DNA from: Carcharhinus amblyrhynchos
Lineage: Eukaryota
Assembly: GCA_965287045.1 (NCBI GenBank)
Contig: OZ336873.1
Coordinates: 18,476,001-18,540,000, forward strand
Reading direction: 5' to 3'
Length of the DNA stretch: 64,000 bases
The notes beneath the pieces are model-generated. The model did not search any database and was not told where the DNA came from. It worked only from the letters and a program-made list of their open reading frames with translations. The translations under genes were made by a program, and so were the position numbers. Below, one piece after another: positions 1 through 64,000 of the stretch (position 1 is the first letter of the stretch; every line of letters starts with the position of its first letter).

Positions 1-285
1 TTTCTTTCAGAACCCTTGGATGCATTCCATCCGGTCCTGGGGACTTCTCCACAATCAGTACCTCCAGTCTGTCGAGCACCGCCTCTCTAGTTACAATAAT
101 GTCATTGAGACCTTCCTGCCCTACCATCTTTCCATCGCTAACACCCGGCAAATTATTCACGTCTTCCTCCGTGAAGACCGAAACAAAAAAGTTAATCAAG
201 GCCTCAGCCATTTCCCCATCCCCTACCACTGAGTCCCCCCTCTCATCCTCTAAGGGTCCAACGTTCACCCTAGCCAGCCGCTGTT
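1..285 (-). mobile_element. CR1 LINE ORF2 fragment, runs off the window edge
   Basis: Minus strand encodes RLARVNVGPLEDERG...GEMAEALINFFVSVFTEED, a typical CR1 ORF2 linker, with a frameshift. Confidence 0.8.
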
Positions 286-3049
286 AGACCTGCTGAGATT
301 TTCCAGCGTTTTCTATTTTTGTTTCGGATTCCAGCATCTGCAGTATTTTGCCTTTATTTTAGTTGAAGGAAATTGGATGTCAGGCAAGAAGTCCATTAGT
401 TAAGAAACAATGGAAGGCTTGAGGGCGTTGGTGTTGAGTCAAGCTGAGTGTTATCAACTCCAGACTCTGGAGATAATGGTGTTGCAGCAAAAACAGAAGC
501 CGTTGCCTGAGAAACACTGGCTGCAATCAAATAAATTCAAGTGGGACAAAGCAAGGGCTATTCTGCCAGGTTGGACAGTGAAGGAAAGGCATCAGAGGTG
601 GATGGTGTGGTCAAATATTTCTAATACATGTGCCAGAATGTTACTGTTGGCCTCTGGTGGCATTTTACGAGCCTCAGGTGGGCGAGGTGGTAAAATTCGG
701 GCAATGAAGTTCCAGGATGGATTGGATACCACAGTCACAATCATAGAGAGCGCAATTTCGGATTTTTTGAGGCCAATTCGGTGTTGTACAAATAAAACTT
801 TTGTGTACTGAGGTCAGGAATCACTCTGTCATTTCCATGATAAATCTTAATCTGTACCTAAGATGTCAAGTTTCTAAAAATCTCTCTAATGTTGGTAAGT
901 TTGCATCATTCAAACCAGAATCTGATGAATGGAAGACTCTCTGTAAAGTTGGCATTCAGAGTGTATGACAGACTTCCTGCTGCTGGTCACCAGAAAAAAA
1001 CTGCACAAAGTCTGCCCAGTTCATCCCTGATTTGCATACGATTTGCATCAGAAGGCACTCACGCTCTCCCTTTTTTTGGGCTGAAACACTTAGTGCAGTT
1101 ATCTACAGTCCGCACCTCGCACCTGCACACAAAGCCACCACACTTCCTCTACAGAATTTGACTTCTGTTAACTCTTTGAGGGAGGAAATTGGTTTTGTCA
1201 GTTTCAGGGAAATCGATGCTGTTTTCCATCATTGTACTCCTACTCATCTCCAGAAATGTCAATTGCCCAAGAGCTGAATGTTTAAAAAGATAGCTAAAAG
1301 AGTACAACAATGGAACAAATATATCGGTTTATCGAGAAAATGGAAAGTTTTGATCATTTGTACCCTTTGGATGCAATGAGTCGTTACACATAATTCATCA
1401 TTCATCGCTAGTGAAGTTTGCACCATTTCCATACTTTGTGGTTCATGTGTTAATATTTCACCAAAAGTACGATAATATTTTCTCGGTTCAACTTCTGTTA
1501 TTGTTTCCTTCCCTTCTTAAAGGCAGTGATTTGTTCTTGTGTACAGGTTCATTGATATTTCATCCAGATGTGACAGCCCAGTGATCTTTAGGAAGTAACT
1601 GAAGTATCACAAGGAGAGATCACAGGTAACCTTCACTCACCACTGGTACACTTCCACAATCTAACAGTGGTCACCAGACGCAAGCACAGCCTGAATTTAT
1701 ACAGTGCCTTTAATACCGTCAGACATCCGAAGGCAGTTTGCAGGGGCGCTATCGAGCAAAACATGATCTTGAGCCACACAAGCAGGACCCGTGACAAAAA
1801 GCCTGGTCAAAGAGATGGGATTTAAGAGGTGGGTTAAAGGAAGAGGGAGGGGCGTATAGGTTAAAGGAAGGAATTTCAGAATTTAGTGCTGAAGTAGCTG
1901 AAGGAGCAACGGTGATTGGGTATGCTCAAGTACAACTTCCTTAGCCCAATGACAGCAAGCTCAACTATACCATCCCCGGCATCTCCAGCTAATTCTGCAC
2001 AGTGCAGAGATCTTACCAGAGATGCTACTGATTTTGATCACTCAGAACCGCACCATACAGCTCATTAACTGACTGAACTAAGAGTGGAGGCTCTTCCACT
2101 CATCTGTCATGAATATTTCTTCTTCTAACTTGACCACCTGTTTGATTTTGCTCCTACCACACTTTGAAACAGTTTGTGCAGCTGTTCCTTTTGCTTCCAG
2201 ACATCTAATATAAAACTCTCCAGTTGAGAGAGAAAAAAAACCTTTTGTAACTGGACATGGGCCAGGATGTCACATGCAAGCATGTGTGGTTATGCGAACG
2301 GAAATAAACCCGTCCAGTTTCATTCTGTCAGACAAAGGGGCTACAGCAAAGCTAGGTTTCCAAGAAACTCTTTCAGTTGGCACCAGCAGGACCTATGGCA
2401 GACAGGGGGCTGTTGAGCTGGTGTGGGCTGCAATCCCTGGCCCCACTGCTTTCTACTCCCTGGTGATGAAGCCTGTCAAAGAGAAAAACTGAGAATGTAC
2501 AGAACTCACGTCAATAGCAGCTCTGTCCCATAAAATTAATATGAGACCCCGAAGGCAAGTGAGTTCGTCGTCCAGTTTCTAATGGCAGGAATCCACAGCA
2601 CAAAACTGCCAATGCTTTAGGACTAGCTACAGTTAAACAGCCTACATGTGGCTACAGGGCCACAGCAATGAAGGAGAGAAGGACGGGAAATGCAAATTAT
2701 TCGAATAGTTAGTGATTCTTAAGATGTCCCACTTAAGAAACATTAGTGGGCGATATATTGGAAAGCTGATCAATGAGGTTACAATGTCGCATGCCACCAC
2801 TGGATGAAACAAGAGAAAATGTTTGCATAATTCCAGGAACAAATGTTCCTCGGCAGATTCCCAACGCTCCTTCCTGGAAAACTGGGGACGTAAGAAGATT
2901 TTTGGACATAAACCATGTCAGAAAGTAACAATATTCAGCTATGTCCTGTTCCTGAACAGCACGAGATGTACCTCTGATGGTAAAATAGGTCAGGCATTTC
3001 TGATGGCTAAACAGTTACTAGGTCTTAGAAACCGGATTGTTGTGGTTCT

Positions 3050-3400
3050 TTTTCACCATTCATGGGACATGGGCATGGCTGGCTGGCCAGCATTTATTGC
3101 CCATCCCTAGTTGCCCTAGGGCAGTTGAGAGTCAACCATATCGCTGTGGCTCTGTAGTCACATGAAGGCCAGATCAGGTAAGGGCAGCAGATTTCCTTCC
3201 CTAAAGGACATTAGTCAACCAGATGGGTTTTTCCAACAATAGGCAATGGTTTCATGATCATCAGTTGATTCTTAATTTCAGATATTTTTTACTGAATTCA
3301 AATTCCACCAGCTGACTAGTGGGATTTGAACCTGAGTGCCCAGAACATTAGCTGAGTTTTTGGGTTAACTGTCTAGCAATATACAATACCACCAAGCCAT
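3050..3400 (-). mobile_element. tRNA-derived SINE, second family (GGGAAGGAAATCTGCC core, LINE-derived GGGATGGGCAATAAATGCTGG tail)
   Basis: Same sequence recurs at 7410-7865 (-), 39095-41320 (+, split), 54248-54590 (+) and 60943-61285 (+). Confidence 0.75.
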
Positions 3401-3482
3401 TGTATCTTCCATCTTATATTGTATCTTGCTCCAAGATCCAGTAATACTAAAAACCAAGCATGCTCTACTCATTTATGTAACC

Positions 3483-3610
3483 ATGATGTGGAGATGCTAG
3501 TGTTGGACTGGGGTGGGCACAGTAAGAAGTCTCACAACACCAGGTTAAAGTCCAACAGTTTTATTTGGAATCACCAACTTTTGGAGCACTGCTCCTTCAT
3601 CACCTGACGG
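3483..3610 (-). mobile_element. Penelope-like element terminal fragment
   Basis: Shares GTTGGACTGGGGTGGGCACAGTAAGAAGTCTCACAACACCAGG...GGAGCACTGCTCCTTCATCA with the copies at 22625, 52840 and 58625. Confidence 0.65.
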
Positions 3611-3935
3611 TAAGGAAGTAATTTTCTGAACAACAGAATGGTAACTCTTGAAATCGACCTGCATGTTCCCCATGTATAGAAATAAAATTAATTCAAAGAC
3701 ATATAAAGAAGCAGCATTGAGCTACAACTGTGTCTATCACACATGCTGATCCGCACTGCCACAAGGAAATATTAAAATATAGAGGCATTGTTTTCTATTA
3801 TCCCACTTGGCTCTGTTGAAGTGAAACAAAATGGGAATTAGCACACATTGGTAGCTGAGTCAACATAAGTTTCATTGCAATACTTCAACATCTCACTCCA
3901 ACCAAGAGTGCAAATTCAGAAAGCCAGCTCATGAT

Positions 3936-4246
3936 ATCCTAGAATTATAGAATCCTTATGCTGCAGAATGAGGCCGTTCAGCCCATCAAACCTGCACCGA
4001 CTGCAATGCACCGAGGCCCTATCCCCTTAACCCCATATATTAACCCTACTCATTCCCCTGACACCAGGGGAAAATTTAGCATGGTCGATTCACCTGACCA
4101 GCATATCTTTTGGAGGAAACCGAAGCATCCGGAGGAAACCCACACAGGTATGGGGAGAGTGTGCAGACTTTACACTGTCTTCCCATGCCGAAATCGAATC
4201 CAGGTCCTTGGAGCTGTGAGGCAGCAGTGCTAACCACTATGCTACG
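3936..4246 (-). mobile_element. HE1/V-SINE-type SINE (CR1-type tail)
   Basis: tRNA-like head, V-domain GGTTTCCTCCGG..GCT.CGGTTTCCTCC and ATTCTA-type tail. Confidence 0.85.
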
Positions 4247-5045
4247 AAAAATGACTTTTATCGATGCGATATACAGTGGGGCTTATCCCCAAAGTACAAA
4301 AGAGACAAAGGTTGATGCTGAGCCAAAAACAGAGATTGGGGGGAATAACCAGAAAAGAAGGTTGAGGGTCATAAGGAGGAAAGGGAACGAATAGGATGGA
4401 GCAATTCCAGGAGGGAGTTCCAGAGTGCAGGGCAGCACTGTTGATGCTGAGGCCAGCAGCTCTTGAGGGCAAGACCTCCTCGTAATGAGGGGCAGAAATT
4501 CTACGTTCAGCATGTTTAGCCTGCCCCAGCATGTTTTGACTGTGGGTGGACTTACATGAGGTATAACAGTCACCACCCACATAAAATACACTATTCTGTT
4601 GGATAGTGATGTCAAAATTCATCTGAAAGAGGAAGCATCTTTTCTGTTTTCTTTATTGATTCTTTTGTGGAACATGGGCTACGTTAGCTGGGCCACAAAC
4701 TGTTACGCACCCCTAATTACCCCTGAGAAGGTGGTGGGAAGTGACCTTCTTGAAGCACAGTGGTCCATGTGGGCATTTCACTTTGAACGAACACGATTTG
4801 CCTGAATAACTAAGTAAATCAAATTGCCTCTGCACAAAGAACAAAATACTGCAGTTGCTGAAAAACCAAAACATTCCATTCCCAGCATGGATTTACACCT
4901 GAAATGTCAACTGGTTTTCTATCTTGATAGACAACCCTTGACCTGCCAGGAGTCTCCACAAACATGTTTTCCATATTTGTATCGATTGGTAACTAATGCA
5001 TTAAATACAATGCAAATATCGGCAGTTGATTAAACAGGATTGTAT

Positions 5046-5280
5046 CAGTGACATACGCTTTGTGGAGTTTGCAAGTTCGCCCGTGTCTGCGTGGGTTTCC
5101 TCCAAGTGCTTTGGTTTCCTCCCCCAGTCCAAAAGACGCGCTGGTTAGGTGCATTGGCCATGCTTAATTCTCTCTCAGTGCACCCAAACAGGCACCAGAG
5201 TGTGGTGGAGGGGATTTTCCAAGTCACCTCATTGAAGTGTTAATATAAGCCTACTTGTGACACTAATAAATAAACTTCAA
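5046..5280 (+). mobile_element. HE1-type SINE, 5'-truncated, alternative tail
   Basis: V-domain followed by ...AAGCCTACTTGTGACACTAATAAATAAACTT tail. Confidence 0.8.
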
Positions 5281-5302
5281 AGTTTTGTCGTACTTGTGGT
5301 AG

Positions 5303-5428
5303 TGGCCAGCATTTTACGACCTTGCTCGGGTGGGGCTCGTAAAATCCCGCCCGAGGCCAATGGAGAATTCCGTTCTAGCAGCAATGTCCGCCCCGATTCC
5401 GGGGTGGGCGTGGCGGCAAAATTCCGAT
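5303..5428. mobile_element. ~125-bp MITE
   Basis: Imperfect terminal inverted repeats (TIRs) GGCCAGCATTTT / AAAATTCCGATC. Same family as 37972-38096. Confidence 0.55.
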
Positions 5429-7409
5429 CAATGAGTCTCTCTGGCATTTGGCACCTTGGTACTCCCAGATTCTACATTTTAGCTCCTCGGATATCTCTGG
5501 TCCAGGGCGAATTCTCAGGATTATGATTCCTAAACCCACCCTAACTTTGCTCTCGACAGGAAGTAACGGACAGCCATGTGTAACAGATGGAACAATGCTG
5601 CACCAATTAGTCTGCTTGTCGTCCAATCGATAAACCACGAGCTACACGTGGCTGATTGGGAATTCAAGCGGTGCTAACTGCATTGCTGATTGCTGACTAG
5701 AATAAATAATAGGCAATCGATTTGGGAATGTAATGACTCCGGGATTTTCACAGCAACCTTGTTGCAGTGTTGATGTAAGCCCACTTCTAACACTAATAAA
5801 TAAACTTATCAGCGCACTTATTCACGTGCTCTGTGCCTAGGCACTGCAATTCGGTTGGCGTTTGCTGGTAAAATGGGATGATAAAAAGCAGAGTTGGAGT
5901 GTTCTTGGTCATTGTGCATGACTTACATCCTTGGTTACTGAATGGTAAAAGATAGTAGTTATGTAATTATACATATCTAGATACTTAATTATATCAGGAG
6001 AGCATATGCATGGAGTTCTCCACAAAATTTGCACACGTTGCTAAAATGATGCTTCTGTAGCCAGCCTGTGACAAGTCCACAATTTCTAATAGACAACATA
6101 ATTTGAAACAGCATGTACTGAATCTGGTGATCTCCTGCAATCTCTTGCGTATTGGGGGATTTGGGGAACAGGTGAGGAGGTGGATTTGAGATCAGGGAGA
6201 TCAGTCATGATCTGATTGAATGGCGGTGAAAGGCTCGAAGCGGTGAATTTGCCGCTCCTAATTCCTATGTTCCTGTGTATTGTTCCTGTGGTTGGTGATA
6301 TTAAAAGTGCTGACCAGAATTAATCTGTGAAAAGACATTTGGAATTTATTTCCATGGAGACTGTACATTCCACTTGAAAAAACACCACCACCTATAGCAG
6401 CTTGAATGCTATAGAGCAGCACTTTATATCCATGAGGTTACTAAGGCAACACTTAACACATTCGTTCTCGAAGTAGTTCAGCATCACACATGCTGGTTGC
6501 TAGTCTGCCAGTGATTCGCAATTTCAAAGCATAAAATATAGTGATGGAGCAGCACCAGTCTATAGTCAGATATCTCCCCTTTGTTTCGACAGTGTGGTAA
6601 CTGAGATGACTGCTGTTCCCCTTTGATTAGTTCCAGTAACTCTTTATTTTCTCTTTGACCTGGGGACCCCGCTCATTCAAAGAACCACCCACCCTGACCC
6701 CAGGTGAAATTTAGAAGCTGCGTTTTCACTCAGTTTACAAACCTAAAAAGAACGTTCGATCTGATTAAAGAACCTTCCCTTTATTGAAACAATAACAAAC
6801 AAACATAAGCACCTGAAAAACAGAAACCAATAAGAAATGCCTTTGTTTTGGAGTGAGCTCTATGATCGGAATAACACAGATGCTCCCTGTGCCTAAGTTC
6901 TACAGTGATTGTTGGGGCAAGAAAGGACGCTGGACAAAGTTGTCCCAAGCCCTCAATGGCATGTTCAATGGCAGGTGTGGGGGGAAGCTATGATGGAAGG
7001 CCCAGGAATCATTTGGGATGGGGGGAGGGGGGGAGTGTGGGTATGGAAATAAAAATGGTAGAAGATTGACAGAAATAGCAGGAAAAGATGAACTTCCCTT
7101 TAACACCAAACAGGGTTGTCCGCAGTACAGGCACACCCTGGTCAACAAAGATCACAAACTAAAATTTCCCAGTTAATCTAACATTTATTTGCAACTGTGA
7201 GAATGAGCAATACAAATGTCAATTAACTGCTACCATTGCAAATTATGTACAATTATGTCAGGAAATCCTTTGCAACAAATACAAGGTCATTGTATCTACT
7301 GCGATACTTTATTCAAAAATAATTTTATATAATTATCCAAAATAGGGTTTATTTTGAAACATGCGAATTGCTTTTCAATGAGACCAACCAGATTCACAGG
7401 ATATATTTT

Positions 7410-7865
7410 GCTTGTTCATGGGCATCAGTGGGCATCACTGGTTGGTCAGTATTTATCACCCACCCATGAGGGCAGTTTAGAGTCAATCACATTGCTCTGG
7501 GTCTGAACTTAGTTGTACGCCCGACCAGTGAGGATGGAAGATTTCCTTCCCTAAAGGATATTAGTAAACCAGATGGGTTTTTCCGACAATCGACAACGGT
7601 TTTGTGGACTTTTATGCTGGAATTCTACCGCCTCGCTCACCACAGAATTGGACTGAGCAAGGGGCAGACAATGGAAATGTTCATTTGCCTCCTGTGGGAA
7701 TTTTTGATCTTGCTCGAGTGAGGTCATAAAATACCGCCCTTAATTCCAGATTTTTATTGAATTTAAATTTCATCATCTGCCGTGGTGGGATTGGGACACA
7801 GGTGCCCAGAGCATCACCCTGGGTCTCTGGATTATTGGTCCAGCCACAATACCACCACACCACTG
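7410..7865 (-). mobile_element. tRNA-derived SINE (second family) interrupted by a MITE at ~7617-7740
   Basis: Homologous to 3050-3400. Internal GCTGGAATTCTACCG...AAAATACCGCCC insertion. Confidence 0.65.
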
Positions 7866-9550
7866 CCCACTGAAATGAAACTGCCAGGAGGCTGTGATAA
7901 GCACCAATTGTTCTGAGCGCTGGTTCTTAAACATGGGCTTTTCAACCCTTGAGAATTCACTGCGACTTTCTTGGGAGTTAACGGAATAAGGAGGATGGGA
8001 TCTGTTACTGTGAAGGTGCAGGTCAGCCATGTGCTGTCAGTCGTCCCAAGTGCGATGGTGTTTCGCTGGCAGACATGCCGCTAATATCCAGCAGAGTGGC
8101 AGAAATATTCCAACACAGAGTGATAAATGGCAGAAGGGGAGGGTAATAATAACCCAAACAGCCTCTGCAGGGAGGAGCAAGCGGTGACATGGCAGGTTTA
8201 CCTGAAAGGGTGCCAGTGTTCTCAACAGAAGCATCGAACTTAATCCTACTCCATGAAGTGCAAGGACATATACAGTGAAATATTCAAGAGGCAGGTTGCT
8301 GAACCAGTACGGTTACCTTTCAGCTGAAGGGAAGATGAAAGACATCACCAGTCACAGCAATATTAGTTATATCAGATAAGCCCTGATGAAATTTCACGCA
8401 AGTCTATTTAACAGGATACAAATGCTTTTTACATTCAGAAATCCACATGTGCAAGAAGGGTAAAGTGCTACAATTTAGTTGGAGATCTCTATCATTATCA
8501 GTTAATTTGAAAAGGGGTCCGATAGCCAAAGAAAAAATTTGAGTGTGACTGGCTTTGGGGATTTCCAGATGGTCAAACTCTGTATACAATGGTTCTGCAC
8601 TTTGGCCAACCACACTTCCTCTGAAAGATAACTCCTAATATCATGCTTGACAGAAAACAAGGGCAGGTTTTTGCTGCTCTCAGTGGCGGGTGGGTGAGTG
8701 TGGGGGTGGCGCTGGTCAAATAGGGGGCAGCCATGTCAAAAGGACTCCTCACTGCAGCCCCTTGGCCAGAGCCTTAGGGGTGGGCTGGAATACAAGTTGG
8801 GTAGAAAGCTGCTTTACATGGTGAACAATTCAATTAAGGCCCATATTACAGGGCCTTTTGTCAATGGCAGGCTGACCCCTCCCTCTATCATGTCTGCAGC
8901 CAACAGCTGAATGGAAGGATCCTCCCTCTGATAGTCCCGGGATCCACTGGAGCGAGAGGCGGAGGAGACACCCCCACGACCCCAACAGTGTCTCTGGAGG
9001 CAAATCCTCTCTGACTTTTGGTACCAAAATACGGGGGGATGATTTACAATGAAACACACTGTGCCTAGGCACCGTTGATTGGGGTGGGGAGGGGCTGCCA
9101 CCAGCCACTCTGTTATACTGATGAACTTGGAGGAACATTCTGGAGTGCACATCAACATGGCCAGATAGTTAGTAGGGCATCCAATCAAAGGAGAGCATTC
9201 CCTGCATTTGCTACTAATAGCCTCAAACTAGTGAGCAAATACATAGCAAAATCAGACACTGATTGGATGAGAGCCAAAGAGCGGGAAGTTAAGTAATGGT
9301 TGACAGCAGGCACTCACAAGACCACGAGGAGAGGGAGCGGAGTGACGGCCAGCCACAATGAGGACACAGTGTGAAGAAGCTGAGATCTGCACCAGACCCA
9401 GGAGAGTTTTTGAGGGGGTTGCAGGGGGAGGGAGAGTTTATGGGGGGTTATGGCGGAGGGAGAGTTTTGTCAGGCGGGCTGTGAGGGAGGGAGAGTATGT
9501 GAGGGCTTGCGGGGGAGGGAGAGTGTATGAGAGGGTTGCAGGGGAAGGAC

Positions 9551-10508
9551 TGTTTGTGTTGGGGGGAATGAGCATGGGGAGAGTTTGTGTTGGGGGGAAT
9601 GAGCATGGGGAGAGTTTGTGTTGGGGGGAATGAGCAGGGGGAGAGTTTGTGTTGGTGGGGAATGAGCAGGGGGAGAGTTTGTGTTTGGGGGAATGAGCAT
9701 GGGGAGAGTTTGTGTTTGGGGGAATGAGCATGGGGAGAGTTTGTGTTTGGGGGAATGAGCATGGGGAGAGTTTGTGTTGGGGGGAATGAGCAGGGGGAGA
9801 GTTTGTGTTTGGGGGAATGAGCATGGGGAGAGTTTGTGTTTGGGGGAATGAGCATGGGGAGAGTTTGTGTTGGGGGGAATGAGCAGGGGGAGAGTTTGTG
9901 TTTGGGGGGAATGAGCATGGGGAGAGTTTGTGTTGGGGGGAATGAGCAGGGGGAGAGTTTGTGTTGGGGGGGGAATGAGCAGGGGGAGAGTTTGTGTTGG
10001 GGGGGGAATGAGCATGGGGAGAGTTTGTGTTGGGGGGAATGAACAGGGGGAGAGTTTGTGTTGGTGGGGAATGAGCATGGGGAGAGTTTGTGTTGGTGGG
10101 GAATGAGCATGGGGAGAGTTTGTGTTGGTGGGAGGAATGAACAGGGGGAGAGTTTGTGTTGGTGGGGGGAATGAGCAGGGGGAGAGTTTGTGTTGGGGGG
10201 AATGAGCAGGGGGAGAGTTTGTGTTGGGGGGAATGAGCAGGGGGAGAGTTTGTGTTGGTGGGGAATGAGCATGGAGAGAGTTTGTGTTGGGGGGAATGAG
10301 CAGGGGGAGAGTTTGTGTTGGTGGGGAATGAGCATGGGGAGAGTTTGTGTTGGTGGGAGGAATGAACAGGGGGAGAGTTTGTGTTGGTGGGAGGAATGAG
10401 CAGGGGGAGAGTTTGTGTTGGGGGGAATGAGCATGGGGAGAGTTTGTGTTGGGGGGAATGAGCAGGGGGAGAGTTTGTGTTGGGGGGGGGGAATGAGCAT
10501 GGGGAGAG
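9551..10508 (+). repeat. G-rich minisatellite, ~31-bp unit GGGGAGAGTTTGTGTTGGGGGGAATGAGCA(T/G), about 30 copies
   Basis: Directly visible tandem array with G-run length variants and no unique spacers. Confidence 0.97.
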
Positions 10509-11369
10509 TAGAGTGAGTGTTGCTTGAAATCCATGATCCGTTTCATGGTCAGGAGGTGAATTCCATTTTGTAGAGCTTGAACCTGACTAAAATGTGGGAT
10601 TGGCTCTGCAAACATCTGCTTTTTCAGATACTTTATTGGCTGTTTAAAATCAAGATCAGTTTCCTTAGCAATATGAAGCAACACTACCAATCTGACAGTC
10701 AGAAAAAACAAAAACTAAAGGCAAGGCAAGAGGAGAAGGTGAAGCAATAAGAGAGTTTATTTTAATTTTAAAAGCCCTAAGTATTAAACAGTGTGCATCA
10801 TCCAAAAGTATGGGCAAATTATCTGATGACTTGTTGATTTCTTGTTAATGACATCAACTGCAAAAGTTGAACAAATGGACTCTGAAATGAGAACAAAGCT
10901 ACAAGATATTACTGAGTGTTCAACTGAGAGAAGAAACCTACCCTGAAGACATTGCCTTATGGTCAAAATGTGTTTCACTGGGTATGATGGAGTATTTCGT
11001 ACTAAATATACTGGACAACGTAGGTAATATTTAAAATTGGAGATAAGTGTTTGAGGTTGGAGGCCGAAAGCAGGTTGGAAATCTTCATCAGTCCCATTTT
11101 CTGAGGGTGAAGAGAAATGGGGTAATGGAAATTAGATTGGAGGAGGAGAAGGGGGGGGAGACAGAAATGAAGGTGAGCATAGGGCTCTATTAACTGTGAA
11201 TCCGCCTCTGCCTAGATTGTTTTTGTTACTTAACTAGCTGAGGCCAGTCCCCAACCTGCCTCAGCCGTGACCATCTCAACAGCTGCTGTTCCTGAGGATT
11301 CCGAGATCTCAGCCCTTCTTGTCAATTAGGAGACAACTTGTGATTTTAAAAAAACCTACTTCTGCTGAC

Positions 11370-11722
11370 AAGATTATGAGGGGCATGGCGAGAGTGGATA
11401 GTCAGAAGCTTTTTCCCAGGGTGCAAGAGTCAATTACTAGGGGGCATCGGTTTGAAGTGTGAGGGGCCAGGTTCAGAGAAGACATAAGAGGCAAGTTTTT
11501 CACAGACAGTGATAGGTACCTGGAACTTGCTGCCGGGGGAGGTAGTGGAAGCAGATATGCTTTAAGGGACATCTTGACAAATACATGAATAGGATGGGAA
11601 TAGAGGGAGATTGTTCCCAGAAGAGTGAGGGCTTTTAGCTCAGCTGGGCAGCATGGTCGGTGCAGGCTTGGAGGGCCGAAGGGCCGGTTCCAGAGCTGTA
11701 ATTTTCTTTGTTCTTTGTTCTT
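11370..11722 (+). mobile_element. CR1 LINE 3' end
   Basis: CR1 C-terminal coding remnant, then GGGCCGAAGGGCC... and a TTCTTTG-type microsatellite tail. Confidence 0.75.
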
Positions 11723-12055
11723 CATGGTGGCACAGTGGTTAGCACTGCTGCCTCACAAAGCCAGGGACCTGGTTTCAATTCCCGGGCTTGGGTCACTGTC
11801 AGTATGAAATGTGCACATTCTCTCCATGTCTGTGTGGGTTTTCTCCGGGTGCTCCGGTTTCCTCACACATTCCAAAGATGTGCGGGTTAGGTTGATTGGC
11901 CATGTCAAATTGCCCCTTAGTGTCCTGGAATGTGTAGGTTAGAGGGATTATCAGAGTAGGTGTGTGGAATTATGGGGATAGGGCCTGGTATAGGATTGCT
12001 GAATCTGCAGACATGATGGGCTGAATGGCCTCCTTCAAATGTAGGGTTTCTATGA
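11723..12055 (+). mobile_element. HE1-type SINE
   Basis: GGTGGCACAGTGGTTAGCACTGCTGCCTCAC head, V-domain and CR1-type tail. Confidence 0.88.
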
Positions 12056-12129
12056 ATAATAATTCAGTTCAACTCCTCAGATCCATCTTTAAATTCCAGC
12101 TGATGAAGCAAAGTTTTGTTTTCAAGTTT

Positions 12130-12415
12130 TCAGTTATTGAAGTTTAATTGTTAGAGTCACAAGTAGGCTTACATTAACACTGAAATGAAGTCACTGTGAA
12201 AAGCCCTGAGTTGTCACACTCCAGCACCTGTTCGGGTACACAGGGGGAGAATTTAGCATGGCCAATAAACCTTTTGGACTGTGGGAGGAAGCCGGAGCAC
12301 CCAGAGAAAACCCATGCAGACACGAGGAGAATGTGAAGACAGTGACCCAAGCTGGGAATCAAGCCCAGGTCGCTGGCACTGAGGCAGTAGCACTAACCAC
12401 TGTGGCACTACGCCA
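12130..12415 (-). mobile_element. HE1-type SINE, alternative tail
   Basis: Reverse complement of head and V-domain with the TGTAAGCCTACTTGTGAC tail. Confidence 0.85.
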
Positions 12416-14379
12416 CCCACGGATGTGATGCTGACACCCAACAGTGCACATTCACCTTTAAATGATTAGGTGGCTGAGGTATTGATGATCAAATGGCATT
12501 TCTAACTGAATGGTATTGTAGCTCAGAGGCAAAGAAATAAAAGGAATATAAATGGAACACAGACACTGAGAAATAGCAGGGGAATGGGATGTGGGTAAAT
12601 AACTCCAGTTTAAAAGCTGGCACTGTCACAATGGCTTCTTTCTGTACCGTAATTTTCATCACAGTGGGAAAACAAACTCGACTTCAAGTGTATAAGGTTT
12701 TCCCTGTTTGTGTCCAAAGGCTCTATGGTTTTATATCTGAACAATGGTGTTTTTCTTTTGAGTGTGGCCCAGTGATCTAAAGTCAGCACAGATTGAATGT
12801 GACCCATTGACTTTCTCACCTGGCTCTCCAATCACTGCTGAGTTACAATGTTCAAGAGCTGATTTAGTGATAGCCTCTGGAGACCAGGCAAGTTATTTAA
12901 TCTGGCCTGCCATGTGCTCTCTTTTGTGGATTGAGTACTGCTGGTCCAGCAATGCTCCCCAAAGACCAAACAAATGCAGAATTGGAAAGCCGTACATGAA
13001 TTGAATGTATCCCATTTAAAAACAGTCTGGGCTACAGTAAAGCCCTTTGCCTTCAGTCAGTCAGTGTTACTGTTGTTGGATGATGAAAGGTTCAGTGTTT
13101 GGTTGATGGAGAAAGATTCATTTTGTTCCCTGGAGTTTGAATGGCACTGTATTGACACAAGATGAATTTCTAATCTTATAATAGAAAAGGGGCTGATTTG
13201 ATAGCTTTTTCAAAGAGCCTGCATAGGCATGATGGGCTGAATTGCCTCCCTCACTGCTGCAACATTCAATGATTTGCGTTGTCTGTGATGTACCTTTCAT
13301 TACACACCTATGTCATGCCAACTTGGAGAAAAGGGAAGGAAGTTGACTTGCTATCTCATGCCAAAAGAATGTAACATATCCTGTCTCGAAGTTTCCTCTA
13401 TTAGCTGCTCATTGATTGGCTAACAAATACCTGCAGTGTACTCATTGCAAAGAGATTAAGAATAGTTTACCATCTACAATGGGTAACTTGTGCTTTGCAA
13501 TAGGCAATTTCAGTCAACAAGTTCTATCTTAAAAATAAATACATGCACAAAATTGTTGTCATCACATTAAAGAGGGAGCTTGGCCGTGCTATAACTTAGA
13601 CATTGATGTGTTAGGCAGGACTTTATGGCCTCACTCGACCCAAGACCAGAAAATCCTGCCCAAGGTCAATGGACGTTTCCATTGTCTGTCCCTTGTCCAT
13701 TCCAATTCTGTGGCAGACAGGGCAGTAGAATTCCGGCGATCATCCCTGAGTTTAACTCTGACCTATAATGATGGGATGGGAGTTTGCTCTATCTGATTCA
13801 AGTTGAATTGAGATTGGGCCATCTCCCTAGTGGATATGGTCTACAGCCACATGTTTGGCATTCATTGACAATGTCACTGAGACAAGCCTTGGGAGAACTG
13901 TCAAGAATGCCCACACTGGATAGCTAGCTCTTCTGGGATTGGGACTAGGGCCCATTGTTGGGGTAGAGTGGCCCTGGCCATGAAAAGCCACAGTGCCAAC
14001 ATATATGCAACTCATGCCAACTGTACCCCTAATGGTTACCTGACATTGGACTGCTCCTTACTGATATGGATACGTCAGGGTTCCTACACCATATGGATTG
14101 CAGAGGTTTAAGAAGGCAGCTCACCACCACTTCCTCAGGGCAATTAGGGATGGGAAATAAATTCGGGCTTTGCCCGGGGTATCCAAGTGACTTGAGCAAA
14201 AAAAAATATCCCCAGGAATAACATCCCTGCAGTCAATAGGCAAAAGCAATGAAAATATTAAAAGTATCAGATAGATTTTACGACGTTTCACGCCATTACA
14301 CTAATTTACAATTTACCTGGCATTCAATGAGATCATCATGGCATTTCATCAGAGCCTTAACTCTTGATTCTGGAGAGCG

Positions 14380-14900
14380 GAATGAGGAAAAGTCCCAACT
14401 CCGCAAATGCATTCCAGGAGTTTTCACGAATTGTGATCGCAGACCCAGGACTAAACTCAAAGACTATTGGGCAGCGCTTCTCCCCATACTGCTTTACAAT
14501 GCTAAAGTTTGGACAACTTTTTAAGCGCCATATCAAGGTCTCAGAACAAAATCACCAACACTGCCAGAGAAGGATCTTGTGAAGAAAGTGCGAGGCCAAA
14601 TGAACGAATATGAGCATTCTCCAGGATCTGGAATTGCAAGGTGTTGAGGCCATGACAATCACACATCAACTGAAATAGATGGAACATGTCAGAAAGGCCA
14701 GTTGAAGACTGTCAAACAGGTGCTCCATTCAGAGCTGTGCAAGGGGTCTGTATACATAGGGAGGGACCAAAGGAAATGTTTCAAAGACAATCTCAACACT
14801 GCCGCAAAGATCTGCTTGATTAACATGAGGAGATACCTAATCGTGCAAAATGGCAATCCAACATGAATAGTAAGAAGCTCCCTCTGCACAAGCCTAAAAC
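14380..14900 (+). mobile_element. RTE-clade LINE remnant
   Basis: Degenerate YWAALLPILLYNAKVWTTF / KRHIKVSEQNHQHCQR resembles the RTE motif YRAVVLPTLLYGxETWT..RH...LE.FHQRCLR. Confidence 0.65.
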
Positions 14901-15067
14901 AAGCTGCAGGGAGAAAATCTGAAATATTTTCATACCAGCTATCTTTGTAGTCTTGGAGTGAGATTGCCAATTTACAGCAATAATTGTTGCTAAAGGGGCA
15001 GGCTTGCTTTTCAATCATTTTCTGCCATTTCTAGTTCCCCTGGACCCACACTGTTTCTTTAATTGCT

Positions 15068-15380
15068 TCATAGAGTCACAGAATCCCTACAGTGCAGAAG
15101 GACACCAATTGGCCCATCGAGCCTGCACAAACAACAATCCCACCCAGGCCCTATCCCTTTATTTACCCCATGTATTTACCCTGCTAATTGACCTGACACT
15201 AAGGGACAACTTATTATGGCCAATCCACCTAACTCTGCACATCTTTGGACTGTGGGTACAAACCGAAGCACCCAAAAGAAACCCACGCAGACACGGGGAG
15301 AATGTGCAAACTCCACACAGGCAGTGGCCCCAGGCCGGAATTGAACCTGGGTCCCTGGCGCTGTGAGGCAGCGGTGCCAC
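15068..15380 (-). mobile_element. HE1-type SINE
   Basis: Head, V-domain and CR1-type tail on the minus strand. Confidence 0.85.
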
Positions 15381-15759
15381 ATCATGTCATTATCACATCT
15401 ATTATATAATTATTCTCTTTCCCCACTCCCCATCTTCCCTTCTTTCTACTTGCTTAGACCATTAAAAGGTCAATGATCTGAAATGCTAAATCTGTTTCTC
15501 ACTTCACAGCTTCTGCCTGACCTTCTGAGTATTTCCTGTATCCGCAGTATTGTGCTTTATATTTTTTTATTTGGTGTTCACCTATGTTCATGAAGAAATG
15601 GGTTGAGATTTACACAGAAGTCCTCTTCAGCTGACAATGAACAGACAGTGATCATATGAAGATAAACTAGTAACAGGAGAAGGCCTCTGCAGCCCCCTCG
15701 AGCCTGCTCTGCCATTCAATAAAATCATGGCTGATTTGATTGTAATCTTGACATCATAT

Positions 15760-16336
15760 TCATAGAATCACAGAATCCCTACATTGCAGAAGGAGGCCAT
15801 TCTGCCCACTGAATCTGCACTGACTCTCCAACGGAGAGACATATCCAGGCCCACACCCCTGCCCTATTCCAGTATCATGATGTGGGTATGCCGGCGTTGG
15901 ACTGGCGTAAACACAGTAAAAAGTCTGACAACACCAGGTTTTAGTCCAACCTATTTATTTGATAATATACTCGCAAGCTTTCGGGTTAGCCTGACGAAGG
16001 GGCTAACCCGAAAGCTTGCGAGTATATTATCAAATAAATAGGTTGGACTAAAACCTGGTGTTGTCAGACTTTTTACTCTATTCCAGTATCCCCACACTTT
16101 TACCCCGCTAATCCCCTAAACGACATATCTTAGGACACTAAGGGGCAATTTAGCATGGCCAATGCATCTAAGCTGCATGTATTTGGACTATGGGAGGAAA
16201 CCAGAGCACCCGGAAAAACGCATGCAAACACAAGGAGAATGTGCAAATTCCCGCACAGTCAGTCGTCCAAGGCCACAATCGAACCCAGGTCCCTGGCGCT
16301 GTGAGGCAGCAGTCCTAACCACTGTGCCACCATGCC
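15760..16336 (-). mobile_element. HE1-type SINE interrupted by a Penelope-type insertion
   Basis: SINE sequence resumes after the 15877-16077 insert. Confidence 0.85.
15877..16077. mobile_element. Penelope-type foldback insertion with hammerhead-like core
   Basis: TSD CTATTCCAGTATC at 15864-15876 and 16078-16090. Perfect 77-bp inverted repeat 15915-15991 / 16001-16077. Contains CTGACGA-AGGGGCTAACCC-GAAA. Confidence 0.8.
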
Positions 16337-16369
16337 AGCCTCTGATTCCCACATACCCCTGATAACCTA

Positions 16370-17220
16370 TCACCCGCCCCTTGCTAATCAGGAATCAACT
16401 CTGTGTTAAAAATATTTAAATATTCTACTTCTACTGACTTTTGAGGAATCAGTTCCAAAGGCACACAACCTTGAAGAGAAAATAAACCTTTTCAGCTGTG
16501 TGCTAAATGGGAAACCCCTTACTTTTAAACAGTGACACCTAGTTCTAGATTCTGCCACATGAGGAAACATCCTCTCCACATCCACCCTGTTAATACCCCC
16601 CAGGATCTTACGCGTGTCAAGCCAATCACCTTTTACTCTTCTAAACCTCAGTGAATACACACCTGGCCTGTCCAGCTTTCCCTCATAAAACAACAGAGCT
16701 ATTCTAGGTATTGAGATCAGCATGGTGGCACTGCTGCCTCATAGCATCACAGACGTAGGTTCAATTCCTGGCTTGGGTCACGGTCTGTGTGGAGTTTGCA
16801 TCTTCTCCCCATTTCTGCGTGGGCTTCCTCCAGATGCTCTGGTTTCCCCCCACACTCCAAAGATGTGTGGGTTAGGTGGATTGGCAATGGTAAATTGCCC
16901 CTTAGTGTCAAGGGGATAAGCAGGTAAATATGTAGGGTTGGGGGAATAGGGCCTCGGTGAGATTGTTGTTGGTATAGGCTAGATGGGCCAAATGGCCTCC
17001 TTCTGCACAGTAGGTATTCTTTGATTATTCCAGTAAACCTTCTCTGAACTGCTCCCAATGCATTTACATCTTTCCTTAAACAAAGAGACCAATACTGTAC
17101 ACAATACTCCAGATGTAGTTTCACTAAAGCACTGTATAATTGAAGCATAACCTCCTTACTTTTGCATTTAATTCCCCTCATATAAATGAAAACATTCTAT
17201 TAGCTTTCCTAATGACTCGC
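16370..17220 (-). mobile_element. CR1 LINE 3' fragment with a nested HE1 SINE (16720-17025, +)
   Basis: KEVMLQLYSALVKLHLEYCVQYWS...ALGAVQRRFT motif, with coding continuity resuming across the SINE. Confidence 0.8.
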
Positions 17221-18049
17221 TCAGATTATCAGATTAGACTACGGTTGTCTTCAAATGCAACTCCCAGAAGATGAATGAATAATATATTGATGGACTGAAC
17301 CAAACAGTAACGCAGCCTCTACTTCTGCTGTCTCACATTTGCTGACATTCGCAATTAAAATTACAAGCCACCAGTGAACAGCAGAGCTCCAGCTTTCAAC
17401 CAAGTGGAAGTTTCTGTTGTACATGTTACCTATCACCATGAAAACTTCAACCAAATTTTCCTTCAGAGCAGGCACTGTTGGAAACCAACATTGCAAATGT
17501 GCAACGCAAAATATAGCAGCAAAGGACGTGTGGGGGCAGGGGACTTTCAATCAAAAAGCCAACAGCTAATATTCATTCAATCATGCATGTGCATCGAAGA
17601 ACTCCAACCTCTCTTCATACTGTGATCAAAATCTACCTTCGAATATTCCAGAAAGAAAATGCATTTTTTTCCTCTCCATCATCGTTCAGTGGTTTACGGC
17701 CCCCAGCTCAGGAGCACAATTATAATAAATGTGCAGCTGGTTTGAACTGGCTTAGCTCTTAAACTGAATAAACCAAACCAATTCATGGCTGCTGACTGCT
17801 AATTGGAATCAGACCCAGGATCAAAAAACATAGAATTCCTCTGAAATTGTGTCTGCATTGTCTTTAGTTGTTGCAGTAAAACTTGACAATTTTGCCTAAG
17901 TACTTCTTTCTTAGTGGAGAAAACTGGCATTATGTCACACAAAGGAACTCCAGAGTTCACCTTCCAAAGGTTCACCTTTTTGGTTCCTCTCTCTAAACAA
18001 TCATCTCAAGCCAACTCTCATTTCCTTAGACCTGGGTTGTTCAAACATT

Positions 18050-18340
18050 TTAGTTTATTTATTAGTGTCACAAGTAGGCTTACATTAACACTGCAATGAA
18101 GTTACTGTGAAAATCCCTGAGTCACAACACTCTGGCGCCTGTTCGGGTACACTGAGGGAGAATTTAACGTGGCCAATGCACCTAACCAGCATGTCTTTCA
18201 GACTGCAAACTGGGGGAAGCCCAAGCTGACACAGGAAGAATGTATAGACACCGCACAGACAGTGACCCGAGCCGGGAACTGAACCTGGGTTCCTGGTGCT
18301 GTGAGGCAGCAGTGTTAACCATTATGCCACTGTGCTGCCA
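18050..18340 (-). mobile_element. HE1-type SINE, alternative tail
   Basis: Homologous to 12130-12415. Confidence 0.85.
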
Positions 18341-18954
18341 CACTGCCACATGTGTGAAATGCTGACAACAACCCAGTTTTCAAAGTCCAGGCAATTCGTT
18401 TGGCAGATAGGTTTTATGGATTAATTAGCCCAACCTATAACCCAGAGCTTTGGGCAACAAGTGCATACATTAAAAATCCAGACATTTAGATTAACACTTC
18501 CTGCACGACATTAAATTATGACCACTGTGCATTAAACGTAACAAAAGCTTTTGATTTTAAATCTCTCTTCTGAGCATCATCACAAAAAAGGCAAGTGATG
18601 AGGTGAGGGGGTTAAGATCCTGAAAATTAAAGTTCTGCCTTCAACACATCACATTTCCGCTGCCACAATAGTAACTTTGGTAATTCAATGCCTGGGTAAA
18701 ACTCCCGTGAGAAGCAGGCAAGGGCCTTAATTAGAATGTAAAACTGGTGAGACCATTGGCACTGTGATGTAATATTAATGGTCAGTCAGGGTGCCAAGCA
18801 GCAGAAACATGGCAAGAGGAGCCAACTGGCTAGGAGAGACCAAATAAGTTCCAGAAGAGTAGCCCTCTTTGAACTCTTTGTGAAACGGGAGTGCAACCCA
18901 ACAGGCCACGAAAGGAGTGCTTGGGCCTCCGCCTAGTTTACATGGAAATGTAGA

Positions 18955-19215
18955 AAATAGAAGCACGAGTAAGTCATTCAGCCCTTCGAGCCTGTTCCTC
19001 TATTCATTTCGATCATGGCTGATCATCGATTTGAATATCCTGGTCCTGCCTTCCCACCATACCCCTTGATCCTTTAGCCCCAACAGCTATATCTAATTCC
19101 TTCTTGAAATCAGGCATGGCCTCAATTACTTTCTGTGGTAGTGAATTCCACACATTCAGCACTCTCTGGGTGAAGAAATTTCTCCTCACCTCAGTCCTAC
19201 AAGGTATACCCCTCA
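18955..19215 (-). mobile_element. CR1 LINE 3' end
   Basis: RTEVRRNFFTQRVLNVWNSLP motif plus CR1 3' UTR. Confidence 0.8.
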
Positions 19216-19423
19216 TCCATTAATGTACTGCATGGGATTCCCAACCTTCTCTGATCAGACATGGTGATTGCATTGGACCCCTCCTCCTTCCCATGCAACA
19301 AAATTCATACTGCCACCCCCTGATCAGGTTATGAATCTGGCCAGCGCAAAAAGCAATGTTCTGCAGATGTTGAAGTAACAACAGCAAGTGCTGGAAATAC
19401 TCAGCAGGGCAGGCAGCATCTTA

Positions 19424-19752
19424 TCATAGAACCCTACAGCGCAGAAAGAGGCCCTTCAGCCCATCAAGTCTGCACCGAACACAATCCCACCCAGGCCCTA
19501 TCTCCATATCCCTACATATTATATCCACTAATCCCTCTAACCTACATATCCCTGGACACTAAGGGGCAATTTCTTAGCATGGCCAATCAACATAACCCAC
19601 ACATCTTTGGACTGTGGGAGGAAACCGGAGGAAACCCACGCAGACACGAGGAGAATGTGCAAACTCCACACAGACAGGGACCTGAGCTGGGAATCGAACT
19701 CAAGATCCTGGAGCTGTGAAGCAGCAGCGCTAACCACTGTGCTACCGTGCCG
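19424..19752 (-). mobile_element. HE1-type SINE
   Basis: Full head-to-tail copy inserted into a short palindromic repeat. Confidence 0.88.
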
Positions 19753-19808
19753 CTCTGAGGAGAGAGAAACAGGGTTAACATTTCAGGTTGACAACCTTCT
19801 GTTGAAAG

Positions 19809-20023
19809 TTTTTTTTTAACTTCATCCTTAAAGTTACAAAGCCAATGCTCAGAGTGGACTGGGCAAACCCAAATCCATTCCTTGCTTGCTCCAAAAAAAC
19901 AAATTCAAAATCTAATTAAATCCAATTCATGGTCCTCACAAGAGAGACAAATAAGATCCAAGTTGATAAGATGAGACACTGCACCCCAACTTAGGCTTGA
20001 TCTTAGCCAAAAGGCTGAGACCG
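19809..20023 (-). mobile_element. U2 snRNA-headed, poly(A)-tailed short retroposon
   Basis: Minus strand TCTCAGCCTTTTGGCTAAGATCAAG (20020-19996) matches U2 snRNA nt 7-31 at 24/25. It is followed by ~180 nt of non-U2 body and A9 (plus strand T9 at 19809-19817). Confidence 0.65.
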
Positions 20024-21329
20024 TTGACCTGAAGCGCCAGCTTCACTTGTCTCTCCATAGATGTTGCCTGATTAACTCTGGCGGGTTGTTCTCAGGGAGG
20101 TTATATTTGACGATCATAATAGGGTCTACATGTTCCTAAGCTGAGTGGGTTTGCAACCCAGGACCAGGAGGGTGCTCACGCTTCCTGCATGTACCCCACC
20201 CAACATCTCTCCTGTAAAACTCGAGGCCAAAGTTTCTATCTTTATGCAAATTCTTTTTTTTTACAATGTAAATAGGCAGGCACTGAATGCAGTGAAACTT
20301 CCTGCCTCCTCAGAGATTTACTGCTGACAACAATAGCATTGCTCTCGACAGTATCCTAACAAACATTAGTGTTATATAAATTCAATTAATGAACCCGCCG
20401 CAGGGATAAGGCATGACCAAAGCAGGTCAATGCATTCAAAAATGATCATAAATGATTCTGTATTTTTTAAATTTGTTATGGGAACTCATAACCTGGCATA
20501 TTGGTTATTTCCCCTAACATCGGCCTACATTGTTATTTTGGTATTTCTATCAGCAAATTGCATGCTCACTGAGTCATATACAAATGCCTCTTCAAAGCAG
20601 GATGATTCAAGGCGAATTAACAAGGGTTGTGAATTACTGTCATTAAGAGTGATGTTCTGTCCACCCGGGAGAAAACAATCATTCTTTGCACCCAGAGTGG
20701 TCTCCTCTAATGGGTACAAGCATGGAATGTGAATGTTGCCATGTGTCTTTGAATTCTAATTTTGATTGACAACTTAGTTTAATTGTGAAGTTTATCTTCC
20801 AATTTCCTTTTTGATCAGTTCAGATGTCAAAGGGGGGTGAGAGTTGGCTAACATCTAGACTCTTCAGAGAATTTTTGTATCGCCCAGCATTTGTGATCAG
20901 CATAACATATGGCAAAATGTTCACAAACTTTGCATCACAGGCGCAAGTCCAAACTAGGAACCTTACCAAGGAAATTTATGAACATTTCAGCAAGTTTTAT
21001 TGTGGAATAGGACTGTAGGGATGAAATTGGTCTTAAACTGTGGCTTGTTTTACACCCTGCCAATTTCTTTTCCATTGAAGTAATTTGACAATACGTTAGA
21101 ATTTATTTATTCTGAGGACCAATTTCATACCCGAAAGCTGAAGTCAAGATAATACAAGATTGCTTTGTTGTTGGTATTATCTTCAAAAACCCGCTGTAAT
21201 TGTCTGATCTCATCAATAAAGCTGAGGTTGAACAACTACAACAATAACAACTTTTATTTGCACAGCACCTTTAATGCAGTATAAGGCACTTCATAAGGGT
21301 GATTGTCAGACAAAATTTGATAGTGAGCC

Positions 21330-21653
21330 ATCACGGTGACACAGTGGTTATCACTGCTGTCTCACAGCTCCAGCGACCTGGGTTCGATTTCCAGCTATCT
21401 GTGTGGAGTTCACACAATGTCCCTGTGTCTGTGTGGTTTCCTCCAAGTGCTCCAGTTTCCTTCCACAGTCCAAAGATGTGTGGGTTAGGTTGATTGGCCA
21501 TGCTAATTTGCCCCTTAGTATCCATGAATGCGTAGGTTAGAGGGATTAGCTGGGCAAATATGTGGGATTGTGGGGATAGGGCATGGGTGCAGTTGTTGTC
21601 AGTACAGACTCGATGGGCCGACTGGCCTCCTTCTACGCTGTAGGGTTTCTATG
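21330..21653 (+). mobile_element. HE1-type SINE
   Basis: Head, V-domain and CR1-type tail. Confidence 0.85.
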
Positions 21654-21898
21654 AAAGAGGTATAAGGACAAGTGAACTTCAATCGCATTTCTGTCTCTTT
21701 ATATGGATGTGAAAACTTTTATTTCATAATTATTGTATATAGCATCAAGAAGATCAATTGAAACAATTTTAAAATATGATACTACTGGAATTGAAGTCAC
21801 ATAGCAACATTTTCCCACATGGCCTATGTATCGAATTCAATATAACAGAGTTCTGTTACAATATGCATTTTGAGATATTTATAGGATCAAGAGAAACC

Positions 21899-23611
21899 GC
21901 ACTTTAAGGGATGGCAGCAGGTCATCACTAGAGGATAAGTGTGTCACATGATCCGGTTTTCATTTCAGTCTGATCTTAGAGCAGAACACACAACACACTG
22001 CTCTGTCGCTGATGTCTTCAAGTTTTCTACCTTTGTATAGCTATTCTCATGTGCCCAGTCTAAATGAACCCGCAATCTTCACTGAATTACTTATGAGTGA
22101 TTGGTGTCTTGAGATTATTATAAAAACGCAACATGCTCCAAACCTAATTATATAGTTTTCCACCATTCAGTTATTCATATGGTTTCCGCCAGATGTAATC
22201 AATTCTTCATTAAATAGAATTAGTTCAACATTTACACAAAATTAATGAAAATTTGAATTAATTGTCACACTGAGGCTCTTCAATCATGGAAACCAAATAA
22301 GGAATAAATGAGGAATTAGTGGTACTGAAGTATGTTTTGGTAAAAGGATTTTGCTGCACTGATACAACTAAATATTTGTAAACACTTCTTGGGGAAGATG
22401 ATGTCTCTTTAAAAAAAACTCAAATCAAATAGGTATAATGAATAAGAGAATGGATATCAATGATTACTTCATAAAAATGGCAATATAAATCCATGTAAGC
22501 ATTGTAGATATCATAAAACTACTGCTCAGAGTCTTGTATGAGCGGTGATGAGTATACCGTCAAGTGATTTTCCAAGCAGCCTCAGGACATTGGAAACAAC
22601 TTTGGTTTGATGTGTTGTCACCCATGGTAAGAAGTCTCACGACACCGGGTTAAAGTCTAACAGGTTTATTTGGTAGCACAAGCCACAAGCTTTCAGTGCA
22701 CTGCCCCTTCATCAGATGAGTGGGAGTTGTGTTCACAAACAGGGCACAAAAAGACACAAACTCAGTTTAAAAGATAGTGGTTGGAATGCAAGTCTTTACA
22801 GATAATCAAGTCTTAAAGGTGCAGACAATGTGAGTAGAGCCTGTCCAACCATTATCTTGTAAATTGAGTTTGTGTCTATATGTGCCCTGTTTACAAACAC
22901 AACTCCCACTCACCTGATGAAGGGGCAGTGCTCCGAAAGCTTGTGGTTTGTGCTACTAAATAAACCTGGTGGACTTTAACCTGATGCTGTGAGACTTTTT
23001 ACTGTGCTTATCCCAGTCCAACACTGGCATCTCCACATCATTGTCACCCAAGGTCAGTACTGTAATTTCTCCCATTGTTTCCTGACAGGACTGGCTGCTC
23101 AACTAATATTACCAGAGAGGCTGAACAAAGACGTGCGTCTCTAGGGAGAGGCTGGACAAGCTACCCAACACACAGCCACACAAGAAGCCACCTGCTGGCA
23201 TTTAGTTAGCTTGCCTCCTCTTTCTCAAATTGTAAGCAATATGCAAGTGGCTTGGGTAGAGCAAAAGAAGTGGAAAAGCAAAATATTTAAACTGAAAAAT
23301 ACACTGGAATTTTCCCATCCTGCCCACCACAGGGATTGTACTGGGGGAAAGAGGAGCGGAGAGCGCAGAGGTGGACCATGCAAAGATCCATTGACCTCAA
23401 GACGTGTTCAGTTATAATATGCACTTTAAAGGATAGCAACAAGCCATCGTTTGATAAGTATGTCATGTGATCTGGTCTCAGTTTTACTCTGGTCTTTGAG
23501 CGGAACTTATGGCACATTGCTCTGTCGCTGATGTCTTCAAGTTTTCTACCTTTGTATAGCTATTCTCATGTGCCTAGTCCAAATGAACTCACAATGTTTA
23601 CTCAATATCTT
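21899..23611 (+). repeat. Local direct duplication of ~190 bp (21899-22092 and 23421-23611)
   Basis: 57-bp identical core at 21999-22055 and 23518-23574, with diverged but alignable flanks. Confidence 0.85.
22625..23040. mobile_element. Penelope-type inverted pseudo-LTR insertion with hammerhead cores
   Basis: TSD TTGTCACCCA at 22615-22624 and 23041-23050. Imperfect inverted arms. CAC-CTGATGA-AGGGGCAGTGCTCC-GAAA-GCTT-GTG at 22911-22945. Confidence 0.8.
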
Positions 23612-25234
23612 GAGTGCAGCCAGAAAATTTTGTCCACAGAAAACAAGTTTTATTTGGCTCAATGTATGAAGCTGTCGTAAGTATTTGCAAGTTTCTACTG
23701 ATTGTCAGTATCATTAGTCCCTTTTCAACTCATTCAAATGTGTACTACAATCCTCCATCTGTAAGGCAGTTTATGTTAAAGTCATGCCCATGATGTTATT
23801 GCATGTAGCTAGGGCAACAAAATTTGTGATAAATTTTGTAACGCAATTTTTTTTTACCCAAAACAGTCTTGGATTTTCCTGGAAATCTGGTAACCCTAGA
23901 ACTAGCTTGGAGTAGGGTTGCTGATTGTGATTAAATATATTCCTGGAGGTTTCATCATATGATGTGCCCACACAGTCGGCAAACACATCCATCATCATGA
24001 TATGCTGCCTCCCTATGTCAATGGAAAAGCAAAAAGACTCATTAACCAATTGGATGATCCTTGACTGTCAGCTTAACAGCAATTTTTTCCACCCATTTTC
24101 AATATTTTTACATTTGGTAAAGAGAAATATTCAAAGAAAAAAATATTTTTTAATGTCCCAAATAAAAGCAAAATACTTGCAGGAAACCTGAAATAAAAAC
24201 AGAAAATGCTGGATAATCTCAGCAGGTCTGGCAGCATCTGTGGCAAATGAGACGCAATTAATGATTCAAGTAAATATGAGCCTTTTACATATTTGTCAAC
24301 CTCTCCTTATCTTCGACCTATCACTGACTTTCCATTCTGGTTCATCCCTGTCTTTTTTTTATATTCATTCGTGGGACATGGGTGTCATTGGGCTGACCAG
24401 CATTTATTGCCCATCCCTAGTTGCCCTTGAGAAGGTGATGGTGAGCTGCTTTCTTGAAACTATGCAGTCTATGTTCTGTGCGTTGACCCACAATGCTGTT
24501 AGAAAGGGAATTCCAGGATTTTGACCCAACAACTGCGAAGGAACGGCCGATATATTTCCAAGTTGGGATGGTGAGTGGCTTGAAAGGGAACTTGCAGGTG
24601 GTGTTCCCATGTATCTGCTGTCCTCGTCCTTCTAGACAGAAGTGGTCGTGGGTTTGGAAGGTATTGTCTAAGGATCTTTGGTCTCCAGGCATCTAATTCA
24701 TCACATTTCTATCCCTTCTCTGTTCTGGGGAAGGGTCATATGGATTCGAAATTTCTCTCTCCATGGATGCTTCCAGACCTACCGAGTTTATCCAGCATTT
24801 TCTGTTTTTATTTTTTAATATCCCAGTGATTTTTCTCCCGGGCTGCGCACACCAGTGTCCTGGAGAGTAATCTTCAATGCCTGGAGACACCAGGCTAATC
24901 CTGGAGGGTTAGCAATATTAGCAATATATAATTCCTCCCAGCACTATGTGAATCCAACTGCAAGACAGCACATTCCTTTCTATACAGCCTGCAATACAAT
25001 ATTCAGTGATATGTGCCATCTGTCTCATCGTTGCACAACGTGTCTGGGGTGACATGCATCCTCAAAGTTGTACAATGTTTACTATATGAATAGTTGCTGC
25101 AATATTCATGAATCCTCTTCGGTGAATATTAATCACTAGTTGCTTTAACGTTGTTCTATTCCCCGCAAATACGGCCAAAATGAAACAAAAATGAATTCCT
25201 AACACATAAATATGGAAATGTTAACTTGGTTCAA

Positions 25235-25630
25235 GAAAAAGCACTTGTGCCTCTGAGTCAGAGATCATGGGTTTAAGATCCATTCCAGAATCTGAGCGCA
25301 AATTCTATTCTAACACTTCAGTGCAGTACAGTGAATGCACGCTGCTTTGTCAAATGACAATTAAACCAAAAGCCCTTTAGCAGCAAAGGTGCACACAAAA
25401 ATACGAGTGCAACTGTGCAAAAACAGATCAGGAGAGTCCTCCTGTTGTTGTGGCTAACATTTATCCCCCAACCAAACAGACTAACTGATCATTTCCCTCG
25501 TGCTGTTTGTAGGACTTCCTGTACACAAATTGCTGCAATTTTCTGCACAACAGTGACTGCACATCAAAAGTAATTAAATGCCTTTAAAGTGCTTTTGGAA
25601 TACAATGATAAAAAGCTCTGTGTAATTGCA
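25235..25630 (+). mobile_element. Old SacSINE1/DeuSINE-like SINE
   Basis: tRNA-like head GCCTCTGAGTCAGAG..GGGTT, Deu-like ACACTTCAGTGCAGTAC...AACATTTATCCC and an L2-type tail. Related copies at 42880-43215 (-) and 45560-45860 (+). Confidence 0.55.
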
Positions 25631-26552
25631 AATTATTACTTTCTTCAACTAATCCACTTCTAGAGTAGCAATAGCACAGCAGTACACTTCAGCATAAAAC
25701 ACGTCTATATATTGTCACCTATCTTCACAGTATAGAAACAGGTTCTCCCCCATCAGTTTACAAAGTGTCAGTAGCAGTAGCTTGCCTAGCTTTTAAGTTT
25801 TAAGTTTAGTTATTAGGGTCACAAGTAGGCTTATATTACCACTGCTATGAAATTACTGCGAGTCACCACACTCCAATGCCTGTCGGGTGCACTGAGAGAG
25901 AACTTAGCATGACCAGTGCACCTAGCCAGCATGTTTTTCGGACTATGGGAGGTAACTGGAGCACCTGGAGGACATCCATGTAGACATGTTTCTACCAAGA
26001 GCTTCTGCATATTTCCTTCACTAGTTGAATGGAAGGATGTGCTACTTCACAATAATAGAAGAATTTACACAATTTACACAGGGCAGCACATACTGAGCAA
26101 GCTGCCTTGTAGAGGCCAAGTATGATGTCATATACCAGCCACATTTATCATCAATCACCAAATCATAATGTAAGGCACTTGGGGAAAGAGAAATACTGGT
26201 TGTGAGGTTACTCACTTCTACAAGATGCTGAGTTGTAGATTAACATCACCCATTGACCTTTCTCTCAGAAATCATTTACTTTTTACGTGACGCTAACCGC
26301 CTTCATAATTTGTTCTAGATATCAGACAGGAGCCATAGCATATTCAACCAGTAAATGCCCAAGAGCTCCAAACCAACCACAAGTTTAACATATACTGGAT
26401 AACAACTGTCTAAAAGGAGAAGTTCCATAGGTAGGAGAAGCACTGTGTAAACACCGGTAATATTCTCTGTTGTTCTTTGAAATTGTTAAGAAATACCGAT
26501 AGCAAGTCCCATTTTCTGATCATACAATTATAAAATGATATGACACTAAAAT

Positions 26553-26876
26553 GGGCAGCATAGTGGCACAGTAGTAGCACTGCTGTCTCATAGTGCAAGG
26601 GACCGGGTTCAACTCCAGCCTCAGGTAACTGCCTGTGCAGAGTCTGCATGTTCTTCCCATATCCGCATGGGTTTCCTCCGGGTGCTCTGGTTTCCACCCA
26701 CAGTCAAAAAATGTGTGGATTACGTTGATTGGCCAGGCTAAATTGCCCCTTAATGTTGGGGAGAACGGCAGAGTAAATATGTGGGATTGCAGGAACAAGT
26801 CCTGGGTGGATCATTGACAGCGCAGGCTTGATGGGCTGAATGGCCTCTTTCTGCACTACAGGAATTCCATGATTCT
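26553..26876 (+). mobile_element. HE1-type SINE
   Basis: Head, V-domain and CR1-type tail. Confidence 0.85.
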
Positions 26877-27417
26877 AAAAGGAACTATATGACCCATTGT
26901 ACCTAGTCTGACTCTGAAAGAACTATGCAATTAGTTCTGCTTCAGTGTTTTTCCCCCGTAGCCTAACAAAAGTTTCCACTTCAATTATTTATCCCAGTTC
27001 CCTTTTTGAACCTGTTCCATTACCCTTTCAGGCAGTGTATTCCAGATCATGACAACTCCCTGCATTAAAAGGAATTCTCATGTTGCCTCTGGTTCTATTG
27101 CCGATTGGGTCAAATCTGTGTCCTCAAGTTACCAATACTTCTGCCTCCGCTAACAGTCCCATCTTACGTTTATTGAACGCCCCTATCAAAACTCCCATTA
27201 GTCTTACCTGTTTGAAGGAAACCAACTTTAATTTCTCTAGTCTGCCACATAACTGAACACTTTCATCTCTGGTACCAGTCTAGTTAAACTTCCCTGCACC
27301 ATGTCCAAGGCCTTGACAACCTTCCTAAAATGTGCGTTTGGAATTGGACCCAGTACTGAAGCCTATCTAATGTTTTATAAAAGTTTAGCAATGGCATCCT
27401 TGTTTTTGCACTCTATT

Positions 27418-28690
27418 GGTGAAACCTTTACCAAAAAATGGCAGAATGTTGGTTCCAGCATGAAAAACGGAATATTTCCTGCCAACGGCATGTGTTTTCA
27501 AGCCAAATCTTATGCTTCATTAGTAATAATGTTTATGCCTTCAAGTTTCACGCCACTCTAGCAGCATGTACCCTCTGATTCACCTGCCCTGCAACACCTT
27601 AAGTGCTATAAGCACTGGGAGGGGGGGCGGGGGTGGTGGGGGGCACCATATAACTGGCTCCCCAGCACTTGTTCCACAATCAGGGAATGATAGGCAAGAA
27701 GGCAGTACTGTGCTTTACAGGAGGGTCCTTCACCAGGATGCTGGATGGAGTGGAATAGAGGGGAGCAACACAATCTCTCATCACTCCTGGAGATAGCCAT
27801 CCAGCAGGGTCACCACCTCCACCTGGGCTGCAGTGGCAGCCTTGGTCAGTGCAAGACGACGAGAGGGCAGTGTTGGAAGAAGATGAATGATCTTCTTTGC
27901 TCAATCAGGGTAAGTGAACGACCACCAATGTCTCACTGAACTCCCTCGCACATCCCCACACCCCCAACCCTCTATCTCACTCTGCCACCTTGATCTTTGC
28001 AATACCAGATTCCCCTCCATCCCACAATCATCATGTGCCACCAGTGGCTGCTATGCTTCTGACACTCCAACTCCCACCCAAGCCTCATGCCTGCCACACT
28101 CATCACCATCTTAAATGTCAACAATTCCACCTACATTCTTCCTCTCTGTATCATTGCAGGACAATCTCAACCATAACATGCATCAGCAATGCAGCCAGCT
28201 GGAGTCTTGCCCGAGCTTCGAACCCTCACACGTTCTGAGGAATGAGCCCTCAATCTGGCTGAGGAGGAGGAACAACGTGCTTGCGCTGCTGGTAAAGTGG
28301 AAGCAGCAGAGTAATGTGAGAATCATCAACACACATTCCTCAAGCCTCAACTGAGAAATCAATGTTTCCTTCGCATCCCCTGTCCTGCACTAATGCCATG
28401 TCCCTTCTCTTGCAGGCCAGCAGTGGAACAGGCCAGATCATCCTTGTGCCCCTGGGATTCATAGGACTCCAGTAGTTCAGAGAGGACTTCTTCAGCGCCA
28501 CGCCCGCCATTGAAGAGGTGTCACAGCTGTCACCTACACCCAGCACTCGTGCAGATACTCACACCTCAGTGGCTTCACTGGTGAGCACCTACACTGACAA
28601 GGCGGCCAATAAAATCGGAATCTGGAAATTCTCCGGCACGAATTGCGCCTCCAGATTTTGAGCATGGGCCACCATTCCCACAGACAGAGA
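27418..28690 (+). mobile_element. Harbinger-type element remnant carrying a decayed Myb/SANT-like gene, nested in old CR1 sequence
   Basis: 27824-27910 reads WAAVAALVSA / TTRGQCWKKMNDLLCSIR, then GTAAGT, resembling the trihelix/Myb W..VA..V....RT..QC.KK..DL motif. CR1 remnants lie on both sides. Confidence 0.6.
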
Positions 28691-28974
28691 GCGCAGACTT
28701 TCTTTATAAAACCAAGGGGTTTTGCAAACCTTTTTAACAAATTTCTCAACTCGTTCTACCACTTTCAAAGCAGTTTGTAAATGCACTTCATGCTTTCTGT
28801 TCCTGCACCCCTTTAGAATTGTAGCATTTGGTTCACATCGCCCCTCCTTTCTCCACTTGCTCCCAAAATAAATCATAACACAGTTCTCTGCACTGAATGC
28901 CAAATACCATTTAGTGTTGTCCCAAATTATTGGTTCGGGTTTGAGATGGTAATGATGGTAAAATTAGCAGTGGA

Positions 28975-29850
28975 TCACAGAATTATAGAATGGTGTAAAT
29001 GGAAGCCATTCGGCCCATCATGTCTGCACTGGCTCTCCGAATGAACAATATGACTGATTGCCATTCTACTGCCTTTCCCCCCCGTAACCCTGCACATTGT
29101 TTCTATTCAAATAATCATCTAATGCCTCGAGTGCACCTGCCTCTGATGCACTTCCAAGCCGTGCATTCTGGACATGAACCACTTGTTGTTTGAAAAAGTT
29201 TTTTCTCACATTGCATTTGCTTCATTTGCAAATCTCTTTAAATCTGTGCCTTCTCATTCTCAATCCTTTTACAAGTGAGAACACTTTCTCCTTATTTACC
29301 CTGTCCAGCCTGCTCACAATTTTGAACGTCTCTATCAAATCTTAGCCTTTTCCTCCCCAAAGAAAACGATCTCTTGAATCTATCTATCTTGAATCTATCT
29401 TTATACCCGATGCTTCTTATTCCTGGAATAATTCCTGTAAATCTCTTCTGTATTCTCTCCAATGCGTTCATATCCTTCCTAGGGTTTAGTGCCCAGAACT
29501 GCACACAATACTCCACCTGCAGTTTAACTAGTATCGTATGCAGCATAACCTCCTTGCTCTTGTACTCCATACTATGGTTAATAAAGCCTAAGATATTTTA
29601 TGCTTTATTAACTGATCCCTCCGCCTGTCCTGCATCCTTTAATGACTTGTGCACATGCACACCCAGGTCCCTCTGCTCCAGCACTCCCTTTAGAGTTGTA
29701 CCACTTATTTTATATTGCCTTCCCATGTTCTTCCTTTCAAAATGAATCATCATACATTTCTCCATATTTAGCTTCATCTGCCACCTATCTGCCCACTCCA
29801 CCAACTTACTTATGTCCTTTTGAAGTTCTATACTGTCCTCCTCACAATGC
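28975..29850 (-). mobile_element. CR1 LINE 3' fragment
   Basis: WADRWQMKLNMEKC...EQRDLGVHVHKSLK...LQVEYCVQFW...ALERIQKRFT. Confidence 0.85.
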
Positions 29851-31199
29851 TTTCAAGTTTTGTCCAGATGTTTGCTGCCACTGCTGCACTGAAACTGATA
29901 GCAAATTCTGGGGTCCACACACGCATTTGGTATTGCACAAATCCAGAAGTTGCTGTCAATAGTTCTAAGGTGCTCCATGGGTGCTGTTTTGAGGTTCCCC
30001 ACCCCACCCCAACCTTCCCACATCCCAATAGAATGAAACCAATGGAAAACCTATGAACTGACAAAGTCTTCAGTCTTACTTTATAATAACCCTTGAACAA
30101 ATTATACCTTGTTGAATGAGATGGAACTAAGTTTTGAACTGTGTACTAACTTCATAATTACATAATGCACAGTCCCTGAAAAGTTAATTTTATATTTGCC
30201 AAATGTCAAATTTATCCATCATAGATAAAAACGTTCGTCTGTTTTTCAGGCACTTTTTAATTTGTTTGTTTTTACTTAAGCTTCTATCGGAATCCAATTG
30301 TAATCATTTATTTTGCTATCTGAAACTTTAAAATTAAAGTAAAGGGATTTGCTGCTTCTAACTTCCTGGCCTGCTGTCTATGAGAATACTTCAATGTGAT
30401 TGGCTTCTTACTCTATTTGCCGACATCACTGTTGTTGGCACCATACTTGAACTGCTGCCAGGAAAGGAAAGGTTTGCAGCAAAGAGATTGCTTGATTCTT
30501 TTGAGTGACTTTCTACAAGGTCAGCAGTGAATGCTGTTGCTTTGCCATTGACTGTGAAATTTAAGCCACTGGATGGTAGTTAACAAAGGTATCCGCACCA
30601 AATTGCCAGTGTTGGGTAAACTTTTTCCAATTAAGTGGAGCCAGGAAAGATCTGACCTGGGAATTCCGCCTGCCAGTAGTGGGATGTAAATTAGGTCCAT
30701 TAATAGGCCATTTAAGAATAATTATCCAAGCCCAGTGGAATTTAGTGGTGGTTCAGAGGTTTAATGGGACTTATATGTCTCCCAAAGGCCCTGCTGGGTT
30801 TGCCTGTGGTTTCATAGGAAAGGTCCCTTGCTGTCAGACACTCAGTTCCCTATTGAGGGACCTGGCATCAGGAAGCGGAGATGAAAGCCAATCCCCTGCC
30901 TGAGCCTCCAACCAACCCTCCCTCACCTGTGCCCTGAGATCTAGGCTGGGCACTGAAAAGCTGCCAGCCTCTGACTGGCTGGCAGCTCTCAAGGACAGGA
31001 TGTCCGACCCACTGTGGGCTTGATTATGCAGAAGGCCTGAGACAGGGCAGTTAAGTGCACTTACATCGCACTGAAACACCCCCATGAAAGTGATGTGGGG
31101 CTCCCACCAGTTCTCCAACCAACAGAGTGGGAATGGAGAGAGGGGGATCTCCCATCGCTGGCACTAAATCCCAGCCACTGTCTCTAAATGTTTCCCCAA

Positions 31200-32200
31200 C
31201 ATTGACACTATGTTGACTTCCCAGTAGTTGCCGGATGTATTCTTCTCTCCTTTCCTGAATAGGGATTTTTTACGATAGCAATCTTTCTGCAACTCTGACA
31301 CCATTCATGTAGCTAAGGAGAATTGGAAGATTCCTCAATTTCCCTTTTAATTCCCTTAGCAACCTAAAATGTATCCAATGGAGACGAGGTGACTTTTTTA
31401 GTTTTATTGCTGTCAAATTTTTAATCATCTTTATTGTATCTTTATCCCATCCAATTTCTCTACTCCCTTTTCCTTTACTGTCCTTTGGCAACATTCTCAA
31501 AATACTAATTTAATGCCTCAGCCACTTCCTCCATGTAAGGGGAATTTTACAGTAACTTCATTGCAGTGTTAACGTAAGCCTTATTTGTGACTAATGAATA
31601 AACTTGGTCTTTAATTTGTTCCATTCTTCCTTTTACTATTTGTGTTTGTAAAATACTTTCAGATTGCTTCCACATTCCCACTAACCTATTTTCATATTCC
31701 CTCTTTGCCCATTTAACTTCCTTTCTTCGTTCCCTTCTTACTTTTTGTTTTCAGTTTGGTTCTGTACTGAATTATAAACCCAACATTTATCATGAGTTTA
31801 AGTTTTCTTTTCCATTTTAATCTGCACATCTTTAGTCATCCAGGGAAGTCTAGCTTTGGATGCCTTTCTTTTGCCCCTCATGGGAAAATGTCTATACCAA
31901 ACCCAAAACATCTCCTCTATGAAGGTTCGCTTACTGTTTCCCCACCAATCTATGATTCCAATTGCTGCAGGCCAGATCAGCTTTTCCAATTCACTGAAAT
32001 CAGTCCTTCCCCAGTTGAGTATTTTCAGATTAGAGTTTTCCTTCTCCTTTTTCATAACTGCTCCAAATTTAACGATATTATGATCTCCATTCCCTGAATA
32101 CTCTCCCTCTGTAATATGTTCCACTTGCCCCATTTCATTTCTTTGAACCGGATCTTACTTCCTTCTCACTTAAGCTAGAAATCTGATGATTTTGTAAACA
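31200..32200 (-). mobile_element. Old CR1 LINE internal fragment (endonuclease-RT linker)
   Basis: GEYSGNGDHNIVKF...LNWGRTDF...PWMTKDV, typical of CR1 ORF2. Confidence 0.7.
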
Positions 32201-32309
32201 TCTCAGGAATATCTCCCATTCTTTGTTCTACATACTGTGTTATTTCCCATCTACATTAGAACAACCCCCTATCACTACTCATTTGCCAGGGCCACTCAAT
32301 ATCTGCCCT

Positions 32310-33900
32310 CGTTCCAACCCATGGTTCAAACATGGACGAAAGGGCTATAATTGAAGAGGGAAGAGGGAATGACTGCCCTTAACAACAAACAATCATTTGA
32401 TCAAGTGTGGCATCAAGAGGTCCTGGCAAAACTGAAATTGATGCAAATCCACCAGCTGAAGTCATACCTAGCAGAAAGAATGATGCTTGTGGTTGTTGGA
32501 AGCCACTCATCTCAGTCCCAGGACACTGCTACAGAAACTCATCAAGATATTCCTCAGGACATCCCCATTTCTGTGTGAGTTTCCTCCAGAGGCTCCAGTT
32601 TCCTCCCACAGTCCAAAGATGTGTAAGTTAGGTTGAGTGGCCATGTTAAATTGCCCCTTAGAGTCAGCGGGACTAGCAGGGTAAATATGTGGGGTTACAG
32701 GGATAGGGCGTGGGTGGGATTGTTGTTGATGTAGGCTCGATGGGCCAAATGGCCTCCTTCTGCACTGTAGGGATTCTATGAATCTATCATTTCTCTATGA
32801 TAGTGTCCTAAGTCCAACCATCTTCAACTGTTTCATCAATGATCTCCTCGCCATCCTAAGTTCTGAAGTGGGGATGTTTGCTCTTGATTATACAATGTTT
32901 AACACCGTTTGTGACTCCTCAGAATCTGAAGCAATCTATGTCCATGTGCAGCACGATCTGGACAATACCAGGCTTGGGCTGATAAGTAGCAAGTAACATC
33001 TGTGCCACACATGTGCCAGGAAATAACTAACTCCAACAAAAGAGATTTTTAGTAACTCCCCTTAACATCCAATAGCATTACCATCACTGAATCTGCCACT
33101 ATCAACAACCTGGGAGTTACTATTGCCAAGAAACTGAACTCAACTGGGTATATAAATCATGAGGCTACAAGACCAGGTCAGACTGGGAATTCTGTGGCTA
33201 AGAATTGACCTCCTGACTCCCAAAGCCTGTCTACCATCTACAAAGCACAAGTTAGGAGTGTGATGGAATGCTCTCTACCTGCCTGGATGAATGCAGCTGA
33301 ACAACAGTCAAATACAAGGCAGCCAACAAAATCGGCACTTCATGCACCAACTTAAACACTCAAAGAACAAAGAAAATAACAGGAACAGGCCCTTCGCCCT
33401 CCAAGTCTGCATCGAACATGCTGCCCAACTGAACTAAAACCTCCTTACCCTTCCCATCCTATTCATGTGTTTGTCGAGGTGTTCCTTAAAAGTCACTATC
33501 GTATCTGCTTCCACCACTTCCCTCATTGATGCACAATGGCAGTAGTGCATGCCACACACAAGGTGCAGTTCACCAAGACTCTTTCACCAGCACCTTCCAA
33601 ATGACCTCTCCAGCTTCGAAGCACAAAGGCAGTAGATACTTTGGCAGCAGATACCCTCACCTCAAACTCCCCCCAAGCCACAAATCATCCTGACTTGGAA
33701 AAATATCGCCGTTTCTTCACTGTCACTGGGTCAAAGTCCAGGAACTCCTGGAGCTCTCTTCCTAACAGCGCTATAGATGTATCTACATTAGATAGACTAT
33801 ACAGTTCAGGAAGGCAGCTCACCACCAACTTCTCAAGGACAGTTAGGGATGGGGAACAAATGCTGGCCTTGCCAATGATGCCCACATCCCCTGAAGGAAA
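32310..33900 (+). mobile_element. CR1/L2-group LINE RT and 3' end, with nested SINE (32565-32800) and CR1 tail
   Basis: FDQVWHQEVLAKLK...SVLSPTIFNCFINDL...MFALD (decayed FADD). Ends with the GGGATGGG.A.AAATGCTGGCC tail shared with the second SINE family. Confidence 0.75.
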
Positions 33901-34988
33901 AGATATGGTCAAATCTTTCAGCTGCTCACACCCTGCCTCTGCTGCATGGAAGGATGCAGAATTTGGCAATCAGCCAAATCTCTGTTCATTGCAGCAGGAC
34001 CAGAGAATCCCATTGTCCTGAACCACCAGAAAATTCAGTCTATATATTCTACAACTTGCATATAAATTTGCTCCTGCATTTCGCTCACACCATTTTCTAA
34101 CTTAAAGTATACTCCCAGCAGCATACGATCTCCTTTTTGTGCTGCATTCCGGTGGGCATAGGAGCAAAGAAATGAAAGAGGTTAATGCAAGGCTAAGGAA
34201 ATGCTGCAAGAGGGAGGGCTTCAAATCCTGGGGCCAGTTCTGGGGTAGAAAAGAACTGGCCAAAATTGATTACTTGCAGCAGGCAATAAGAATAATTCAG
34301 AGTTTATTCCCTTTGAGGTTCTGCTCTTTTAACTTCCTCTCTAGTTCTTGAAACTCTCCAATCTATGTCACTGGTTCCAACACAGTCCACAATTCCTGGC
34401 ATTTCCCCTTGTAGAATGCCCTGCAGTCATTCAATGATATCCTTTGCTCTGGGTCTTGACCACTGCATTCCTACATGTTGCCTGTGCAACATTGTGCCTT
34501 TGTTCTGCATACGCTCTGGACTGCACTTCCTCTGGGGTGCTGTCATAGCCATTGGCAATTAGCACTGAAAGTTGATTTGAAATTGCCATGTGTTTGATGT
34601 ATGTCTGCACCATCTACCCTCCTCCTATCCTGGCAGCTAGTCACCCACTTACTTTCCACCTGAACCCTCTGTGGCTGAGGGGTGACCACTCCCTGAATCA
34701 TAGAATCTAGGAAATTCTCAGTTTCCCGTACACCCTGCAATGACTTGTGCTGCATCTCATGGTTACACTTCTTATGCACATAGAACATCCTGAAGTCTCC
34801 ACATGGCACAGGCACTGCAGGCAATGGGTCTCAACTGTCCCATCATTTTGCTTAAAAGTTCACTTACTCACATTTTCTATATAACTATGAGATATCTATG
34901 TACGATTTTCATTTAGTGCCCCCTTACTGCTTTTCATTATTTATATAAACCAAATGTTTATGTCTTTCAAATCCATATAATGTTAATA

Positions 34989-35370
34989 TCATAGAATCAT
35001 TACAATGCAGAAAAGGTCATTCGGCCCATTGAGTCTGCACTCTCTGACAAAGTATCTTACCCAGGCCCTCTCCCTCACCCTATCCTTGTAATCCCGTACA
35101 TATACTGTAGCATAACCTACACATCTTGTGTTGCTAAGGAGCAATTTAGCAGGGTCACTCAACCTAACCTGCACACTTTTGGATTGTGGGAAGAAACTGG
35201 AGCGCTTAAAGGAAACTCACGCTGACACAGGGAGACGACAAATGGTCATCTGGACTCAAAACATCAGCTCTTTTCTCTCCTTACAGATGCTGCCCGACCT
35301 GCTGAGATTTTCCAGCATTTTCTCTTTTGAACCCAGATCCCTGGCACTGTGAGGCACCAGGGCTAACCAC
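34989..35370 (-). mobile_element. HE1-type SINE with a small internal insertion
   Basis: Tail CATAGAATC, V-domain and head CTGGCACTGTGAGGCA. Confidence 0.75.
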
Positions 35371-35897
35371 CCAATCCTATACTTAATTTCAACATACCCC
35401 CTATAATTTCTTATTTACTGATTTTCCCCTTGCATCCAAGAAGTAGTGGCAGGAAAAGATTGAGAAAACTGATGACCTAGTTCTACTAATAGGGAAAGAT
35501 GATGAGGAGAGAGTGGAAGGTGCCCACCTCAAGGTTTTCCTTGCTCCCTTACCCCACAATTCCTCCTTACTCCAAATATCCTGATGACAAGACCCAGCCT
35601 TGCAAGTTCCCTGGCTACACAGTTTAAAGATTTATTTTTTAAAAAGTTGCAAATTAAGTTTTAATTTTGGAAAAGTTGTTAAGTAACCATGATGGTCCAA
35701 TGGGCAGGATGCAGTAAGGAATGCGCAGCTGACTTATTTTTTTTAAAACACCCGCCTGTGTGGATCCTGGGTGATGGTGACCCCTTCCACACATCTTGCT
35801 GGAACACACTGGGGACGGAGCGGCCGCCGGGCGGGGAGTCCCACTGCGATGACAGCGAGCGGCGCTTTGAAAGGTGCAGCGGGCAAGTGGTACTCAC

Positions 35898-36093
35898 GGA
35901 CACCCTCGATCTTGTCTGCGGTCCTGTTCCAGGACAGTTGCTGGGTCTCCATGATCACCTGCAAGGTCCTCCTCTCCGGCTGTGACTTCTTGAGGCTGAA
36001 CACTGTCATAACGGTGCCTAGCTCCAAAGTCCTCTTCAGTTGACTTTTCTCCGGCTCCGACATACAATCCAGACCGTCTCTGTTCCAAGACAT
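35898..36093 (-). CDS. PLCG2: Phospholipase C gamma 2, first coding exon (N-terminal PH domain, 65 codons + 1 nt)
   Basis: Translation [65 protein letters not shown] closely matches the human PLCG2 N-terminus as I recall it ([51 protein letters not shown]). It ends at a canonical donor C|GTGAGT (plus strand actcac 35892-35897), phase 1, at the same KIEG position as the human exon boundary. Confidence 0.93.
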
Positions 36094-36266
36094 TTTCTCT
36101 CCCTCTCGAGCACAACCCTCCCTCCTCCTTTTAGATATTTCTCTGAGCTTTGAACAGACTCAGGGAGAGCCGCTGGGGTGCCCAGCTCCCTCGGGCACGG
36201 TGCAGATCAATTTCAGGCGATTACAATCATCTGGGAACTGCAGCAAGGGGTCAAGGAATGTTAGAA
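36094..36266 (-). promoter_or_regulatory. PLCG2 5' UTR part of the exon plus splice acceptor and branch point
   Basis: Minus strand reads TTCTAAC (branch point, 36266-36260), then ATTCCTTGACCCCTTGCTGCAG, with the exon starting at 36237. A second possible AG lies 7 nt downstream. This implies a non-coding upstream exon, which I did not locate. Confidence 0.7.
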
Positions 36267-36516
36267 TGACTTCTCCTTGGAGGGGATCACTTTGCAGACA
36301 CAGACATGGCCAAAACTAGTGGGTTTTTTCATGGCTGCAAAACAAAGATCTTGCATGTTCCGCAATTTAACTGTATGAGGAAGTTGGCTGAAATTTCTTG
36401 AAAAAAAAATCTTGGTCCGGAAGTGCTGTTGATGTGATCTATGCAAAACTCTGAAGCTGCCCAAAGGTACGTTAGTTTACACTTGGAAGAGGGTTAGATT
36501 GGTGACTGACATTTGC

Positions 36517-36534
36517 ACAGCGCCATCTGGTGCG
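36517..36534 (-). promoter_or_regulatory. CTCF-like motif near the PLCG2 exon
   Basis: Minus strand GCACCAGATGGCGCTG is close to the CTCF core consensus. ETS/PU.1-type GAGGAAGT (36377-36384) and CCGGAAGTG (36417-36425) lie nearby. Confidence 0.45.
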
Positions 36535-36654
36535 AACTTGCCCCTTGCCTCAGCAGCGAAAGGTCTTTATCCAGCTCCCAGTAATCAATGTTCGCATTGA
36601 AATAGGTGCTAATATCATTTGATTTGATTTATTATTGTCACATGTATTGGGATA

Positions 36655-37282
36655 GAATCATATGGTGCAGAATAAGCGCCATCAAGTCTGCAGGGATCAC
36701 AATCCCACCCAAGCCCTATCCCCCTGCATTTACCCTAGCTCGTCTCCCTCACACTGAGGGACAATTTAGCACGGCCAATCCATCTAACACGCACATCTTT
36801 GGACCGTGGGAGGAAGCCCATGCAGACGTGACTTAGAACTTAGAATCCCTACAGTACAGAAAGAGGCCATTCGGCCCATCGAGTTTGCACCGACCACAAT
36901 CCCACCCAGGCCCCACCCCCCACATCCATCCGCTAATCCCTCTAACCTATGCATCTCAGGACACTAAGGGCAATTTTCTTTAGTGTGGCCATTCAACCTA
37001 ACCCGCACATCTTTGGACTGTGGGAGGAAACCAGAGCACCCGGAGGAAACACATGCAGACACGAGGAGAATGTGCAAAGTTCACGCAGACAGTGATCCAA
37101 GCCAGGAATCGAACCCAGGTCCCTGGAGCTGGGAAGCATCAGTGCTAACCACTGTGCTGCCGTGCCACCCCAGACATGGGGAGAATGTGCAAACTCCACG
37201 CAGATAGTGGCCCAATCCGTGAATCAAACCCCGATCCCTGGTGCTGTGAGGCAGCAGTGCTAGCCAGTGTGCTACCGTGCCA
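36655..37282 (-). mobile_element. Cluster of nested or tandem HE1-type SINE pieces inside a Rex1-like 3' end
   Basis: One full copy at ~36835-37167 with partial SINE pieces on both sides. Rex1-like sequence at 36620-36650 resumes at 37283. Confidence 0.8.
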
Positions 37283-38225
37283 CGTGTACAGTGAGAAGTA
37301 TTATTTCTTGAGCACGATAAAGACAAAGCATAGAGATGGAAAAGAGGTGTAGAATATAGTGTTACTGTCATAGCTAGGATGCAGAGAAAGATTAACTTAA
37401 TATAATGTGGATCCATTCAAGAGTCTAATGGTAGCAGGGATAAAGCTATTTTTGAGTCAGTTGCAGATATTTAAATCAAGATTGGTTTTAATTGAATTGA
37501 GTTGTTTTATTATTGTCACATATTGGTGTACAGTGAAAAGTATTGTTTCTTGCAAGCTGTTGTAGAGTCATAGAGGTTTACAGCGTGGAAGCAGACCGTT
37601 CGGCCCAACTTGTGCATGCTGCCCAGTTTTTACCACAAAGCTAGTCACAATTGCGTGCATTTGGCCCAGATCCCTCTATACCCATCTTACCCATGTGACT
37701 GTCTGTGTGCTTTTTAAAAGACAAAATTGTACCCCCCTCAACTGATACAGAAAAAGCATGCCATTCATGGAGTACACAGGGAAGAAGGAAAGGAGAGGGT
37801 GCAGAATGTAGTATTAATTATAGTTGGGGTGAAGAAAAAGATAAACTTAAAATATGGTAGGTCCACCCACAGGTCTGATGGCAGCAGGGAAGAAGCTGTT
37901 CTTGAGTTGTTTGGTACGTGTCCTCAGACTTTTGTATCCTTTTCCCGAAGGAAGAAGGTGGAAGAAAGCATGGACGGCATTTTGCCGCCCTGCCTGTCAT
38001 GGAATCGGAGTGGGCGAGGGACGGACAATGGACAAGTCAGTTGACTTCAGGCAGGATTTTACGGTTTCAGGATGAGCGAGGCTGTAAAATCCTGCCTATG
38101 TTCGGAGTGCATGGGGTCCTTGATTATGCTGGATGCTTTTCCAAGGCAGCGGGAAGTGTAGACAGAGTCAATGAACAGGAGGCTGCTTGTGTGATGGACT
38201 GGGCTACGTTCACAATCCTTTGTAA
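37283..38225 (-). mobile_element. Rex1/Babar-like LINE 3' fragments
   Basis: Homologous to 44430-44995, with the TTTATTATTGTCACAT terminus repeated. Confidence 0.65.
37972..38096. mobile_element. 125-bp MITE, probable PIF/Harbinger type
   Basis: TIRs GGACGGCATTTT / AAAATCCTGCC. It interrupts a Rex1-like sequence that is uninterrupted at ~44700. Flanked by CAT/TAT, consistent with a 3-bp TSD. Confidence 0.7.
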
Positions 38226-39156
38226 TTGGATAATTGTGGGTGAGTACTTAAAGATTGTCTGGAGTAAAATGCTTAAATTAATGCCCAAGATTCTAGGTAA
38301 GTTAGACTAAAGTTTGATTTATATATGTTTTTCATTCCTTCGTCTTCCCACTATAATTTCAATGGTTACAATGTTGAGATCAGAGTATTTGTGTTGATAA
38401 CTCTTGGAGACACCATGCAGCATGATGACACATTGGTAGAACCAGTCAATCTGAATTTCTCAAAGTCAAATGAATCTTCTCCATATCGTCTGATCGTGGC
38501 TTCTCTGCTTCATCCTAACTTCCTAATTTGCACCATTCCATCTAGACTTTATCTACTCTTTCCTTCCCTCTTTCGCTCTATCTGTTGGCTCGTGCAGAGT
38601 AGATAGTGGCCTTGCCTCTGAGCCAGAAGCTCTGGGTTTGAATCAATGACCAAAGAAGATGTGTGCATTGCACAGCCAAGCAGACTGATTATCAACCTGT
38701 AATTCCTTCCAATATGCCTATTCCTTCCAACATAAGTGGGAGAGTCTCTTGTCCAGCCATGCTTGATGTGGAGTGGAGCCCCCCCTCCTCACCTTCCTCC
38801 TTGCCCCCCATCCCCCAACTCTCCATCCCAAGCTATAGCCTGTGGCGACCTGTTCCAGGAGAAGCAAGTTGTGAAAGTAGATATGTATATGCATGTGCTT
38901 CATATGTCTCTAGGCATGGGAAGGGAGTGAAGAAGCTGTCATTGCATGATGCTTTTCCATTCTGTTTTACTCTCTCATTTTTTCTCTCTTCCTCTTTCTG
39001 CATTAAAAATAGGAAGACATTTCCTTTCAAATAAATGTATTTCACTTTGCTCTGATTCACATAGAGTCGTTATCTCAACAACCATGAGCTGTTGGGGGAG
39101 GCAGTGGCTAGTGGTGTTACTGCTCCACTGTTAACCCAGAAACTCAGCTAATGTTC

Positions 39157-40186
39157 ATAAGAAAAATAGGAGCAGGAGTAGGCCATCTAGCCCCTCGAGC
39201 CTGCCCCGCCATTCAATAAGATCATGGCTGATCTGTTGTGGCTCAGTTCCACTTTCCCGCCCTCTCCCCATAACCCTTAATCCCCTCTCTTATCAAGAAC
39301 CCATCAACCCGCTTCTTAAAAATATTTAGCGAGGCAGCCTCCACCACTTCAACGGGCAGAGAATTCCAGAGATTCACCACCCTTTGAGTGAAGAAGTTCC
39401 TCCTCAACTCCGTTCTAAACCGCCTCCCCTTTATCTTGAGGCTGTGCCCCCTAGTCCTACTGTCTTTTTTGAGCGGGAAGAGTCTCTCCACCTCTATCCT
39501 ATCCATCCCATTCATCATCTTATACGTCTCAATGAGATCTCCCCTCATTCTTCTAAACTCTAACGAGTACAAGCCTAGTTTATTCAGCCTCTCCTCATAG
39601 CTCAATCCCCTCAACTCCGGTATCAGCCTAGTAAACCTCCTCTGCACTCCCTCCAGGGCCAAAATATCCTTGCGCAGGTGCGGCGCCCAAAACTGCACAC
39701 AGTACTCCAGCTGCGGCCTCACCAATGCCCTATACAGCTGCAGCAAGACCTCCCTACTTTTACATTCAATCCCCTCGCTATGAAGGCCAGCATCCCATTC
39801 GCCCTCCTGACCACCCGCTGCACCTGCAAGCTGGGTTTTTGCGACTCATGCATAAGGACCCCGAGGTCCCTCTGCACCGTCGCCTGCTGCAGTTTTTCGC
39901 CACGTAAGTAATAGTCCTTCCTACCATTCTTCCTACCAAAGTGGACCACCTCACACTTGCCAACATTAAATTCCATTTGCCATTTCCTGGCCCATTCGCC
40001 CAGCCTATCTAGATCCTTCTGCAGACTCTCCACACCCTCCGCACAATTTGCCTTTCCCCCAATCTTGGTGTCATCAGCAAATTTCGACACCCTGCACTCG
40101 GTTCCCTCCTCCAGATCATCTATATAAATGGTAAATAGCTGAGGCCCCAGCACCGACCCCTGGGGCATTCCACTAGTCACCAACCT
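39157..40186 (-). mobile_element. Young CR1 LINE, 5'-truncated (RT C-terminal half plus 3' UTR)
   Basis: ORFs 39719-40183 (VTSGMPQGSVLGPQLFTIYIDDL...KFADDTKIGG) and 39243-39746 joined by one frameshift. Confidence 0.95.
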
Positions 40187-40387
40187 TGGGGTTCCAGGGG
40201 TCTGGATTCAAATCCTGCCATGGCGGATGGTGGAACTTGAATTAAATAAAAGAATTAGGAATCTACTGGTGACCATGAAACAATTATTGGAAAATCCATC
40301 TGAGTCACTAATGTCTTCTAGGGAAGGAAATCTATCGTCCTTACCTGGCCTGGCCTACATATGATTCCAGAACCACAGTAATGTGGC

Positions 40388-41240
40388 TAAGTGAGTGGGC
40401 GAGGACCTGGCAGATGGAGTATAATGTTAGCAAATGTTAGGTTATCCACTTTGGTAGAAATAATAGTAGGAGGGATTATTATTTAAAGGGCAAAAAGCTG
40501 CAGCATGCTACGGTGCAGAGGGACCTGGGGGTCCTTGTGCACGAATCGCAAAAACCCAGTCTGCAGGTGCAGCAGGTGATTAAGAAGGCAAATGGAATGT
40601 TGGCCTTTATAGCGAGGGGGATAGAATATAAAAGCAGAGAGGTCTTGCTGCAACTGTACAGGGCACTGGTGAGGCCGCAACTGGAGTACTGTGTGGAGTT
40701 TTGGTCACCGCATTTGCGAAAGGATATATTGGCCTTGGAGGGAGTGCAGAGAAGGTTCACTAGGCTGATACCGGAGATGAGGGGGTTAGCCTATGAGGAG
40801 AGATTGAATGGACTGGGTCTGTACTCGTTGGAGTTTAGAAGGCTGAGGAGGGATCTTATAGAGACATATAAGATAATGAAGGGGCAAGATAGGGTAGAGG
40901 TAGAGAGATTCTTCCCGCTTAGAAAGGATAGAAGAACTGGAGGGCACAGCCTCAAAATAAGTGGGGGGGCAGTTTAGATCGGAGTTGAGGAGGAACTTCT
41001 TCACTCAAAGGGTGGTGAATCTCTGGAATTCTCTGCTCGTTGACGTGGTGGAGGCTATCTCGCTGAATATATTTAAGTCACGGGTAGATAGGTTTCTGAT
41101 AGACAATGGAATTAAGGGTTATGGGGAGAAAGCGGGAAAGTGGAACTGATCCACTTCAGACCAGCCATGATCTTGTTGCAAGGCGGGGCAGGCTTGAAGG
41201 GCTAGATGGCCTACTCCTGCTCCTATTTCTTATGTTCTTA
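40388..41240 (+). mobile_element. Young CR1 LINE, 5'-truncated
   Basis: ORFs 40513-40977 and 40961-41149 (LVRPQLEYCVEFWSP...RRNFFTQRVVNLWNSL) and TTCTTATG tail. Confidence 0.95.
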
Positions 41241-42587
41241 ATGTGCTTGGCTCTCAGGCAACTAGGTATGGGCAATAAATGCTGGCCAACTAGTGATGCC
41301 CATGTCCTGCAAATGAATAATTATAGAATTTTTTTTAGGTAACTATGCATGGATATGTACACAAGTGTTCTAAGGCTTAACTCCTGGATGTGTTTATTAC
41401 TAGTTACAGGGTTGGAATTGTAGTTAGCATCCGACTGAGCCATCACTATTCTGAGGTTTAAACCAAACATCAGTGATCGCTCATGACATTAATCAAGATA
41501 GGCTGAACTGTCACTGTTATATCCTTTTCCAAGGATCTTTGATTTTTTTTTAAGTACTTCGTTGGTCGTGAGGCACTTTGAGACACGCTGAGGCCATGAA
41601 AGGTGCTACCTTTATGCTCGTAAAGGGTCTCATTAATATTTATTAGTATCATAAGTAGGCTTACATTAACACTGCAATGAAGTTACTGTGAAAATCCCCT
41701 AGTCGCCATACTCTGGTGCCTGTTCAGGTACGCTGCACTCTCTCTCAAGGTTAAAACTTTAGGATTTTTTTTGCTGATTTTGTTTTTCATTTGCCATTTC
41801 ACCTCAAAACACTTAATTCAAAGGAGTGCAACTATTAACACTAACACTGAAACTGCCAATTCCTCTCACAAAACTCCTTGTCTGCTTGAGTCCAGGATAG
41901 GCAATGCTTGACATCATACACTGCTGCGAAGTCATTGCTTCTCAGTTCATTCTATCACCCTGAATACAGGACAACTGATTAAATGTGTGTCAGCTGTATC
42001 AGAATGGATAATGTGCATTGGATAACAAGGATATCACCTTCAAAGCAGTAATAAATAATGTTAATTTTACAGATCTAGAAACTGAATTGCCGATCTCTGA
42101 TGGATGAAAGGGTTAATCAGATTAACAACAAATGTCACAGCAAACTTGAACTGATTGGAAGGCATTTGTTCAATGCGTTCTGCTTTAGTTTGGTGTATGT
42201 GTAATGTAACAGGGCAAGATTATATTTTTTTAAAGCATGGTCTTTAAACCACAACATGCTGAAATAACCCATTAAAGTTATTGTTCTGCAATTGTATGTC
42301 TGAGGGAATATTTGAGCAGGTGGTCTTTGTGTGGGGAAGTGGGTAAGGAAGCAAAATCTGTGGTTAGAGGATGTTGACTATTGAGGTTTGGGAAACAAGA
42401 GAGGGTATGTTTTTCTAAGTATGTGCTATAATATGGATGAGCCAGACAGAGTAGGAGTTGATAAGTTTCCAATGATGAACAGAAACCAGACTGATGATTA
42501 ACAAATTCACTTGGTTGAATAACGAATGACTACTAAAGAAATGTCTGTGTAATACGGTAATTGGCACTTACTGATACAAGACGTTTA

Positions 42588-42865
42588 GGGTGGCACAGCG
42601 GTTGGCACTGCTGTCTCACAGCACTAGAGACCTGGGTTCAATTCCAGCCCTGGATCACTGTATGGAGTTTGCATGTTCTCTCCTTGTTCTGGGTGCTCCA
42701 GTTGCCTCCCACAGTCCAAAGATATGCAGGTCAGGTGCATTGGCCATGCTGAATTCTTCCTCAGCGTACCTGAACAGGCACCAGAGTATGGCGACTAGGG
42801 GATTTTCACAGTAACTTCATTGTAGTGTTAATGTAAGCCTACTTATGATACTAATAAATAATAAT
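42588..42865 (+). mobile_element. HE1-type SINE, alternative tail
   Basis: Head, V-domain and TGTAAGCCTACTTATGATACTAATAAAT tail. Confidence 0.85.
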
Positions 42866-44081
42866 AAGATCCTTTACGAGCATAAAGGTAGCACCTTTCA
42901 TGGCCTCAGCATGTCTCAAAGTGCCTCACGAACAACGAAGCACTTAAAAAAATATATAATCACTGTTGTAATGTAGGAAACATCACAGGCAATTTGCACA
43001 TAGCCATCTTCTACAGTAAGCAGTATTCTTGTGATGTTTGTTGAGGTCCGGCCATCAGACCCTTCTACTCATCTTTGAAATAGTGCCATCTGTATTTCGA
43101 CTCCAACCTGAGAGGGCCACGTGTAGTCTTGGATCGACATCTCATCCAAAAATAAAATGGCACCTCCAACAATGCAGTACTCCCTCAGTGCTGCACTGGA
43201 ATGTTGTGCCTATATTTTATGCCTAGGTTTCCTAGTACTTTCCATAACAAAATTTGCTTGAAGGAAAGAAATTACAGATATGCAGTCCCTTAGTAAAAAT
43301 AATTACCCCCTGCAACAAATTGCAACGTCCTATTATAAGGCATGTTCTCCTTTAGCTCTTCTGACACTGTTTAAACATTTCCTGTTGACATCTGTATCCT
43401 AATTTTTCTTGACAGCATGCACTCATTTTAATTTGCCTGTAGAACATACACAAGGCACATCCTCAGCGAAAGCCAAACTTCTTGCTGGAGATATTCTGGA
43501 GGAAAATAAGCTTGGTTCCCTGAAAGATATAGCTTATTTAGTTTTCTTTACTTAAGCAGAGTCATTGAAAATACATAAAGTTGATTTAGGGTTCTGAAGA
43601 AGTTTTTTCGACTTGCAACATTAACTCTGTGGGTGGGATTTTCCAGCTGTGCTTGCCTTGAAACGAGAAAATCCTGCCCGAGATCAACTCATTGTTCCAT
43701 GGTCTGCTCCTCACCCACTACGATTCCCGTGGCAGGCGGAGTTGGAAAATTGGCCCCTGTATCTTTCTCCACTGATGCTGACAGATCTGTTGAGTGTTTC
43801 CAGCCCCATTTTTGGATAGAGTTTTCATTTTGGATACAATTGTCAATTTAAGTGCATATTATGCCTGTGTTGCGAAGTTTCTATTTTCCCTGAATTTCCA
43901 CGCAAACTCATTTGCATGCCACTACCATTAGTCATTGCGATCAAACAGCATTTTAAATTTTGCTTTGAAGGATTCTCTTCATTTATTACAAGTGGTGAAT
44001 TTTGGTTAAAATAACTGAAAATAGGTTTATCGCAAACAAATAAACATATTTAGTGAGTGTCAATCCCCCACCCCTGAGTAA

Positions 44082-44360
44082 TCATAGAACCCTACAGTGC
44101 AGAAGGAGGCCATTCGACCCAATCCCACCTATCCCCATAACCCCATGCATTTATGCTAGCTAGTCCCCTGACATTAAGGGGCAATTTAACATGGCCAATC
44201 TATCTAACCTGCACATCTCTGGACTGTGGGAAGAAACCAGAGCACCAGAGGAAACCCACGCAGACATGGGGAGAACCTGCAAACTCCACACAGTGACCTG
44301 AGCCGAGAATCAAACCCGGGTCCCTGGCACTGTGAGGCAACAGTGCTCATCACTGTTCCA
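44082..44360 (-). mobile_element. HE1-type SINE
   Basis: Reverse complement of head, V-domain and tail. Confidence 0.85.
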
Positions 44361-44424
44361 GTAATCTAATTTTAAGTTACTGAAATTTCACTTCTAAAAA
44401 ATAACTTATTTTCTAGTTATATTG

Positions 44425-44997
44425 ATTTGATTTTGATGTGATTTGATTTATTATTGTCACACATATTAGTAAACAGTAAAAAGTATTGTTTCTTGCACGC
44501 TACACAGACAAAGCACACCGTTTATAGAGAAGGAAAGGAGAGACTGCAGAATGTAGTGTTACAGTCAAAGCTAGGGTGTAGAGAAAGATCAACTTAGTGC
44601 AAAGTTGGACCATACAAAAATCTGATGGCAGCAGGGATGAAGCTGTTCTTGAGTCGGTTGGTACGTGACCTGAAACTTTGGTATCTTTTTCCCGACAGAA
44701 GAAAGCGGAGGAGAGTGTATCTGGGATGCGTGAGGTCCTTACTTATGCTGGCTGCTTTGCCAAGACAGCGGGAAGTGAAGACAGAGTCAATGGATGGGAG
44801 GCTGGTTTGCGTGATGGATTTGGCTATATTCATGACCTTTTGTAGTTTCTTGTGGTCTTAGGCAGATCAGGAGCCATACCAAGCTGTGATACAACCAGAA
44901 AGAATGGTTTCTATGCTGCATCTGTAAAAATTGGTGAAAGTTGTAGCTGATATGCCAAATTTCCTTAGTCTTCTGAGAAAGTAAAAGTGTTGGTGGG
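44425..44997 (-). mobile_element. Rex1/Babar-like LINE 3' end
   Basis: LPSIDSVFTSRCLGKAASISKDLTHP...LLSGKRYQSFRSRTNRLKNSFIPAAIR is a Rex1-type C-terminus. Tail TGTGACAATAATAAATCAAATC. Confidence 0.8.
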
Positions 44998-45884
44998 CTA
45001 GGGGCACATTATTCAGCTTCCTGATAAAGTAAAAGTGAAAACAGATTTAAATGTTTTTAGAGCATTCCTTTTAGTGTTCTTTCACCCAAAGGAACAAGTT
45101 TAATTTTCCTGCTGGCCTGCAAATTGGCATAACAAGCAGAAACTCTGAACTGTGATTTCTTCACAATGTTCGATTTTGTAGATGCGACTACTTCAAAGGC
45201 GATGGATCGGATCCTCCAACCTCACCTGCAGCTGGGATTCTCCAGTCCCGCTGCACTGAATGGAGATTTGGCTGAGCGCCGAATTCTCCTTTCTCACTGG
45301 CTGTGGCAGCGGGACGTGAAATTTTTAAACTTAGTGCCAAAGGCTGCAGTATCTCAAGTTTCACTGACTGCAAATTGCACTTAAAAGTTTGCAATCTTTT
45401 GAACCAGCGATGCTGACTTCAGCTGAATTTGGCTAAAAAAAATCAGCATGATCATGTTTACGATGTTAGTTTGTATCTGACTAAAGAAAACAATGCTGCA
45501 ATGTCAGGTTTGTGTATTTACTGTAAGTGCCCTCTGATATCCATCAGCTTCGAAATCCAAATATTAGTTTGGCTGAGTGATAATACGCTCACCCCTCGGG
45601 CAGAAGGTCTTGAGTTCAAACACTATTGCATAACTTGATTATTACATTGCACTTGATGTTCTTGTGAACTATTTAGAGTATGTTGCATTCCAAGAGTTTC
45701 ATTTCAAATCAAATGTCAAACTGAGTTCGGGTATTTTACATGTGCTATTCATATGGCTTTCTCCTGATATTCTGGCCAACTGCACAAACAGCAACAAAGC
45801 AGATTAACTGGTTATTCATCTGACTCGTTTGATCGTCACTTGTTAGACTGTGTGCAAATCTATGAGTTTTCATGCTTTTTTTAT

Positions 45885-47050
45885 GTATTATTCATTCAGG
45901 GGATGTGGGTGTTGCTTGCAAGATCAGCTTTTATTGCCCACTCCTGATTGCCTCTGATAAAGTAATGGGTTTCTTGAACCACTGCAGTCCATGTGGGGAA
46001 AATATTTCCTCAATGCCGTGAAGAAAGGAGCCTCAGTGTTTTGACCCAGCAATAGTGAAGGCATGGTGATTTATTGCCAAGTCAGGAAGATGTGTGACTT
46101 GAAAGAGAATTGCAAGTGATGGTGCTCCGGTGTACTTTGTCCAGATGATAGAAGTGGCAAGGTACAGTTGAACAAGCTGGTGAATTGCTTTTCAGTTAGG
46201 CTGCTTTGTTCCAACTGATGTTGAGCTTCTTGAGCATTGTTGGAGCTGCACTCATTCAACCACACAAGTGAGGAGCAGTCTGTCATACTCCTAAGTTCTG
46301 TCTTGTAAAGTTAGGCTTTGGAGAGTAAGGAGGTGAGTTATTCACGTTAGAATTCTTGGCTTCTGATCTGCTCTTGCAGCCATAGTATTTATGTATTTAG
46401 TCTAGTCAATTTTCTGGTCAGTGGTTACCTCCAGGATATCGATGGCGGGGGATTTGATGATGGCAATGCTGTTGGATGTCAAGGATAAGTGGTTAGACTC
46501 TCTTGTCCATGAAGGTCATTGCCTGGCTTTTGAGAGACATGTAATGGCTTAAGATTGGATGTTATCCAGGTTTTTCTGCATGTGAGCACAGATTCCTTCA
46601 TTAACTGAGGAGCTGAGGGTGGTATTGAAAGTTTTGTAATCATCAGCAAGCATGCCCACTTCTAACTTCACAAAGAAGTCCATGAAATAGCTGAAATAAT
46701 TGAGCCTAAGACATTGGCCTGAGGAACTCCTGAGGGGTGTCCTGGGATTGAGCTGAATGGACTCCAACAACCACAAGCATCTTTGTTTTTGCTGGTTTAC
46801 TCCAACCAGTGAAGAGTTTTCTGCTCATTTCCACTGGCTTCAATTTTACTGGGATTCCTTGATGCCGCACTCAATTAAATGCTATATTGACATCAAGCCA
46901 CTCACTTTTTCACCTTACCTCTGAAATCCAGATCTTTTGTCCATGTTTGGACCAAGGCTGCAATGAAGTTTGCACTGAGTTCCCTTGGCAAAACACAAAC
47001 TAACTAGCAGTGGTGTTTTATTGGTAAGTGCCACTTGATAACATTGGGAA
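45885..47050 (-). mobile_element. CR1/L2-group LINE fragment (same family as 32310-33900)
   Basis: EVGMLADDYKTF motif and shared tail. Further pieces at 24360-24690, 47960-48320 and 53320-53970. Confidence 0.7.
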
Positions 47051-47098
47051 CACTTTCCTTCTCTTTACGAATGATTGTGCACAGACAGATGGGGAAGT

Positions 47099-47378
47099 GC
47101 GGCACTGTGGTTAGTACTGCTGCCTCACGGCATCAGGGACCGGGTTCAATTCTAGCCTTGGGTCACTGTCTGTGCAAAGTCTTCAGGTTCTCTCCCATGT
47201 CTGCAGGGGTTTCCTCCGGGTGCTCCGATTTCCTTGTGCTGATTAGGTGCATTGACCTGCTGAATTCTCCCTCAGTGTACCCAAACAGGTGCTGAAAAGT
47301 GGCGACTAGGGGCTTGTCACAGTAACTTCATTGCAGTGTTAATGTCAGCCAATTTGTGACACTAATGAAAAATTTAAC
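47099..47378 (+). mobile_element. HE1-type SINE, alternative tail
   Basis: Head, V-domain and alternative tail. Confidence 0.85.
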
Positions 47379-48419
47379 TTTAATAGATTGCATTAGATTG
47401 GCCTTGGTTTTTGTGAAGAGTACATAACTGGGCAATTTTCCCACCTGCTGGGTAGATTTCAGTGTTATAAGTACATTGGGACAACTTGGTTGAAGAGATG
47501 GCTGATCTGGAGTTTAATTTTTCAGCACAGTTGCATGTGTTGCTGTTGGGGCCCATAGCCTTTGCAATATGCATCACCACCATGCGGAGTGAATTGACCC
47601 AACTGAAGACTTGCATCTACTATGGTGAGGATGTCAGGGAGAGGCTGAGACGGATTATGTACTTGGCACTACCTACTCTGTCATTGTTGAGGATATTCAT
47701 GGGAGGACAGCCCCAGCCTCACTTTCTGTCAATTGCAAATACACAAAAAGTGTCGGATAGATAAGGATCCGTTGCCCCTTACAATTGCAATCACTTGTGT
47801 ATCCTCTTCCCACTCAAAGCTATGCGCTTTCCTGAATGGGTCAGTAAAAACAAATCCATTTTTTTGGGGGGGAGTGGGGTGGAGGGGGGGAGTGAAAATT
47901 TCTCTCACTCCCATCTAACCACAGAAAACTAGCCCAGAAGATTACAAGCTCTGAATTTCTTTGGTTGGGATAATGACCACTTCAACAAGAAAGAGGTCCA
48001 ATTTATGCTTGAAGGCATCCAGCAAGCTGACATCCAAGACACAGAGGAACTCCTGGGGCTGAGGTGATTGGATTCCAACAACCACAAGCATCTTCTTTTG
48101 CGCTGATAATGACTCCAACCAGTGAAGAGTTTTCCCCTCTTTCCCGCTGACTTCAATTTTACCAAGACTTCTTGGTAGAGGGATATGGTCCCTGGAAGGG
48201 TAGGGGGGCTTCAGTTCAGTCAGGCAGCATGGTCGGTGCAGGCTTGGAGGGCTGAAGGGCCTGTTCCTGTGCTGTTGTTTTCTTTGTTCTTTGTCCTTGA
48301 TGCTGCACTCAGTTAAATGCTATGTTGATATCCTGTTCCAGAGATCTATTATTGTCTGGAAGAAAACAACTTCCTGACATCTTACCTAGACTAAATCAAA
48401 TTCTCCCTCACCAGTTTAA

Positions 48420-50230
48420 TAGAGGTGAACCATCCAAGGTGAAAAATAAAGAGAACAGGCTGATACAGTCCAGTTTACAGCCTAAACAATTTGCAGCCCA
48501 CCTAACCGCAAGCAGAGAAAAAGAGGAGAGGACATGGTAGCCACCATTATTCAGTGTTCTTGTTGTGGTGGGGAAAGGCTGCATCAATGTGAAGGTTGCC
48601 CCCTAAAAACGCATTTATTCAAGAAGCAAGGCCACTTTTAATCACTGTTCTATAGCAAATACCTTTTAACCAAATAAAGGAAAGAAAAACCAGCCAAGGT
48701 CATATGCCATTCGGAAAACTGAAGACATCCAAGAAACTGAAGAACAAAAGAAGCCAGAAGTACCTTCCTTAGGAAAGATTACAAGATCAAGTGGAAATTA
48801 TATTCGGTGGCACGATAGCACTGTGGTTACCACTGCTGTTTCACAGCTCCAGGGACCTGGGTTCGATTCCCGGCTCAGGTCACTGTCTGTGTGGAGTTTG
48901 CACATTCTCCTCGTGTCTGCATGGGTTTCCTCCGGGTCCAAAGATGTGCAGGTTAGGTTGATTGGCCATGCTAAAATTGCCCCTTACTGTACTGGGCTGC
49001 TTAGGTTAGAGGGATTAGCGGGTAAAATATGTAGGGTTATGGGAGTAGGGCCTGGGTGGGTTTGTGGTCGGTGCAGACTCGATGGGCCGAAGGGCCTCTT
49101 TCTGCTCTGTAGGGTTCTATGATTCTATGATTATATGGTCAACAGCTATAAAACCAGCTTCACGTTAGCCCCTAGAGCATGTGTTCAACTCTGTCAGGTA
49201 CAGCAGAGCAGTTGCATCCAGAGGTACTCCAGCCATTGACCATAAAATCCCATGGTCCGGAGGCCTTTGACTGAAATTTGACTGCCCAACTCCAGAATAA
49301 AGGAAGATAAATAAGTAAAAGCTTGTACGCAATTCACAATCAAGAATGCTCGTTGTTTAGTCAGAAAACTTGCACAGATTTCCAACTTCTTTTTTAAAGG
49401 AGAGGAATGGAAAACCAAAGGAGAACATCTAGAAGAAACCAAACAGATGATTTCTTTGGAACAGCAGGTGAAGAAATCAGATGAATATGCACAAAGCAAG
49501 CAGCATTTAACAGCAGATGCATTATCACATATTCTTATTGAGAGGCCTAAAGTTAAAGTGTCTTTATTAGTCACAAGTTGGCTTACATTAACGCTGCAGT
49601 GAAGTTACTGTGAAAATCCCTGAGTTGCCACACTCCGTTCGGGTACAGTGAGGGAGAATTTACCATGGCCAATGCATCTAACCAGCATGTCTTTCGGAAA
49701 CCAGAGCACCCGGAGGAATACCACACAGGCACAGGGAGAACGTGCAGACTCCGCACAGGCAGTGACCCAAGCTGGGAAGTGAGCCCGGGTTCCTGGCACT
49801 GTGAGGCAACAGTGCTAACCACGTGCCACCTTGCCATGTCGAAACTGGAAGACATAAAACTTGTTGGGGAGACAGGGTCATACAGCTCGCTCATAACAAA
49901 ATTCTTATCAACAACCACACAAAATGCACCAAACATAGAAATCGGATAAATAATGTGCTAAAAGCAGAATAATGTACAATAAATGGCTGTTATATGTTTC
50001 TAACAAAATTATTCTGCAACAGTACTTCGAGCAACACGGTCATCACAGTATTCTGGATGACTTATGAATCCATGATGAGAGGTTAGTTAAACCAAGAATC
50101 CTTCACAGCATACAGTAGGAACCTAGGCATTACAATATTCCGTACAAGGGCACAAAATTCAGTTTGGTGGTCAGGAGTTTCAAAATCACGAGAGGACATG
50201 ATTTTGAGCTGCGTCACCCTGTGTAATCCA
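48420..50230 (+). mobile_element. Decayed Ty3/Gypsy LTR retrotransposon internal remnant, interrupted by SINEs at 48806-49132 (+) and 49550-49832 (-)
   Basis: From 50020: QYFEQHGHHSILDDL*IHDERLVKP. From 50123: LGITIFRTRAQNSVWWSGVSK, matching the Gypsy integrase zinc-binding region (H.GHLGITKC..RA..SVWWPG.S). Left boundary is uncertain. Confidence 0.6.
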
Positions 50231-51128
50231 TCACCAAGACTTAAAGGAACATTATATGTTATCGTCATTTCCATCCAGATCCAGGGAACATCTCAGAATG
50301 GATCTATTTGAGGAGGTGATATTCCTCACTCTTTGTTTACTGTCTACTCCAGATAGATTGAGGTTAAATAACTTCATGGAACAACTCAGAAACAATCATC
50401 AATTCACCATAAGGCAGTTTTTGCCACATTTCATATCTTGTCATTTTGGACAATGTCTGCGAATGAATGGTTCAAGAAATTTCGAGATATTAGGAAGTTA
50501 ACAAGGTTAGGAGTTGAATTTGAGATGGAAACAAAATAACAAACAAGTAACAAGATTAGCAAGCGTCTAGAGTAATAATAAGATGCGATTTGCCCAGAAA
50601 CAAGATTGGCAAGCGTCTGGAGAAATTGAGGTGTGAAATGCCATATCAGAAAAATTGTTTACCAGAGATCAGTGGGGATATACAAATGACAGCCAAGTCT
50701 ACAGGGCGGAATATCAACTGCTAGCACCTTCCCTGAAGAAGCAGGCTAGTTTTCCATCCAACGATGAGACAGAAGAACTCTGTCTAATCTTCCAAAAGAC
50801 CAGTTCCATCTATGATCAGAGCTACGGAGCCTTGTTCCATCTAACAATTGGAGTTACGGAAGATTGCAGAGTTTTGTGCCTTCATTGAACCAGGAAAAGG
50901 ACATCTTCCCAGACTTGTCATCTAAGCTGTATTACGTGGTAACATTTAGCTGGATCTGGCTTATACAATTATCGAATTAAATGTTGTTTGAGAAAAGGGC
51001 AGTTTCAGTGAGTTCAGAGAACGTGGATATATTTTGAGAAGAAGAGGTAATTTCACATGAAACAATGTGTGTAGTTATTAGTATACTTTAGTATCATAGT
51101 GTATATTAATCTTTCTTGTTGTGTGTTT

Positions 51129-51425
51129 TGGCATGGTGGCACAGTTGTTAGCGTTGCTGCCTCACAGCGCCGGGGACCCGGGTTTGATTCCCAGCTTGGG
51201 TCACTGTGCAGCGTCTGCACATTCTCACGGTGCCTGGATGGGTTTCCTCTAGGTGCTCCGGTTGCCTCCCACAGTCTGAAAGATATGCAGATTAGGTGCA
51301 TTGGCCATGCTGAATTCACCCTCAGTGTGCCCGAACAAGCACCAGAGTGTGACGATTAGGGGACTTTCACAGTAACTGCATTGCAGTATTATCATAAGCC
51401 TACTTGTGACATGAATAGATAAACT
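51129..51425 (+). mobile_element. HE1-type SINE, alternative tail
   Basis: Head, V-domain and alternative tail. Confidence 0.85.
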
Positions 51426-52839
51426 ACAAATGTGGCCTCCCTGCAGCATGCTTCATGTGGTGGGAGGCAGTGTGCGTTTTGTTGGCGACAAGATCTTCCG
51501 GTCTCGCCACTCTCAATAGGATTTCTCATTGATTTCACCCCATGCCACCAGGACACCTGCTGCAGGGACATTCCACAAGCAGGAAAAGAGGATCCCATCA
51601 ATGTGAACAACTAGAAAATTCCAGCCATAATCCACATCATCAGTAACATAAAATCATGTGGTAGAGCATGGACGTGAGATGGTACATGTCGAGCTTCATG
51701 GAGAAATTTCCTTATAAATATTTAGCATAATATTGAAGATAAGTATCAGAATTTTCCAGCCCCTTCATGGCGGGACCCACCAAAATTTTTGGCCCAGCCA
51801 AAAATCCATTGCCTTTTGGCAGGACTAGGTGATCCTGCAGCAGGTGAAGCTGGAAAATCCCACCCAGAATTTGCTAATAGTATTCCCTCCAGCCTTACCT
51901 GTAAGTCTAGAATCATGACTACCACACCCCAGACCAAACTCAGCAATAATAAAGCAACTATACAACCTGATGGAATCTTTGGGCAACCTTTTTCACTGTT
52001 AGAGAGAAACATGATCAATGGCATAAATGGTTGAAAGACACCATTATTACAGTTGTGAAGGACCTTTCAATATAGAAAAGAGATTTGCCAGCATTTTGTT
52101 TAGGTAAGCAGTTCCCTTTAAATAATCTTCAGTGTTGTCTGTAGTTCCTCTTTCTGCTGACTGAGGGAGCTAAACTGATGCTTCAGAAACTGAACACATC
52201 CTGTTCCTTCAGCTAACATTTCAGATCATTCATTGCAGTGCGCTGACTATACCGACTGATATTCACGTCAGGAAACTTAAACAAATGATCTGATTTAAGA
52301 AAGCTATTTTCACAAATGTACCAGATTTAGTCACAGACAAAAGCATGAAAGAAAAACTCAATTTTCACCATTATTAGACTCGGAGTTAAACAAGGTAAAG
52401 CAATCTGAAATATTCCTGCACATACCCAGATTTCAGGTCTAGATGTCGTGATCATGCTGTTTGCATTGTTAAATAATTTCATGGAAAGAAGCATTTAAAA
52501 CTTCTGAATTGCCTTTTTAGTGCCCACATTTGGGCATCTGGCCCCTAAGGGATGTCCTGTCCATGGCTAGATGGTGAGAGTTATATTCAGCCTAATAGGG
52601 GTACACTTGGAGGAATTCTTGGCATGGACTGGGAGCTCCTACAGACATGCCTCTAAAGATTGCACTGTGTGGAAAACAAAACAACTTTCCTGGCTGGAAT
52701 TTCACATGTATTCCAGGAGATTGGCTAAACATCTGGGTCCTGCTCAAGCATCTGCATTTCGCAGCTCTTCTGTCTGAATGATGTCCCAACACTACTTCAG
52801 AAATTTCACAGACAGCTGGACATAGAACATCAAAGATGT

Positions 52840-53125
52840 GGTGGAGGTGCTGACGTTGGACTGGGGTGGGCACAGTAAGAAGTCTCACAACACCAGCTTA
52901 AAGTTCAATAGGTTTATCTGGAATCATGAGCTTTCAGAGCACTGCTCCTTCATCAGGTGAGTGGAGAGGTAGGTTTCACAAACAGAGCATATGTAGACAA
53001 AGACACAATTCAAGATAATGTTTGGAATGCAAGTCTTTTCAGGTAATCAAGTCTTTACAGGTACAGACAGTGCGGATGGAGAGAGGGTTAATCACAGGTT
53101 AAAAAGGTGTGAATTGTCTCAAGCT
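52840..53125 (-). mobile_element. Penelope-like terminal fragment with hammerhead core
   Basis: TSD ATCAAAGATGT at 52829-52839 and 53126-53136. Minus strand CACCTGATGAAGGAGCAGTGCTCTGAAAGCTCATG. Confidence 0.75.
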
Positions 53126-54247
53126 ATCAAAGATGTTGATAGAGAACACAAATTTTTCAGACATTCTGATTGATGTAAAGTGACTAGTTTGCATTTAATC
53201 AGTGCATTAAGGGGAACGGCTGTCAGTAAATCACAAGCTCAGTGGAGGAATTGTAAATCAGATATTTTGCCCCACTATTCACTACTAATATCAGCTATAT
53301 TTCTAGGTTTGTATTTTGTTCATGGGATGTGAGTGTCATTGGCAAAACTATCGTTTATTGCCCATCCCTAATTGCCCTGGTGAAGCTGGTGGTGAGCTGC
53401 CTTCTTGAACTGTTGCAATCAATCTGGTGCTGTTAGGAAGATGTTTGACACTGTGACAGTGAAGAGACAATGATATAGTTCCACGTCAGGATAGTGTATG
53501 GTTTGAAGGGGAACTTGCAGTTTATGATGTTTCCATACACCTGGTGCCCTTGACTGTACAGATGGGTGTTTGGAAGGTGCTGTTGAAGGAGCCTTGGCAA
53601 ATTGCTGCACTGCATCTTGTAGGTAGGACTTAGTACTGCCACTATGCACTGGTGTTGGAGACACTAATTGTTTAAGGTAATGGATGGCGTAGCCATCAAG
53701 TGGCCTTCTTTGCCCTGGATGGTGTCAAGCCTCTTGAATGTTTTTGAATCCGCACTCATCCTGGCAAGTGGGGAGTATTCCATCACGCTTCTGACTTGCG
53801 CCTTGTCAATATGGACAAGCTTTGGGGAATGAGGAGGCGAGTTACTTGATACATTCCCAGTTTCTGACCTGTGTTTGTAGCTACACTATTCACAATGTTG
53901 GCCTACTTAAGTTATTGGTCAATGGTAACCACCCCCCCAGGATCTTGATGGTGGGGCTTTCAGAGATGGGAATGATAATATTTTGCAATATCGAACATCA
54001 TCATTCAATCTTTGAACAAAACCAAAGTACTGCGGATGCTGGTAATCAAAAATTAAAACAGAATACGCTGGAAGAACTCCGGAGATCAGATAACATCACT
54101 GAGATGAGAGGCAGAATCTTTCAGATGGGTACCTTTTAATGGAGCTAAGATGGGCTATTTGAAGGCAAGAGAGATGTGGTTTCTGACTATCCAATTTGCC
54201 CATTTGAGTCAGTGGCAGCTCCACTGGCTGGGTCATATGAGCCAAAT

Positions 54248-54590
54248 GGCATGGTGGTATTGTTGCTGGACAAGTAATCCAAAGACCCAGGGTAATGTTC
54301 TGGGGACCTAGGTTCAAATCCCACCATGGCAGCTGGTGAAATTTGAATTCAATAAAAATCTGGAATTAAAATGTCTAATAATGAGCTTGAAACCATTGTC
54401 AATTGTTGTAAAAACTCATCTGCATCATTAATATCCTTTAGGGAGGGAAATCTGCCATCCTTACCCAGCCTGGCCTACACATGACCACAGACCCACAGCA
54501 ATGTGGTTGACTCTTAAATGTTCTCAGGGATGAGCAGTAAACGCTGGCCCAGCCAACGACACCTCCTGCCCATGAATGAATAAAAAAGAA
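54248..54590 (+). mobile_element. tRNA-derived SINE, second family, full length
   Basis: Head GGCATGGTGG..., B-box GGTTCAAATCCC, core GGGAAATCTGCCATCCTTACC and tail CCCATGAATGAATAAAAAA. Confidence 0.8.
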
Positions 54591-54865
54591 AATGGATGAT
54601 GACCTCTAAGATGAGCTTGGCATATGACCAGGAGGTCGCCCACGTCTGTGATACAAAGACTTCTGTAAGTGGGACTTCAAGCTGATTGGGATTGGAATCG
54701 ATGCATGGGAATCCTTTACAGCTGACTGGAGTGTCTGGAGTCAAGAAGTCAGGAACAGAGTTGACAAGCAGAGGACAAAATAAATAACGAGATGGTGAAA
54801 AAGAGAAGCCAGCGGAAGGAAAAGAGAAATCAGTTAACCTTGGACTACTGCTGCTTATCTATGGG

Positions 54866-55175
54866 GTGGCATGGTGACAAGGTGATTAGCACTGTTGCCT
54901 CACTGCACCAGGGACCCGGGCTCAGTTCCCAACTTGGGTCACTGTCTGTGTGAAGTTTGCACATTCTCCTCAGATCTGCTTCTCCATATGCTCCGGTTTC
55001 CTCCCACAGTCCAAAGATGTATGGGTTAGGTGGATTGGCCATGATAAATTACCCCTTAGTGTTAGGGTGACCAGCTAGGGTAAATATTTGTGGTTATGGG
55101 GATGGGGCCTGGTTGGCATTGTGGTTGGTGCAGACTCAATGCCTCCTTCTGCACTGTTAGGGATTCTACGATTCA
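54866..55175 (+). mobile_element. HE1-type SINE
   Basis: Head, V-domain and CR1-type tail. Confidence 0.82.
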
Positions 55176-57029
55176 ATGGTGATTCATCTATGGCACCTCA
55201 GAAGGGACAGCCACCCACAAATTTGCTTCTACAGTCACAACAGGCAATGTTCAATCCAGAAGTGACTTACACCCCAGGCGCAACCCATCATCTCCCATGA
55301 TGGATGGATACTGCTCGTTGTCTCCTATAAGGAGCAAAGGTTTTATTGAAAAACCTACCTGTTTGGCCAATTGGGATTTATTGCTAATAGGTTTTTAGCT
55401 GCTAATAGAAGGCTGTTTGCTATTCTCACTGACTACTTGACAGACAATCAAGACAATCTATACTTGGAGTAAAATGGAAGTATCTGCTCTATGTATTTGT
55501 ATAGAGGGTCTTCCTTTGTTAGTTTATCATTTCATTTTGTAGTATTTGTTTTATTTTACAGCAGTCCTATTTCCAAGATAGCTAAGGCATCGGTCTTGAC
55601 TTAACTGTGATACTCCTGACTTATCTGTTGTTTGGTTATCTGTGGAGATTCACATACAATTAGACATTTCCTTCTAAGACATCTGGAGAATAGACTTTAG
55701 GCTTTAAGCAAATAATATCCTATTAATTATTGGTGGCCTGAGGGTCGCCCCAGCTAGATTGTTGGATCTGGAACAGCCTTTTCGTTTAGGCTTCCTGAAA
55801 GAAAATTACATTTTCCCATATTCCCGACAGTATTATGTAATACTACAGCATCTGGTTCGGATACGAGCCAATAACGTCAGATAGAAACCAAGTAGCCTTC
55901 AATTAATCCCAATCAAGGAAGAATAATTTGCTACTCTGATTACATTTTGCGATCAGTTCACACAAGGGGAAAATATTGAGAAATTGTCAGGGAGTAAATG
56001 GGTAAATTGTTTATATTGTCATATAAATAATTATGACATTTTATTTGGTTCCACTTGTCATCTTTTCAAATGATTCTTCAAAAGATCAAACCATTCATCT
56101 TAATTTGGCACCAGCAGGATCCTGAATCTGGGTTAATGCTTAATAAAGGTATGGAACATTCTGTGCTCTAGATTTGCCCAATATTTATAACATTATTATT
56201 CAATGTCTGTATCCAGATGGAAGTTCGCTAAACTGTCGCTACAGCCCTGTGTTTAGCCCTGAGAGACTGCCCCAATATGGTTGATGAATGGAATATTCTC
56301 AATAAAATTGAAGACTTGACTCAAGATAATACTTTAAATGCTCATGGGTCAATCCAACTGTGCAAATTGAGAAAACAGTACAAGAGCTATTTTGCTGTTT
56401 TTAGCTAGTTTGAAAGGGATATTGTCAAATACAAGATTAACAAGCCTAGAACAAGATTTGACATGAGAAGACTTCCCCTCTTGCTCAAATACTAACTATG
56501 CAAAAGACTCCTGCCAAAAACAGCTAATGTTGGGCGTTTTTAGAGAATAGCTAGACAAATATGTGACGCGGAATAGGATTCAGATTCAGCCATCCAAAAA
56601 AAGTAATTATTTGTTATGTGATGAGGTGCATTGACAGGCCTGCTGGAAAGCCTGTTCTTACTGTTAAAAAGGATCCGACACTGATTTGGCGCAGAGCTTC
56701 ACACAGAGCTTGGAGCCCATCCTTTCCAGTGTGGAAATGATGGCCAATCCCATGATGGCGCTTATGGCCTTGTCCATTATGCAGTGTCTGATAGCTGATA
56801 TCTCTACTTACACTGCAGCATAGACAGAAGCTGCCCAACATCTGAGTGCTGCCGTGAAAGCTCCAACTAAGATCATGAAATATCAACATCCTGTCATACA
56901 AGTGCGGGCTCTCACAACACAGCCATCTGGCCTTCAGCTGTTTCCTGGGATTGCCGAGGTATTGCCCCGAGGCAGTGGCTCGATGGAATACAAACTTGCA
57001 GCCCTCGCTCAGGATGACAGCATGCACTC

Positions 57030-57760
57030 CCCATCTCCAACCCTTTTCCCCGTAACCCCTAATCCCCTTATCAATCAAGAACCCGTCTATCTCTGTCTTA
57101 AAGACACTCAATGACCTGGCCTCCACAGCCTTGTGCGGCAAAGAGTTCCACAGATTTACCACTCTCTGGCTGAAAAAAATTCTCCCTCATCTCTGTTTTA
57201 AAGGATCGCCCCCTTAGCCTGAGGTTGTGCCCTCTGGTTCTAGTTTTTCCTACTAGCGGAAATATCCTCTCCACATCCATTCTATCTACACCTTGCAGTT
57301 TCCTGTAAGTTTCAAAAAGATCCCCCCCTCATCCTTCTAAACTCCAATGAGTGCAGAAGCAGAGTCCTCAACCCTTCCTCATACGACAAGCTCTTAATTC
57401 CAGGGATCATTCTTGTGAACCTTCTCTGGACTCCTTCCAAGGCCAGCACATTCTTCCTTAGATATGGGGCCCAAAACTGCTCACAATACTCCAAATGAGC
57501 TCTGACCTGAGCCTTATACAGCTACAGAAGTACACCCCTACTCTTGTATTCTAGCCCTTGCGACATGAATGCTAACGTTGAATTTGCCTTCCTAATTTCC
57601 AACTGAATCTGCATGTTAACCTTAAGAGAATCTTGAACAAGGACTCCCAAATCTCTTTGTGTTTCTGATTTCCTAAGCATTTTCTCATTTCGAAAATAAT
57701 CTCTGCCTCCATTCCTCCTTTCAAAGTGCATGACCTCACACTTTACAACATTGCATTCCC
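57030..57760 (-). mobile_element. CR1 LINE 3' fragment
   Basis: EYCEQFWAPYLRKNVLALEGVQRRFTRMIPG and VNLWNSLPHKAVEA. Confidence 0.88.
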
Positions 57761-59020
57761 CGGTGGACTGTTCTATGATTCTTCTTACAACAGCATGGCT
57801 TTGATTATACACCCGCTAGTCATGTGTGAAGCAGAGTCATGAACCAGGTGTTAAGTACTGTCTTATTGCCCAGCAGCAACCCTCTGGTTCATAATGGTGG
57901 AACCAAGGCTGAGGGAATTGGAATTGGCACGGTGGCACAGTGGTTAGCACTGCTGCCTCACAGTGACAGGGACCCGGGTTCAATTCCGGCCTTCCGGAGT
58001 GTCTGGGGTGTGGAATTTGCACCTTCTACCTATGTCTGTGTGGGTTTCCTCCAGAGGATCCAGTTTCCTCCCACAATCCAAAGATGTGCAGGTTAGATGG
58101 ATCGGCCATGCTAAATTGTCCCTTAGTGTCCCAAGATGTTTAGGTTAGGAGGGTTTGTGGAGTAAATACATAGGGTTACAGGGGTGGGCCTGGGAAAGAT
58201 ACTTTACTGGAGAGTTGGTGCGGTTGAATGGTCTCCTTCCTCAGGGTAGGGATTTAATGAATGAATCATTACCGCAGGCAGAATAGCAGGCATGCCCCAA
58301 CATGATGTGCCAAGCATGGCTGCACACCAAGTACACATTCAGGGAGTGGAATTCTTTGTGGTTGCAGTTACATTTTGACATTCAGATATAATGTCTGCCA
58401 AGCCATGTTTGCATTTGATTGGCCTCTGTATCATGGGGCAACTTGATACCCTGGCAAGGCCTCATATACTGATCAAAATAACAAACTCCTTTGGAATAGC
58501 GAGCGTCAATTACCTCTCTCATTCACTGTGGACATCAGACTAGAAGGTGTTACAGACCTGCTCCGGCGTGGAATTACTCTGATGGCAGAGATTTCATTGC
58601 CGTAAGATTTTCACAGTCACTGGACACAGTAAGAAGTCTCAGAACACCAGGTGAAGGAGCAGCGCTCCGAAAGCTCGTGATTCCAAATAAACCTGTTGGA
58701 CTTTAACCTGATGTTCTGAGATTCTTACTGTGCCCATCCTAGTCCAATGCCAGCATCTCAGTCGCTGGAGGCATCATCCTTGACCCGCCATGAGCCTGAA
58801 GGTTTGCCAACAAGAGATGGCAGATATCTATGAGCACAAGCTTTGGCTGAAGTAGGAAATGTATTGCTGGACAGTGGCCATGCTGACGACCTTGGGCAAA
58901 TAGGCAACCCACTGAGAGACCTCCTTCTTCTCCTCCTGTGAATAGCTGACCCTCTTCTATGCTCCCTTTTCTGCATCTCTATCTCATGCTGCAAGCCAAG
59001 ACGGCTGCTTGCTACGAGAT
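57761..59020 (-). pseudogene. Decayed PIF/Harbinger DDE transposase, split by a SINE (57925-58260) and a Penelope piece (58625-58758)
   Basis: Colinear motifs: Arg-rich N-terminus; VTVKI..TAM..; PMIQRPIKCKH (cf. FP.VQGAIDCTH); NHKEFHSLNVYLVC at 58363-58322 (cf. NRKGFHSLNVQLVC); LLGNK..TWFMTLL; YNQSHAVVRRIIEQSTG. Confidence 0.75.
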
Positions 59021-59370
59021 CCACGGGATCTTTAATTCTTCACCTGCATGACCATTTCCTGTTGATGTCAATAACTTCAGGCCGCTCTCGAAACCACCAA
59101 GCATTTCTACAAAGCTGCAGTTCAGAATAATCTGCAACTGATCGAAGAGTGATTGATGATCCAGTGAAAGCAGGATGCATTTATCGTATAAATAAGTTTT
59201 CAGATCATATCTCTCGAGGTTTAACTGTGGCATGTGCCTGCCCCAACTCCAAGAATTCTGGGAGAAATGGCCACATGATTAACTCCAGAATAGGACCTCT
59301 CTAACTTCTATAACCAAGAAATTGTCAAATCGAAGCCAGGAGTGGGAATAAAGGTACACTGAAATCCTAA

Positions 59371-60432
59371 GGGGGTGATCTTAACAGCGTCGGTCGATTG
59401 GCATGGCAACTGGTAGGGTTGCAAGAGAGATGAAAAACTGATCACGTACTGAGCTTTGAGCCCCTTGTGATGCTACCATCACTGAATTGCCAGAATAATC
59501 AGACTTGCACCTGGAAAGTGGGTGAGGCTGATATTAATATTCATGATCTGATTTAAATGTTATTGCTGAGCCTGGGACGTAATCATCTGGGCTCCTTTGC
59601 CTTAACAGCCTTGCCAGAGTTCCTCACTACTGGAGATCACATATGGTCCCCAGCAACAGGAAACAAAGGTAATGGCCTTGCTGGTGGGACAGAAGCCATT
59701 GAGACCCCCCAGATAGTTGGGGGCAGGGGTGGCAGTCCCCCTAGGGCAGTGCCATCTTGACACTGCCAGTCTGGGACCCTGGCATTCTCAGCTGGGACTC
59801 TGGCAGTACCAGCCTGGCACCCTGGCACTGCAAGCCTGGAACCCTGGCAGTGCCCACCAGTAATGGGGCAATGTCAAGGAATGAAGTCTATTGGGAGGGA
59901 TTGGGGCCTAAGGGCTGGCAATGTTTGGTGAGCTGCAAACTCTACAATCACGGGTCACTTGGGGCAGCAATTGACATGAGAGGGGTTGTGAATGGGGTAG
60001 AGATCAACCTGGGATGGGGCATTGAAACAGGTGTGGTCGGAGGGTGAATGGGGGGGTGGTAGTCAGCTGGAGGGAGAATTGGGGGGTTGTGATTGGAGGG
60101 TGCCCACAATCGGAGGGGAAGGTAGGAACAGGTGGTGATCGAGAGCAGGGGGAGGTGACACCTGGAGGATTGGGAGAGTAATGATCTCCCCATGCCATAC
60201 GTACTATTGTACATAGTACAGTGGGAGATCATGGTGCATGCGCAATTGTGCCCTTTAGCACTCAGCAACCGGCTTTCTGGCATGAATAGACTCCATCCAC
60301 TTCCCTACTGGTGAGAATCACACTTTGCCTCACTTTTTTCTACCTGCAATCAAACTTAAAATTTTCTTTCACTGGAAGAAACGGTGTTTTCACCCTTGTT
60401 CGGCACTTAGGGTTCTTTTGGTGAGATCGATC
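59371..60432. mobile_element. Probable non-autonomous DNA transposon (Harbinger-like)
   Basis: Begins TAA|GGGGGTGATCTTAAC and ends ...GGTGAGATCGATC. GC-skewed interior with GGCA(C/G)TGCC repeats. TIR match is weak. Confidence 0.35.
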
Positions 60433-60942
60433 GGATAGCAACGTCGAAAAAAGTCTTTGATTTCTGCAAAGATAACTAGTTTCAGATGCAACTATAAGTA
60501 TATTTCATCCTATGCAACAAACATTTACAGATCTATGAGAGGTGGAAACACCTTTGAGTCTTAAGGTAATAGTATTCACCCCCTTTCCTCAAGAATATTG
60601 AGTCAACATTGGTTGAGAAGGGATAATGTCATTTAATCTGGAACTATTAAGCCCCACTCCCCCAAAAAGTAGCTATAGTACAAGACACAACTGGATTTTT
60701 AAACAAAGGTAGTAGTTGTCACAGTGATTGTGGCACTGCCTAAATTCTGCTGAAGGTTTTCTTCCCAATCATTGTACAATAATACCAAATTGGTTTTAAG
60801 GAGTCCAATGTCAAGGAAATGCCCCTTTCAGTGAATTGGATATTTCCCAATTGAGAAGATAATGAGTTGCTCTGGGTGAGTTGCTCTTGCAGAGAGCCAG
60901 CCTGGTTACAACATGCTGAATGGTTACCTCTTGTGTGGTGCA

Positions 60943-61285
60943 GAGGACATGATGGCTCTATGGTAATATCATTCGATACGTAAACAAGAGGTTAATGCTC
61001 ATGGGACCTGGGTTCAAATCCCATCACCACAGAGGGTGAAATCTGAATTCAATGAATAACCTGGAATTGACCATGGAACCGTTGTCAATTGTTGTAAAAG
61101 GCCATCTGGTTCACTTAAGTCCTTAAGGGAAGGGAATCTGCCATCCTTACCTGATCTGGCTTACATTTGACACCAGATCCACAGCAATGTGGTTGACTCT
61201 TAAATGCTCTCTGAACAAGGCCAATTAGGGATCGGTAATAAATGCTGATCTAGCCAGTGAAGCCCGCACCCATGAAGAATAAAAC
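60943..61285 (+). mobile_element. tRNA-derived SINE, second family
   Basis: Homologous to 54248-54590. Confidence 0.8.
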
Positions 61286-61822
61286 AAAGTTCTATGACTC
61301 TATGGCATATATTCAAACAGTGGAACTGAAATCAAATTCCAACTACTGTTGATTATCTGCTATTTTGTAAAGCCAGTTTTTCACCACTAGAGGGCAACAC
61401 ATTCCTGCAAAAGGCCAGAAATTAAACCAAAATTAGCAATGGGGGAAATTGCAAACTTTGAGAAGTTTCAGTACGCTGTCCTCCCGTGAAAATAAAAATG
61501 GGCTTTACAAAATAGCAGATAATCTAGAGGGACTTTGAACTGATTTAAATCCCACTGTTTGTGCATATTCCATAGGATCATAGAATGTTTACAGCACAGA
61601 AGGTGACCATATCTATGTTCGCTCTCTGCAAAAACAACTCACTCAGAACTACTTCCCCATCATTTCCCTCGTAGCCCTGCAATTCTTTTCTTGGTGCTTA
61701 TCCAATTATATCTGAAAGCTAAATTGAATCTGTGCCCAACGCACACTAAACCATGCGCCATGTAAATGTTTTTTTTCCTCAAGTCATTGCCAATTATTTT
61801 AAATTGGTGCCCCCTTAAATTA

Positions 61823-62360
61823 GCGGGACGGTGGCACAATGGTTAGCGCTGCTGCCTCACAGCACCAGGGACCTGGCTTCAATTTCTGGTTTGGGTCACT
61901 ATCTGTGTGGACTTTGCACACTCTCCCCATGTTTGTGTGGGTTTCCTCCAGGTTTTCCGGTTTACTCCAATGGTCCAAAAGATGTGCTGGTTAGGTGCAT
62001 TGGCCATAAGAACATAACATAAGAACATAAGAAATAGGAGCAGGAGTAGGCCATCTAGCCCTTCCAGCCTGCCCCGCCATTCAATAAGATCATGGCTGAT
62101 CTGTCGTGTCTCAGTTCCACTTTCCCGCCTTCTCCCCATAACCCTTAATCCCCTTGCCTATCAAAAACCTATCTACCCGCGTCTTAAATATATTTAGCGA
62201 GGCAGCCTCCACCACTTCAACGGGCAGAGAATTCCAGAGATTCACCCATGCTCAATTCTCTCTCTGTGTACCCAAACAAGTGCCAGAATGATTTTCACTT
62301 TAACTTCATTGCAGTGTTAATGTAAGCCTACTTGTGACACTAATAAATAAACTTAGACTT
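61823..62360 (+). mobile_element. HE1-type SINE (alternative tail) with a young CR1 3' end inserted at 62008-62245 (-)
   Basis: SINE splits at CCAT, duplicated at 62004-62007 and 62246-62249. The insert is highly similar to 39157-39380. Confidence 0.85.
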
Positions 62361-62364
62361 AAAA

Positions 62365-63250
62365 CATGTAAACGCTGGTTCTTGCTACTTCTGCAAATGG
62401 GAACAGTTTCTCTCTATCTGCTGAGTCCATACCACTCATGATTCGCAACACCTCTATCAAATTTTCTCTTAACCTTTCTGTTCTCAAAAGACCTCAGCTT
62501 CTCCAATCAGTCTACATGAGTGAGCTTCCTGGAGCTATTCTTGGCAATCTTTTCTACATCCTTTCTAAAGCTTTCACATTTTTCATTAAGTGTGGTGCCC
62601 AGAATTGGATATAGTGCTCCCAATGAGATCCAATTGCTGTCTTATAAAAGTTCATATAACATATTCACTATGTTGCTAAGCTCTTGATCCAGTGTGCTTT
62701 TTTTCATTTATCATCCTGCTTTAATTTGTGTATATATAATCTGTTCCTGCACCTCCTTTTGTTTCATACTGCCTCTCTTCATTCTTCCTACCAAAATGTA
62801 CAACTTCCCATTTATCAGGTTTCATCTCCACTTGTCTGCCCATTCTCTCTATGTCCTCTTCAAGTCAACACTATGCTCTGCACAATTCACAACACTTCCA
62901 AGTTCTGTGTCATTTGCAATTTTTGCAGTTGTGCTCTGTCCATCCCAGTTTAAAACATTAATATATGTCCGGAGAAGCAGTGGCCCTCATACTAAACCCT
63001 GGGAACTCCACTGTATACCTCCCTCCAGTCGGAAAAACAATCACTCAACACTACTCTCAGGTTCTTCTCACTCAGCCAACCTTTTATCCATGATCCCATT
63101 GCTGCTTTTCATTCCAAGGACTTCAACTTAGCTGGTAAGCCTGTCCAAGGCACTTAATCAAACACCTTTTGACTGACCATGTCTGTCAAATCAGCCATAT
63201 ATCTACCTTTCATCAACACTCTCTGTTACCTCATCAAGAAACCCAATCAA
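62365..63250 (-). mobile_element. Old CR1 LINE RT fragment
   Basis: Degenerate SGIQWSSQGLV.GPLL..YINVL...IANDTELG region, colinear with CR1 RT. Confidence 0.6.
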
Positions 63251-63584
63251 GCAATTGCAACTATATTCCTGCACAGTTGCAGTTTATTGACATGTCAAAA
63301 TAGAAGGAGAAAGGTTATTTTCAATTTATTATACAGTATTTAATTCTTGATTCTAAAAATAAAGTCCAAAATGATTTCAAGACTCTGTATTTTTCTTGTT
63401 GTTCTACTTCTTCTTTCTGCCCTCGTGTGCAAAAAGAAATGCAGGCTTCGAAAGTCAACTAAGGTGCTACACAGACTGTTTCAGTACTCCTTCTAAGCAC
63501 TTATCACCCAGTTTCTCCAACACATTGGTTATCACACGTGTGTGTACACAAGAGTGTGAAATGAGCATTGTCGACATTGTTCAA

Positions 63585-63838
63585 TTCCAGCCTCAGGTGA
63601 CTGTGTGGACTTTGTATGTTCTCCCTATATCTGCGTAGGCTTCCTCCGGGTGCTCCGGTTTCCTCCCACAGTTCAAATACGTGCAGGTTAGGTTGGTTGG
63701 CCATGCTGAATTGTCCCCTAGTGTCAGGGGAATTAGCAAAGTAAATATGTGGGGTTACGGGGATAGGGACTGTGTGGAATTGTTGTCAGTAGATGATGCG
63801 CCAAATAGCCTCTTTCTGTACTGTAGAGATTCTATGAT
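63585..63838 (+). mobile_element. HE1-type SINE, 5'-truncated
   Basis: V-domain and CR1-type tail. Confidence 0.8.
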
Positions 63839-64000
63839 ATGCCTGGATATTTAAACAAATAGAAGGTGGTGTTTTCAATGCACCCCATCAGAAGGCATTG
63901 ATTTTTGCAGTCAGTGGTGAAGGAATGGCACTTGTCATCCATTCTGCTTACAGCTGCCCACGGATATTTCAAGGGCCTTTGAACAGCAACCAATGGTTGT

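Follow-up and report, generated by a model that had tools for sequence, protein, structure and literature searches.

A U2 snRNA-derived retroposon family in the Carcharhinus amblyrhynchos genome and its probable links to Keno-related Tx1 elements and U2 promoters

The window element and its surroundings

The window analyzed here is a stretch of 64,000 nucleotides from Carcharhinus amblyrhynchos. It carries, on its minus strand, a 212-bp element that ends in nine A residues (19817-19809) and begins with a piece of U2 small nuclear RNA (snRNA). Against the U2 of this same genome, the head matches nt 7 to 31 at 24 of 25 positions, exactly as an initial annotation of the sequence had described, and the A9 end is likewise where that annotation placed it. 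The annotation also held that the head leaves U2 just before the branch-point recognition sequence GUAGUA and that the following ~180 nt are unrelated to U2. Neither statement holds. The body aligns to U2 from nt 32 to approximately nt 182-187 with a score of 111 (shuffled sequences, 47.6 +/- 6.0, with 0 of 2,000 reaching 111), and 93 of 140 aligned columns up to U2 nt 182 are identical. The branch-point recognition sequence is present in mutated form (GTAGTA to GCAGTG), behind a 12-nt insertion. In an Rfam search, the whole element falls on positions 1 to 192 of the U2 model with 32.5 bits (E = 5.7e-4), below the model's gathering score of 46; a scan of positions 18000 to 22000 returned no ribozyme and no other family of note. 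The features of the locus are collected in Table 1.

Table 1. Features of the U2-derived element and its flanks, in window coordinates.
Feature	Position	Strand	Remark
One arm of interrupted inverted-repeat element	20021..20075	.	
U2 head, nt 7-31 (stem-loop I)	19996..20020	-	24/25 identical to the genome's U2
12-nt insertion, family-wide	19984..19995	-	second copy of U2 nt ~20-31 in some older-type copies
50-nt hairpin module, not in U2	19954..20003	-	predicted fold, family majority
U2 stem-loop IIb equivalent	19931..19949	-	body alignment and folding
Sm-site region	19891..19930	-	~18 nt longer by short tandem duplication; T4 and T7 runs
U2 stem-loop III equivalent	19851..19890	-	young-subfamily form
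U2 stem-loop IV remnant	19821..19850	-	~7 nt of loop deleted
Tail ending in A9	19809..19820	-	target-site duplication not detected
Spacer remnant and other arm of inverted-repeat element	19757..19808	.	followed by tRNA-type SINE

The window copy does not resemble a functional U2 snRNA gene, given its altered branch-point recognition sequence and its Rfam score. Where the promoter elements of such a gene would be expected, its upstream flank is an arm of another repeat. We infer that it is a dead, promoter-less product lodged inside that repeat. Each of its two flanks matches one arm of a short inverted-repeat element known at other loci, in line with the earlier view that a short repeat had been interrupted; the two arms match each other weakly, with 80 of 2,000 shuffles reaching their score. 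As had been noted before, the window holds only one copy of the family, and this copy has no clear target-site duplication (best score 6, within the null distribution). An empty-site reconstruction found no copy spanning the window site among the fetched loci. A tRNA-type SINE (window 19755-19425, minus strand), which we take to be HE1/V-SINE-like, also divides this inverted-repeat element, at a point ~50 bases away from the U2-derived copy.

Some 100 kb 3' of the element, and likewise on the minus strand, are exons encoding a PI-PLC-X domain. The proposed sense orientation to the PLCG2 pre-mRNA is thus consistent with these exons as far as orientation to a PLC gene is concerned; a protein-motif scan of the window itself for PLC exons gave nothing useful. 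Elsewhere in the genome, three intronless PI-PLC-X sequences with open frames of ~890 codons are present (G000:C2:98.2 Mb, C27:27.9 Mb, and C11:26.6 Mb). Among public sequencing runs, 20 rows from 11 studies, under several organism codes, contain part of the stretch, 12 of them with at least half of its words, and no RNA run is listed among these 20 rows.

Two U2-derived families and their U1-headed relatives

A genome search with the 215-bp sequence returned 4,367 first-look candidates. Among the best 40 scored, 39 were non-self, and these show 83 to 90% identity and lie on many contigs. We refer to this family as A. The flanks of 30 of its loci are mutually unrelated. A 24-mer from the body, allowing at most 2 mismatches, has 664 + 728 = 1,392 matches in the genome (reversed control, 0), a floor with a small overcount from some tandem or duplicated matches; the 24-mer detects 25 of 29 young-type copies and 1 of 29 old-type copies. 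From these figures, we estimate 2,000 to 4,000 copies in total. Target-site duplications scoring at least 8 flank 11 of 56 copies, where cross-locus pairs predict 1.3. This count excludes 11 of 67 loci, which have no 3' end or are split; it includes L014, at which the duplication coincides in part with a U1 extension and could be spurious. Tails are A-rich, with a T run in many, and truncated starts occur among the 29 copies sampled. A genome search of the kind suggested in the initial annotation came out in favor of a dispersed, non-autonomous, SINEU-like family, with U2/body junctions common to the copies, A tails, and target-site duplications.

Family A is subdivided and is old, because other repeats have later inserted into several copies and split them. 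A GC-rich 5' extension that seemed to be shared by some copies proved to be such later insertions, with the head found further upstream in L058, L065, and L066. From 96 loci, 81 copies could be aligned, comprising 27 of an older type, 52 of a younger type that includes the window copy, and 2 unclear. Divergence from the copies' own majority is 10.7% for the 27 old and 9.5% for the 52 young copies, both low estimates, the copies having been sampled by similarity; divergence from U2 is 28 to 34%. The majority heads match U2 at 27/28 (old) and 26/27 (young) positions and the bodies at 102/142 and 92/140, respectively, and judged by these alignments the older type is nearer to U2. A second copy on the same strand lies within 1.5 kb at 3 of 67 loci. 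We also observed a 64-bp internal piece of A amplified as a short tandem array (L054/L055, G000:C1:36.09 Mb), as well as ten A matches on one strand at 50- to 100-kb spacing (G000:C4:70.70-71.31 Mb), probably a segmental duplication array.

The family as a whole is colinear with U2 from nt 1 to ~182, with insertions and only one deletion, of ~7 nt. Its copies have in common an altered branch-point recognition sequence, 12 nt inserted after nt 31, a tandem-expanded Sm region, and the deletion in loop IV. Family A displays five traits of the SINEU class: a head derived from U1 or U2, a non-coding unit of <500 bp with an A tail, dispersed copies with a common derived structure, LINE-type insertion marks, and recurrent 5' addition of U1 or U2 pieces. 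On these grounds, the family is very probably of SINEU type.

The recurrent 5' additions are visible in the layering of the heads. The 12-nt insertion, given its reading as U2 nt ~20-31 in some old-type copies, is likely the remnant of an earlier head. Of 72 near-complete A copies, 40 carry it singly, 30 have a further 12-nt repeat, and 2 are unclear; such repeats would represent a stack of older heads, onto each of which a newer piece of U2 was added. U1 can take the place of U2. In 4 of 96 A copies the upstream sequence contains a U1 piece, compared with 0 of 476 control windows, and a 25-mer from a variant-U1 head has 152 matches (control, 0). Among 25 of these variant-U1 loci that were examined, 4 proved to be complete variant U1 genes; in 17 of the remaining 21, A-type sequence follows within ~270 bases. 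The resulting composites (L153-L168, L173, L176, and L177) consist of a variant U1 head, a linker, and a U2-derived body, several are without the 3' half, and in their makeup they resemble crocodilian SINEU-1 and SINEU-2. Variant U1 genes on G000:C40 (L169-L172) are 85 to 91% identical to the main U1, and their 5' part matches the composite heads. At one further locus (L089), an A copy is preceded by a U1 piece and by the U2 head in inverted orientation.

A sister family, B, is ~310 bp long, has a head comprising U2 nt 1 to 39, and has 2,637 first-look candidates (L180-L207, L222-L237, and L272 were read). Target-site duplications flank 8 of 30 B copies, compared with 1.2 expected. B is probably younger than A, since its best-ranked copies are 96 to 99% identical to the majority over the query stretch. 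It carries two hairpin modules related to the single one of A. In B, the branch-point recognition sequence is intact and is predicted to pair with a linker whose sequence is similar to the head in antisense orientation (score 27, reached by 5 of 2,000 shuffles).

The A hairpin, as a family majority, has z-scores of -3.6 (young) and -2.3 (old), compared with +0.4 for the matching stretch of U2, and the two B modules have z-scores of -3.1 and -3.6; the window copy's own hairpin folds weakly (z = -1.7). The 50-nt A hairpin is predicted to pair up U2 nt 23 to 31 and the mutated branch-point recognition sequence. By eye, the ten inner pairs of B module 1 differ from those of A by four two-sided changes, one one-sided change, and one broken pair, and module 2 differs by one double and two single changes with none broken. 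Template switching within inverted repeats can imitate compensatory change. Stem-loops I, IIb, and III keep their predicted pairing, and stem-loops III/IV fold no better than shuffled sequences (z = -0.3 and -0.5). Selection for masking of the branch-point recognition sequence is a tentative reading of these predicted folds, one that we consider somewhat doubtful.

Keno-like Tx1 elements and U2 upstream DNA

The true U2 genes of this genome lie in a 10.5-kb tandem array on contig C45. One gene is interrupted after nt 26 by a tandem array of insert units (G000:C45:1795665-1848200, L133-L138), ~13 units of 4 to 5 kb, each with a U2-like 5' end, in which 13 junctions lead from poly(A) into U2 nt ~38-57. 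A second gene is interrupted after nt 40 by a truncated element that is followed by U2 nt 38 to 187. Keno-like sequence in a U2 gene is also located at C45:1925259-1926638 (L142). The open reading frames of the inserts encode RVT_1 and zinc-knuckle domains. From their target and their protein likeness to Tx1, the inserts are likely Keno-like Tx1 elements, a name that is in part our assumption. One unit of the array also holds a CR1/L2-type open reading frame on the other strand. The Keno label otherwise rests on two published descriptions (PMC4494074 and PMC4640811).

Several observations connect these elements with families A and B. Keno-related sequence of 70 to 79% identity abuts 4 of 96 A loci on the same strand, ending before three and starting after the fourth, an adjacency counted with no null model. 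Keno-type ends precede tandem B copies at L234 and L272, and 1 of 39 B loci in another count. A hexamer resembling a poly(A) signal occurs in the tails of 9 of 23 old and 28 of 50 young copies and loosely resembles the Keno end; at most the last ~15 bases of the element, made up of this hexamer, a T run, and an A run, resemble Tx1 ends. We found no long 3' sequence in common with a LINE, saw no target sequence in common with Tx1 in the loci, and found no U2 head piece upstream of the Tx1 sequence abutting L084, L086, and L106 in the sequence examined. A Keno-related Tx1 is probably the mobilizer.

The initial annotation had offered a U2 head joined to a LINE tail, or a U2/Keno chimera, and the U2-derived body, which runs to ~nt 182, disposes of the first. 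A 1.3-kb Keno-like insert, used as a query that excluded the Keno 5' half, has no blastn or tblastn match to the element bodies at 96 loci, which speaks against the second. A U2 head fused to the 3' tail of a LINE or of Keno, whether throughout a family or in occasional chimeras, could draw on the Tx1-like last ~15 bases and on the U2 targeting of Keno-like elements, whereas the U2 origin of the body, its lack of any Keno-insert match, and the junctions common across copies make it the least probable of the readings considered here, to the point of dismissal.

With 300 bases upstream of U2 as the query, 17 matches were obtained, of which 12 are intact promoters. A duplicated, inverted locus stands at both edges of the U2 array (G000:C45:1954420-1955520 and 1756128-1757228; L145 and L129, L178/L179). 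It contains U2 promoter blocks of 80 to 85% identity (L178/L179), in register with U2 nt 1 to 14. A retrocopy of ribosomal protein S13/S18, in antisense orientation, separates these from U2 nt ~25-38 and the B body, which is identical to the B majority at 131 of 139 positions; the head of this B element ends at nt 38-39. The promoter, whole but decayed, is split by a tRNA-type SINE, and the B copy is broken, without its 3' half. Rather than a source, this locus may represent a copy that inserted into a U2 gene. At a distance of 20 kb, a whole B element (L222) follows U2 positions -37 to -1, without a clear proximal element and with a deletion absent from most B copies.

A pattern spanning U2 positions -17 to +9 has 18 matches (control, 0). 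Twelve are U2 genes or interrupted U2 genes, and all six others lead into A or B elements: the duplicated locus (two), L222, L223, and L272, with B, and L273, with a young-type A copy. The pattern was written after three of the six were known, and the independent finds are L272 and L273 only. L223 and L272 have one design: U2 sequence that stops at nt 36-38, which is the Keno site, then ~18 upstream bases, then B. The A copy at L273 matches the majority at 180 of 202 positions and has 12 of 17 upstream bases, with no match further up; the chance of such a match is ~0.002 if 10,000 heads are assumed. These 17- to 19-base extensions could stem from template jumps onto 5'-extended U2 RNA.

No A copy was found behind a whole U2 promoter among the 17 promoter matches, among the best 40 of 124 candidates, in 400 kb around the array, or among the 72 near-complete A copies, for which the best score to U2 -40 to -1 is 16; the queries left out more decayed promoters, the upstream DNA of a variant U2 array, and U1 promoters. 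On the sequence evidence, source genes behind U2 promoters are likely to have existed for family B, and for family A we regard them as an even proposition. The variant U2 (177 to 181 bits) forms a 407-bp tandem array (G000:C98:27138-75074 and C334; L041 and L042), and the DNA upstream of it does not resemble that of the main U2 genes. At another locus (L224, G000:C41:5.65 Mb), a near-complete U2 without its last ~25 nt is followed by sequence like the downstream box of the U2 gene.

Explanations and known relatives

The explanation we favor, and consider probably correct on the strength of sequence comparisons, is that these elements are a dispersed retroposon made from U2, likely copied by a Keno-related Tx1 and likely transcribed behind U2 gene promoters. 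Under the proposed mechanism, a U2 retrocopy would have turned into a source gene on coming to lie behind a U2 promoter, and polymerase II would have made a short RNA starting at U2 +1. A Tx1 reverse transcriptase would then insert the element RNA by way of its A tail. The same enzymes would place elements into U2 genes, or jump template onto U2 or U1 RNA, and either event would give a new source gene a fresh head together with an external, snRNA-type RNA polymerase II promoter. Only source genes in which the branch-point-reading parts of U2 had mutated, or were hidden by folding, would have been retained. In its fullest form, this proposal describes an independent, uncatalogued SINEU superfamily outside crocodilians, with several thousand copies, in which Keno-type insertion into U2 genes creates the source genes and antisense hairpins that mask the branch-point recognition sequence are required; we put this fuller version forward as a speculation that could well fail in one of its parts.

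The strongest alternative keeps the same family and changes the source of its transcripts. Copies would be expressed by read-through from flanking promoters or introns, heads would be gained only by template jumps, and the promoter-bearing loci would be dead ends of U2-site targeting. This would account for the extra U2 pieces with differing ends that precede L027, L181, L198, L200, and L207, for the absence of 3' transductions of U2 (nt 38 to 90 behind the tail in 0 of 90 copies), and for the absence of a promoter before dispersed B copies (0 of 28), and transcription from flanking sequence is also what Kojima 2015 (PMC4494074) proposes for SINEU-2. However, the start of complete copies coincides with U2 nt 1 or falls immediately after it, and the flanks beyond are unrelated, which is the pattern that initiation at an snRNA promoter would produce. 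Within families, the head junctions are fixed as well, as in the single and double 12-nt repeats of the 72 near-complete copies, and U2 upstream DNA stands in register at six places. We therefore consider read-through transcription rather unlikely.

Alternatively, the copies might be retropseudogenes of one or a few real, variant U2-like snRNA genes that have a cellular job, in which case they would be passengers and no self-propagating SINE would exist. Their near-whole U2 length and the predicted pairing kept in stem-loops I, IIb, and III fit such an origin, as does the new hairpin, which is kept between the families with changes on both sides; the genome also has variant U2 and U1 genes and the promoter-bearing B loci. 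On the other hand, family A has a mutated branch-point recognition sequence and a deletion in loop IV, the Rfam score is under the gathering cut-off, and no intact A gene emerged from the promoter searches. Repeated restructuring, in the form of U1 heads, duplicated modules, and lost 3' halves, is typical of SINE lineages. This explanation appears improbable. Less likely still is a polymerase III SINE whose U2-derived portion acquired A and B boxes internally: on inspection by eye, the head and the duplicated Sm region contain words resembling such boxes, whereas internal runs of T4, T4, and T5, the first ~15 bases from the start, interrupt the majorities of both the young and the old type, and polymerase III is disfavored because of them.

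If the fullest form of our proposal is true, it would explain how SINEU elements are transcribed, and no earlier SINE lineage would have been shown to rely on snRNA-type polymerase II promoters taken from other genes. U2 upstream DNA that leads in register into the elements offers a concrete, testable answer to the question of what promoter SINEU elements use, and a second lineage of the SINEU design, with its U2-only body, serial U1/U2 heads, and likely Tx1 partner, suggests that U2-targeting Tx1 enzymes generate such elements repeatedly. There are also practical consequences, in that thousands of U2-like heads are easily miscalled as U2 genes in annotation, and intronic copies in the sense orientation could in principle pair with U6 or with branch points.

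In the published account, SINEU elements were found only in crocodilians, with their transcription left open since snRNA genes are without an internal promoter (Kojima 2015, PMC4494074), and a 2017 review repeats this crocodilian-only range (PMC5381603). Our literature search, which drew largely on sources other than subscription journals and Repbase Reports and included PMC5381603, PMC8455134, and PMC4640811, found SINEU described from no other group. An existing entry for the family in Repbase or Dfam is unlikely, though a real prospect.

Among retrocopies of snRNAs in general, processed U2 pseudogenes and U6/U2-LINE chimeric retrocopies of mammals (summarized in PMC4494074) are alike in that an snRNA is copied by a LINE and acquires a tail and a target-site duplication. 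The mammalian retrocopies arise singly from the snRNA, whereas A copies have ~30% derived changes as well as indels in common and fall into subfamilies. Keno and Utopia, as described in PMC4494074 and PMC4640811, insert into U2 genes, and the genome's Keno-like Tx1 agrees with them in this, its tail being followed by U2 nt 38. Tandem copies here have a 20-nt U2 piece between them, and the B head ends at nt 39. Family A differs from Keno in that it encodes nothing, has no Keno-derived body, and is dispersed beyond the U2 genes.

The crocodilian SINEU-1 and SINEU-2 (PMC4494074) are alike in their serial 5' additions of U1 and U2, U1 + U2 composites, partial duplications, and 5' extensions. No snRNA promoter was found for them in that account, whereas here U2 upstream DNA leads in register into elements. 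Mobilization by Tx1 was argued for SINEU from a common target preference (PMC4494074).

The closest known system, set beside family A by its published description, is crocodilian SINEU-3. According to PMC4494074, SINEU-3 has ~1,600 copies at 89% identity to the consensus, 90% of them inserted into Mariner-N4_AMi. The two are alike in being almost all U2, with a U2 5' piece of ~31 to 32 nt, poly(A), internal oligo-T, and a link, for A a probable one, to Tx1. SINEU-3 has an internal U2 deletion of ~50 bp and ~40 bp of non-U2 3' sequence, and A lacks both; A instead keeps U2 to ~nt 182 and carries insertions, and the loci that we read show no such target.
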